From Microbotryum violaceum (lineage: Eukaryota): a stretch of DNA of 64,000 nt. The notes beneath the pieces are model-generated. The model was not told where the DNA came from, did no database searches, and saw only the letters and a list, made by a program, of their open reading frames with translations. Location of the stretch: contig CDLV01000007.1 of NCBI GenBank assembly GCA_001244265.2, forward strand, positions 1,612,001 through 1,676,000, written 5' to 3'. This document shows positions 1 through 64,000 of the stretch, one piece after another; within the stretch, counting starts at the first letter, position 1; each line of letters starts with the position of its first letter. The translations under genes were made by a program, and so were the position numbers.

Positions 1-1266
1 CCAGACATGCACGTTCGTGTCGGTGACAGCATAGATGAGGTATTTGCCCCCGTCCGGTGTGGACGGGACGGGGGACACGGCAACGGAGAGGATGCCGGCG
101 GTGGGATCAGCGGCGTTCTTGCCGCCAAAGACGGCGGACCAGACCGAGCCTGCCCATCCGACACTCCGCTCCAAGGGACGCACGTTGACGTCGACTCGAC
201 CTCCGACCGAGGTGAGAGCGATCAGCAAGACACGCGAACGGCTGGTGCTGACGACGTACGAGGTCGGGGAGAGGGTCGTGAGTCCGCGGACGAGTTCGCC
301 CTCGGTGAGGGAAAGAGATGCACCGAGGTAACGCTCAACGCCGGAAAGTGCCATGCTTAGAGCTTCCCAGAAACGAAGTTCACCGGTCGTCGACACGACC
401 AGGAGACCGGGCTCTCGTCGAGACGAAGCGCTACCGGTCGAGGAAACGACGAAACTGGCGAACGAGAGGGGCGCATAGGTAGAAACGTTGCTAGGGAGCG
501 AGTCGGTCCTGGGTAGTGGGAAGACGTAGGTTGCTGATGCACTCGAGCGCTAACCGACGGAAGCAGCCAAAGCGACAGAAAAAGTAGAGAGAGGTGAGCT
601 CGTGTCTCTCGAGAGAGGAGCAAGACGGTTCAGCTTGGCGTGCTCACCTTTGTCCAGTTCCAGACAAAGCAGTATTCGCGCGTGACGAGGCACGCAAATC
701 CAGTGGTGTGATCGAGTGTTGCACGGAAAGGATCGACGTAGGGATCTGGAAGATGGGAAGCTGGGGTCATCAGTGACTGAACGACGGGAAGGCAGAGCAA
801 GGAAAGGGAAAGGGGACTGACCTGCACTCGAGACGATCTGCTGTACCTCCACGGGCAGTCCCTTCCGTTCGAGCACGACGTAATACTCATCCCTGACGAG
901 CACCTTGTCGAGTGACTCTTCGGTAGGTCGTGAGCCCACAACGGAGCGTCGGTCGCCGTCGCCTCCCGCGTCGGACGAAGCTGCGATCGAGCTCTGTGCA
1001 CGACGACTCGAAGCTGCGATCGAGAGTGAGCGACCATAGCTCTGAGGAGCGGGTTGACCATAGATCCCTCTGCCGTACTGCGCCATGGATGGGTTGGCAT
1101 GCGAGCCGGCGAGGCTGGGTTCTGGTGAGGCTCGAGGCGTGGTCTCGCCCGACTGCAACGCCTGCGACGCCGCACGAGTCGCTGCACGAGACCCAGCACG
1201 TCGAGGTGTGCCCACCCGTCGGGGTGTGGTCGAGTTCGCAGGTGGTGTGCCCAGGCCCGAGTACAT
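1..1266 (-). CDS. NUP133: Nucleoporin Nup133, N-terminal beta-propeller part; runs off the window start
   Basis: ATG at 1266; introns ~761-821 and ~551-647. Spliced product includes ATLDHTTGFACLVTREYCFVWNW and REPGLLVVSTTGELRFWEALS, typical of fungal Nup133. Confidence 0.8.
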
Positions 1267-1545
1267 GGTTGAGGCGTGGATGTCGATCAGGCGCGCAAGG
1301 CGAGCTGCGAGTTGGCTGAGGGCAAGGAGCCACTAGCCACTTGCACCAGCGCGCTCGGAGGACTTGACTCTGATTGGGCAAATTTCTCCAGTTCACGATC
1401 GGCATCTCAATAGAACTGGGCACACGATCGCAACAGCTGATATTACAACACAATCCCCAAGACCATTCCAAAGACTCCTCCTCGACACATTCGCCAGTGA
1501 AAAACAGATACATAAAGTTCACTCATATTCCTCCCATGGGCTTCC

Positions 1546-2455
1546 TCAGGCGACCAATCCGTTCCACAGCGTGTTGGACCACGCGAAATCCGACGATTCC
1601 GCATCGAGTTGCACTGTGCGCACCTGGTCGCTCGCTTGAGATTCTGTTCCAAGACGTCGAAAGGTCAGCACGCGGTTTTGGTTCGCTTTTCGGGTTGAAC
1701 GCTTTCCCAGCAACGCGACTGCACTTACTGACGATGACACCTCGTACGGCACCGTCCTGTTCCTTGGGCATGAACCCGAGATTCCGGTACAGAGAAAGGC
1801 GAAGGCTATTTGAAGATCCGTCAAAGTAAGCACCGATCCCAAGCGAGTCTCCATCGCGCTCCTCAAAGAAAGGTTCGTCATCCTCAACTCACACTTCCGA
1901 ATTGAGTTCCGAAGCATGCACGACATCGGCATCCTCGTCCCTCAACTCTTGCTGCAACCTCGCCAACTCGGCCTGCAGCCTCGCGACGTTCTGCTCAAGC
2001 TCGCTGTTCTTTTTGTAGCCCGTGAAGAGCTGTTGGCGGTTCTGCTCCATCAGCCGGACGTGCTCTTCGGCCGAGGGAACTCCCGCAGGCCGCGAGGCCG
2101 CGATGCGAAGTCGTTCTTGCTCGCGTGCGAGCGCTGCGATTTGGCGCACGGTAAGTCAGCATCAAAATGACCATCCCAAGACACACGCTTCTGAACGAAC
2201 GCAATGCCAGAGCGGCGCGCCAAACGCACCCCTCAAATGATCCCTCGCGTGGTCAACAACGACCTTGGACCTCTTGTTCAGTTCCTCGACGCCCTCGATC
2301 GTCCGATGCATGATCTTGACCTCGGGACCGTTCCAAAGACGCTTCTTCTCGTCCCAGTCGATGGGCTCGTCGCCGTCCGCGTTCTTGAACAACTCGAGCG
2401 TGCCTTCGATCAAGGTGCCGTACTCTTCGTCGAACTTGGCCATCTCGGCTGACAT
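1546..2455 (-). CDS. SPC24: Kinetochore Ndc80-complex subunit Spc24 (multi-exon)
   Basis: Coiled-coil exon (ELEQNVARLQAELARLQQEL), then LRLSLYRNLGF and C-terminal DQVRTVQLDAESSDFAWSNTLW, matching the Spc24 RWD-like domain pattern. Confidence 0.7.
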
Positions 2456-2955
2456 AATGAACGAGTTATGTAAAAGCGTGGTATGGGTAGTAGTGTGGGA
2501 CGTGTACTGCGACTGTCCGCGGAAGAGGCTGGATCGTCTCGTGTGGGCTGTGTGTATGCGCGCAAATCAAGAGGCGACGAGACGCGCCTCGAGTGCGAGG
2601 TTGAAGGTTGAACGATAACGTCCACCGCGCGCGCGCACGGACCTCTTCGAACCTCGACGCGTGCCCTTCGTGAGGAGTCATGGAGAGCGTATGATGGCTC
2701 AAGTAAGCTCTCGCAGTGGCGTGCAGGAGACCTTTTGATGAATTGAGGATTGTATTCATCGCATGCGGGATCAGAGACAAGTTCTGCCGATGGTCAACAT
2801 CAGTTTAGACGTCCGTGTGGATTACGAACTTAAGAGGCTAGACAGGCCAATAGAGGGCACTTCACAGTATAATAATAAAAGACTTCGTTACTCCAAAAGC
2901 TCCAGCGGCCTTACGCTCGCCACGACCAAGATACACGGCCACGAGCCTCGAAGAT

Positions 2956-4766
2956 TCACATGGCGAAGGGGCATCGCGCGCGCGGGGTTCCGCCGACCGC
3001 ATAGGGGCCTTCCAATTTGCCCCCTTGAATCTTCTCGGCTCGTCGACGCACCTCGTCCACTTCTTTGCCTTCGTACTTGCGAGGACCCTGTAGGTATGCG
3101 CGGATTTATCAGCCTCACAATTCCTCAAGAGGCAATGAAAAAAGTAGGCCTTGAACCCACCATCGTCTCCAAACGATAACCCTCCGGCTGAAACTCCTTA
3201 GACGGGATCGAACGCGGATGCGCCATTCCAATCATGATCAACCCCTTCTGAAGCCACATCCACGGCGTAGAAGGGATTGGCATATACCATGGTTCATTCA
3301 TGTACGAAGGAGGATGGGACATCGGGGCGTATCGATCTGAGGCCTTGTCCAACTTCGAAAGCTGTTCGTCGTCCGCGGAGGCTTCGTATCGATAGCCGGG
3401 CGGGAAAGCGGGATATTCTCGGGGGTGAGGAACAGTGTTGAACCCCATCGATTCGGGCCGAGGCGGAAACAGGTGACGTATGACGAATGCGCGCATGTGA
3501 AAGGCCGAGTGGACAAAGGACGTGAGCCAAGCGGGAGGTTGAGGAGCTCTGCGAGGGGATCAGCCTCTCGAATTGATCAGTCCCGAACCATGCACATCAC
3601 TAGAGCGGTACTAGATGCTTACTTGACCGCCGCACGCAGCCTATCCATCATCAAAGTCGATACGACGATACGTCCCCCATTCTTGAGAAAGTTCGGTACG
3701 TTGAACAGGAGCAGATCCGTCGTTGCTTCAGCGACCTTGCGACTCTTCTCATTCGGCAGCATGTTCTCCTCCTCGTACGCCTCGGACCAATCGAGCATCT
3801 CCTGCAGTTCGACAGGGATCTCCTCGATACCCATACGCCGACCAACCTCGGAGAAAAAGACGTGCCAGGCCTGTTCCTCAAGTGGGGTCAAGCATCGCCA
3901 CTCGAAGCGATGGGCCCAGAGGGCCGGCTCACGGATGAACGTCGACAGGGTGTAGAGTAAATCGCTGTTGGTGATGACCTTGTAGTGGGAATGTTGGAGA
4001 TTGATGCGAGCGATCGCGATCGCTCCTCGTGGGTCCAGCGGTCCGGCTGATTCGACGACTCCTGAGCCAGGGCCGACCATGGGGTACCGGATAAATGAGC
4101 CAATTAGTACGTTCGTATCGACGTAGCTGTACGGAACGTATAAATATCAATATTAATATTGCGGACATAACCACCCGCCTCGTCGTAGGGACATATCACT
4201 CACCGGCGGCCAGCTTTGTCCATGTCGGTGAACTCAGCAGAACTGAGCAGCACGTCAGAGATGGTCTCGATGCCGTAGGTCTGTGATGGACGCCAAGATG
4301 GATAAATGTACATTTGGAATAGTCAGTATCCATTTGATGCAAGGTGCCGCTTTTGTGCTTGGTCAGCTAGCTTTCAGGTTGACAGTCTTTATGGAGGTTG
4401 AAACTTTCAGCTGAAAGCGAGAGCTAGGGTCCCCGCAAACCACGGCTAGAGGTCACACGGTCACGAGCGACTCACGAGAAATAAGGCGAATTCAAGCGCT
4501 TTGGTGATTGTAAAGGGCATATCAAACTCGGCTCCGGGAGTCAAGATAGCCTGAGCTTCTGCTGGTGTCATGGGGTATTGTTCACGTGTCGGTGCATGGC
4601 CATCACGTCCACGACGCAGTGGAGGCGGTCGAGCGAGTCCATGGCGCTTCGCGTAGGCGAGATGGGTCGCTTTGATCATGGAGTAGCGGGTCAGATGGAC
4701 GTAGCCGAGGTACGATACGATGACCACCACAGTGTACGTCATATAAGACCCGTATGGAATCGACAT
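2956..4766 (-). CDS. ER-bound oxygenase of the MpaB'/rubber oxygenase (DUF2236) family
   Basis: N-terminal TM segment; motifs ALEFALF-TYGI.TIS, RYVDT, AIARINLQHSHY.ITNSDLLYTLSTF, EVGRRMGI, GYRLETMGP; ends RCPFAM*. Confidence 0.8.
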
Positions 4767-5039
4767 GGTGTGTGAATGACTATTGGATGCTGCAAGATGT
4801 CCAGAGCGCAAGAAGAGCCGCGGACCCCGCCGCATGTGGGGCAGGAGACTCGCTTTTCGGGGGACGAACGCGATTGAAGCGCTAGTGAGAAGTCGACTAC
4901 CGGCGTGCTCTGATGCTCACAAATATAATGCCGACGAATCAGTCTGGGCATATCACACGTCAATCACGCAGTCATCAGAGTACGTGTCCGGCAATTCGAG
5001 AAACTTTTTGCATGGGGTCTTTCAAAGAGAATTATTCAG

Positions 5040-6200
5040 CTAGGCAGGAACGGCCGCCGGGTGAGCGGTTCTCAGCAGCTCCGATCACCTCACCGGCCCC
5101 GGCGGCAATCCAAAAGATCATCGCAGCCACTGGAATTGTGGGGTTCTGAATATGAAGCCCCTCTGATGCCTGTGTTGTACAAACAAAAGGGATCGGTCAG
5201 CAGATCCGTGAGTCTATGCCCATCAGCAGCATGCACTCATAACCGGTAGCCGTGTTGGCGAGAGCGAAAAAGTCGGCTCCGCTGCCGATGTTTTGGATTG
5301 GCTACGATAAAGCTCAGCTGAACCAACTGGAAGGTCGGTACCCGCCGCTTTTCAATTCAAACTCAACTCGTCCTATTCCCACCGTTGTCGTCTCATCATC
5401 TCTCGCGGGGGTTCCCATCCCTCATCCGTAATGCCCCGCACCGCCCTTGACGAATCAGAATCCGCCAAAACACTTTCGTTGTCGGCGCTCCGACTCCTGC
5501 AGCGTCGGACACTCCGTCTCGCGGCTTCCAGGGCAGTCTTTGTCGCGCTTGCCGCTTTTTCTGGATGTTACAGCGGATGCAGTTGGAACGCAATTGTGGT
5601 TGGTTTGGTCGTTGCCACTGCAGAGGTTTTTAACTGAGGAGGTCGTCATCGCCTTTATAGTCTGAGTGGTGGCAACATCCTGAGCCACGGCATCCGCTGC
5701 TTTGGTCTTTGTGATAGGCGAGGTCCCAAAGATTTCATTCTGTGACCCATTCTTGAAGCCCCTGTTGACGATGTCTGTACGGGAAAACTGCATTGGATCA
5801 GTCATCGGAACTTCCAATGGCCCCAAGCCGAGGACTTTGATTCTCGAACTCACAACCCGGACGATGGAAGTTGTCTACCCAAGGAACGTTCCAGTAGTCA
5901 TTGTAGAGGTAGATGGCGGCTTTTTTACCCGTCACACATCGCTCAGGATGTTCATAGCAGGGCTTGGGGTTGTTCGATGGTATCGCGATCTTTGGTGTGT
6001 TGGCAATAGCACGAGATACGGTGGAACGCCCGAGTTGGTAGTATGAGGCGAGATATGAAGTCAAGATATTTTCCAGTGAGGAAACGAGTGGCTCAGGAGC
6101 GGTCAGATTCTTAAGACTGTCGATATGGAGACCACGTAAGCTCACGGAATGAATGGGTGTTGTCAAGTGAGACTGATGAGCGAGAAGTGGAGCGTCCGAG
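5040..6200 (-). pseudogene. Exon-like fragments of an unidentified gene or pseudogene
   Basis: Protein-like ORF pieces (5798-6130, 5455-5830, ~5040-5180) separated by GT..AG segments. No clean start codon or family recognised. Confidence 0.3.
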
Positions 6201-6389
6201 TGATGATGATGTCGGGCCTGCCGATGAAGAGAGGGAGGACGAAAAATGCGGTGCAGGTGCAAGGTATGTCTCTGCAGTTGAGGAAGGAGAGCACCAACAT
6301 GAATAAAACCACCGAGACTTCGAGGTTGATGTTCTGCCTGAGCGTAGGGGAAGGGCTGCAAGGGAATCGTACGAGTGCCAGCGCTAGGC

Positions 6390-7050
6390 TGTAGTCTGGC
6401 CAGTTCGCCTCAAGATTCGACCCGACTGCGCAGACCTAGGCCAGGGCATAGCTTCCATCTATCTCGACTGACTCCAATAGCTACTCCAAGTTGTCAGCTC
6501 GAACGAGCGCACAAACCGAGCTTTACTCCGAGCGAGTGCCTTGCAAGGTCGTCGGTGCCTCGGGATAGGGGGTTGGATGTAGGTCCGCAGCCCCGCACTT
6601 TCCGTCCTTGTAAGCGCTTGAGCTCGAAGGCGCTCGTGATTATCGCGCGCGCCTCAATGGACGCCTATGGGCCGCCGTTTGGGCAACAAATGGATCTGCG
6701 CGCACGGGGACTGACCCATAGATCTCAGAGAGAGCGCCGGCGCGCACCGAGCTTCTCCTGTGCCCGGCGCCGGCCTGGAGCCCGCTCCGGATCCCCACGC
6801 GTGCGTCTGAGTCAACCCTGAACCATCAACCCCAGGGTGAGGACTGAGGTGAACCAACAGTCGGATTCGAGTTTTCAGGGGTTTCAAGGTCTTCTCCCTG
6901 GGTAGGTACTACTACGATGTGCTCTCCTCTCTGTTTATTGGCAGTGCTGATATGCGCACCCAATCTTCTCGTTCCTATTGATAGGTATAGCTCCATCGTT
7001 CACTCATCACCTCCCAGCGTGACCCCGAACTCTGTCCAGGCCCGGCTACA
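6390..7050. mobile_element. Candidate solo LTR or short-TIR element
   Basis: TG...CA termini with an imperfect inverted repeat (TGTAGTCTGGCC / GGCCCGGCTACA). Non-coding, with AATAAA on the minus strand. No TSD found. Confidence 0.35.
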
Positions 7051-7111
7051 GACGTGTTGCGAATAGACGTACGTGTTTTAGACCAGATTCAGTTACCCAG
7101 GCTAGATTGAA

Positions 7112-10100
7112 TTATCCCTTTACGAGCACTTTCCCACTGCGACTACGTCCTGTCCATTGCCCATGCTCAAGTTGCTTCCATGCCGCCGCTTCAAGCGCTG
7201 CCACCCCTCGTGCTCGGCCCCCAATCCGAATCGGGGGTCCTTTCTTGAGTTGAGACGCGGTCGCCATCGAAAAAGAGCCGTGCGGCTGAAGCAAGAGCCG
7301 TGGTATCTTCTTCGAAGTCCTCTTCCGAGCATCACGTGCCGCCGGCTGCACGACGCTCGATCGGATCGGGGGCGGGTGGGAGGTCCGGCTTGGCCTTGAT
7401 TTTTTTGACTACCGTACCGTTTGTATTATCCCAACACCACACCAGCCGGTCAGATCCCTCCGGGTCATTCAGTCCGAGGGCTTATCCGTCCGGGAGTGGA
7501 TGCGCCATGTATCTATTGACGGTGTGAATGAGGTAGCTGGTATCCAGGAGCTGTGGGTATACTGCGCGTTTGCTTGCTTGTTGTTGGCTCACGGATTAGC
7601 CCGCTGATGATTGATTTGATCCGAAGCACATCACTTAAGCTTTCGGCCCTCATAATGGGTGACCCAGCACGCTACTTCCCACCCAATCAACGCGACGACG
7701 GTGGTGATCCAGCGTCGACGGTAGGGAAGGTTGACTTTTCGATGTGTCGACGCCTTGGTGCCTCCAACCAAAAGAGGACGCAGAATCTTCTCCACAGTAT
7801 CGTCATTCCCGTAGAGGCCAAAGAGCGTTCCGAGGTCCGGCAGACGGGAGTCAGGTTGCGGCGCATCGTCATTGCCAGCCGCGCGCGCCCTGTAGTGCAT
7901 GCCGCGCCTCGCTCAGCATCCACTCGGCTGAGAATTTGACAGGCGCAGGGGTACCCACCGGTGCTGTTCCAGGTAAAGATTGCCATAGCCGCTCTCCAGG
8001 AACTTCTTCGCTCGATTGGCCGCTAGCTTGCGCACGTCCTTGAGATTCCTCGAAACATAGATCTTGGCCGTCGAGACAAGCTCGGACTGCCAGTTTGGAA
8101 ATGGCGAATAATTTGATGGTCATTGTGGCATCACAGTAAGAGAAGCGGGTCAGTCTTTGCCGACGACGCTTGCTGCGCACTCCACAACCTCTCGGACCTC
8201 GACCACCTCAATCGGGCGATCGAGCTTTACGAACAGGCAAGTGCCAGCAAGCTCAGCAACGCCAAATCTTTCCTCTACCCCATTGGAGCGTTTCGGGATC
8301 GGCCGATCGCCCCAGATCTCGGGACCTGGCGTCTCAGCGATTCGCAGTTTCGCTACCTTGGTATTCAGGTCGGGGTGGAGATCGCCGAGGATGCGGGCTG
8401 GGAAGACGTCATGGCCTCGAGCGTCGCTCGGATACGCTCAATTCCGATGTACGATCTCCCATATGCAGCCAAGTGTTCGATCATCAACATCTAATGCTAC
8501 ACAAAGATCCTGTACTGCAGCCGATTCCTCCCCGCCCCCAAGGGCGTTGTCAAGGAGATCGAGGAGGCCGCCATGCTCGCCATTCACGGTCGAGCTTCGG
8601 ATGGCACTCGGCGACGTCCGAAGGTCTCCCGGTCGCGCCTCTGCACCCCTCTCGATCACGGCGGCTTCGGCTTGATTGACCTGCCTCGGCGTCTAGCTAT
8701 CGATCACGCGAAGTGGGTCTTCCAGCTCCGGGCCCCGGACGGCTGCTTCACACGCCACCTCTTCGACATCCGCATCCGCCTCTCGGCACCGAACGAACCA
8801 ACCCGTTTCACCTTGTCCAGACCGGCCCCCAACCAGCATCGTCGCCCTTGGATCTGGATCTGGTGGGCATACTTTTGCTATCCTCCCCCAAAGTGGGACC
8901 ATGCGGTGAGAAAGACGACAAAACTTCTTCCTGCTCGTTGGGCCCGATACTTCGAAGCCTGGGCGTTGGTGACCACGCTCAATCCCCCGGGACTCTCCAA
9001 GAGCCAGAACCTCGAGCAATGGGCGACGCACGTACTCTATTTCCCAGTGGGCCACGGAATACAACTTTCGGTAAACCCGACGCTTTTTCGAGGGCCCGAT
9101 GGTGAGGTGATGACCCCGTCTTCGTTTGTGAACGCGTCCAAACGCCACCAAGTCTTCATCTTCCCTCCTATCTTCCCCAAGGGACACAAGAAGGTATTCA
9201 ATCTGCCTGAACAACGTTGGAACGCTTGGTGGAAGGCTTTGCGCAAGGTTCGCCGGGTTCACTCGGACGCCGAGGATACCGGCCACCTTCTCTCCCTGGG
9301 GTCCCTCCATCCGGGAAGCCAAGTCGCCTCCCCAACCAGCCCGCACCCCAACAATCGATCTGCCTCCTGTATGATGTGCCTCTCGGAAGCACCCGAGTGC
9401 CTGGCCCACCTCGCGGTCGGCTGCCCCTTTGGCCCGGCGTCTCTGGTCTGCTCTGTCCCCGACCCCCCACCCAGTCTTTGTGGACTTTGTATGTCCGGTC
9501 GTGTCTCGCTCGGAACGTCGACTTGTCGAACTACGAGTGCTGTTCTTTCACTCGATCTGGAAGCTCTGTCGCCGTCGCCGATTCTCGTCGGATCCTTTGG
9601 AACCGGTCACCGAAACGGAGTTCGAGGGGCTTCGAGCCTCTATTCAGGAGTCCAAGGGTCGCCTAGTGTCTCTGTGAGACCCCAAAGGGGGTTTTAGTGG
9701 GTATGGTTGATCCTGGTTCAGGGTCAATGAGTCCTACACTACTGGTTTCTGCCAGTGTGCGTAACAGCATTCCCTCCGACTTTTCCGAAGATTTCTAGGT
9801 ATTAATATAATTATGCTGTTAATGAAGTCTATCAAATAAATAAACAGGTCAGAGAGGATCGTGTTTCTTGCCGAGCGCGGCCACCAGGCAGCGCTCACCT
9901 CGTAGTTCTCTAAGTACTTTGAGTCTTAGCGCAATTCATAAGGAACCACTTCTTGGAACCCAGCACCACAGTGTATGCGCGAGAGCATGAATCGAAAGTC
10001 GCTTAGATGGTCGGGTTGGATCTTGAACAATTGGTACAGTCGAACCAGGGGCCCTCAGCTCGTCCCGGGCCTCCTGTTGGTCGATCGGCCCGCCATTGTG
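7112..10100 (-). pseudogene. Decayed multi-exon gene interrupted by the LINE
   Basis: Spliceable exons (..LRLKVLRELR; PSNYSPFPNWQSELVSTAKIYVSRNLKDVRK..LEQHR|ARAAGNDDAPQPD..) flank the LINE. In-frame stops are present. Confidence 0.4.
8154..9846 (+). mobile_element. 5'-truncated L1/Tx1-like non-LTR retrotransposon (ORF2 C-terminal RT and zinc-binding region), inactivated
   Basis: RT motifs FADD, FRYLGI, GGFGLIDL and C-terminal CMMC..E..HL..CP. In-frame TAA at 8492-8494, frameshift at ~9429, ORF end at 9677, A-rich (TAAA) tail, candidate TSD GGTCAG (8148-8153 / 9847-9852). Confidence 0.9.
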
Positions 10101-10698
10101 CGCTCCTATGGAACTTAAATAGCCACGCGCATGCGGGGTATTTCGGCCATTTCGGCCAATGAAATCTCCACCATCGTCGAGGCTGGGACCCCCCATTCTT
10201 CGAAATGAAACCTTCAGCTCTAACGAGCTTCAGGGATTTTCTGGCGCGTGTGTTGAAATGTCGGAGAGTTCAAGTCGCTTACGTGTGTGTTCAGATTGTG
10301 GTCTGGCGTGTGTCATCATAAATTTGGGGAGCGTGAGAATCTCGCTCAAGTGCGCTTGAAGTGCGAAAGAGCGTTATCAAAATGGGTCGGAAACAAGTGA
10401 AAAGTGCGAAGGAGTGTGTAAATGCTACGTCGTGGGTCAAAGATAGCGCTGACGCGTATGTTCAATGCGTCGAGGTATGTCACAGAGGGTCTGGCGCGTG
10501 TCAGTTATGTCTGGTGTGTGCTGTAAAGCGGTCTCGCGCGCATTGTCATTGCGCCGCGCGTGTTCACTCGGAATAAAACCACAAAAGGCGGCCCATACTG
10601 AGCTGCTGAGCTGAGGCGCTGAGGGCCCTCGCGCGCGACGACCGTCCTCCCCCCCCCATCTCCGCTCTCGATCCGTCCATCCTTCTGCGCTTGGCACG

Positions 10699-13251
10699 AT
10701 GGCGACCGTACCCCTGTTGTTCTCTCCCTTGCTCTCCCAGACGTTCGACTCGACGCTGTCGTTGCATTCACCCCCGCCGACCGTGCCGGACCGGAAGGAG
10801 GATCCGAGCGACTCTACCGAGTTCGACAGCGGCAATGGCAACGGCAGGCCTGGAGGCGGGGTCGTGGGGAGCCAGCAGCACAAGTCGATGGAGGCCTCGC
10901 TGTCCCCCTTCGAGCGGTTGCCACCCGAGTTGATCGAAGCCATCGCCTTTTCCGTCTGTCGTCAATGCCCCGTGGGTGTACCTTCGTCGCTGCTGAGCGT
11001 GTTTCTGCTCAGCAAACGCTTCTACGATGTACTGGGTCCTCGCAACGAGGGCTTCTACGCGGATCTATTCCGTCAGCGCTTCGACTGGCGATCGGTCCAG
11101 AGACGATGGGCAGGAGTGAGTATCTTCTATCCCACGTTATACTTTACTGAATCGTATCTGAACTTTGCTCGCACTCTCTTACCAGATGAAAACGATTGAG
11201 GACAAGCGGGAAAAGAAGTCAGTGCTGCTCGAATCGGCCACCAAAGCTCGCCCAGCGAACAACCTCAAGTTCACCGTCGGCTCCTTTACCCGGCCCAACT
11301 CGCCTTCCGAATACCTACTCGAATCGACGTCGGTGTGGAGACCCCTCATGAGCCGTGATCTGGCCAAGGAACTTAGGCGGAGATGCACGATCCTCACAAG
11401 GATGCGCTCCGCTGCCATTACGGGGTCGATCCCACCCTCGAGCTCTCGACCGTCCAGTCCCAGGATGCAGGCCATGGCTTCCTCCGATGGTCCCGTCTTG
11501 ACTGAACCGGACGAGCTGACCCAGAATCTATGGACGTGCTATCTGATGTTGCTCGAGAATGGTCAGTCCGAGCGTGCATACTCGGGAGGATCAATCTTTC
11601 CTGCCCGCTAATATCCGCGAAACTCCTGCTCTCTGCTCAGATGGAAAGAACCTCGCGCACCTCGTTGAATACGGTCTGATGCGCGACTACATGCGACTCT
11701 TTTACGAACACTCGCTTTTCACGGAGGCGCTGAACCCGGGTTGGCCACGGCAGACTCCGGGACGAGCGCTCGGGCTATGGATTGGCTGGCTCGGCGGCGA
11801 CGACCTTAGTGCCGAGACGCCCGCAGAATCTGAGCAACGGTTCTTCGTCCTCAAGCCCTACGTGTTTGGTGCCCACAAGTTCGACGCCTTCCATGTCCCC
11901 TGGACGATCCCGACGCTCCCTGTAACGCGACAATCTCATCCCATCGTCCCGCCACCGATGGGTGCCTTCCTCGCCGATTTACGCCCGCGCACCCACGCCC
12001 AAATCATCACCCATATGGGTCGACGCATCGAGATGACCCCACCCGTCTTGGCTCACGCCGCCATTTTCAGCTTTTTCTACCGCGTTGAGCAAGATCCGAC
12101 ACAGGTCTCGGCCGACGTCGTCAACCCAGCCGCAGCTGGGGCCCCACCTCGTTTCCAGCTGCAGATTAACACCAACGCTCCGACGGCCACCACTGCTGCC
12201 GGGGGCGGGGCAACTTTTTCGAGTCGACCCGTCAAGACCGAACTACCTACGCTCGTGTCCAGATTCCATGACCGTGATTTCGCTCGACTCGCCTCGTGCA
12301 TCGATCCTTATTCGTCGCAAGGGCTACCGACGTTGTGCACCCGAGGCGACCTGGCCGGCTCTTGGGAAGGCCGGTTCTCCTTTTTCGACTTTGATTCTTA
12401 TCGCGAGATGCTGGGAGGTCGGATGCGATCCTTGTACGAAGGACCATTTGGGGATCAACCGCAGGTGTGGAAGATTGAAGAGATGATCGTCAAGTTGGAA
12501 GCGGGGCAACGTCACGGTGGCAAAGGACCGATCTTGAATGCGGGTTACGAAATTGGGCAATTTGGTCCGTTGAGGAGATCGCAGAGTCTTGATCGAGGAG
12601 CGCCAGCGATGACTTCGGGAGCTGCGAGTTCAGGAGGAGGGGCGATGTTGGCCTGTCGAGTGAGTGAGGATACGGCACGCCAGTCGAGGACCGACTCGTC
12701 GAGCACGAGGGGGAGCAAACGACCTCGGAATATTGTCGAAGAGCCGATCGAATGGGAAGAAGATCGAGAGGCCGAAGATGAGGATGGCGATTACGAGATC
12801 TTGTTGTCCGGTTCGGTGAGTCGTGACAGGATTGACCTCTCCTCGTGTGAGTCCTCGATATTGACTTCTCTCGAAACAGGGCCATTCGGCGTGGGGTCAA
12901 TTCAACCTCAAAGGACGCGTGCGGTCCTATGACGGCATGTTCTCCATTACGAAAGAGTACACCCCCGATTCAAGGGGAAGATGGCTCTATCGAGGGTATT
13001 GCGTAGGTGGAAACCTCGTTGGAAGGTGGAGGGATACCCATACGCCGATCGATATGTCTGGTTATGAAGGTCAGTAGAGGGCTCGGGACTCAGATTACCC
13101 GTATTGACATGCTGGCTGACACCTCTGTTTTGTACTCCTCCACCTTAGGAACATTCTTGGTAGGTCTTCTGCTAATACCAACTCATTTCAACAGGCCTGA
13201 TCGAACTGACCAAATCCCTATTTCGATGAATAGATGACTCGTCGAGCGTGA
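10699..13251 (+). CDS. F-box-like basidiomycete protein (multi-exon)
   Basis: F-box-like FERLPPELIEAIA. Conserved-looking C-terminus GSWEGRF, HSAWGQFNLKGRVRSYDG, GRWLYRGY, GNLVGRWRDT. Introns at ~11116, 11562, 12816, 13070, 13160. Confidence 0.7.
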
Positions 13252-13576
13252 AGACTTCTCTTTGTTGCTCAACTCTATGTTTCTTTCCATTCAATACAAG
13301 TCTCGCGACGCTCCCTTTCTTGTGCTTGGGCCCTTCTTGTCTTTGTATACTCCTTAATCTCGATGTTTGGATGTGTAACTTACGCTATTTATACTTATCT
13401 CTTCCCCAGTATGTGTTTTGAATTCCTTCTCGTGTGTCTTATTTCATTTCCTCCGCGTTCGTGTCTCCTTCAAGAGGATCGGCCTTCCTGTTTTGATAAG
13501 CACTCTATCGCGATTTCAAAAAAAAGGCCGCTCTTCCTCTTCACTTCTGTTATTTTCCTGACCACGCAGCGACGCT

Positions 13577-15106
<1,530 letters not shown>

Positions 15107-15128
15107 GGTGGAGGATTGGGGAGGTGGA

Positions 15129-15187
15129 GTGGGAAGTGGGAAGTGGGAAGTGGGAAGTGGGAAGTGGGAAGTGGGAAGTGGGAAGTA
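15129..15187. repeat. (GTGGGAA)n heptamer tandem repeat, ~8 copies, just upstream of the ADK1 ATG
   Basis: Perfect tandem array read directly from the sequence. Confidence 0.95.
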
Positions 15188-15661
15188 GAGCAGAGACGGA
15201 GGAGACGGGGGACGGAGTGGGAGGTTTGAGGGTGTGAAGAGCGAAAGGGAGACGACAGCTTCGGCACAGTCCGGGTGCGAGATCGTCTTCAGTCTTCTTC
15301 GATCCACCCGGCCCGTAACGCGTGGTGTTGCAGGCCGGCGCCGACTCTGCGCCGCGCAAGTTCTAAAATGGCCGACGGTGCGACTCTGTATGATAGGAGA
15401 CGAATGAGATTGCAAAGGAATTGACATTCGCGGGCTGAAAAAAACAAGGGGAGGAAACATTGCGAGATGCGAGCAAACGACTGAATGAGACCTCGAGTCC
15501 AAGTCGGGATCGAGGGCAAGGCAAGAGCGGAGCGGGGCAGGGGCAGGGGCAAAATAATCGGGAGCGGGGAGGACTGCTCGCTTCGGAAAACTGGTGGAGA
15601 TGTCGACACGAGTCCTCGCACGAGGCAGTAATGAACGGAAAGATCAAAGAGAGCTGCCGCT

Positions 15662-17550
15662 TTATTCGCCTTTCAACTGCTTCTGCTGCCACTCGACAAA
15701 CGAATCGATAGCCGATGGCCCTACAAAAACCCCAGCAGTCAGTCGCCGTAGAATTTCCACATTCGAGTGCGTCCACTCACTCACATGCGTCCTCCTCAGT
15801 CCATCCCTTGAGGTCTGGGGTGACCATCGTGGCAAATTCCCACACTTGGTGGTACAAATCCTTCGAAACACCTCGGAGCGTCTGTTCAGCGAAGGACTGG
15901 CCGTAGCGTACGATCGCTTGGCCCGTTTCGAAACGTCGAGCGAGAACGAGGTCCCAGATCGTGAGCGCGACGTCGCCGGGGAGCGTCTTTTGACCTTCGG
16001 GCATCATGTAGGAGAAGAGGAAGAGATAGAACTCGTGCAGTTGCGCGTCCGAGCGTTCGGAAGGCTTCTCGGGCCATAATCTCTTTTCCACATCGAGCAG
16101 CCACTTTTTGAGTTCGTAGATCGACTTGACGCTGAGTCGGAGGTGCAAGAGTCAGTCGTCGTCAGCGAAAGGGTAAATGTGTAGACAATCCGAAATCACC
16201 TGACTTACGAATCTCTGCGAAAAGTGCGTTGCCAGTCGGCGAGCGAATATGAGCCAAAGGTCCGTGCTTTCAGCTTCCACGACAGCACAAGGGCCGTGAC
16301 CTGGTTAAACGCGGATGGTCAGCGGTGTACACGACCTAAACGTACATTGGTGAGAACACCCACATCGGCGAGACTGATGTCCATGTGCTCAAACAGCGTT
16401 TGGATGCCGTCAAAGTCGATCAATTCGGGGTCGTCCTCACTCGCGTACTCGGCAAACCAGGTTTTGCACTGCTCGTCCCATTTCAAAGATATCGCGGTGA
16501 CCTTGGCAGGCTTGGCCGTCTTACTGGGCTTCTTGGCCAAAGCGGGGGAAGGTGTCGACGTTGTGTGCACTTGAATGTCCTCGGTCAACTGCGTGCTGGC
16601 TTTCTTTGAGGTAAACTTGGTCGTTCCGATTTTTGAAGCGCCTGCATGGACAAGAAAAATGGTTAGTTCCCTGTGAGTCTCAAAGCGTCGAGTGAAAGTC
16701 GAGACTAACTATTGGAAGATGATACAATGGCGGTTTTGACGGCTTTAGTCGATTTCTTGATGGGCTCTTTGGCCTTCTTGCTCGTCGACTTGGTCACCTT
16801 GGGTGCGGGTGCCTGTCGGTACTATTCCCAGCCGCATCAGCTTCCCCCACAAATTGCAATGCAGACTTGACAGAACCGACCTCGATCACCACCGACGAGT
16901 CACCACTGTCGGTCGTAACATGACTCTGCAAGTCGTCGAGCTCGACCTGTTCGATAGGCTTGATTGCCGTTTTCGGAACCAATTTCTTGGAGACCGTGGT
17001 GGCAGATTTCGTCTTGGACGAAGACGTTGAAGCGAAGGGCGCGACTTTGGCTGGGTTGCGTTTGTTTTCAATTTTGTAAGGGGATGAAGTCGTCGCTTGG
17101 GTGGCAGTGGAAGAAGTAGTAGCGACCGTGATATTTGCCTTGGTGGCAGCGGTCGGTGTATTTTTGGAGCTGCTCGCACCCGACGAGGTCGATGCGGTGG
17201 CCGAAGTCGACGTTGACGGATCCGCGGTGGCGAACGCTTTGGAGCTACGCGTCGAAGGACGCTTGACGGGAGGTTCTTTAACCATATCGGAAGAAGCAAA
17301 AGTTGAGGCTTTGTTGGAGGTGGATGAAGACGATGTGGTGGCTGCTTTGCGCTTCGTGGGCTGTGGGGTGGGGTGAATAGATTCAGTTGCGAGTCAGACC
17401 GGCGTCGTACGTGGTCATGACGCCATTGCCATCGACCAGCAGTGCCAGGAGGACCGTGCTCGCCTTGCCCTTGGACGGGCTTGCCTGCCACCTGGAGGCA
17501 TGTCGACACTCTGAGCTCTGAGACTATTGATGAGAAAAGTTGACCGACCA
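15662..17550 (-). CDS. DCN1: DCN1-like neddylation E3 (cullin-binding/PONY domain) with long S/T/K-rich N-terminus; start approximate
   Basis: WFAEYASEDDPELIDFDGI, LVLSWKLKA, FYLFLFSY..EGQKTL..ALTIWDLVL, VSKDLY.QVWEF, EDAWPSAIDSFVEW. Confidence 0.85.
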
Positions 17551-17821
17551 TGATCAACACGAGACAAGCCAACCTCTCGGAGTCCCGTACTGACGCTACT
17601 CGACCCGAGCAACGAGTCGAGGAGGTGCACAGAAGGGAGCAGTCGTGACGAAAGCGCGGTCCACAAGTGGTGCTGTTCGATGTAGGCGCATGGGCCAAAT
17701 TTCCACTCTATCCCACCGTGGAAGCTCGGCGCGTGACAGAGGACGTGGACGTGATGTCAATCGTCGGCGCTTGCTCCTCAACACATCTTCGTCGATTCTC
17801 TCTCCCGAGCTTTGCTCCCCG

Positions 17822-20162
17822 ATGGTGAAGTGTTCCACCCCAGCACCTGCACCGCCACCACCAGTCCCCGACGCTCTCAATTTCGACATCGATGATCCGA
17901 CTGACTTCACCTCGCCCGAGCTCGGGCTGCTCGACGCGTCGTTGCGATGTCCCATCTGTTCCGAGCTCTTTGTCGGTCCCGTCATCCTCACCACCTGTTG
18001 TCACACCTTTTGTTCGAGCTGTTTGAGGTCAGTCTATCTCTGTGTCTCGAATCAAACACTCGAAGGCCCGTGCGACCTTTCATCTGGATGATCGGATGAT
18101 GGACGACACGTCGCGGCGCGCTCATCCCCGACCCGCCAGATTTCATCCCCGCGTGCTTTTCGTGGCGGCAGAGGCTGAGACATAACCTGAGATCTATACA
18201 GACAGAGCCTCTCGGAACGTCGCAAGTGCCCACAATGCGCAATGGAAACCGACACCTCGAGGCTGCGCAAGAACCAGCGCATCGAAGAGGTCGTACAGGC
18301 CTGGCAAAAAGCGAGGTGCGGAGCACACTCCCGATCTAGTCACAACGTATGAGCGATTGAACGATCCGATCATTTTCTTGTTGGAAACCTACCGCACAGA
18401 GCCGCCATTTTGGACTTGCAAGTTCTCGCGACGAGGGCTTCTCGCGGGTCGAACGAAGGCTCCGTACCGTTCAAGTCTAAAGCCCAAGGCTCGAGGCCTG
18501 CGAAACGCGTCAAGAGTGAAGGCTCGGGCCACGCTTCTACATCGACGAGACCGACTCGCAATTCCACGGCATCGAACCGAGCAAGTGGCACAGCCTACGA
18601 TGATGCCGCCAGCTCGGACCTCGAGATCATCGAAAGTGCTCCCGTCGTTTCGAGGAGGTCCCAGCGCTCGAGTCGGGGAGGTAACCCAGATGATCGTAAG
18701 TTCCAATCTACATTTCACGTCCTCTGGCATGGAAGAAAGCTGACCATGACTCCTGCTCTACCGTTGCTCAGCCAATTTAAATGTCGAATGCCCCATCTGT
18801 CAAGCCCAAGTACGAAACGCCGACATGAACCGGCATATCGACAGCGGGTGTGCTGTCATCAAACCTGCCGGAGCCGCGTGGGAAAGCATGTTTTTGAGTA
18901 CCTCAGCCAGTACAAGCGGGGAGAGCTCCAAGGGCGAGGCCAAAGGGAAAGGCAAGGCCAAAGATGAAGAGATGTGAGCTACCCTTGCTCTTCAAACGAG
19001 CTGACATCAAATCGAGACTGAATCGGTATCATTTGAACTAAGATCGGGACACCCAACGACCGACCCGATACCTCAAATATCATACGCCGGAATGAAGCTC
19101 AAAAGGATCCATAGCTTGCTTGAGGTGAGCCTGCACGTTTCTTGCAGGATTCGCATCGGAGCGTACTAACCAACGCAAAGTCTTGTATTCTCTCCTCGCT
19201 CACAGGCCTTTAATCTCGACCTCTCCGTCCCGCCCGAAGCGAAGATGCAAGATTCCAAAGTCGCCTACCTCACCAAGCGTCACCAACGATGGTCAACGAT
19301 CTGGAATGCCAACTCGGACGTTGACCCCAAAGACCCTCGGCACAAGACGCCGTCGCAGATGCGTCAGCAGCTCAAGGAGTGGGAGACGACGATGAGCGCG
19401 CAGGAGAATCATGCGATTGGGAATAGGGACAAGTATGCTAAGGAACATGAGAAGGAGTTTAGGGAACTGATCAGGGTGGGGAAGGAAGCGCAGATGGCGG
19501 CGAAAAGGAAGAGGGAAGAGGTGGCGGCGGCGGAAGAGCAGTGAGTGATGGTAAATCATCGTGATCAGGCGCGATCCTCGTCCTGACTCGGGTTTTCGGG
19601 CTTGAGCAGGAGCAGTGGAACCAAGGACGACGCGATGGAGGTCGAAGAAGCTGGAGTCTCCGCCGGCCTCGACGACAAATCTGCATCGCCGACCCTGCAT
19701 CCTCCACCATCCTTGTTCATCCCCGATAGTCCGATGATAACCCCTGCTTCGATGATCAAACCTCGATCCTCTGTACGGTTCGCAGCAGCCGCCGGTTCGC
19801 CTTCGCCTTCGCCTTCGCCTTCGCCTTTCCATTTCCCTTCACCCTCTCCGGCCCCTTCCGTCAACCAACCCGAAGCCAATCCTGATGTCGACGAGTCCTC
19901 GGAAAAGACGTTACCGTTCAGGGTTCTAGACCTCGGAACCCACGTACCGATCGCAGCAGCAAGTACTCGTGACCGCAAACGCTCTCCCTCACCCTACGAT
20001 CCCCGAGGTCCTCGACCTTCACAGAGAAATCGAGAAGAGGAAGAGATGTGGGCTCGAAGAGCTGAGGAGGAGGGGGAGAAGGAGGATGAAGATGAGGCTC
20101 AGTCGCGCGCCGGGGGGGGGGGGGGGGGGGGTGATCATGTCAAGGAGTCGGATAGGAAATGA
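17822..20162 (+). CDS. RAD18: Post-replication repair E3 ligase Rad18
   Basis: RING CPIC..CCHTFCSSCLR..KCPQC, UBZ4 VECPIC..MNRHIDSGC, SAP-like region and RHQRWSTIWNANSD. Confidence 0.9.
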
Positions 20163-20899
20163 AGTCTCTGGGAATGTCGATGGATGAGTCGCTCAGGATT
20201 TTGCAGAGCCTTGAGTAAGACAAGACAGAATGGTCATCTTCCGAGTACGGCCTATTTACGGTCTTTATTCCACAAAATGAACAGAGAAACACGGCGTGAA
20301 TCGAGAAAAACCTGGCTGCAGTTCCTGTAGAATGGCCCGGGATAGGCAGCGCCAGTTTGGGAGAGTTTGGGGCGGCGGGCTATCCACACGCTCCAGCTTT
20401 TTATTGTCCTCGCGCGCGAGTTTTGGATTGATTTCCGCCGCCTAATTCGGCCGCGCGTTTCGGCCTCCCTGTCTTGAGACGCGTCTGTCGGGTTCGTTGC
20501 GACAGCACGTGACCAACGGGCGCGCGGTCCAAGCGCAATGTTTGCTGTTTACTGCGCTCGCGCTCATAGACATTGCCCGCGCGCATGAATAAACAGGGCT
20601 ATTCAACCCGGTTCTCTCTTTCATCCCTTCCATGCACTTGCAAGTCCTAAACGATCTTCACCACTCCAACACCATGTCGTCAAACCCCCTCTTCGACTCA
20701 TCAATGTCGTACAAGGTCACGCGCCCTCGTTGCGCCGCCTGACGCCAAATCGATACAAACAACATCGGTTCCCGCCGCCGAATTCCCCGACTGGCTTGCG
20801 AGACAACATGCGACCATCAATTGGCAACGCCACAAGATCGCAGGCCCTTCCAATCAACCGTCAAGTAGGTTCCCATCGCGTTTGCATTCATGACAGTCA

Positions 20900-21760
20900 A
20901 ACAGCGCGAACAGCACGTTGCTCGATGCCCATGCTGACTGTTTTGTTGACTGTCCTTCTACCGCTGCTCCTCTCCACACAGATCCCGGCACTCGTCTCAA
21001 AGGACAGCATCGCAGAGTGTTGTTGGAAAAATACATCTGCAATTGGGCCGGAAGCCCAAGGGCTGTAGCAGAATCATTGATCTCGTGCCTGAGTGAAGGT
21101 AAGCAACGATCCCCACGGTCCGGCGCGCTGGCCTCGAGATAGTTCCCTTGGCTCATACCCTTCTGTCTGATGATTCACAGGTCACGTATCACGCGATCAC
21201 CACCAGAAATTACATCGAGTCGTGGCATAAGATCTTGAAGAATCGTTACATTGGCCGCGGGCAGCGACAGCGGATGGATCAGCTCATCCACACCCTCACG
21301 ATGGAGGCCGAGCCAGCCTAGCGCCAAGAGATTAGTCTCATCGTCACCGGCTTTGTTCGTCGGCGATCGAGTAGGGCCGAGACTCAGCGCCAGAACACCG
21401 CGCAATCAACTGAGTGGAGTCGAGCGAACGATATGGTCACGGAGATGGACGACGACGGTGATGTGAGTTGAACTTAGGATTTTCTCGCGTCTCGGGGTCG
21501 AGACTTTGGCTGACTTGACCTCGACGACTTTTTCTTCTTCTTTTTGTCAATCTTTAGATCTACGTCACGTCTTTCGGAGAGGACGAGCAGGAGGACGAAG
21601 ATTCGACCTTCATTGAGACAAGCTACATCGTTGGACTCAATCCCACCGACTCGAGCGTGATCTCGACTTGCGATTGTCCGGATTTCGTTCGACACATGTT
21701 TCCGTGCAAGCACATGTGGCTTGCCGCGCGTGGATCTTTGCACTAGTGACCTGCTCCTCT
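20900..21760 (+). mobile_element. Degraded Mutator-like (MULE) transposase remnant with SWIM zinc finger
   Basis: NYIESWHKILKNRY..RMDQLIHTL at ~21208 and SWIM CDCPDF..FPCKHMW at 21669-21719. In-frame stops; introns present. Confidence 0.75.
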
Positions 21761-22520
21761 CGCATCTCAAGTATCGTCTCATGTGTCTGAAGTTTCGCCC
21801 TCGCTGCCGCTGCCGTCATTGTCGCTCGCTCCACCAGTTCAAGCAATACCCAACAACACTGCCGAGCACGAAGATCGCATTCAACTCTACCGACGGCTCG
21901 CTGAGGAAGCCGGACGAGTACATGCAAAGCTGCTTCGGACTTTGCAGGAGTTAAAGGCTGATAAGTGCAACCCTCACGGCTGGCGGACTCTGGGGTGGCC
22001 GAGGCTTTCATCGAGGCAGGCAAGTCAGTGACGGAAGTGTATTCTACATGGGGGGCTAAGAAGAGGAGAGTATGAGGAGTATGGGGAGACGGGGGCGAGC
22101 AGGGGATTTGAGGAGAATTTGTACCTCAACTTCGACAATGTGACATCATCCGTGACCGAGCGCCTTTCACCACGCCCCTTCAAGTCTATTCTGCTGGGTA
22201 CGTTACAAAAATTTCATTACAAAGGGAGGAGCACGTAGCCCATGCTTCTGTCTTAGCCCTAACGAACCTGCGTTTGTTACAGTGCATCGCTGTGAGGCTC
22301 CAACCATCTGGCCATCGCCAAGCAAATTTCCGTCCGCCACATGTGGTGTAACTAAGATGGAATGTGGAACGCTATGTATCTCGCACTGAGGACACTTATG
22401 TCAGAACCGTTGCGAGAGCGAACGGAGTAAGACTAAGTAGAAAAGTGTCACTCAGGCGCAGACCAATCTAAACAAGCTAATAGATTGTAAGGCCAGGGCA
22501 AGATTTGTGAGGTGATAATA

Positions 22521-25500
22521 TCTTCCGTTTAGCAAATTACCCTAACTATAACTATAACTAGTAAAAAAAAAGTGTGGGTTAAGGAATGTACCTAAAATCG
22601 CTGTTTTTAACTAGGTTGCGGCCCTCCGGGCCGCCTGTGGTGGATGTACAAGCATACTGTTGTGCCTGACGCACCTTCCTGTGGTGTCCATGTTCCTATC
22701 AGAAGTCATGTATAAGCGCTGTGGTGACTTTTGTATTTTCCGCGCCGTTCCAACGAAGCTACAGCGCTCCCAGTATTTTCCTTCTTTTTTTCGCTCACAT
22801 AAAACAATGCTTCCACTCATATTGCATTTAATGAACCGCAAGCGCGTGGCTTTGCATGATATTGCTTCTACAGCAGAGCTCTGCCTGACGTGCGAGGCGA
22901 GGGCTGGCGTTTGTCACGTGATGCGGTGCGCCGGCGGTGTCAGTGTCATTCCGGCAGTCGACCAGCGGCATTAGGGGCTGAACAACGAATCAAACCACGT
23001 AAATAATCCTGCGCCACTCCCTCGAACCTTTCCTTTCTCCCTCCCACTCTCATCCAATTTTAGTGACACTCATTCAAGAACAAACCCTCGCTACTATGTC
23101 CCGGTCCCAAGGTCGCCAGGGTCTCAGGGAGGGCCATCGCAACCTTGCCAAGTTTTGGGCGCGAGGGTAGCGCCGTACCATGGGCCACCATGGGCCTGCT
23201 CGAGCGCCCGCTGCTGGGCGCCCCGAGGCTCGACCCTCCTCTTCGTCCCGCTCCGATCAACAGAATCAGCCCCCCGGCGCGTCATGACAACAATTTAACC
23301 GATCTTGGCATTGCGACACGTATACGCGCCCGCCGTGGTCAGCGCGATGGCCAACTCGACGCTGGGCTCGCCCCACCACCACCTCCTCCGCAAAGGCGAG
23401 TGCGCCGGGCTCGAAACGCGCTCAAACCCTTCAAGCCCACGTTTCGATTCGCGACGACCTCGGCCCCAGACGGCCGTGTGCACCCACTGCAAGGCTCGGC
23501 ACTGGGAGTGCGAAAGGTCCAAGTCGACCAGACACTTCGGCGCGTGCTGCTCGCAGGGCAAGGTGCGGCTACCTCCCCCTCCCCAGCCCAATCTCGAGTA
23601 TCGGCAGCTTCTTCAAGGCTCGGATAGCGGTCAGTTGCTCCGTCCAACGACATTCGTCTGCAGTAGACCCACATGCTGAATTATGCGATGCACCTACACA
23701 GACGCTAAAGCATTCCGCGAGAATGCCCGGTCTTACAATAACGCGTTGTCCTTTACTTCGCTCGCTGCCCACTGGGACCAAACCCAAGTGGGCACTCTAG
23801 GACCTCCCGTGTTTCGTGTGTTCGGCCGCCTCTATCATCGACTCGGTGCCCTGATCCCTGCCGTGAATCAACGCCCAGCCTTTGCCCAGACATGGCTGAT
23901 CGACCCGGCCGAGGCCACCAACACACGACTTTAAGGACCCGACAGCACAGAGACTCGCATACAAAGTTCAACGCTGACCAAGCTAGAGTCCATGTTGCGC
24001 ACTGGCAATCGCTTTGTGAGGGAGTTCGCATCGGCCAAAGCCCGCGCGGGTTGGGATACAGCCAAAGAGTGGGTCCTGCGCCTCTGTCTGCCACCAGGCC
24101 GAGACCGACGCACCCACAACCTTCCTACGTCAAGCACGGAAATGGCGATGCTTATCTGCGATTCCGACACCAACACCGGAGATCGTGGACCGCAAGACCT
24201 TATTCTCCAGGTGCACGGTGATCGATGTCCCGATGGTCGGCCCAAGTACCAAACCGTTAGCTCGCTCCATCCGTCTGCGATGCCTCTCCGGTACCCACTA
24301 CTCTTCCCCGCGGGGGAAGATGGCTTCCACCCCAACATTCCTCTTTGCGGTTCCAACCAAGCTGGGCCGCCCATCTCCAGAAACCGAGAGCAGATCGACA
24401 ATGGTGTCCAATTGCGCGAGCTACTTGACGGCCTTGGTCCAGATGAAGAAGACGAAGAGGAGGACGATGAGGATGAAGGCGACGAGGAGGACGAAGAGAA
24501 TGGTGATGGTGAACGTAAGCTAAGCGTCTTCGGCTCATTCTCATATACCTCTCTGTTGAGACGCACCCTCAGACTGACATAAATTGTTCGAAAATCTAGG
24601 ACGAAGATCAAACAAGAGGGGTCGAGGTGGATCAACCCGAGTTTCGCGTTCCCAATACTTTGCATATCACTTGCACGAACGCGACGACTACTTCTCCATT
24701 CCGCATGCCACCCAGCGTCTCTTCCTCGAGTTCGTGATTGACGGATACTCCCAAGTCGAGACCGATCGACTCAACTACATCCGGTTGCATCAAGAAAGTC
24801 TGCGCCTCACCACGGCCCAAGGCATCACCGACGCTGTTGCCAACGGCTTGACCCCGGATCAAATTGGACGTTCGGTGATTTTGGGCTCGACGTTCAAGAA
24901 TAGCCCGCGCGAGATCACGCAGCGCTACCAAGATGCGATGGCTTGCGTCGTCAAATATGGAAAGCCTTCGCTGTTCATCACGGTGACGTGCAACCCCGAA
25001 TGGCCGGAAATCAAGGCTGCACTGGGGCCGAACGACAAAGCATGCCACCGTCCGGATCTCATTGCACGAGTGTTTGAAGCCAAGCTGAACCGACTCTGCG
25101 ACGACGTTTTTGGCAACAAGCAACGTGCAGGCTGTTTTGGCGTGGTTCTGACGCATACACATGTGATTGAGTATCAGAAGCGGGGCCTGCCACATGCCCA
25201 TATCCTCATCACCCTCGCGCCGGACGATCATCCTTTGTCGACGGAAGCGATCGACAAGATGATCTCGGCCGAGATACCCGATCCTTCGCGCTATCCTGAT
25301 CTCCACGAGACCGTCACAAAGCACATGCTGCATGGCAAGTGTGGCGGAAACTCGACTCAGCCCTGCATGGAGAAGGACAAGTACGGTAATCCGAGGTGCA
25401 AGCGCCATTTTCCTCGCGAACAGAACCCCCACACCCGCATGCACCCTGAAGGCTACCCGTTGTATCGCCGACGCTTTCGCCACGCCGTTGTCAAGGGGGG

Positions 25501-28368
25501 TGTTATCTACAACGATGGTGACTGCGTGCCGTACTCGCCTTATCTCTGCGCCAAGTACAACGCGCATATCAATGTGGAGGCTGTGACAACGATCGGCGCG
25601 ATCAAGTACCTCTTCAAGTATGTGTACAAAGGTCCGGATCGAGCTGTGGCGCGTGTTGAGCGTGCAGCGAACGGTGAAGGGGCTCGCGAGGACGAACCGG
25701 TTCGAGATGAGATCAACGAGTTCGTCGAAGGTCGCTACATCAGTGCTCCAGAAGCGGTCCACCGCCTATTCGGATTCTCGGTCGGTAGAGTGTGGCCACC
25801 CGTCAATCGACTACCGGTCCATCTGGAGAATCAACAATCTGTGCAGATCAATCCCAATGAACCGCTGCCCCTCGACACTCCGCCCACTCGCTCCAAACTG
25901 ACCGGCTTCTTCGACCTGTGCGCTGCAGCTCCCGACGGCGAGCACACTACCACGTTGCTCTACACGAATGTGCCGCGCTACTACTCCTGGAATAAGGAGA
26001 AGTTGCGCTGGAAACGCCGAGTCCATGATCGCAATGTCATTGGACGAATCTACACCGTCCCACTGCGTAATGGGGAGCGCTTTTACCTCAGACTGCTCCT
26101 CGAGGTCGTCATGGGCCCGACATCGTTTGCGGACCTGCTCATGTTCGAAGACGTCGTGTATCCTTCCTATCGCGCCGCTTGCGCCGCTCGCGGACTTCTC
26201 GCCGACGATGGCGAGCATCACATCTGTCTCAGGGAAGCTGCACAGATTGAAACCGGTGACCAACTACGCCGATTATTCGTGTTCATGCTCATCCATGCGA
26301 CGGTTGCCAACCCACCAGCTTTGCTGGATCGTCACTTTGCTTCTCTTAGCGACGATGCCCGTTATCACATCGAACGCTATGAAGACGTGCCCGTCAACGA
26401 TCAAACCATCCGCCTGTGGACCCTCAACAAGATTCGTCTCCTCCTTGCGGCAAACGATCGAACTTTGGCCTTCTTTGATCTTCCCGAGCTGACCGAGGAC
26501 GAAGTGCGGCTGTTTGATCGTCTCGAGGAACGGCTTCCCCGTTTTGATCGCCAGCAATGCGCGCAAGATGCCGAAGCGGCGCATGCCCGTCTGAACCACG
26601 ACCAACGAATTGCATTTGACGAGTGTCTTTGCGCGGTCGAGCTCGATGTCGTCGATCAGATGCGCGACAACAACCTTGGGCCGCAGCATGTGTTTTTCCT
26701 GCTAGCACCTGGGGGTACTGGCAAGACTTTTGTGGAGAATGCCCTTCTCGATACTGTGCGAGCTCGAGGCGACCAAGCGATTGCGGTGGCGTCGTCCGGA
26801 GTAGCGACGTTGCTTCTCAAGGGAGGACACACGGCGCATTCAACTTTTCGAATCCCACTCGACACCTTGCCAACCTCGACGTGTCCAGTCGACAGGGAGA
26901 GTGATCTCGCGCTGATGCTGCGTGCCACCAAGCTCATCATTTGGGATGAAGCCCCAATGGCGCATCGATTCGCGGTGGAAGCTGTCGACCGTTTACTGCG
27001 TGATCTCCGAGAGACCGAGGAGCACTTCGGCGGGGTGACAATGATCTTTGCGGGTCAGTTGGGCTCTTCCGCCTCCGCTCTGAACAGCGGCATGCTAACG
27101 AGGTTTCCAATTTGTAGGGGACTTTCGCCAGTGCCTTCCTGTCGTTCCCAAAGGAACTCCCGGTCAAATCGCCGATGCATCCCTCATCAAGGCAGACTTT
27201 TGGCGCGACGTTCGTGTCTTGCGGCTTACCGAGAACATGCGTCTCAGCTCGAACGCTGATGCGATGGACGAGGCTCAATTGGCTCGAACGCGCGACTTTG
27301 CGGAATGGCTACTCACCGTGGGAGATGGAACTGCCAACATGCACCCATACGACAAGATTGCAGTACGTCTGGCTCCCCTCTTTTACCCAACCAACCGACA
27401 CTAAGACCCCTTCTATCCGTTTCGCAACAGCCTGATCACCTGCTGCTTCCGGACGGTCAAAGAACGGCCGAAGGGTTGATCAACTTTGTCTACCCCGGTT
27501 TAAGGACCGTGAACAAGGAGTCCCTCGAAGACCTGATTCAGCTGTTCTCACGTCAGGCAATCCTAGCTCCGCATAATGCAACGGTCGATCGCATCAATGC
27601 CAAGCTGCTGGAAGAGTTCAATGGCGACTACATCGAGTATCGCAGCGCAGACGAGGTCGTTGAGGCAGGCGAAACTGGGGGTGGAATGGCGCCGGAACTG
27701 ATTTCGCCAGAGTACCTACATTCAATCAACCCATCCAACTTCCCCGCGCATCACTTGCGTCTCAAGGAAGGGATCCCCGTCGTTCTTCTTCGCAATTTGG
27801 ACCCAGACGCGGGCCTCTGCAACGGTACCCGCCTGATCGTGTCGCACGTAAGATCGAGAGTCATTCAAGCCATCATCTTGACCGGAGATTGAGCGGGCAC
27901 CACGGTCTTCATCCCTCGCGTGCGACTTGAGACAAATGCGACTGGCAGTCGCCAACTTGGTTTCACTATGCGCCGGCTCCAATTCCCGCTTCGCATTGCC
28001 TTGGCCCTGACGATCAACAAAGCCCAAGGTCAATCACTCGATCGTGTTGGCGTCGATCTCTCCCTACATCTCGTCTTCACTCATGGGCAGCTGTATGTGG
28101 CATTGTCTCGAGCCATGAGTGTTGATCGAATCAAGGTGCTACTGCCCTCTCGCGACCCCGCCGATGATGACGACGACCTACAAGCCGTTGATCGAGCGGC
28201 AGCCGCAGCCACCGCGACCCCAAATCCAGTATTCCGCTCTGTTCTCAGAGCAATGAATGGGGAATAGTTTTGAAGCTGTCCTTTGTATTGTGTGTTTTAC
28301 CTTCAACTGAGATCACGATTCTGCTATTTAATTTTCATCCTCCCGCTAATTTAACGGGTTCCCACTGG
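22521..28368 (+). mobile_element. Near full-length Helitron (5' end uncertain, 22521-22537)
   Basis: A|TC at 22520/21; subterminal hairpin CCCGCTAATTTAACGGG (28342-28358) then CTGG|T; encodes RepHel. Confidence 0.92.
23348..28267 (+). pseudogene. Helitron Rep/Pif1-helicase gene, 4 introns, two premature stops
   Basis: N-terminal Zn finger CTHCKARHW..CCSQGKV; HUH VIEYQKRGLPHAHIL; KYLFKYVYKG; Walker A APGGTGKT; IIWDEAPM; GDFRQCLPV; QFPLR..TINKAQGQS; HGQLYVALSR. Stops at 23932-34 and 27890-92; introns ~23630, 24515, 27054, 27364. Confidence 0.93.
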
Positions 28369-30886
28369 TAAGAATTAGAATAATGAGATCAAACCTAATC
28401 GTAGTAGAAACTCTTCAGACTCTTAACCAATAACTGTGACAGTAACCGCATACAAATATAACGGCGATTTGTTTCTGTCGCTTCGAGACGTATTCACCGG
28501 TGCCCGCAATATGTGTCTTTGGAGGGGCCCACTTCAATGGCATCAATTTGATGGACTCAATCCAATGGGGTCAATTGCGCATCTCGCCACCGAGCTCGTC
28601 CCAGATTTGCGCGCCACGGCTTCTTATAGCTGGTGGGTGTACAAAGGAAACCGGAATGCGCTGCGATCACTTAATCCCTTTCTGACAAGGCGATGGACGA
28701 CCTGGCTGGAATTGATGATTACCGACCTCGAGCCATCTGCTGCGCAAACGTACGGCGCGCGCAGGCGAAACCCCGATGTGAAAGCTGAGGGACCCTTACT
28801 ACCGACCGTGGCTATGGTGCGTCAGCGCTACGAGGTCATGGGTCTGGAGTTGGGCGTCGTGGAGGAGGGAGCACAGGCGGGCCGCCAGACGCTCAAAAAA
28901 TTCAGGGAAGCGGGCTCCGCCCGCAAGTATCAAATTGACAAGTTAAGGATTCTGGAAAAGGTACGTTCGGGGACGTGATGGCGCATTGGCTGCAACAATG
29001 GTGGTGTCACGGCCATCGGTTCTCTGAACATCCCCTCTTTGTTCACAGGCTATCGGCTTGCACCCAGGGCATTCGCTGTTCGAGGACAAGTATTGGGCGC
29101 ACAAGCCTGTCATGGTCAAGCTCAGATGCCCAACTTGTGCCGCGGGAGGCTGTGTGGAACGCCGGTCGCCTTCACTCAGGATCTCATCCGCTGTAACTTA
29201 TGCGGATACTTACATAAGTTGCATGCCGAGATCTCCAAAGAGGAACAAAGGACGACAAGATGCATCATATGTGTGAACGTGGTGTCAACGAAGGATCTGC
29301 GCGCAGACGAGGTTTAGGAAGCTCTCTGGAACGTAAGTGGCCTAATGTATGCCGCTTTGTGGAACTCCCTGTGTTCCATACTTAATACGGATTTTTACTA
29401 CAGTGTTTCGCTTGCTAGTTCATGCGCATGGGCTTACAATCAGTGAGGCTTGGAGGCTAGTTAGGGTCCATGATTATGGCATCGGGATGGGCTCGGAGCG
29501 CAGGCACTGGCTGAAGTCTCATGTCCAGAAGAAAGCGTCAATCTCCAGCTGGTCCCGGGTAACAAGCTGGCATGGACTTTCAGCAATGCGAAGCAATTGA
29601 CAGGAAGCAAGAATCGGGAGTTTCACTTAGTGTGAGTCAGTATCCTGAATAGCATGGCAGAGTGGGCTGGCTTGGCTGACCGGCATTGCCTACTTGTCAC
29701 TCTTCATCAGTTGCAGGTTCCCACTGAGGCAATACTCAAGAAGACTTGGGGCACAAATGCTAGTTTGGTGAAGACATTTATCAAAGACACCAAAAAGACT
29801 TTCAAGCATCTGAACGTAGGCAAGTGACCAAAAACCAGTTTGCGCAGAAAAAACTATCAGGCTGATCCTTACCCCAAGCTCTTTCTTGCACATCGAACAT
29901 AGCCGCCTCCTTCTCCAGTGCGAAGAAGCTGGCGGCGGAACGGTACACCGATAATGATAGCGATGAGGATGGCCCTGTGAGACATCACTACTTCCCCATG
30001 TTGCAGAAGTGGTACTTATTTGCAATGCCCTTGGTCCAGATCATCCCACTGGGTGGGCATACAGCGTCCTGTAGAACCATGGCAGTTGTGTGATTCGGCC
30101 CCTGTATCGCTTCATGTACCATATCTCTTTTTGCGCTGTAATCGATGCTCTACTAAGGGGGTTTGCGATTGCTACAGCACACATATCAATGTTCGTACAG
30201 AGCCTAGGGCAGGCCGGCCTCAGTCGTTGCGCGGTGCTCCAAGTAGTAACAGCTTCGACTTTGTGACCATCAACTTGTATCTGCTTCATCTGCTAGAGGG
30301 TTGTACAGCCACGCCCTTAGACCTAACTGGTGACTGTCAGAGTGCATACAATGCGCTGTAGCAGCCACAAATGCGATCTAAAGTTTTGGAGCGTACGTGT
30401 GCCAATTCACGTAGGCCCCGGGCGTACCGACCTCGGACCCAGTACGCCTTTTAGGGCGGAGCGTGAGCCATTTGGGGCGTACTCTGCGCCAACAAATGTG
30501 CGGTACGCCCCGAAAAAAAACGAAATTGCTACAGCTTCCGCTAATCTTCATGTATCATCTTCCCTTGCCGTATACATACTTTTTGAGCGTAGTAGAGCAT
30601 AATAGAGCCAGCAGAGACGCCCATAGACGCCCTACATCACCTGTAGTACCCTGTCCGCCCCGGAGCCCACTCTCGACATGACCGAAGGCGGGCCACGGCA
30701 TTTGAGCGCTGAGCGCTGAGCGGCCAATTTGTGCCAGAAGTGTTCCACGGCATTCTTCAGTCTCCTGCCGCAACTCGGAGCCTACCACCGCCCCCTCGCA
30801 CTCACACTCGCAATCGCACACCCGCAACCACCTTGATAAACTGCAATCTCACCGCTTCACATTGACATCAACTAGTACCGACCATC

Positions 30887-32654
30887 ATGGACCGTCCTGG
30901 CATCAAGAACTGGCGTGAGTGCTTTTGCACGAGCTCGCTCTGACCTTATGGAGTTCGCACCTGACGTATGCTGAAAACGTCGGCGGGTGGTGTGTGGTTG
31001 AACTCGCGCAGATTGGCGAACAAAAGGATGTGAATCGTGAGTATTCCATTTCAGTCCCACACGGCTCCACGCGCAAGACCACGACTGGGCCTCGGCGAGC
31101 TTCCTTCGATGCGATTCCGTCAACGGTCCCCCTCTCCCGGGACGTGGGCGGATAGGAGCCGACTGCATCCGTGTGCACTTCAAAGTGCTACACCCGAGTG
31201 GGTATCATATACAGGGTTCTGAGCTGACGTATCCTCTGTCGCCTTCACATTGGCATGTCATGACGTCACGACCACAGATGGGCCAAGGACTGGTTCAGGA
31301 AAGAGCTCATCGGCGTCGAAGCCGAGGGCGTGCGAATCGACTCGGTCAAGGACGTCGAAGGTGACTGCGAAGTGGGGATGCGCAAGTCCAAACTCGTCAC
31401 CATCTACGACCAAAAGATCACTATGCTCTGGCGAGCCGGCGAGGGCGACGAGAGCGTGACGGGCAGTTTGACCGTCCACGAGGTCGCACACGACATGGAC
31501 GAGGATGACTACGTCTTCACCTCGACGCTCGACTCTGCCGCGACCAAGCAGTCGGATGCATTCAACACGATCGCGAGAAAGGCTTTGGCCAACAAGCTGC
31601 GCCCCATCTTCCAACGCTTCCCCGCCGATTTGATCGAGGCCCACGGCAGGGACTTGCTTTCCGACGTCGACGGAGGTTCCGGTGCCGGCTCTGGCGCCTC
31701 GACACCCGCTACGGCAACGGCTTCTTCTTCGGCGACGGCGAGCCAGTCCAAGCCGACGGTCCCGTTGGGTTCGTCGGTCTCGATCCGACAGGGCAAGAGC
31801 GGCCAGTCGTTCAATACGGCCGTCGTCAAGGCCGAGGGCGAGTTCATGTGCGACGCCGCGACGCTGTGGGAGTTCCTCACGAACGAACAAAAGATTCCAC
31901 TTTGGTCGCGCAACCCGGCCAAGTTTCGTCCAGAAGTCGGCGCCGAGGTCGAGTTGTTTGGTCGCAACATCACGGGTAAAGTCGAGGACGTCAAGGCGCC
32001 GACCTCGATTACGACCAGTTGGCGGGCACCAACCTGGCCCGAGGGATACTTTGGCACGCTCGAGACGACCTTGCACCAAGGCTCGGCTTCGACGACGTTG
32101 ACGTTAAGGCTTTCAGGCGTTCCGGTTGGAAAAGAGGACGAGGCTGAACGAAATGTGAGACTGCGCCTCGCTGTCTCTAGGAGAGTAGGGTACAAGTGGT
32201 ACTGATTTAAAGTTGGGACGATCGTTCTCACAGCTCACGAGCTACTACATCAACTCTTTGAAACAAATTGGGTCCGTATTCGAGTCTTTACCCTTTACCC
32301 CCCTCCCCTCCACTTCCACCCAGAGCGCAGCACCGAAAGCGTTAAACCCCTCCCAAGCCCGAGCGCGCGCACGAGCTCGACCCGGGGTCACCAAACCTTC
32401 CCCTTGGGTTATGGTCGGTAACACTAGCGCCGTCCTTGTTAGTGTCGGGATCGTTGCGGCGCTCGCGGCTGGGATCTACTACGGTCCTTCGGGTCCGGGA
32501 GGGAGGAAGGCTTGAGTTGGCTCATACGGTGGTGGTGGTGGTGGTCGAATGGGGAGGGAGGGTGAGTCGTTCTTTGGGTATGGACAATTTGAACTGAGTC
32601 ATCCAATTCTGTTCCTCTTGTTTTCCCTGAGACAGGTTGGGCACAATCCTTTGA
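30887..32654 (+). CDS. AHA1: Hsp90 co-chaperone Aha1
   Basis: Micro-exons give NWHWRTKGC.SWAKDWF; VEGDCEVGMRKSKLVTIYD; C-terminal START-like domain (LFGRNITG, WRAPTWPEGY); spliced end YYINSLKQIGLGTIL*. Confidence 0.92.
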
Positions 32655-32866
32655 CGGAACGCATAGTGATGATTCGCATAAAAGCAGGGACAGAACATTA
32701 CGTGCATGGGTCTAGAATCAGATTTTCGATTGATTTCCACTGGGTGCGAATAAGAAACAACTTTAGATTACACGATGCGAGAGAATAGACACGATCGCCC
32801 AGACAATGAACACCACAACGGTACGCCACCACCGCAATTAAGTTACCCATGCGGCCCCGAACCCAA

Positions 32867-34337
32867 TCAATCATAGTTGAACTTGATCGAGTGGCTCTCC
32901 ATCGTGATATCGCCACCTCGGTAACTCCCCCTCTTCTTCTTGTTCTTTTCCTTGGTGAACCCTTTCCCTCGCGTGACGAGAAGATCGGCAGAAGCTTTGG
33001 CGCCGTAATCCGACATCCCGGCGGGCTGAACAACCAGAAATGAACTTGGTCAGCGATCAAAAATGAACAAGTCAAAGACGAGGAGATCACTCGCCCTAGC
33101 CGCAAACGAGTTATCCTTCAACCTCGGATCCGCAAAGGTCACCTCCTCCGCCTTGACCCGTCGGAACGGGGCATTGATAACACGTTCCTTCTTCTTATTC
33201 CCTCCGTTGATACCATTCATAAGAGGGGTCGTGGGTTTAGGTGAAGCAACAGCGGGTACAGGTGTGAGCAAGGAGACAGGTTCGGGCGCTTTAGGAGATG
33301 CAACGACCTTTTGCTTCTTCTTGGTCGGTTTAGCTTTGATTTCCGCATCAGAGTCGGAGGAAGAGTCCGAATCCGAGGAGGAAGAGGAAGAGGAGGACGA
33401 ATCGGAATCGGACGAGCTCGAGCTGGAACCGGAATCTGAGTCGGAGGACGACTCGGCGGCCTTGCGTTTGTTGGAAGTCGCTTTCGGTGCGAGGGCCTCG
33501 ACGACTTTGGCTGCTGTGGCCTTGACCGGGACCTTCTTCTCCTTGTCCTCCTCGTCGCTCGAATCGTCCGACGAGTCGTCGGAATCAGAAGCCGTCTCGG
33601 TTTTTTTTGCTGATGTCGATGGTTTTTCCAGTACGGCAATTTCTTCTGCAACAGCCTTGGCCACCTTCTTGACCTTGTCGACGACCTTGCCGACCAAAGT
33701 CGTTGGCTTCTCATCCGCCTCTTCGTCCTCGGACGAAGCCGAATCCGAATCCAAACCCGAGCTCAAATCGGAAGACGAGCTCGAGTCCGATGTTTCTGCT
33801 TTATTCACAGCGGCTTTCGTGTCCTTTGACTTGGGTGCGACTTTGGAAGCTTCCTGCTCGTCGTCGTCCGAATCGTCCGAATCGTCCGAATCGTCCGAAT
33901 CGTCCGAGTCCGAGAGGACGTCGGCTGCCTTTTTCGTCTCCTTTTCCTTCGAAGATCGTTTGCTGCGAACCATTCTCGGATGTCGTCAGCACAACATCCC
34001 CACCAACCCTTAGGCTCAGATGGCCCACTCACGCCCTATTCAAATCCACTTTAGCCTTCAACAGAGCCAACAAGGCGCCTTCGCTCGGTCGAGGATCGAG
34101 TTGGTCGGTGATCAAAGGGGTGCCCTTCTTGAGCAACTCCTTGGATAGGGCCGAGGCCGTTTTGGGGAGCTTGTGCGAGAGGAGGAAGAGGTGGATGTGC
34201 GAGTGGGTTTCTGGTGAGGTCGAAGGGAGGTCGGTGCGAAGTGGTTCGAGGAGGGATGGGGAGGGGTCAGTCGGCTAATCTCGAAGGGAAGGAAGTGTGG
34301 ATCACTTACGGTGCAGTGCTTCTGTCTTGGCGTCCAT
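32867..34337 (-). CDS. SRP40: Nucleolar Srp40/Nopp140-like protein
   Basis: Alternating S/D-rich and K/A-rich tracts; SRP40_C domain PFRRVK..LKDNSF..YGAKASADLLVTRGKGFTKEKNKKKRGSYRGGDI..SIKF. Confidence 0.93.
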
Positions 34338-34638
34338 CCTGCCAAGCGTTGATGAGATTGAGGGGAGAGCGAAAGTGTCAAAGGCAGGAGCCCACAGCGC
34401 GGAGGTCGGTTGCGGAGCTTCGTTCCTTGCGGGCCACTTGCGGGCCTGCGGAGGATCTGAGCCAGTCGGAGCGCGCGGCCAATAGTAGCCCGTGCCAGCC
34501 CGTGCCTGCCCGCGCGGTCACGTAGGGTCACGTTACCTCAACTAAGCCCTCACCGAGTGGAGGGTTTCGAGCTTAGGTCCGACGCGAACTCCGCTGCTTG
34601 ACTTTCGAACACGACCTCGCATTCGCGACACATACACG

Positions 34639-35091
34639 ATGGCACCCGCACAGCTCGAACTCTTCAAATTTGGACTTTGTGAGCTCTCCATCCTATCCAG
34701 AAACACTCGATCCTGTTGTTGACGGGTGGAATCTGTCGTAACCGCGGATAGACGTCTTTATTCCGATCGCGGCGATGCTCCATTACGGCGATCCGGATTG
34801 GTACGAACAATACGTCGGCCCGCTTCGATCGAACTACCGCAAAGATGACTTGCCTCAGGTACGTAAAAGGTCAAGCCACAGCTCGATTTAGGTCGCCCCT
34901 GACACGTTCGCGTGGCCTGATCTGATTCCTGCTCGCTGCCCTTGCAGATCGCACCGGCTCAAACACCATCCGAGCTCAAGGATCAGCTCGCCAAAATGAG
35001 GGAGGAAAGGCTGAAGAAGAGGGATGAAAGGAATACCTCGACGACCACCACGGCACCTACAATAGCGAACTCGCAATCGCCGAGGGTTTGA
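34639..35091 (+). CDS. PET100: Cytochrome c oxidase assembly factor Pet100-like (3 exons)
   Basis: Spliced MAPAQLELFKFGLYVFIPIAAMLHYGDPDWYEQYV..PSELKDQLAKMREERL. Confidence 0.85.
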
Positions 35092-35849
35092 GCCTACCTG
35101 GACTGGTGAGTGCCTCCACGTCAAAAGGGGGGCACCTACAGTGTTGCATGATGGTGCTGACGGTCATGGAGTTATCCTATCAGATGCTGTATTCTACAGT
35201 GTCCCTCTTGTACCACAACATAGCGAAACGAACGAATCACTGTTCGCATGTTCATCCACCACTGACTGTAAAGAGTGCTTTGACCAAATGCTTCACATGA
35301 GGCTAGGTAAAAGCGTAAAGTAGTCTTGCCGAGATCAAGTGATGGCCACACTATCCCTTCGATTTTAGATTCTCGTTGCTGCTCGGCAAAGAACAGGACC
35401 GGCCTAAGCCAGCCATTGCGGCTGCAAAGCTGTATTTTCACCGCAAGCGCGTTGCATGGGTGTCGCGTAGATACACGATAACTCATTCGTCGCAAATTCC
35501 GTGCAGTGCATACAAGTGGGCCGGGGCAAACGTCTCTCGGAACCACTTCTAGCAGGAGTCCGCTTCCGCGAGGAGCTTGATCCCAGCTTCCCCAAGGATC
35601 ACAAGGATTTGGATCAATGGCTATTAGAGAGAAGCTTCAACACAACCAGAATCAATACAAACAGGAAAGAGAACCCATCGTCCACCTCGATTACCCCTCC
35701 GCGGCAGTGCAATGCTACGTAGTCGCACCGAGTGGACCCTCGATATGGCCCGGACAAGCAAGCACGCCCCGGGGGTAATGATATCGTATCGGAAAAGCCG
35801 CCAGAAGGTAGCAGCACATCATGCGTATAAAAATCGTGTCCTCTCGCCC

Positions 35850-38430
35850 TTACGCCATCTGCTGTCCCATCGACACCTCTTGAAACCTCGCGCGCTTGCC
35901 CTCCCGCTCATCGCCCTGCACGACCTGCAAACCTCTCTTGCCTTCCTTCTCCATCGCGATCCCTTGCAGCATCTCGACATAGTCGTGGTCCGAGATGCCC
36001 ATCGATGAGAACGGATTGTTGATCGTGCCTTCGTCCGAGACCGCACCGGCAAGAGCGTCCTGGATCTGGTTGTCGGTGAAGCCGAGGGCACGGGGGATCT
36101 CGGCCATCTGTTGCATCACCTTGAGGTGGATCAAGTGCTTCTCGAGCATACCGAGCAGACCTTCTTTGGTGAAGGGCTTGGGAAGGATATCGTTCATGCC
36201 GTGCGAGAAGTACGTCATGATGTCGTTTGGGCCCGAGTTGGACGTCATCGAGATGATTGGGGTCATTGGATCGAACTGTCGAATCAAGGATGTCGCGGAA
36301 ACACCTACCATCCCGAGATTACAACGGGTGAGCAACAGATATAGTCGCTCGAAACGCCTCTCTAACTCACCATCGAGATTGGGCATTACAATGTCCATGA
36401 GGACGAGATCGTATTTCTGCATGTTCATCTGCAAGGCGGTTCAAACTCCCTCAATGAGTTTGTGCGCATCGAAGAAGAACGCCTGAACCCACGCACCTTG
36501 TTGACCGCACTGACGCCGTCGACGGCGACGTCGATCTGGCACCCAAACACCTCCAAGAACTTGCTCGACAGCTTGCGACACACCGCATCATCCTCGACGA
36601 GCAACACGCGCGGCGGGACGGCCCATCCGGGCACATAGGTGAGCTTGCGCGCCGTCTGGGCATCGGACGACGATGCAGGTACATTCGACTGCTTGTCGGT
36701 GGTATCGGGCTGTTGGGCCTTCGACTGGCCCGAGGACTGTCGTTGCTGCCCCTGGGGACTCGGTCGCGATTGAGCGTGCCTGATCCCCTGCAGGTTCCTC
36801 GCATCCCTCGCATCCCCGGACCCATCACCCCGCCTCAGTCCCGTCGAGCCCGGGACGTCCAACTGACCAAACTCGGGCGGGGGCGGCGGAATCGGCGGAA
36901 AGTTACTCCCGGAGAGCGAAGCGCGTCGCGACAAGTCGGCCATTTGATCGTACGAAGCGCGCGCGACTTCGGTGTAGGACGAGATGAGCTTCTTGGCCTG
37001 CGTCGAAGGAGTGAAGGGGACGTTACGATCCTGACCACCGTTGGTGGCGGCGCTTTGGTCTGTGTACCGGAGTAACTAGTGACGTCAGCTTCCGGCTCAG
37101 GCGCCAAAAAACACGCACACGATAGGGGTGCATCGCCACGCACCGGCCTCGAGGTTAATCAGGTACTGGATAAGGTTCTGCATCAATTGGTCTTGGGCGA
37201 CCATATTGCGCTGAAAGTTCATCATCTCCCCGATCACGGCCTGGTAGTCCTGTGAGAGGTTGTTGATGTGCTGTTGCATGTTGGAATGCGAGCGATGAAG
37301 CTGGTCCAGATGATGGTGGATAGCATTCAGGTCTCCCACGGAGCCAGCATGACCCGCTTCAGAAGCGGGCGAGACACCTTCCGATGTAGATGCAACAGCA
37401 GCTCCTGCGCCTCTGCGTACGGCCGGGGTTTTGCGCTGTGCAGGGGGTTGGGGGGGTGGGGGGGGGGGCGTAAAGGGTTATCTCGATCAGTCCTCGTCCA
37501 TCGCGCTGAGTGCGCAAGCAGCAAACTAACCTTGATGACATCCAAAGACTCCTTCATGCCAGCTCTGAATTCGGGATGCTTAAATTCCCAAGTCTGTTGA
37601 GAGCAATGGGCACAGTCCAGTGAGCGGCTTCCTCGCGCCCCTCGGAGGATTCGGACTCACGTGTTCTCCGTGCTGCCCATCTTCGTTGTTTCTCGGTACT
37701 TTACGGTATTGGTACTTGTTCAACTGGCGAACGAAGCTCGCAAAGTTTGAATGTTTAAAGTGCATCGGCAGTATGTCGTTCGTAAATTTGTGCATATCCT
37801 GTGCGGGCAAAGCCCAGCGGCGGGTTTTAGCGCTCGCGCACCCAGAGACCAACGGCAACGACCTACCTTGACAATGAACGAGTCGCCAGTGTAGCCCCAC
37901 GCAACGATGTCTGAAAAGGAAGGATCCTCCAACATTCTGTCGTCCAGCAAAGGGGCAAAAAAGGAGGGGGCGGGTCAGCCTTCTCCGCACAGCTTGGGCG
38001 AAGGCCGTCGGTACAGTCCCCGTAGAGCATCTTTGCAAGCATGACGACGATTAACCACAAGCAGGACCTGGCCATCCCACTCCCGGGAAGCGGCTTCGAT
38101 CCTCCTTGTAAGTGGGGACGAGGGACGGATCGCGCCGCCCGCCGCCCCAATGTCCCCCACGACCCCTAGGACCCTACACGAAGCCAAAGCGATTTCATCC
38201 CCTCCCCTTGGTACACACCTGTACAGCTTTTTAACAAATTCACTCGCGCCGCCCTTGGCCTCCTTGGCGCCATTGTTCGCAGCAGAGTCGCCGACGCCGA
38301 CCTTGACGTCGACATCGACATCCTCCTCCTCGTCCTCGTCGGCTGCGACGACGCCCTGTCGTCCCATCGGAGGCGGGCCTTGGTGTTGTGGCTGTACTAA
38401 ATGGTGGAGATTCGGGTGCTGACGATGCAT
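35850..38430 (-). CDS. SKN7: HSF-domain / receiver-domain response regulator Skn7
   Basis: HSF domain [34 protein letters not shown]; coiled coil; receiver [31 protein letters not shown]. Confidence 0.95.
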
Positions 38431-38986
38431 ATTTCCCGGGTGTTGATAGGGGTCGGCGCAGGAAGTGGCGAGGCGGGGGCCGACCTCAACGTTGACGTTG
38501 ACCCACGCGCCAGCCTCGGAGGCCGACGAGCTCACTCAATGAGCGCGCGTCTGATCTTGCCTGATCGATCCTGATCAGCGATCGCGCGGCGGAGTAGGCC
38601 GGCTCAAGGGCAGGACGCAGTTTCAATCAAAAAGGGTGCGGGGAGGCAATGCAAGTTTGGTACCCTATGCGGTGCGTGGCTCTGCGCGGTTCGACGTCGC
38701 TTCGGCGTTCGCGTGTGATCCTTGCGGGTCGAGCTAGTTGAAGGAGAACAAGCTCAGAGAGTCGCGATTGATCGTTGCGATGATCGCGGCGCAGGTGCTG
38801 AAACGAGGCGCGCTACCTACTAGTAGTATATACCTCTATTCTTTAGTTGGCAGGATACTTGAACCCAACCTCGACATGTTTTAGGTAACATCGACTCTGC
38901 CACCCTGTTCATTGCGCGATCCGCATTGGGACGCCGATAGGTAGTACCTACTTAGTAAGGCTGCAAGCCTGCGCACTTTCATCACA

Positions 38987-39341
38987 GAGCGGTGTATCGA
39001 CCACAGAATCAATCTTACGCCTTTTACTTAAAATTGCCGTTGTTGATGCACGCCAACGCTCTTAGTCCAAATCTTTCTCCTTCCCCTCTCTCCCTCTCCG
39101 GAGTGACATGATTTTACTGAGCGGTGTATCGACCACAGAATCAATCTTACGCCTTTTACTTAAAGATCGCCGTTGTTGATGCACGCCAACGCTCTTAGTC
39201 CAAATTTTTCTCCTTCCCCTTTCTCCCTCTCCGGAGTGACTTGATTTTTCCCTCCGACTTTTAGATTTCTAGGTATTAATATAATTATGCTGTTAATGAA
39301 TTCTATCAAAAAAAAAACCTAAAAAAAAACTAAAAAAAAAA
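38987..39341 (+). mobile_element. Non-coding retroposon (SINE-like or LINE 3' fragment): 2 x ~132-bp head, LINE-shared tail and poly(A); 5' end uncertain
   Basis: Tandem units start at 38987 and 39119. 39248-39308 is nearly identical to the LINE 3' end at 9770-9835, followed by an interrupted poly(A). Confidence 0.75.
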
Positions 39342-39548
39342 TGGAAGTACGGGTCGGGACCGATGGAGGAATTATCCGAGTCACGAGATTCCAAGCTCTT
39401 CGGCCGTCCAGGATGAAGCTCTGCACCACTGACTGACGAGTCCATCGGTAACGAAATAAGTGTCGACGCGTTGTCGGCGCAATAGTATGTCGGCACAATG
39501 ACGCCGTGGAGGGCTGGAACCCCGACGAAGTCAGCCATCCGAGGCTTC

Positions 39549-39676
39549 CATAGCAAAAGAAAACCCTGAAATGGGACCCCGGGTCTGCCGATTTCAAATG
39601 CATTTCAAATGCGATGCGGGATTTCAAATCGGGGCCCGATCCCGGGGTCCCATTTCAAGGTTTTTTTTTGGCTATG
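39549..39676. mobile_element. MITE-like element with ~36-bp terminal inverted repeats
   Basis: CATAGCAAAAGAAAACCCTGAAATGGGACCCCGGG ... CCCGGGGTCCCATTTCAAGGTTTTTTTTTTGGCTATG, with TC directly flanking both ends. Confidence 0.75.
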
Positions 39677-41171
39677 TCGATGCTCAACTCTGAACCCCAA
39701 ACTCGCAGGGGTCTTTTTGGTCCTGCTGGGTGACAATGACCAGGGATATCTTATGTATACACGCGATGTGAGCTCTTCAAGTTTTTTCAACCCGATATCC
39801 TTCCATCAGGCGTAGAGACAGGGCTGGGTTGGCTCGGTTCGTCTCCTTTAAGTTGTACTTCAGCTCCCCGAGACTGTGGACGTTCTCTTCATCCCGGCTT
39901 GGGATCAAAGAAGCTTTGTTTTAGTGTCCATCGAGTATTCCGAGACTGCGTGAAAGCTGCGAAATACTACCTATCGACGGACTTGCGGCGATGAGCGCCC
40001 ACCTCGTCCCCAGCGGCGTAGCCGGGACGTAGCGAAGCAGGGCGGTGGCTACGAAGCGTTGAGGCTTCTTTTATCTGGCTGGCCTGTCTCCAATACTGGT
40101 CAAGCTCTACAAAATGCACGGACAAAGTCGGTGCTTAGGGTAGGACCGTAACGTCACGCACCTTCGCTCCGAGTAGCAACGCCGAGACCAGAACCCTGCG
40201 AAATCGCCAAGGCAGGGCAGTGACACGCTAAGTGATCGAGGGTTTCCCGGGCTCGCCACAGAGCTGAAATCAGAGCCACAAGCTGCCCGAGAAACGGCGT
40301 CTAAAAGATTGTCAGTTAAGTTGTTTCGAGGCGGGACACGCTGGCGGCTGCGGTGTTCAGCCTCGACGAATTGGTCGTAAGTGCGACTGGTTACCGAGTC
40401 AGCGCGTCGATATCCCTGCGAGTCCCTGCGACTCGTCAAGTGTGCGAGCCTCCCACAACAGGATGGCGCGCAGCCCTTCCCGAAGAATTTAGGCCGACCA
40501 GGACTAACGAAACGCTGCTCAATCGTTGGGTGGAACGACCCGGCTCCTGTTTCTCAGGAGCACGAGACGAACTTCACTGAAGGAGACGACCAACTTAGCA
40601 CGCTAGGATACCCACCAAGGCGTGGGATATGCAGGTGGTGGAACCATGACGACGATCGAAGCTGTGAAGACACGAGTGCGGATCAAGCGAGCGAGGCGAT
40701 GAGCAGTGATGCGCAGGAGGTCAATCACGGGTCTAAAAGCCCTCCCCCAAGGTTCGTGCGCGTGGTCGCAAGCAAGCGTGCGGGCATTCGAGGGTTCGAC
40801 TCTAAGGAAAAGACAATGCATTACTCTCTTGACTTTTTACCTGACTACCATCTTTACACGGGAGTGGGGTTCGTTGATGCGCTAGATGGTGGGGCGATGG
40901 GGGGCTTTGTCTGGACTGACTGGACCGAGTTACCTACTGCCGCGCGTGTGACACAAAGGACAAGCGGCCCAGAGCGGCCCAGTGTGGCCCCTGAGTTGAA
41001 CGAGACGCACTAGTCAACGCTGCCGCCACCTCGCCCCTTGGTCTCCCCCCACGCGCTGCACTTGAATTGTATCGTACCCAAATACTACACTCGCTTGAAC
41101 CCTCAAAAGTCTCCGGAAGACTGTGCCATCCCCCCTTCCCCATCACTCTCCGACGACGACAGTGACGACGC

Positions 41172-44100
41172 ATGAAGCTTATACGAAGCGCTCGCGGCGC
41201 TTTCCTTGGCGCGATCGGGTTGTCTTGTCTGGCGGTGCGACTGGTTCGCGCTCAGGCCGGTGACGAGGGGAACTCCTACTACGCCGACGACACCAACTCG
41301 TGGATCAAGTTCGACGGATCATGGAAGGAAGTCGTCAGCGATCAATTTCACCAGTACACGTCGATGCTCACGAGCGACAAGGGTGCGACGGCCACCTTCA
41401 AGTTCATCGGTGAGTCTCTCAGATGCGCCCTCTCGTGAGACCTTGGGCGCCGGCCGCTCTGTGTTCGTGTTGCGCGCAATTCGGGCTCATTTCCGGGTGC
41501 GCTGACACGAGACCCCTCCCCTGTCTAAAATGGTCGCCCCTATTCTGTTTCCTCGTCGTTTCCACGACAACAGGTGAAAGCTTCAAAATCTTGGGAATCA
41601 GCGATCAAGCCAATTTCAGTGTGACTGTCGATGGACAAGATGCCGACGTCCCCTCCGTCTCATCCGACCCCGACAAAACCTCGGCTCTCTTTTCACAAAC
41701 GCAACTACGCCCCGGGACACAACACACCGTCATCCTCGAGGTCATCTCGAGCGGCAACTTGAGTTTTGATGCCGTCGTCATCGGGTGAGTTGGCAGCTGT
41801 ACTGCATCAAAGAGTCATCGTACTAGTCCCGCTGATGCTCTATGGTTGTCCGACGAACTCACTACCACAGCGGTGGTCCGGCGTCGAAAGCTGCGCTCTG
41901 CCCCGTCAAGGGGCACCAACCTTGCACATCTGTCAATTTCCAATCGATCCCCAAGGCTCACCAGAGCAAGCCCAGTACCGACCGTGGAGGACTCTTCACC
42001 ACATCTCTGCTCCATGCCGGGATCAAGCTCAAGTTGCGAAAGCCGGATCCGGATCCTTCGACCCCCAAAGACAACTCAGGAGACAAGTCAGGAAACCCGT
42101 TGAGGCACCCGAAGGGGGCAGTCGGTAGGAAGCAAAAAGTCGACAATACCGACAAGCAAGATGAGAAGATGGGCAAGGACGACGTCGACCAGGATGGAGG
42201 CAAGCACCAGCACCAAAATGAAGGCAAGGGAGCTCCCAAGGACCAGCCCACGAACGACTCTGCGGATAAGGAATACGATCCAGGAATGAAGATTGGAAAG
42301 ACGTCGGAGCACCACTCGAAGGAGGATCCGGCCGGGGCGGACACCACCAAAAGTGAAAAGGCGGGATTGGAGGGCCACGAGCTCAAACCATCAAAGCAAA
42401 ACAAGCCGGATTCTCCCAAGACCGAAAACCCCGCACCGGACGACCCCAAAGAGCCGAAGGAGACCTCTGCCCCTCACAACCAGACCGACGGCGCGGGCGG
42501 TGATTCGGGCTTGCTGGAGGGTTTGCTCGGTGGGGCAGTCGGCAGCAGCGGTTCAAACGAGCACGAGAGCCACCACGGAGGTGATCACCGCGAGGGTGAT
42601 TCAGCAAGTCAGACACCCAAGAAATCATCGCTCATTCCTGCGATTGTGAAACTGGTCGGCTCCGATGGTGGTCACAAGCCGTCCAAGAGCAAAGCCTCGT
42701 CGAAGCCTACGGACGCCGGTACCCTTGGAAACTCATCTGACCCTCACAAGCCATCATCCTCGGACCACTCGACAACACTTGTGGGATTATCGCGCCCTCT
42801 TGGTGACGGAACGGGTGAGGAGCACCACAGCAACTCTAAGGACTCGGGTATCGAGCAGCCGGAGCCGAAGACACTCGTCGACATCAAGGGTGGCGGTGAC
42901 AAGCATCCCGACGACCCTGCGGCGGATAAGCCGCCACCGACGCCCAAGAAGTTGGTCTCCATCAAGGGTGGACCCACCGACACGGGCCTCCAGGCTGGTA
43001 TCGACCTGCCCAAAATCGTTCTGCCCGGGTCGCCCGCGACCAAGTTGCCCGACGGTCAAGACGTTCTGGGAAAGAAGAACGTCACCGGCCCCTCCAAAGA
43101 TCCCGGTGGCAAGGACCACGATCAAGATCACCCGATCGTGCCTGTGGTCATCAAGTTCTCCGACTCCCACGACGACCCGGGTTCTGTGGCCACGGTCGTC
43201 ACAGTTTCTCAAGAGCCCGTGCCTAAACCGTCTCCAGGTGATTCGTCGGCCTCGTCGGCCTCGTCGAACAAGACCTCGGGCGGCACCCACGGAAACCCCA
43301 CGAAGATGATTCCCGACCCGACGAAAGACATCGATCCAAAGGACACCAATCCAAAAGACGCCGATCCAAAGGACGCCGATCCAAAGGACACGCTGGATCC
43401 TCAGAAGCCAATGAAGGGTGAACATCTCGGTAAAAACACTTCCATTGTCGCACTTGAGGGACCCACGAGTACCGGCAAGGACCTCGGACAAAATCCCGGA
43501 TTGGAACGCAACTCGTCATCAGGAGCGTTGAACACACCCAAGGACACCGATCCAAAGGACACGCTGGATCCTCAGAAGCCAATGAAGGGTGAACATCTCG
43601 GTAAAAACACTTCTATTGTCGCACTTGAGGGACCCACGAGTACCGGCAAGGACCTCGGACAAAATCCCGGATTGGAACGCAACTCGTCATCAGGAGCGTT
43701 GAACACACCCAAGGACACCGATCCAAAGGACACGCTGGATCCTCAGAAGCCAATGAAGGGTGAACATCTCGGTAAAAACACTTCCATTGTCGCACTTGAG
43801 GGACCCACGAGTACCGGCAAGGACCTCGGACAAAATCCCGGATTGGAACGCAACTCGTCATCAGGAGCGTTGAACACACCCAAGGACACCGATCCAAAGG
43901 ACACGCTGGATCCTCAGAAGCCAATGAAGGGTGAACATCTCGGTAAAAACACTTCCATTGTCGCACTTGAGGGACCCACGAGTACCGGCAAGGACCTCGG
44001 ACAAAATCCCGGATTGGAACGCAACTCGTCATCAGGAGCGTTGAACACACCCAAGGACACCGATCCAAAGGACACGCTGGATCCTCAGAAGCCAATGAAG

Positions 44101-46696
44101 GGTGAACATCTCGGTAAAAACACTTCCATTGTCGCACTTGAGGGACCCACGAGTACCGGCAAGGACCTCGGACAAAATCCCGGATTGGAACGCAACTCGT
44201 CATCAGGAGCGTTGAACACACCCAAGGACACCGATCCAAAGGACACGCTGGATCCTCAGAAGCCAATGAAGGGTGAACATCTCGGTAAAAACACTTCCAT
44301 TGTCGCACTTGAGGGACCCACGAGTACCGGCAAGGACCTCGGACAAAATCCCGGATTGGAACGCAACTCGTCATCAGGAGCGTTGAACACACCCAAGGAC
44401 ACCGATCCAAAGGACACGCTGGATCCTCAGAAGCCAATGAAGGGTGAACATCTCGGTAAAAACACTTCTATTGTCGCACTTGAGGGACCCACGAGTACCG
44501 GCAAGGACCTCGGACAAAATCCCGGATTGGAACGCAACTCGTCATCAGGAGCGTTGAACACACCCAAGGACACCGATCCAAAGGACACGCTGGATCCTCA
44601 GAAGCCAATGAAGGGTGAACATCTCGGTAAAAACACTTCCATTGTCGCACTTGAGGGACCCACGAGTACCGGCAAGGACCTCGGACAAAATCCCGGATTG
44701 GAACGCAACTCGTCATCAGGAGCGTCGAATATAACCGTCGGCGGGATAACTTTTTCTCGACTCGCAAGCAAGCCAGACAAGGATGCTTCGACAAAGGTAC
44801 CCGACTCCAAAGTTCCAGTCGTAGTCAAGGATTTACCAACGGCGGTCAACAAGCCAAACACCACTACGAACACCCCGCTTCCCTTCGATGGGAGAAAACC
44901 GCTCGTCGATCACCAGCCCGACGCAAAGTCCCCTGAGAAGACGGGCCAGCAGGGTGACAAATCGGCCAAGTCATCCGTCGTGTCAAAGAGCGGTATGAAC
45001 TCGTCGAATGTCGTGTCAACCAGCGGTAAGAACTCGTCGACGGTCCTGGTCGGGGCTGCGGGCCATCGCGCCGGTACCAAGAAGCCCACACCTTCAACGG
45101 GCCCGGACCCGACGTTGCAGCAGGCTGGCACGGAGGGTCAGCCGTTGAGTACAGAGGACCCAACGAGTCACACGACCAAACCCGTTTTGTCATTAAAAAG
45201 CCAAGATCCACCTCAGCCAAAGACACAGGAGCCAACGCCTGTCGCCGCCACTACGGAACCATCTCCAGCTCCGGTCAACCAGCCATCGCCAATTACGACT
45301 CCGATTTCAGATGGGGAGCCCGGCAATTCTGGTGCTTCGAACCCCTGGTCTGGCGTTGTTCAGCAGGTGAAGAACGACGGCGGCAATGGTGGTGATGGTG
45401 GTGGTGGTGGTGGTGGTGGTGGTGGAGGAGGAGGAGGAAGCAGTGTTGATCCAAAGCCCGACACTGAAACTGCCCCGACGCCGAGGTAAATCTGGTTCAG
45501 ACGTTCTCCGACTAATAGGCGGTCATTTCCAATACTGACCCCCTATTTCTCGCATTTGCCTGCGCAGTGGTGGTGACAACAAGAGCGACGCGCCCCCTGT
45601 CGAAACGAAGAAAGGATCCTGGCTAAATCCGACCCAACCTCCGTCTTCCCTGCCGCTGTCCAAGTCGCACTCCAAGTCATCGGAAACGGGGTCCCCCGAG
45701 CACAAATTTGTGCTGCCTGAAACGACGACGACGACGACCACCAACCACCCCGGTGCGATTGCCGGAGGGTTGTGCGGCGCGATGGCCGGAGCGGGGATCT
45801 TATTCGCTCTGTTGCGCTACCATTCCAATCGACTGCACCAAAAAAGTATCCTCGACGAGGCGAATCGCAATGCTAGGAGCCCTACTCCGGGACCAAGTCG
45901 TCCTTCACCGCCCACGTTCATCGCTCCTTCCGACATCACGGTACAGATCGCCTCGACCCACCCTTACGCCAGGACACCTACCCCGCCGCCCATTCGTCCC
46001 CACCCTCAGGTGCTGAATATCAAGCCCAACGTGGGTCAACCGCGCCCCCTTCCTCCTACGATGACCGCGGAGGAGATGCGAGAGATCGATCGGGTGATTG
46101 GTCGGGCGACCGGTCACGTCGCACAGGGGTCGAATGCCTCGCAAGCGACGATAAGATCGACTCGCGAAATCGCCAGGCCTGCGTCGGACTTCAAGGCCCC
46201 TCGAAGTCCTCCTGCTCCACCCGTCGACACGATGCCCACGACCTTCCCGACCGATATCGACGCCGCCGAAGAAGCAGCCGACGAAGAAGCCGCTGCTGCG
46301 CTCGCAGCGAGTCACATCATCCGCTTCGACGAGACGGCCGATGTCGCCGCTCCTCGCGCGTCGCTACCCCCTGTCCTCCCGCATATCCGCCCTCTCTCCC
46401 CGGACGACGTGACTCTCGACATTGCCTTCCAGTCCACTCACACGACGCATCCCGATTCGGCCATTGACGTCCCCACCGACGCTTCTAGGGACGACCCGGA
46501 CGACCCGGACGACACCCCGAGAGACGAGGTCGAGCGCGAAGCGCGCGAGCGCACGGTCGTCGTCGAGATCCCGATCGATTCACCTTTGATCACGCGTAGT
46601 CAGGACGCAACGGGTTGGCACAAGAGGGAACTGTACCCCAAGTACGAACCCAGCCGAGGGGACCCGAGGTTGTGGGCTGCTCCCTCCAAGGAGTAG
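41172..46696 (+). CDS. Mucin-like type I membrane protein, ~1730 aa: signal peptide, jelly-roll-like domain, tandem repeats, single TM, Pro-rich tail
   Basis: Exons 41172-41409, 41574-41784, 41871-45485 and 45568-46696 join in frame. Signal peptide ends ..VRA; DDTNSWIKFDGSW..ATATFKF.G..VTVDG..HTVILEV..FDAVVI; TM GAIAGGLCGAMAGAGILFALL. Confidence 0.85.
43381..44724 (+). repeat. Coding tandem repeat, 171 bp (57 aa) x ~8
   Basis: Units start at 43381, 43552, 43723, 43894, 44065, 44236, 44407 and 44578; near-identical. Confidence 0.97.
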
Positions 46697-47105
46697 AGTA
46701 TTCACTCGAGCTTTCTTGCTTTCTTTCTGTGCCTCCTGACCCTCTTCCCATTTTATTCGATTCACCCACTTTTGCCACTTTCTCCTTTCGTTTCGTTATC
46801 TCTTATGCATGAGTCGTCGTCTTTTCACCTATTTCGGCTCATCTAGTCCACTTTTCCGTCTTCTGTGGTTTTTTCTCAATTACATTTTTTTCTTCCTGTT
46901 TTTGCTCCCGGCGTCGGAGAAGCGACCTTCTGAGAGCTGCACAGCATTTTGTGAGAATGCAGGAAACACGGCAGAGTACAAACAGTAGTAGGAACAAAAG
47001 CGATGCAGAACGATGTTACTAACGAGAAACAAAATAAAACGGCGCCACTTTGAAGCAGAGGGACGGCAAGCTCGGACACGGCGACGACCGGCGCGTCGGA
47101 GTCCC

Positions 47106-50100
47106 TTAAGCGCTACGATTCTTAATCTTACCCCCTTTGCCCTTGGCCTGCAAGACCAGCAAACTCGACGCCTCGATACCAGCCACGACATAACCCACCG
47201 CGACGTCGCCCAAGGACCTTCTTACCTCGGACGAGTTCGCCACTCCGCCGGTCACGCGATCGAAGTTCTGCTTGAGCAAGTCGGTCAATTCGCTCGCGTG
47301 CGAAGGGGCATCTTTCCTCGATCGGCCAGAGATGAGCACAAATGGGACGTTGTTGGGTAAGGAAGCTGAAGTCGCTCGCGCGCTGGCGAGGGTGAGATGT
47401 AACGGTTGGACGGTTCGGATCGTTTCGTACTTAACGCGGGAGAGCGCATCGGTCAAAGCCTGCGATCGAGCGAGGGACGGGTCAAAGTACCTCGCGAGGA
47501 GGATCTCATCCGCCGTCTGCGACGTCAATTCGTTCTGCGTCGGGTAGATCGTGTCGACCGCTCCTCCACCGCCCTGAACGGTAAACTGCGACAAGAGTGC
47601 GGGGGTGTCAATCGAGCTCGAAGAGTCATCGCGGGTGTTATTCTTGGTCGACAAGGCCTGGTCGGCAGCCGTCGCTTCGGCCGCTCGCTCGATCTTGACG
47701 ACCGTGGCTGAGAGACCCGAGTGGCGAGCGATGAGTTGCAAGAGCATGTTGAGACATGCTCGATCGTCGGATCCGCCGTGAAAAGCGAGAAAGAGGTGGG
47801 CCCGTCCCGCAAGCAAAGGTGCAGCATCGGCGGGGGAGCCTCGTTCGAGAAAGAGGGCGACATCGCACGTCGCATCGGCAAAGACCTTGCGCACGAACGA
47901 GGCGTACGCCAACGAGCCCGAAGCGGCCGAAGCGTCGTTGCCAAAGATGCTGTCGAACGGGTTCGGCAGGTACGAGGCGATCACACCTTGTTCGGCTTGA
48001 CGATTCGGCAAGACCCAAGGCAACACGACGACGTCCGAGGCGTGCTCTTCCGAGTGGCCAGCGACGACGGACGCGTACGTCTCTTGCGACGTGATCGACA
48101 GAGAGAGCGACGTCGACAGGCCGAGCCCACGGGCGAAGGAGTGGAACACGCGCGTCAAGCTGTCAGCGCGGATCAAGGTTTCTTGCGACTCGGAAGCTTT
48201 GAGCAGGGCCGAGGTACGATCCGTCAGCTCGATGAGACGGAGGGCCGAAATCGAAGGGGTCGAGCCCTGTGGCGAGCCGCTCTCGTGGCCATGGGCGGAG
48301 AAAGCCTCGACGGCTTCGGCTTCCTCGTCCTTCTTCTCGTCCGCCGAGTCGACGAGCGAAAGAGCGGTATCACCGGATTGCTGGATAAGGCGGCAGAACG
48401 AAAAGACGGCGGGGAGGTTGTCGAACTGTTCGAGGACGATGGCAAAGCGGGAGCGAGGCTGGTTCTCGTCGCCGGGTCCACCGAGCGCGAGTGCATCCTC
48501 CGAGAGATCCGGTAAGCCCTTGCGAGCTCGGTCGGCCTTGATGCGATAAGCTTTAGGGTAAAAGGCGAGCGTAAGAGGCGTCGTGAGGAACGTCGTGACC
48601 AGTGCCATGGTGATGAACATGGCAAACACTTCGGGGTTGAGGATCTTGGCGTTCAGACCAATGTTGAGCACGATGATTTCGACCAGTCCTTTGCAAGCCA
48701 TGAGCGAACCGACGGCACCCGATTCGCGCCAGGTCATGCCAAACACCTTGGCCGTTCCTCCACAAGCGACGAACTTGCCGACAAAGGCGACAACGATGAC
48801 GCAAATTGTCCAGCCCCAGATGCGACCGTTGGCGAGTAAGCCGAGATCGGTCTTGAGGCCCGAGAGCGCAAAGTAGAGCGGCAGGAAGAGGATTGTGACG
48901 ACATCCTCGATCTTTTCGGTCAAGGACGCGCGGATCTGAACGGGGACGATGAGTCCGACGAGGAAGCCACCAAAGATGGCGTGGATGCCGATGCGATCCG
49001 TGGCCCACGCGCTCGCGAGGACGAGGAAGAGGACGGCGCACGACATGGACTGCGAAGGGCCCGTGTCGCCGTACGAGTTGGTGCGGTGGCCGAGCCAGAC
49101 GAGGGCAGGCCGAGCGATGTACCACAGGGCAAGAATCCAGCCGATCGAAGTGAGAACGATATAGAGGATGATGATGCCGCTGCTGGCGTTGACGAGCGCG
49201 ATTGCTAAAGCGAGGAGCACCCAGCCGACAACGTCATTGCCGACACCTGCGGCGAGGACGATGACGCCGACGTGGTTCTGCAACAGGTCGAGTTCGGTCA
49301 AAATGCGGGCGAGCACGGGGAACGCGGTGATGGCATTGGCGACGCCGATGAAGAGCAAAAAGGTGCCGAACTTGACGCTCTTGCTGACAAAGTTGTCGTA
49401 CACGCCGACCGAGACTGCGGCGCCGAGGGCAAAGGGGATGACCAAGCCGAGGGCCGAGATGGTCGTCGAGACCTTGAAGTTGCGGCGCATGAGCGAAAAG
49501 TCGGTCTCGAGTCCGACAAGGAATAGGAACAGGACTAGACCCAAATTGGCGACGAGATTGAGGTACGGCACCGAGGGCACGGGGAAGATTCGTCGGGTAA
49601 AGTTAGGGATGCGACCTGGACAGTGTATGACGATGGAGGTCAGGATTTGGAAAAGGAAAAAAGGTGTTTGGCGGCTGGAACCCACCGAATACACTCGGTC
49701 CGAGGAGCAGGCCGCCAATGACCTCGGCGATGACCTGGGGTTGACGAAGTTTGCGCAAGAAGAAGGCGAGTATCCTCGATAGCGCAACGATGATGAAGGC
49801 TTGCACGATGAACAAAATCAAAGGACTGTTTTGAAGAAGAGGCAGAGTTAGTTTGAGCGCGATCAAGTGTGCGACCTACCTAGAGCCAGAGCGCCCGATC
49901 GCGCATGTCGGAAGAAATGAGGACGCGGTCTTGACGCTGAGGCACGTGCTTTTCGAACGCGCGCGGATCGCGTGAGGACCGTGGCCCCTTGTTCGCTCAC
50001 TCGGGCGGCCAGGTCGTAGAGGCAGGCCAAACCGAATAGCTCACTTTGTGGAATCGAACTCGACCGGGTTGGGATGAGAAGGATCGAATATGGACGCGGC

Positions 50101-50277
50101 GACGGCCTTGGCAGCGGTCGCAGAGGGTTCGGCGAGCACGGTCGATAGGGTGGCGCCGGCCAAGCCCGTGACGGCTGAGAGAACGGGAGAGGAACGGGTG
50201 GCGTGGCAGGTCAGTTCTGTCAGTTGGGAGGAGCAGTACATCGTGTAGGAAATGGAACGTACTGGCTGTGACGACAT
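47106..50277 (-). CDS. KHA1: K+/H+ antiporter (CPA2 family)
   Basis: LRQPQVIAEVIGGLLLGPS, LFLFLVGLE, ITAFPVLARILTEL, AAGVGNDVVGW, IHAIFGGFLVG, LMACKGLVEIIVLNIG. Confidence 0.93.
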
Positions 50278-50900
50278 GGTCCGTGGCGTGGGACATGGTG
50301 GTGGCTGTGTCAGACCGACCGCGACTCGGACTCGACTTGAACGTGGAGCAGAGACGAGATGGAGAGGGAGGCGATGGAGGAAGCCTTTACGCGCGAGTCT
50401 CCGTAGCGATGGGTGGGCCGCCCCCCTGGGGGTGGCGCGCATGCGCTTAGAGTGGAGTAGGCGAGAGAAATGCCTGTTCGCTTCTGCACCTTATTCGTTT
50501 CGCTCGAACGGCAGTGCTTATTGCCTCTACACTCGCGAAACTTTTCGACCCACCTACCGTCCCGAATACGGTGCTGTCTTATTTCAAGGGAATATTGGCG
50601 TTTTTGCAAACCGCGGTCCCTGGGGTGTACGCATCATCCCAGGGTCTCGTCCAGGAAGATTAATCATCTTCCTCATCCCAACACAACCAAACACACCGAA
50701 AGATACACAAGGAAGGTCGCAATTCCCTTCCCGCGCTCGAGAACCCCATTGGCATCCGATCGAGACATCGGAGGGGAAAAGCGCCGCTCGTTCGGAGTTG
50801 TGGCTCTCTCCGCCTCTCTCCCTCTGATCCGACTTGCGCCGTTGCCCTCTGCGTTCAGATAGCTCTTAGATCCGAGTGCAACCCCTCAAACAGATCGGCG

Positions 50901-53900
50901 ATGGCCCGGCCATTCTCGCCCTCGTTTATGCCGTCGTACGGTGCCACGCCTCGAGCAGCGACACCGGCATTGAGCGACGATGTTGAGCCAAACTCGTCGT
51001 CATCGGCGACGCGATCGACTCGGGTCTGTCGGTCGCTCGTGGTCCGGGCTGCAGCCCATGACCAAGGGGTCGGAGCGACGCTGTACTGCCGAGTGAGTAT
51101 CTGGTCAATTCGAGCTTCGCCTTGTAAAAACTCAGCTGATTCGGGACGCGTGCACCCGTGACAGATCGCGATTCCAGCTTCAATGTCAACGGCCACGGGG
51201 AGCCCATCCGACTACGCGTCGACGCAGCGCACCATTCCTTTCCTCACCCTGCCCGTTACTGCTCAACTCAAGCACTACTCTTCCTACCCTCTCCCCTTGG
51301 AGACCTCTCTGCACGCCTCCGTCACCGAAGCAGCTCAGGCGGCGCACATCCTCGGCATCGCTGCAGACGACTCGCAGCACCTCTCTGGTCGAACTACACC
51401 CTCGGGTCGAAGATCGAGTCTGGCCAACGCTCGCTTCTCTATACCGCACAACAGGGAGATTAGGATATTCAGGACCTCCCAGGATGCGAACGAGATATCG
51501 CTTGTTGTCGAACACGAAGCCGCTTCCGGTGTCGATTTGGGCAGGCCAACAAATCCCTTGCCTCCGGTGGGTCCGATTGAGTGGATCCTCGTCTTGCGAA
51601 TCGAGTCGCAGTTTGGGGACTTGAAGCTACCTCGCTTCCCCAACAAGGTACCGTCTATTGACTGTTCACTCTCCTCAATTTCGGAACCTAATCCGCAAAG
51701 AATCTTCTCGCAGGTCGTGATCCCCGTACCGGCGTGTCTACGCAATCTCTTGACATTCGAGCTACCCTCGCCGTCGTCGATAGCTTCGACTTCTTTGTCC
51801 GCGTCTACTGAGGGCCAGTGGGGTATCTCGATGAAGCCGGATCTGCGGAACCTCTCGAGCAAACTTTCCACCGTCACGTCCTTGCCCGCGACCTCCTTCA
51901 CCGGATCCTTCAAGTCGACGTCCTCTGTCGTGCTGTCTTGGATCCGGCTTGACTCGCCTCCAGCCGATTTCATCATCCCACATTCGCACCTCGATGTGAG
52001 ATGGAACATTGGGCCGACGGGCACCGGTCGAGCCATGCTCGCGTGCACGGGCGACTTTGAGTATGCGGGGCTCAACGACAAACGATGGATTGAAATCTTC
52101 ATTTCGCATCTCGCTCGTGGAAATGTGGACCAGAGGGATGTCGTACAAGTGGCAGAAGTTAGGGGTGCAGGTGTGCTCAAATGGAACGTCGCGGCATCTT
52201 CGAGCACGACGACACGGACTCGCACCAAACGACAGCCATGTAAAACTCCCCTAGCGGTGCAGTCGATGGCGCATGCGACCCCGACCACGCAGGCTCGACC
52301 TCGCGCCCTTGGTATCGCCGAAAGTCGCCCTCTCTCCTACACCTCGCTATTCGACACGACTGCGCCCGAAGCACCCGAGATCGACCCTGGCCTGGCCGCA
52401 CGCATCGATCCCGAGCGCGTGCAAGCCAAGCTGAAGGAGCCGAGTCTTCTGCGGCAGGTGGCGCCGTTTCCTTCGGAGGCGGATGATTCTATCGAGGACT
52501 CGTTCGAGGACACTTCCGAAAATGAGAGTCTCGTATCCGAGGCAATACCGATGGAGATCGCGGGCTCCGTCACACCCCAAAGGGCCGCTTTGATCGACTC
52601 GTGGCTGACTAGCTCGTCCGAGTCGGAGCCCGAGCCCGGCGAGGAGATCAGAGAAGCCGATAGCGACAGTGACGACGAGTCTAGCACTGTACAGCAAACC
52701 ATCGTTCGCGTCCAACTAGATTTCAACACCCTTTTGACGCCCGAAGCCATGCCGAATCCTGCGTTTGCGTTCGAAATGGACCTCGAGTTCGCATCGGGCG
52801 CACTGCGATCTTCGACGGAGGTTGCAGAGTCCGGCCCTTCTTCCAAATCGATTGGCTCACTACGCCTCGTCCTGCCCAAGTTTTCGATCGCCACTGCTGC
52901 TCAAGAAGATGCCGTCGTTTCGGTTTCAGCCGGTGATGGTCGAAGCGTCGAGATGCTGGCATCGAATTCAATGCTCGACGGCGACTACGAGCGATCCCAG
53001 TTCGACTCGCCCTTGCCCGCCGCAGGGGGTAAAGCTCGCTGGAGAACGGAACGAAACGCTTCGGACGAGGATGCGCTGGAGCAGCACGAGCTTGTCGAGG
53101 TCGAGATCGTCACTCGTCCGGTTGCTCAACCCTCTCCGGCCAAGAGTCGGATCGACCTCGACGACATGGACTCTTCTCTCGATGGCTCCGCAGCCGAGGA
53201 CGAGGCATCTCCTTCCCTGGCCCGAGCTCGAAGAGGGCCTGCGCGCAAGCGAGCTTTACCGCCATTGCTTCGTCGCACGACCTCGACGCAGTCCCTTCGA
53301 TCGCAGGCCTCACAATCTTCACTCACTTTGGGGCACCGCATGTCCTCTTCTTCCTTCGTGGGGCTCGCGGCTTCAAACTTGGGTCTCGTCAAGCTGAGGA
53401 TCACGCCCGTGCCGCCTTTGGCACCCTATCAGCCGTGGCGGCTGTTCAGTCATCTCACACTCGCCAGACCAGTCGGATCACTCGAGCTTCCCCTTCGAGG
53501 CGGGAGTGATCAGAAAGTCGAAGTGTGCGACACGTGGGATGCTCGCGGTCTTTCGACCGAGGTGGAAACGGAAACGAAGGAGGGGAAGGTCATTGTCGAA
53601 GGGGAAGTGTCGAATAATCGGATGACGGTGCGCGAGTCGCCGAGAGAGGCACGTCAACGCCAGGGGGGGATGAAGGAGATGTTGTACAAGGTCGAAATGA
53701 TGCAGGAAGGCGATAGTGTTGAGATTGGTGACGTCTTGCCCGCTTTCGATGTCAAAGTCGCCAGCATGGAGGTTGAAGTCGTTCCTGTCGCAGGTGAGTC
53801 AACGATTCATGCGATGTGACCCACGCCGAGAAAAAGTTCAAGGAGCTTAGACATTGTTGTGTTACAGGGTACGATCTGAAAATGGACGGGCAGACTTTTG

Positions 53901-54661
53901 ACTCGGCCACGCCTGTAGTCGAAGGCAAGCCGACAACGTTCTCAAAATTCCAAATCGCTCCACGGGACATGGCCAAACTTTCCATCCACCTCGAGGCCAA
54001 GGTCGCTACATCGCCCACATCACCAAGCACGAGCGTCGGCTTTGTGTCCTCGCCGACCATCCTACCCTCGCCATCACCTCTAGCTTTGCAAGCGCTCGGC
54101 TCACCCGCGTCTGCGGTGGGGACGCCGCCACTTTCTCCGATCCCGGCCCTCGAACTCGACAACCAATTTGTGCCACAAAAGAACCTCAGGAAGACCTCCC
54201 GTCCATGGACTTGGCCACTTCTGGCTATGCTCGCTTCGATTCTGTTGGGCTTCATCGCCCGCCCCGAGTCATTCGCTTCAATGTATGAGCTGGCCACGCA
54301 GCCGAGGTTCTCGGCGCCGTCTTCATTCCCCGCAGTACCTCTGTCGTCTGCGGGCGTCCACACCGAGGTCTTACCGATCCTCACCCTCGATGCTGCTCCC
54401 GTTGTATCTCCGACAGCGGCACCCTCAGCGCCAGCACTCACACCTGCTCCGATAGAAGTGGAGGACATCCCCTCTCCGCCGACTCCCAGCCCTCTCTCCG
54501 ATGAGACCCCTATTCCCCAACCCTTTTCAAACATTAACCTATCCCCAGCTCCAACTCTTGGTACAGCGCTTGTCACCTTTGTGCAGCGGATGCAGTCAGA
54601 GGTCAAAGCGAGGATAGAGGATCTTCTTTGGGTCGTCATGTCGCTCATAGGATTGTCGTAA
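50901..54661 (+). CDS. Large hypothetical protein (4 exons) with C-terminal hydrophobic segments
   Basis: Long ORFs 51183-53819 and 53816-54661 linked by canonical introns; TM-like WPLLAMLASILLGFIA. Confidence 0.7.
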
Positions 54662-54977
54662 TAACACAAATACACACCTCCCCCCTTTCGACCTCAAGCC
54701 TTCAGCCTGATGCGAGTTAACCCAAATCACCCCCTTGAGCGTTTCTTGACTCAAAAATTGACCTTGAGGCCAACCCTTAAGCTGGCCATGAAGCTAAGGC
54801 CGACCTCCTGAGTCGCACAGCAGGTTCTCGAGTCATCAAACAAAAACGCTCGACGAAACAACGGGGTGCGCTACGATTTGACCCGCCAGCCAGTGGACGC
54901 TTTTACTAAGGTGTGGAAGGTGTGGGGTCGAACATCACACACTGCCGCAAGGCTACGCTCAAGTTTAGTTACTCCAT

Positions 54978-57563
54978 TCTAACTAGTTACCCTATTACCC
55001 TATTACCCTTCACCCTAACTAGTAAAAAAAAAGTGTTGATCCGCAATCATGTACCTAAAATCGCTGTTTTTGACTGTGTTGCGGCCCGGAGGGCCGCCTG
55101 TGGTGAATGTACCAGTGCAGTATTGCGTCTGCCGCACCTGTCTGTGATATTGGCGTCCCGACCAGAAGTCATATACGACCCTTTCCGCATTTTCTGCACA
55201 TAAAAGTCGAGCTACAGCTCGAGACAGTTTTTGTTGATTTTCGGAGGGGTGCGCAACTATTGAGCAGTTTGTGTATGATTTATAGCAAGCGCGTGGGTTT
55301 GCATGACACTTCTTCTACAGAGCTCAGAGGTTGTCCCGCTGTCTTTGCGGGCGCGGCTTACGGATGCGCCGTCAATCACGTGATGTGTATTGTTTACATC
55401 GCGACACCGGTTTTAGGGGCTGAACAACAACAGGATCTTCCAGGGGCTGTAAATAGTCCCGCGATACTCTCCCTAATTATTTCCTTTCCCTCCCACTCAC
55501 CGAATTTTTGTGACAACCGCGCCGAGTCTGGCGCGAGGATAGCGTACCGCCGTGCCAGTGCCGTGCCATGGGAGACAATGGGCCTGCTCGAGCTTACTCG
55601 AGCGCCTGCTGCTTGGCCCGCTGCTCGACTCTCCTCTTTGTCCCGCTCCGATCAACAGAATCAGCTCCCCGCGCACAATGACAACAACTCAACCGATCTT
55701 GGTATTGCCGTATAAGCGCCGCCGTACAGCTTTGTAGAACGGACAGCGTGGTCAGCGCGATGGCCCGATGGCCGAACCGACACTGAGCTCGCCCCACCAC
55801 CACCTCTTCCTGCGCAGAGGCAAGTGCGCAGGCCTCGAATTGAGCTCAAACCACTCAAGCCCCACGTTCCCATCCGCGACTACCTTGGCCCCAGATGGCC
55901 GTGTGTATCAACTACAAAGCTCGACACTGGGAGTACAAAAGGTCGAATTCGACCGGACACTACAGCACGTGCTGTTCGCAGGGCAAGGTGCAGCTACCTC
56001 CTCTCTCCGGTCCAATCCCGAGTATCGACAGCTGCTTGAAGGGTCGGATACCGGTCAGTCTCTCCAGTCCGTCGTAGGCCCACATGCTGAACAGCTCGAC
56101 CCACACAGAAGCGGTTGCATTCCGCGAGAATGCCCGGTCGTACAACAAGTTGAACGCGCTGTCTTCACTTCGCTCGCTGCCCACTTTGACCAGACTCGAC
56201 TAGGCACTCAAGGACCCCCATGTTTCGGATTTTTTGACGCCTTTACCATCGACTGGGCCCACTCTCGGCGCCCTAGTTCCTGCCATCAATCAGCGCCCAA
56301 CCTTTGCCAAAACATGGCTCATCTGCCCGGCCGAGGCCACCGACACTCAACTTGGACCCGACGGCGCAGACAGTCGCATACAAAAATCTACCTTGACCAA
56401 GCTCAATTCTACGGTGCGTACCGGCAACCGTTTTGTGAGGGAATTTGCATCGGCCAAAGCTCGCGCAGGTTAGGCCAAAGAGTGGGTCCCGTGCCTCTGC
56501 CTATCAGCTGGCCGAGACCGACGCACCCACAACCTTCCTACGTCGAGCACCGAAATGGCGATGCTTATCTGCGATTCCGACACCAACACGGGAGATCGTG
56601 GACCTCAAGACCTTATTCTCCAGGTGCACGATGATCGATGTCCCAATGGTCGGCCCAAGTACCAAATCGTTAGCTCGCTCCATCCGTCTGCGATGCCTCT
56701 CCGTTACCCACTACTCTTCCCCGCAGAGGAAGGTAGCTTCCACCTCAACATTTCTCTTTGCGCGTTCAACCAAATTGGGCCACTCTTTGCCAAAAGACCG
56801 CGAAGAGGAAGAAGGGGACGCAGAGAATGGTGATGGTGAACGTAAGCCCATTCGGCTCTTTCTCGGATGCTCCATTCTGTTAAGGCGCATGCACAGACTG
56901 ACATTGAACGTTTGAACACCTAGGACGAAGCTCAAATAAAGGGGATCGAGGTGGCGAGTCTCGCGTTCACAATTATTTGCGTACGACTTGCACAAACGCG
57001 ACGAGTACTTCTCAATCCCGCATTGCACCCAACGTGCCTTCCTGGCGTTCGTGATGGCGGATACTCCCAGGTCGAGACCGATCGACTCAACTTACCTCCA
57101 GTTGGATCAAGAAAACCTCCGCCTCACCACGGGCCAAGGCATCATCAGCTTGACCCCGGATCAAGTTGGATGTTCGGTGATTTTGGGCTCAACGTTCAAG
57201 AATAGACCGCGCGAGAACACGCAGCGTTACCAAGATGATATGACGCGTGCGTCGTAAAATATGGAAAGCCTTCGCTGTTCATCACGGTGACGTGCAACCC
57301 TGAATGGCCTGAAACTAAGGCTGCACTGGGGCCGAACGACCAAGCAAGCAACCGACCGGAACTCCTTGCACGAGCGTTTGAAGCCAAGTTGAACCGACTC
57401 TGCGACGACAACGGTTTTGGCAACAAGCAACGGGTAGGCTGTTTGTGAATGGAGGACTGTTTCTTTGCTGTGTTTATTTAACCTCTGTTGAAATCATGTA
57501 GACTGTTCAATTCTCCTGCTATTTGAATTTCACCCTCCCGTTAATTTAACGGGTTTCCACTGG
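54978..57563 (+). mobile_element. Non-autonomous, internally deleted Helitron related to 22521-28368
   Basis: Colinear similarity to the 5' region and RepHel N-terminus with many frameshifts. Jumps at ~57444 to the 3' UTR; perfect hairpin CCCGTTAATTTAACGGG (57537-57553) then CTGG. Confidence 0.9.
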
Positions 57564-58798
57564 ATAGTTAGTTATTCAAGTATGTGTAAAATCTTATCTC
57601 CAGCTATAACTATCTAACTATCAACTATGACCCAATAGTTAGTTAACTAACTATACTTGGGATAGTTAACTATGAAAACTATCAAAATGGCCCCTACTAA
57701 TGGCGCACGCCGAGCGTCGTTGAGGGCCTACCCAAGGCAATGAACCCCATACGGCTCAGCAGTAGACAGCAATTGTTTGGTTGTATTCGACTCTCCTGAC
57801 CACTCGCGCGAGTTGTAGCGGAATAGTGGTACGAGTTGCAGCAAGACGAAGGACAACATTGGTGTAGGAGTTGTTAAACAAATACCTTAAGTGGTGAAAA
57901 CCCAGCCTTCTGGGGAAAATCGCAAGAAATTGATCTAAACGGAGGAGAGTCCGAACTTTTTGGTGATACACAGGGATGGTGGGCGGGATGACAATTGGGA
58001 GCTTTGCGACCCAAGCTTCTGGATGTCAGTCAGCTGCAACTGATGATGGAGCAAGTCCACTGATCGTCTCAGCATACCTTTGCGACAAAGGCAAGGCACT
58101 GTATAAAGACAGTTGTGGCGGGGTTGGTGCAAAGGACGGCAACGGGTCTGCTGAGAGATATGCGATTTAGCTCGTTGCCCAACAACGACTCGGAGCAAAA
58201 TCAGGACAAAAACAAGCAAAAAAAATAAAATAAATAAAAAATAAAAAAAAGGGAACAGACGTGGAGGTTCAACGACTCAACGACTAGGGAATTTGCTGAT
58301 TGCTATTCGGTGTACATTTATGTACAGTATGTTCGAATCCTATCTTGTCTGTTTCGCCTTTCTCCTTTTTCGCCTCTCCTGAATGAGGTATTATTTATTT
58401 GCCATTATCTAAAATGCTTGTAAATAATTGTATTTACTATAAAAACGATTTAGGTAGGGATTTAGGTTTAACAGCTCAGTCTAGTGATTTGGTTTCTGAT
58501 AATAATAAAATCACCATTAGAGTTAAATCTGTAACTCCACTAAAAATGACCCCACAAAGAATTTGCAGGGATCCAAGTGCAAAGTACACCGTGCAACAAG
58601 CTTGGGTGTATCGAAGCACTTACCCCGAGCTATTCTAAGCGAGCCACGTCGAGGGTTTCATACCGAGCTGCTAGCAGCTGTGAACGTCCGGCAAGATGGA
58701 ACTCTCGATCAGCGACCTCGTCAGCTGGGAGGTAGTCTTGGGAGTGAGGAACGCACCTGTCCCTACAGGTGGTGAACGCAGCCATATAAGCTGGTAAG

Positions 58799-58981
58799 GA
58801 AACGTCGACAACGCAGTGAAGGCCCGAAAGGGAACGTGCGTTGCGAGTACCGCCCGTGAGCTCGCGTGTGGGAAGCACAGCTATAGCATCCACTGGGGGA
58901 AACGTCGACAACGCAGTGAAGGCCCAAAAGGGAACGTGCGTTGCGAGTACCGCCCGTGAGCCCGCGTGTGTGGGAAGCACA
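58799..58981. repeat. ~100-bp tandem duplication
   Basis: GAAACGTCGACAACGCAGTGAAGGCCC..GGGAAGCACA at 58799 and 58899. Confidence 0.9.
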
Positions 58982-59163
58982 AGCATTCACGGGGGAGAGA
59001 GGGTTCGTGCGCGCGAGTGTAGCAGCTCAAAGTTGTACAGTGGGGTTATCAAGCAGTCTCTTAACCATGACCCTGTTTGGGCGTCGTGGTAGGCGAGCGA
59101 GCCCCTGTCCTCCGGCGTCAATGTCCGCGCGTGCAGTTGAGCCGTTTTCATGTGGTCAACCTT

Positions 59164-59290
59164 GATACTGACCTGACGAACATCGATAGTAATACTGACC
59201 TGAGGGACATCGATGATACTACTGACCCGAGGAACATTACTGGCCCGAGGAACAACGATAGTAGAACTTATCTGAGGAACATTGATAGTA
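59164..59290 (+). repeat. Imperfect 27-bp minisatellite (reads as (N/T)TDLRNIDS-like units)
   Basis: Recurring ACTGACCTGAGGAACATCGATAGT-like units. Confidence 0.7.
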
Positions 59291-61994
59291 CGAGTCCAAG
59301 CCTGCGAAGACGCCGGGTCGGCGAGACGAGCATGCTATACTGAAAAGGGGTCCAGACGGTGGCGCACGGACCGACCGCGCGCGTCAATTCACCTCGAGGT
59401 GCTTTTCGCAGAGGGTGAGTGGGGCCATCGTTACCTTTCGGGCACAGCTACCTGTATACTGCTCTCCATTAACTCCCTACGCAACTGACCTGGCCCAGGG
59501 TTGGGGGGCCTCCCGGGCGCCGGCTGCGGGCGAGAAGAAGGGCTCCTATAATGCCTTTTCAGATAAAAGGCTTGGAAACGGGTAAATCCTCATTAATTTA
59601 CGGGCTCTTGTCAATTTATCTGTCTCTCATCGGCTCTTCGGGGTGCACGGAAGCCCACTGATGCCCGCCTCGCTTCAGAAAACGACGGGGTAAACACCAC
59701 CCCAAAAGCTGTTTGCAACCGAGCCAATCGAATTTGACGCGCCAGCTCATCGATACCGCAGGCAATGAGGATAAAAACCCCGGGCACAGCCCATGACTCG
59801 TGATCATCGTAAAGCTTGTATCAACAAACAAGGTGTTTTTCTATGCATTCAACGCCATTTCCCTGTCTTGACCGAACAGCGGTTGGAGCCGTGGCATTTG
59901 AGGGCACGCCGCCTTTCATGCATTTCATGTGCGCGCGCAGAATTGCAGAATGCGCTGGCGGCCCTGGGGTAAATGACCTGCGATTCTCGCTCGGAGCGCC
60001 TCGGACAGTGCATAAATGGGTAGTCAATTGGTGAGATATTTACATGAAAATAAATGAGTCCTTTTTAGCTACTTACATTTTCTAGTTGTCACCTAACGAC
60101 TAACTGCCCTGAATGACCAGATACTGATAGGCAGAACCGCAGCCTGACCTGGCTGGCCCCTTTTCTGAACTCGTCAAGTCCACGACTTCGCGCACTGGCC
60201 GTTGGGAGAAAGCGTGGCTGTGTCCACTTTTTGGTCTCATGGAAAACGCGGCGGATTCGCAAAGCCTCTTCCACGGCTGCTGCAGACCCAAGGAGGACGT
60301 GTCCGAGATCGAGAGTTACCCCGGAGTTCGGCTGAGCACACTGTAAACCCCCCCGCGCCTGGCAAGGCGTGGCAGCTGGCACCGTCCTTCCACCTCGGCT
60401 GGCGGCTGCGAATCGGGCATTTCGGCTCGTTGAGTCGAGATCCCAAACCGTGCTGCAAGTTTCAACCTGTGCCATCTCACCATCCGTCCAGCAGACGCGC
60501 CTTCTCTCCTACCTACCCATCTCCCACCCAGCGTCAGTAACGGATCCTCACACTCCTCCCATTGAAGTGCTAAGTCGTACTCCGCAACTCAACTGGACCG
60601 GCGCTCAGCAAAAAAACCTTGCCCGACAGTGTAACCTACTTGCTGAGACTTGATCGAGCTTGATCGACAAGGTATTCGGTCTTTCCGAGCGGTGGGTCGT
60701 TGGCCCGATGTGGGGTCCCCTGTCCGTTCAGGTCTTCGGCGCGATCGGCCGCTCTCGGGCCGCGCTCGGCCGCGCTCGGCAGAGGTGGAGAAGATCGAAA
60801 GCTTGAAGTCACAGCGTGGCGTCATATCGATGAGATGACTCATTCTGCCAAGCGCACACCCCGCGCCCAAGTCAGCTACCACCTCGAGCTCGTCGCCTCT
60901 CTCTCTTTCTCCTTCCTTCTCCTCGTCGACGCGCTCTGCACTTCTCGCACCACTTAATCTTGCCGACATCGCCCCCCTTTTCAGGAGGATACGAAACGGT
61001 GGCCTTTGTGATGTGGTAGAGTCTGTCGTTCGATCCCTCCCACCGTTAAAAGTGTGAGTAACCACCTAGCTGTGATCGTGTTCGTGTGGCGTAGGGTCGG
61101 ACAGACTCGTTTCGTGTTTACCCGTCTCGCGTCCATCTCTCACCATCCCACCTCCATCATCTTACCCCACACCACCTCTCCCCTCTCCCCTCTCCCCTCT
61201 CACTGCGATCTCTCGCTTCCCACCTCGCCACTGCCTCCGACCTTACCGTCTCTCGCTGCATCACGGCTTGCCATCAGCCTATCCACTCGTCGACGAGTGT
61301 TGAATGGCGCCTACGGCATGTCACTGAGGTTGTTGCTGGTACACAAGACCGCTTGCATTTGATCGCACCCCGTGAGTCTTTGCTTTGACCCTTGATCGAT
61401 CGATGGATCGATCGTGCTCGCCGGCCCTTGCAGCGACGACGGGCGAGGCGGGGCTGACGATTCGATCCTCGCGCACACCACAGAGCAGCCTCCACTGCGT
61501 ACCGAGTCGACCGATCTCACCTGCTCGGATCGAAGGAGGTTCACGGTACCCCAAACATCAGTGAGTAGCATGTAGCCTAATCCTATGGTACCAGGTAGCT
61601 TACTTCTAATGTACGCATCAACCTCCAGCTGCACACGGTCTTCAAGCCATCTCCACCTCGGTCGACAAGGTCCCCTTTTCTTTTTCTGTTGCTTTCGAAT
61701 TGGTTTCACCTCGGAACTCTTACGCTGGCGGTGCAAGTGGCAGGCGACTTGTCCTTGTTTAGCCTAGCCAGATCCAACTCCTACATTGAGCCTCCCTCGT
61801 GAACCCCTTTCGTGTTTGGTAGTTTTTGAGTGCACGTATCGAGATGCGCATGCACCACGGATTTGAAATTCGCACACAGCACAGCGCGTAGTGCAGATAG
61901 AGGTTGCGCATGCTCGCTTCGCCGGGCCTCGCCGGGCCGCATCACTGCCGCATCGTTCCCGCTGTTGAAACGTTGAAGGCTGTTGATCGGTTTT

Positions 61995-63003
61995 ATGACT
62001 CCGCCTTCTTCGCCCCGCAGTTTCACAAGCTTGTCCTTCCGCTCTTCCACCTCCCTCTCAATACCACGACAAAAGAAGGGCAGCTCCTATCCCTTACCCC
62101 ATCGGATTATTCCCTCACCAAACACCGACGATGAGCTCGGCAAGCTTGCACGCTCGCACCCCCTCGGAAGCGCGGCTGTTCAACCTGTGCTGGAAGGATC
62201 TTCAGGAACGACGGTCGGGAACGTGCGGAACGAGCCGGTGTTCGAGCTCGGGATCCCCGTCGCAGTCACTTCACGAGTACGACAGCGACAGTGAGGAAGA
62301 CCAAGACCCCGACTTCCCCATGTTGACCCCCTCGATCATTGAGGAAGAGGAGGACGCTTTTGTTCGAGCGGCGGCCAAGGCGCTGCAGCAGCTTCAGTCC
62401 GGCGGAGTCGTCCCGGCAGGAGGCGCGCCACGAGCGATCTTGCGCCCGTCACTCAATTCGCAAAGCTTGTTCGGACCGGACTACAGTTTCGACTATGTGC
62501 ACAAACACCACGACGTCGACTGGTGCTCGCAACAGGATTCGCCCCAAGCCTCGTCCTATACGAATGCATCGGCGTCGGACGGCGGATATTGGTCTCCGGC
62601 TTCTCTGAGCTCTTCAGGATCGTCGTCGTCGGGCGGGTCGTACTCGTCCATCTCGTCGCGCGAAGGCGAAGACGGCGTCGATGACTACATTTTCTCCAAG
62701 CCTTGCTCGGCCGAGTCTACAACTCCTTCGTCGGTCTCATCCTTGGCCGCTCGTCGAGGCCGACCAATGCGGATCAAGCTCCCACCTCGCCCGAACTCGT
62801 TCGGTTCTATCTCGCCTCCGGATCCGGCCGCGGAGAGACCCGAAGCGACGCGCAACTTTAACTCTTTGCACCGCCCCGTCGGCGTCTCCAACAACTTTGC
62901 TGGCATCTCGTTGCGTTGCGACAAGAACGAGTTCGAGTCCGACCTCGATCGACCGCTGCGATTCAAGAGTCGTTCGCCGAGCAAGCACGGTTTCGCCTTT
63001 TGA
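61995..63003 (+). CDS. Ser-rich hypothetical protein; start uncertain (61995 via a short intron, or 62131)
   Basis: 290-aa ORF 62131-63003 with low-complexity S/D/E composition; overlapping upstream ORF MTPPSSPRSF.. may be exon 1. Confidence 0.55.
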
Positions 63004-63222
63004 GCGGCGCCCGTCCAAGGCGAACCACCCTACGTTCTGCCGAATTCTGCCGCTGTACTAACCGTCTCCTCATATCTGTTGTTGTATTTCCTACCTTACT
63101 ATCACTAGCACCCTCGTTGCACTCGTTCAATCTTAGTGATATAATCCTAATGTCAAGCTACCGTCGGCGGTCGCTTGCTCATTTTTGAATCTGCTGCATG
63201 CTGCAGCCTGCCGCCGAGAAAG

Positions 63223-63230
63223 TCACGTGA
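63223..63230. promoter_or_regulatory. TCACGTGA E-box (Cbf1-type) upstream of a sulfur amino-acid gene
   Basis: GTCACGTGA lies ~260 bp upstream of ATG 63491. Confidence 0.4.
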
Positions 63231-63490
63231 TTCGGGCGTGATCTCGCGAAAGGCTTTCTATACCTGAGATGAGTTCTTCTCTCAGAAAAGTATGCACAGT
63301 ATGCACAACACCCCGACCAAATCAGTATCCAGAAAGCGGTGCTCGCTCGGCCGAGCCGGATTGACGTGGCTGAGAACAACTCGCGATCACGCCTTCGACT
63401 TGTGACCCGCCCTCGGATCTCGGTGGGTGCGCCGCGCAGCTCTCCGTCATCCGTGCTCCACTCAGACTCGGCAAACTCCAAGCGGCCACC

Positions 63491-64000
63491 ATGTCGACCA
63501 AGATAAAGCTGAGGAACGTCGCTCGAGCTACGAGTGCTCGGCAAAGATCCATTCCAACGACCTCACGATTGTTCGGCAGTAGTAGCACCAGCCGAAGCAG
63601 CAGCGATGCGAGCGCATCAACTTCGACCTCGACTTCGACGTCTGGCTCGAACCCAGCCATGTCGTTCCCATGCGTCGACCAGAACGAGTCACGTACCCAG
63701 CTAATACTCGAACAACGTAAAAAAGCGCAAGCGCAAGCGCAAGCTTCGACATCCTCTGCCTCGTCCTCCGAGTCGAACGAGCTGTCGAACCTGCCTTCGC
63801 CGCCTCCATCATCATCGGTAAATGAGCCCGAGACTGGTCCCGAACCCGCCTATGCGAATGTCGTCACCGGTTACGAGCTGTACTACCATGACCAACCTTA
63901 CGCCCTCGACTATGGAGGTCATCTCCCCTCTTTTCACCTCGCATACGAAACTTGGGGCAAGCTCAACGCCGACAGATCCAATGCGGTCCTCGTCCACACG
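63491..64000 (+). CDS. Serine O-succinyl/acetyltransferase (Cys2-like, MetX/Met2 family) with mitochondrial-type presequence; runs off the window end
   Basis: R/S-rich N-terminus, FPCVD, GPEPAY, LDYGGHLPSFHLAYETWGKLNADRSNAVLVHT. Confidence 0.88.
   Translation, partial: MSTKIKLRNVARATSARQRSIPTTSRLFGSSSTSRSSSDASASTSTSTSTSGSNPAMSFPCVDQNESRTQLILEQRKKAQAQAQASTSSASSSESNELSNLPSPPPSSSVNEPETGPEPAYANVVTGYELYYHDQPYALDYGGHLPSFHLAYETWGKLNADRSNAVLVHT

Follow-up and report, generated by a model that had tools for sequence, protein, structure and literature searches.

The AHA1 gene of Microbotryum violaceum, which lies in the 64,000-nucleotide stretch of genomic DNA that was analysed (the window), is very likely a two-product gene (probability about 0.8). 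The choice between the products is made at the last intron, with splicing giving a soluble protein of 328 amino acids and retention giving a predicted tail-anchored protein of 403 amino acids. Among known factors, Aha1 accelerates the Hsp90 ATPase most strongly, and in its canonical form it is regarded as a soluble protein of the cytosol. In Microbotryum and relatives of the same class, one gene probably provides both a soluble and a membrane-bound form of this co-chaperone. The features of the gene are as follows.

30887-32654, + strand: AHA1 gene (sequence, RNA joints).
30887-30914, + strand: exon 1, with the ATG at 30887 (sequence; RNA joint 30914>31012, GT..AG, in runs X15 and X5; translation matches protein P0002).
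31012-31036, + strand: exon 2, 25 nt (RNA joints 30914>31012 and 31036>31278).
31278-32154, + strand: exon 3, encoding Aha1_N, a disordered interdomain linker and most of AHSA1 (Pfam; RNA contigs spanning 31278-32154 in X15 and X5).
32155-32233, + strand: intron 3, 79 nt, GTGAGA..AG, constitutively removed (joint 32154>32234 in X15, X5 and X1).
32234-32271, + strand: exon 4, 38 nt, starting CTCACG.., encoding LTSYYINSLKQI and the first two bases of Gly323, common to both isoforms (sequence, RNA).
32272-32635, + strand: terminal intron, 364 nt, alternatively read as coding sequence, with weak donor GTCCGT and acceptor ..GAGACAG, its AG at 32634-32635 (RNA, spliced and retained).
About 32606-32629, + strand: polypyrimidine tract of the terminal intron (sequence).
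32273-32404, + strand: tail linker, residues 324-367, S/T/P/A-rich and then a basic ARARARARPGVTKPSP cluster (sequence, AlphaFold, alignment).
32405-32482, + strand: conserved Trp368 and predicted transmembrane helix, residues 369-393, VMVGNTSAVLVSVGIVAALAAGIYY (Kyte-Doolittle, AlphaFold, alignment).
32483-32515, + strand: conserved C-terminal segment GPSGPGGRKA and stop TGA at 32513-32515 (alignment of 32 sequences).
32516-32635, + strand: non-coding remainder of the terminal intron, 3′ of the tail stop (indels in X5; polymorphisms between loci L001 and L006 and between L003 and L004).
32636-32654, + strand: terminal micro-exon, 19 nt, with the third base of Gly323, LGTIL and stop TGA at 32652-32654 (sequence; X1 record 3; six other loci).

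The four introns have GT..AG joints in RNA contigs and measure 97, 241, 79 and 364 nt, which makes the last the longest of the gene, and the 3′ UTR reaches at least position 32758 (X1 record 3, joining 31790-32154, 32234-32270 and 32635-32758). The encoded protein has the Aha1_N domain (PF09229; E 3.9e-32, 111.8 bits, cut-off 23.6) and the C-terminal AHSA1/START-like domain (PF08327; E 4.9e-13, 49.8 bits, cut-off 22.1), both modelled by AlphaFold with pLDDT mostly above 85. Splicing of the terminal intron gives GG/G TTG GGC ACA ATC CTT TGA (the slash marks the joint), which reads ..KQIGLGTIL and a stop after 328 residues, an ending of the ..IGLGTIL or ..FGFGAVL type that is usual in the family. 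Read without splicing, the frame remains open for 81 codons to the TGA at 32513-32515 and adds 80 residues, 403 in all, in the order of a disordered linker, a basic cluster, a 25-residue hydrophobic helix and GPSGPGGRKA; the reading includes SAVLVSVGIVAALAAGIYYG, directly followed by PSGPGGRKA. The initial annotation, made from the sequence, had drawn this intron from GTCCGT (32272) to GACAG (32635) with the spliced end ..SLKQIGLGTIL, and sequence and RNA joints bear it out to the base. Its remark that the intron is long at 364 bp also holds within the gene, and its unspliced frame of about 80 codons, with a P/S/T/A linker, a hydrophobic stretch and PSGPGGRKA ending in a stop at 32515, is found element by element at those positions. 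If retained, the other introns would bring a stop at codon 9 (intron 1), at the second codon (intron 2) or after 16 codons (intron 3). The donors of introns 1 to 3 are GTGAGT, GTGAGT and GTGAGA, and that of the terminal intron is GTCCGT.

The initial annotation had also read a C-terminal transmembrane segment followed by a short basic end as the signature of a tail anchor, and this layout recurs across the family: a hydrophobic stretch of 24-26 residues followed by 8-10 residues is present in all 32 aligned orthologues, and the segment after the transmembrane domain (TMD) carries a net charge of +2 in 24 of them and of +1 to +2 in 30. The best 19-residue Kyte-Doolittle window of the tail helix scores 2.0, and the AlphaFold model places a helix at residues 367-393 of 403, with residues 328-361 disordered (pLDDT below 50). 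Residues 1-323 hold no second hydrophobic segment (highest 19-residue score 0.61) and the N-terminus, MDRPGIKNWHWRTK, is polar; from the orientation that we infer, both Aha1 domains would be cytosolic. Chance was gauged with 20,000 dinucleotide-preserving shuffles of the terminal intron. An in-frame ORF of at least 81 codons arose in 1921 shuffles (about 10%). In 30 shuffles it also contained 19 consecutive residues with a Kyte-Doolittle mean of at least 2.0, and in 8 (0.04% of all shuffles) this hydrophobic window lay at most 20 residues from the C-terminal end. The open frame alone is thus unremarkable, and the tail-anchor layout is remarkable.

The TMD has a GRAVY of 1.93 in P0002 of M. silenes-dioicae, which differs from the TMD of the window at T374I; the family median is 1.47, and 7 of the 32 orthologues exceed 1.75. 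Yeast ER tail-anchored proteins have a TMD GRAVY of 1.75 (PMC5450235). With 1.93 in Microbotryum and a family median of 1.47, targeting rules point to no clear organelle. The moderate hydrophobicity of the TMD in the family and the +2 charge of the tail make the mitochondrial outer membrane, and possibly peroxisomes, somewhat more likely as the target than the ER.

Three species, M. silenes-dioicae (98%), M. intermedium (84%) and Leucosporidium creatinivorum (48%), have annotated proteins with the tail, and a whole-protein search finds it in 32 named proteins, P0002-P0034 except P0023. These span the Microbotryales, Leucosporidiales, Sporidiobolales and Kriegeriales of the Microbotryomycetes, together with Atractiella of the Atractiellales; within the Microbotryomycetes one named short form was seen, P0023 of R. 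toruloides. Tailed annotations alone are not evidence, as gene-prediction programs run into the intron by default when they overlook a 19-nt terminal exon; the conservation of the sequence is evidence. In the alignment of the 32 sequences S380, G394, P395 and G397 are invariant, conservation is at least 90% at W368, G382, A389, A390 and G399, and the end has the form GPSGPGG[KR][KRA] across the family. Mean pairwise identity among the 32 orthologues is 0.57 for the transmembrane segment plus end, 0.64 for the N-domain, 0.68 for the C-domain and 0.22 for the tail linker (region 324-364); the transmembrane segment plus end thus matches the Aha1 domains in conservation. Searches with the tail alone gave little: the Leucosporidium tail retrieved itself and M. 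intermedium and nothing else, as the variable linker is beyond the sensitivity of the word index, the Atlas search returned no usable match, and Pfam returned only a sub-threshold SecE hit (E 0.056, 13.8 bits, cut-off 22.7), which was taken as generic transmembrane similarity. The window and M. silenes-dioicae differ at only two of 403 residues, S324F and T374I, and both lie in the tail, which at short range changes faster than the Aha1 core.

Other Aha1 sequences carry unrelated tails at the same junction, with a C-terminal hydrophobic segment in 52 of 53 tails of at least 30 residues; representatives include P0072, P0074, P0079, P0081, P0104, P0117, P0138, P0174 and P0178. These sequences are probably from Basidiomycota, and the nearest clusters of P0117 in the Atlas, a lead, belong to that phylum. 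The sharing of a hydrophobic segment by otherwise unrelated tails suggests that membrane anchoring itself is what selection favours. It also bears on a reading that we consider unlikely, namely that the tail is translated and selected but its helix is not a membrane anchor, acting instead as a degron that shortens the life of the long form or as a helix through which a soluble protein oligomerises or binds other proteins. That reading would suit a TMD that contains many G, A and S residues, shows small-xxx-small spacing and is, at the family median GRAVY, only marginally hydrophobic, as well as the invariant GPxG end, which is unusual given that the lumenal ends of tail-anchored proteins normally vary freely; hydrophobic C-terminal extensions that arise from non-coding translation are moreover known quality-control signals. 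It accounts poorly for the standard tail-anchor layout, with a basic cluster and conserved Trp before the helix and 8-10 residues of charge +1 to +2 after it in 30 of 32 orthologues, and for unrelated tails that have only the hydrophobic segment in common.

A terminal-intron switch in fungal AHA1 that is old, and possibly phylum-wide, is a tentative extension that we hold to be possible but on balance doubtful. It would comprise the same phase-2 Gly position (..[IF]G before the joint), in-frame hydrophobic ends without shared sequence, selection for an anchored Aha1 as such, acceleration of Hsp90 at an organelle and a ratio set by a weak donor. In the other tail types, beginning IGYV.., MGLV.. 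and FGYV.., the residues after the Gly correspond to a GTNNGT donor translated in frame. Were this extension true, an accelerator of the Hsp90 ATPase would be placed on the outer membrane of mitochondria or on the ER, where it might promote client release at import receptors or during the folding of the cytosolic domains of membrane proteins, and the ratio of soluble to anchored protein would depend on how efficiently the weak donor is spliced, perhaps under the influence of stress.

Evidence for two transcripts comes from runs X15, X5 and X1, which proved to be RNA by their GT..AG joints at introns 1-3 (intron 3 only in X1); X5 stems from a diverged relative, roughly 93% identical. Run X2 is shallow (3-4x), probably derives from the DNA of a near relative and is uninformative about expression. 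In all three RNA runs, contigs show either the spliced joint or its branch point. The joint 32270>32635 has a depth of 574.1 in X15 and 16.2 in X1, and the whole terminal intron lies in one X15 contig (32244-32664, depth 243.1) and in one X5 contig (32244-32654, depth 86.9 versus 731 for the unitig after the acceptor), so that contigs retaining the intron make up about 10-30% of k-mer depth in X15 and X5, although contig depths are a poor measure. The RNA depth of intron 3 is 0 in X15, X5 and X1, and the retained contig is therefore neither genomic DNA nor raw pre-mRNA. Both AHA1 mRNAs exist, and the terminal intron is retained in transcripts that lack intron 3. In X1 only the spliced form was seen, at low depth, where uncovered parts such as the intron are no evidence of absence. 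A contig that retains introns 1 and 2 together reaches 113.2 versus 651.8 spliced in X15 and 92.9 versus 2362.5 in X5; by the same poor measure, the terminal intron is retained about 2-3 times more than introns 1 and 2. The initial annotation had proposed intron retention or alternative polyadenylation as the source of a long form: the RNA across 32272-32635 contains two isoforms, with retention at the same branch in X15 and X5, and intronic polyadenylation was rejected since the retained contigs continue through the acceptor into exon 5.

Spliced AHA1, encoding the soluble form, is the major mRNA. That the anchored form is instead the main or only functional Aha1 of these fungi, with the short form minor or vestigial, is very improbable; annotations in the Microbotryomycetes, with 32 named long proteins to one named short one, lean that way, but the spliced path is deeper in both runs that have both forms (574 versus 243; 731 versus 87), X1 has the spliced form only, and micro-exon and acceptor are kept in the window and in 6 of 6 other loci.

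Those six further loci (L003, L004, L006, L007, L010 and L011) come from metagenome assemblies and represent five distinct lineages. The window and all six, the loci with enough DNA for this comparison, have a ..GG/GT donor, an in-frame tail ORF, a stop, a polypyrimidine tract, an AG and (G)LG[TSA][IM]L followed by a stop. The donors of the terminal intron in the window and loci are GTCCGT, GTTCGT, GTCAGT, GTTAGG and GTTAGC, and each lineage examined has a pyrimidine at +3. No early stop interrupts the orthologous introns, and the transmembrane segment plus end is conserved in the 32 named proteins and the six loci, as the initial annotation would have it for a functional tail. Over the codons of this segment pS exceeds pN in 15 of 15 DNA pairs, and dN/dS is 0.13-0.53 in the nine pairs with computable dS. 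L001 and L006 have no differences in 235 nt of tail ORF and 4 substitutions and a 4-nt indel just downstream; L003 and L004 have none in 223 nt and a 3-nt indel and 8 substitutions just downstream. These polymorphisms lie 3′ of the tail stop in the remainder of the intron, and for L003 and L004 also in the 3′ UTR. Relative to the window, X5 has a 3-nt deletion within the tail ORF and 3-nt and 2-nt indels in the remainder of the intron after the tail stop. The tail frame and the micro-exon are under deep purifying selection. A premature tail stop in L009, considered as a counter-example, proved an artefact, the end of the contig being Illumina adapter sequence. An overlapping minus-strand gene was likewise rejected as the cause of tail conservation, there being only short unsupported ORFs on that strand. 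L001 and L006 are uninterrupted at the other intron positions with the retained intron present, and are either transcripts or intron-poor genomic contigs.

Splicing noise, in which a weak splice site gives rise to unproductive retained RNA, the frame is tolerated without function and the tailed database proteins are gene-prediction artefacts, is scarcely credible: intron retention is the commonest fungal splicing variant and mostly non-productive, introns 1 and 2 are partly retained too, about 10% of shuffles have an ORF of at least 81 codons and 19-nt terminal exons are easily overlooked by predictors, but a non-coding intron would not show 57% identity and invariant G, P and S residues throughout a fungal class, with pS greater than pN in each of 15 pairs, nor ORF indels confined to multiples of three, nor an ORF free of polymorphism beside a polymorphic downstream stretch.

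For the two-product gene, the following sequence of events is proposed. Removal of 32272-32635 joins the 19-nt micro-exon and gives the canonical soluble Aha1 of 328 residues ending ..IGLGTIL. Where the intron is retained, the ribosome would continue from Gly323 through about 40 disordered residues, the basic cluster and the 25-residue hydrophobic helix to the GPSGPGG[KR][KRA] end. The 403-residue form would be inserted post-translationally into an organelle membrane, from which both Aha1 domains would face the cytosol, and would stimulate the Hsp90 ATPase locally there. The non-consensus donor, with a pyrimidine at +3, probably leaves splicing incomplete, so that both forms would always be made. 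Translation of the retained form, its membrane insertion, the organelle concerned and any regulation of the isoform ratio are what we infer from these data.

A conserved, encoded membrane-anchored Aha1, if made, would mean that a large fungal group controls where Hsp90 is activated and not just how much, with a bearing on the service of Hsp90 to mitochondrial import and membrane-protein folding. Many basidiomycete database entries for Aha1 of 380-440 residues would represent one of two isoforms and not the sole product. Rhodotorula toruloides, a tractable yeast, has the same AHA1 architecture, which makes the idea directly testable.

A full-text literature search, which left most subscription journals outside its reach, found no tail-anchored or membrane-anchored Aha1 by title or abstract. 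Canonical Aha1/AHSA1 proteins, such as yeast Aha1 and human AHSA1, have the same Aha1_N and AHSA1 domains as the protein of the window, which differs from them in its second, predicted anchored product. FKBP8 (FKBP38) is a tail-anchored protein. One report describes a membrane-anchored Hsp90 co-chaperone, FKBP8, through which the Hsp70-Hsp90 machinery reaches its membrane-protein clients (PMC13470449). The predicted long Aha1 would similarly be an Hsp90 co-chaperone at an organelle membrane, whereas FKBP8 belongs to an unrelated family (FKBP and TPR domains), is constitutively anchored and is not known to activate the ATPase.

In Ustilago, cryptic PTS1 signals of glycolytic enzymes are reportedly exposed by alternative splicing. 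Yeast Fes1L and Fes1S, forms of the chaperone cofactor Fes1, arise by alternative 3′-end splicing with dual localisation (PMC4831876). As in both cases, splicing at the 3′ end of AHA1 alters only a C-terminal targeting signal; there, however, soluble proteins carry a peroxisomal tripeptide or a nuclear localisation signal, in contrast to the predicted transmembrane anchor of Aha1.

Together with FKBP8, the closest parallel is PTC7 of S. cerevisiae. There a retained in-frame intron encodes a single predicted transmembrane helix that takes the protein to the nuclear envelope, the spliced form resides elsewhere, and the open intron is conserved across a yeast family (PMC3597508). AHA1 resembles it as one gene for two proteins, with an open retained intron that encodes a single predicted transmembrane helix. 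The PTC7 intron is close to the N-terminal end of the reading frame and, with a length of 3n nucleotides and without a stop, is read through into the next exon, whereas the AHA1 intron is the last, has its own stop and swaps the C-terminus for a predicted tail anchor. PTC7 encodes a phosphatase and AHA1 an Hsp90 co-chaperone, with conservation that spans at least a class of Basidiomycota. After PTC7, AHA1 would be the second fungal gene with good support for an intron that stays open so as to specify a membrane anchor, and its conservation is far wider.

The AHA1 gene of the window is split into five exons whose GT..AG joints are present in RNA contigs of public sequencing runs, and its Pfam domains lie in exon 3 (Aha1_N, E 3.9e-32; AHSA1, E 4.9e-13). 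The neighbouring gene is convergent, and its acidic, serine-rich product contains an SRP40_C domain.

30887-32654, + strand, AHA1 gene (Pfam domains in exon 3, RNA joints)
30887-30914, + strand, AHA1 exon 1
31012-31036, + strand, AHA1 exon 2
31278-32154, + strand, AHA1 exon 3
32234-32271, + strand, AHA1 exon 4
32272-32635, + strand, last AHA1 intron, 364 nt, donor GTCCGT, acceptor ..GAGACAG
32636-32654, + strand, AHA1 exon 5
32870-33985, - strand, SRP40/Nopp140-like nucleolar protein gene (SRP40_C, E 5.9e-22; last exon 32870-33049)

Removal of the last intron yields a product of 328 residues that ends in ..SLKQIGLGTIL*, the terminal exon being a 19-nt micro-exon. The intron interrupts the Gly323 codon after base 2, and when left unspliced it provides 81 open codons closed by a TGA at 32513-32515, giving a long form of 403 residues with the tail GSVFESLPFTPLPSTSTQSAAPKALNPSQARARARARPGVTKPSPW-VMVGNTSAVLVSVGIVAALAAGIYY-GPSGPGGRKA*. 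Reading of the sequence bore out all coordinates and sequence strings that the initial annotation had given for this terminal intron. The long form differs from an annotated Microbotryum silenes-dioicae protein (P0002) at only two positions, S324F and T374I, from which we conclude that the window belongs to a species of Microbotryum, the anther-smut fungi. Retention of any of introns 1-3 introduces early stops. Just 3′ of the tail stop the last intron carries a (GGT)n run, ggtggtggtggtggtggt (32525-32545), which is probably a plain microsatellite; in X5, a sequencing run from a relative (~93% identical), this repeat is shortened by 3 nt at 32528. The stops of AHA1 and the SRP40-like gene are ~215 nt apart and their 3′ UTRs must therefore nearly meet or overlap; contigs of X5 and of a second run, X15, are continuous from 32635 or 32665 to 32900.

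Conservation of the tail on sequence comparison is the decisive evidence. Used by itself as a query, the tail matched annotated M. silenes-dioicae, M. intermedium and Leucosporidium creatinivorum proteins; with the whole protein as query, 66 proteins came up at E <=1e-30. The tail is present in 32 named proteins (P0002-P0034 minus P0023) from the Microbotryales, Leucosporidiales, Sporidiobolales (Rhodotorula, Sporobolomyces, Rhodosporidiobolus) and Kriegeriales (Meredithblackwellia, Phenoliferia), from three unplaced Microbotryomycetes, and from Atractiella rhizophila, which belongs to a different class. The short end occurs in named proteins of Mixia osmundae (P0041), R. toruloides (P0023, ..IGLGSML) and Cystobasidium minutum (P0038). 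In an alignment of 31 of the 32 named tailed proteins and the unnamed P0068 (P0015 was omitted, its model lacking a few residues before the junction), the tail residues S380, G394, P395 and G397 are invariant, and conservation is 90% or higher at W368, G382, A389, A390 and G399. Mean pairwise identity is 0.64 in the N-domain, 0.68 in the C-domain and 0.57 in the transmembrane (TM) segment plus end, falling to 0.32 in the interdomain linker and 0.22 in the tail linker.

Atractiella rhizophila has two annotated models (P0034 and P0040) whose source contigs are equally long (47762) and which may represent a single gene or two in tandem. The full tail is present in one of them; in the other, ..KQIG is fused straight to the latter half of the TM segment (LIVGLIAAFLYGPSGPLKR), perhaps as a third splicing product, perhaps as an artefact of the gene model. 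The unnamed proteins P0045, P0046, P0048-P0053 and P0055 were rejected as isoforms; their ends are read-through of intron 3 (..ETE.NV[RS]..), produced by gene calling that ignored introns in fungal contigs.

A scan of metagenome contigs with the alignment identified 12 AHA1 loci (L001-L012), six of which (L003, L004, L006, L007, L010, L011) include the junction and sufficient downstream DNA. L003 and L004 are Rhodotorula glutinis-like and L007 is Sporobolomyces-like. The contigs of L001 and L008 reach the junction and stop short of the acceptor, L002 is a cDNA-like short form, and L005 and L012 lack the junction. A premature tail stop in L009 (1824-1868) was rejected, an Illumina adapter at the contig end making a false stop codon. 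In the window and all six loci, after the exon end ..AT[CT] GG come GT, a tail ORF in frame (TM segment and GPxG end) and a stop, and then 79-306 non-coding nt, a polypyrimidine tract, AG and the micro-exon (G)LG[TSA][IM]L*, with exactly one acceptor candidate per locus passing the filter. Over the TM-plus-end codons of six lineages (window, L003, L006, L007, L010, L011), pS (0.50-0.83) exceeds pN (0.26-0.51) in 15/15 pairs, and dN/dS is 0.13-0.53 in the nine pairs with finite dS. L001 and L006 are identical over the 235 nt of the tail ORF, and over the following 66 nt they differ by four substitutions plus an indel of 4 nt; L003 and L004 are identical over 223 nt of ORF, and outside it differ by a 3-nt indel in the intron remainder and eight substitutions over ~175 nt of 3′ UTR. 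The indels in X5 are a 3-nt deletion within the tail ORF and 3-nt and 2-nt indels past the stop. Conservation of both tail ORF and micro-exon in relatives' DNA therefore indicates that the two alternative AHA1 ends are under selection. The comparison of orthologous introns on which the initial annotation had staked its tail anchor thus comes out in its favour, with an open, TM-encoding ORF in 32 named proteins and six DNA loci and dN/dS below 1.

When the last intron was shuffled 20,000 times with dinucleotides preserved, 1921 shuffles had an ORF of at least 81 codons, 30 had such an ORF with a 19-residue window of mean Kyte-Doolittle value (KD19) >=2.0, and eight had one with the hydrophobic window <=20 residues from the end. 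An AlphaFold2 model built on a 32-sequence alignment has both Aha1 domains well modelled, residues 328-361 disordered (pLDDT <50) and one helix in the tail (367-393). No other hydrophobic segment was found in the long form, the maximum KD19 over residues 1-323 being 0.61.

The existence of a tail alone proves little, because predictors that miss the micro-exon annotate any read-through. A profile was searched against 1.84 billion representatives, and all 207 proteins fetched were classified; 129 were dropped because the alignment stopped before the end of the Aha1 core (fragments, or distant forms with an unaligned ..FGFG end). Among the remaining 78, the end is canonical (<=9 residues) in 22, of 10-29 residues in three and of >=30 residues in 53, and 52 of these 53 long tails have a hydrophobic window (KD19 >=1.5) <=25 residues from the C-end. 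Nine of the 52 (P0072, P0074, P0079, P0081, P0104, P0117, P0138, P0174, P0178) are unrelated in sequence to the Microbotryomycete-type tail and start IGYV.. or MGLV.., the in-frame reading of a GTNNGT donor. Additional tails of this kind, recognised by eye and outside the classification count, start FGYV or have other junctions (P0092, P0095, P0106, P0112, P0118, P0135, P0162, P0173, P0197). As a lead only, the Atlas clusters nearest P0117 (406 and 391 aa) are in Basidiomycota. The point of interest would seem to be the near-universal C-terminal hydrophobic segment among long tails, not the existence of tails.

None of the sequencing runs was catalogued as RNA; splice joints occur in three of the four aligned to AHA1 (X15, X5 and X1), which are therefore RNA. 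X15 contains the last-intron joint 32270>32635 (skipping 364 nt) at depth 574.1 and an unbroken 421-nt contig over 32244-32664, with the intron kept, at 243.1. In X5 the retained-intron contig has a depth of 86.9 and the unitig from the acceptor onward 731, and in X1, of low depth, one 526-nt contig is spliced throughout (31790-32154/32234-32270/32635-32758). Both isoforms are thus transcribed in X15 and X5, as the initial annotation had supposed, and only the spliced one is seen in X1. Of its two proposed routes to the long form, retention is supported and intronic polyadenylation is not, since the retained contigs cross the acceptor into exon 5. In all three runs intron 3 has a depth of 0, which means that the RNA keeping the last intron comes neither from DNA contamination nor from precursor yet to be processed. 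Counting against a special status of the last intron is a contig that keeps introns 1 and 2 jointly (30885-31307), with depths of 113.2 vs 651.8 spliced in X15 and 92.9 vs 2362.5 in X5; it introduces early stops and so has the look of nuclear precursor or of unproductive retention, and it sets the background level for judging last-intron retention. By contig depths, a poor measure, the last intron is retained in ~30% (X15) and ~11% (X5) of molecules; the corresponding shares for introns 1 and 2 are ~15% and ~4%. The spliced, soluble form is the major AHA1 mRNA.

The donor consensus is GTRAGT, and the donors of introns 1, 2 and 3 are GTGAGT, GTGAGT and GTGAGA. The last-intron donor has a pyrimidine at +3 in the window and all nine loci compared: GTCCGT (window), GTTCGT (L011), GTCAGT (L009, L010), GTTAGG (L003, L004, L007, L008) and GTTAGC (L001, L006). 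We infer that a weak donor causes the partial retention.

The long form is built like a standard tail-anchored protein, with body, flexible linker, basic cluster with Trp, TM domain (TMD) and short end. In the 32 aligned orthologues the TMD spans 24-26 residues and is followed by 8-10 residues, with a net charge of +2 in 24/32 and +1 in 6/32. The Aha1 body would be cytosolic, and the basic cluster and Trp would lie at the edge of the membrane that faces the cytosol. The TMD GRAVY is 1.93 in P0002, from which the window TMD differs at T374I; the family median is 1.47, and 7/32 exceed 1.75. According to PMC5450235, a GRAVY of 1.75 sets the ER tail-anchored proteins of yeast apart from those of mitochondria and peroxisomes. 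The family TMD and charge values lean to the mitochondrial outer membrane, possibly to peroxisomes too, and by the same rules the Microbotryum tail would be borderline to the ER. Mitochondria or peroxisomes are predicted as the target with a little under even odds, the ER is a somewhat less probable candidate, and another membrane or none is unlikely. Conservation as strong as that of the invariant GPxG end is unusual in a lumenal stub. Anchored Aha1 would speed the Hsp90 cycle at the surface of its host membrane, for which FKBP8, described in PMC13470449 as a membrane-anchored Hsp90 co-chaperone, is a precedent.

No account of an anchored Aha1 turned up in full-text searches. Public databases already list the long proteins as unreviewed predictions; the new element is their recognition as one of two conserved Aha1 isoforms, and the biology that this implies. 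In Ustilago, peroxisomal signals are altered by alternative 3′ splicing. Targeting of Fes1 is likewise altered by alternative 3′ splicing, according to PMC4831876. The mechanism in AHA1 is that of yeast PTC7, in which an open intron, when retained, supplies a TM helix that redirects the protein (PMC3597508); in AHA1 it acts on a different protein and at the C-terminus, and the arrangement is conserved across at least a whole class.
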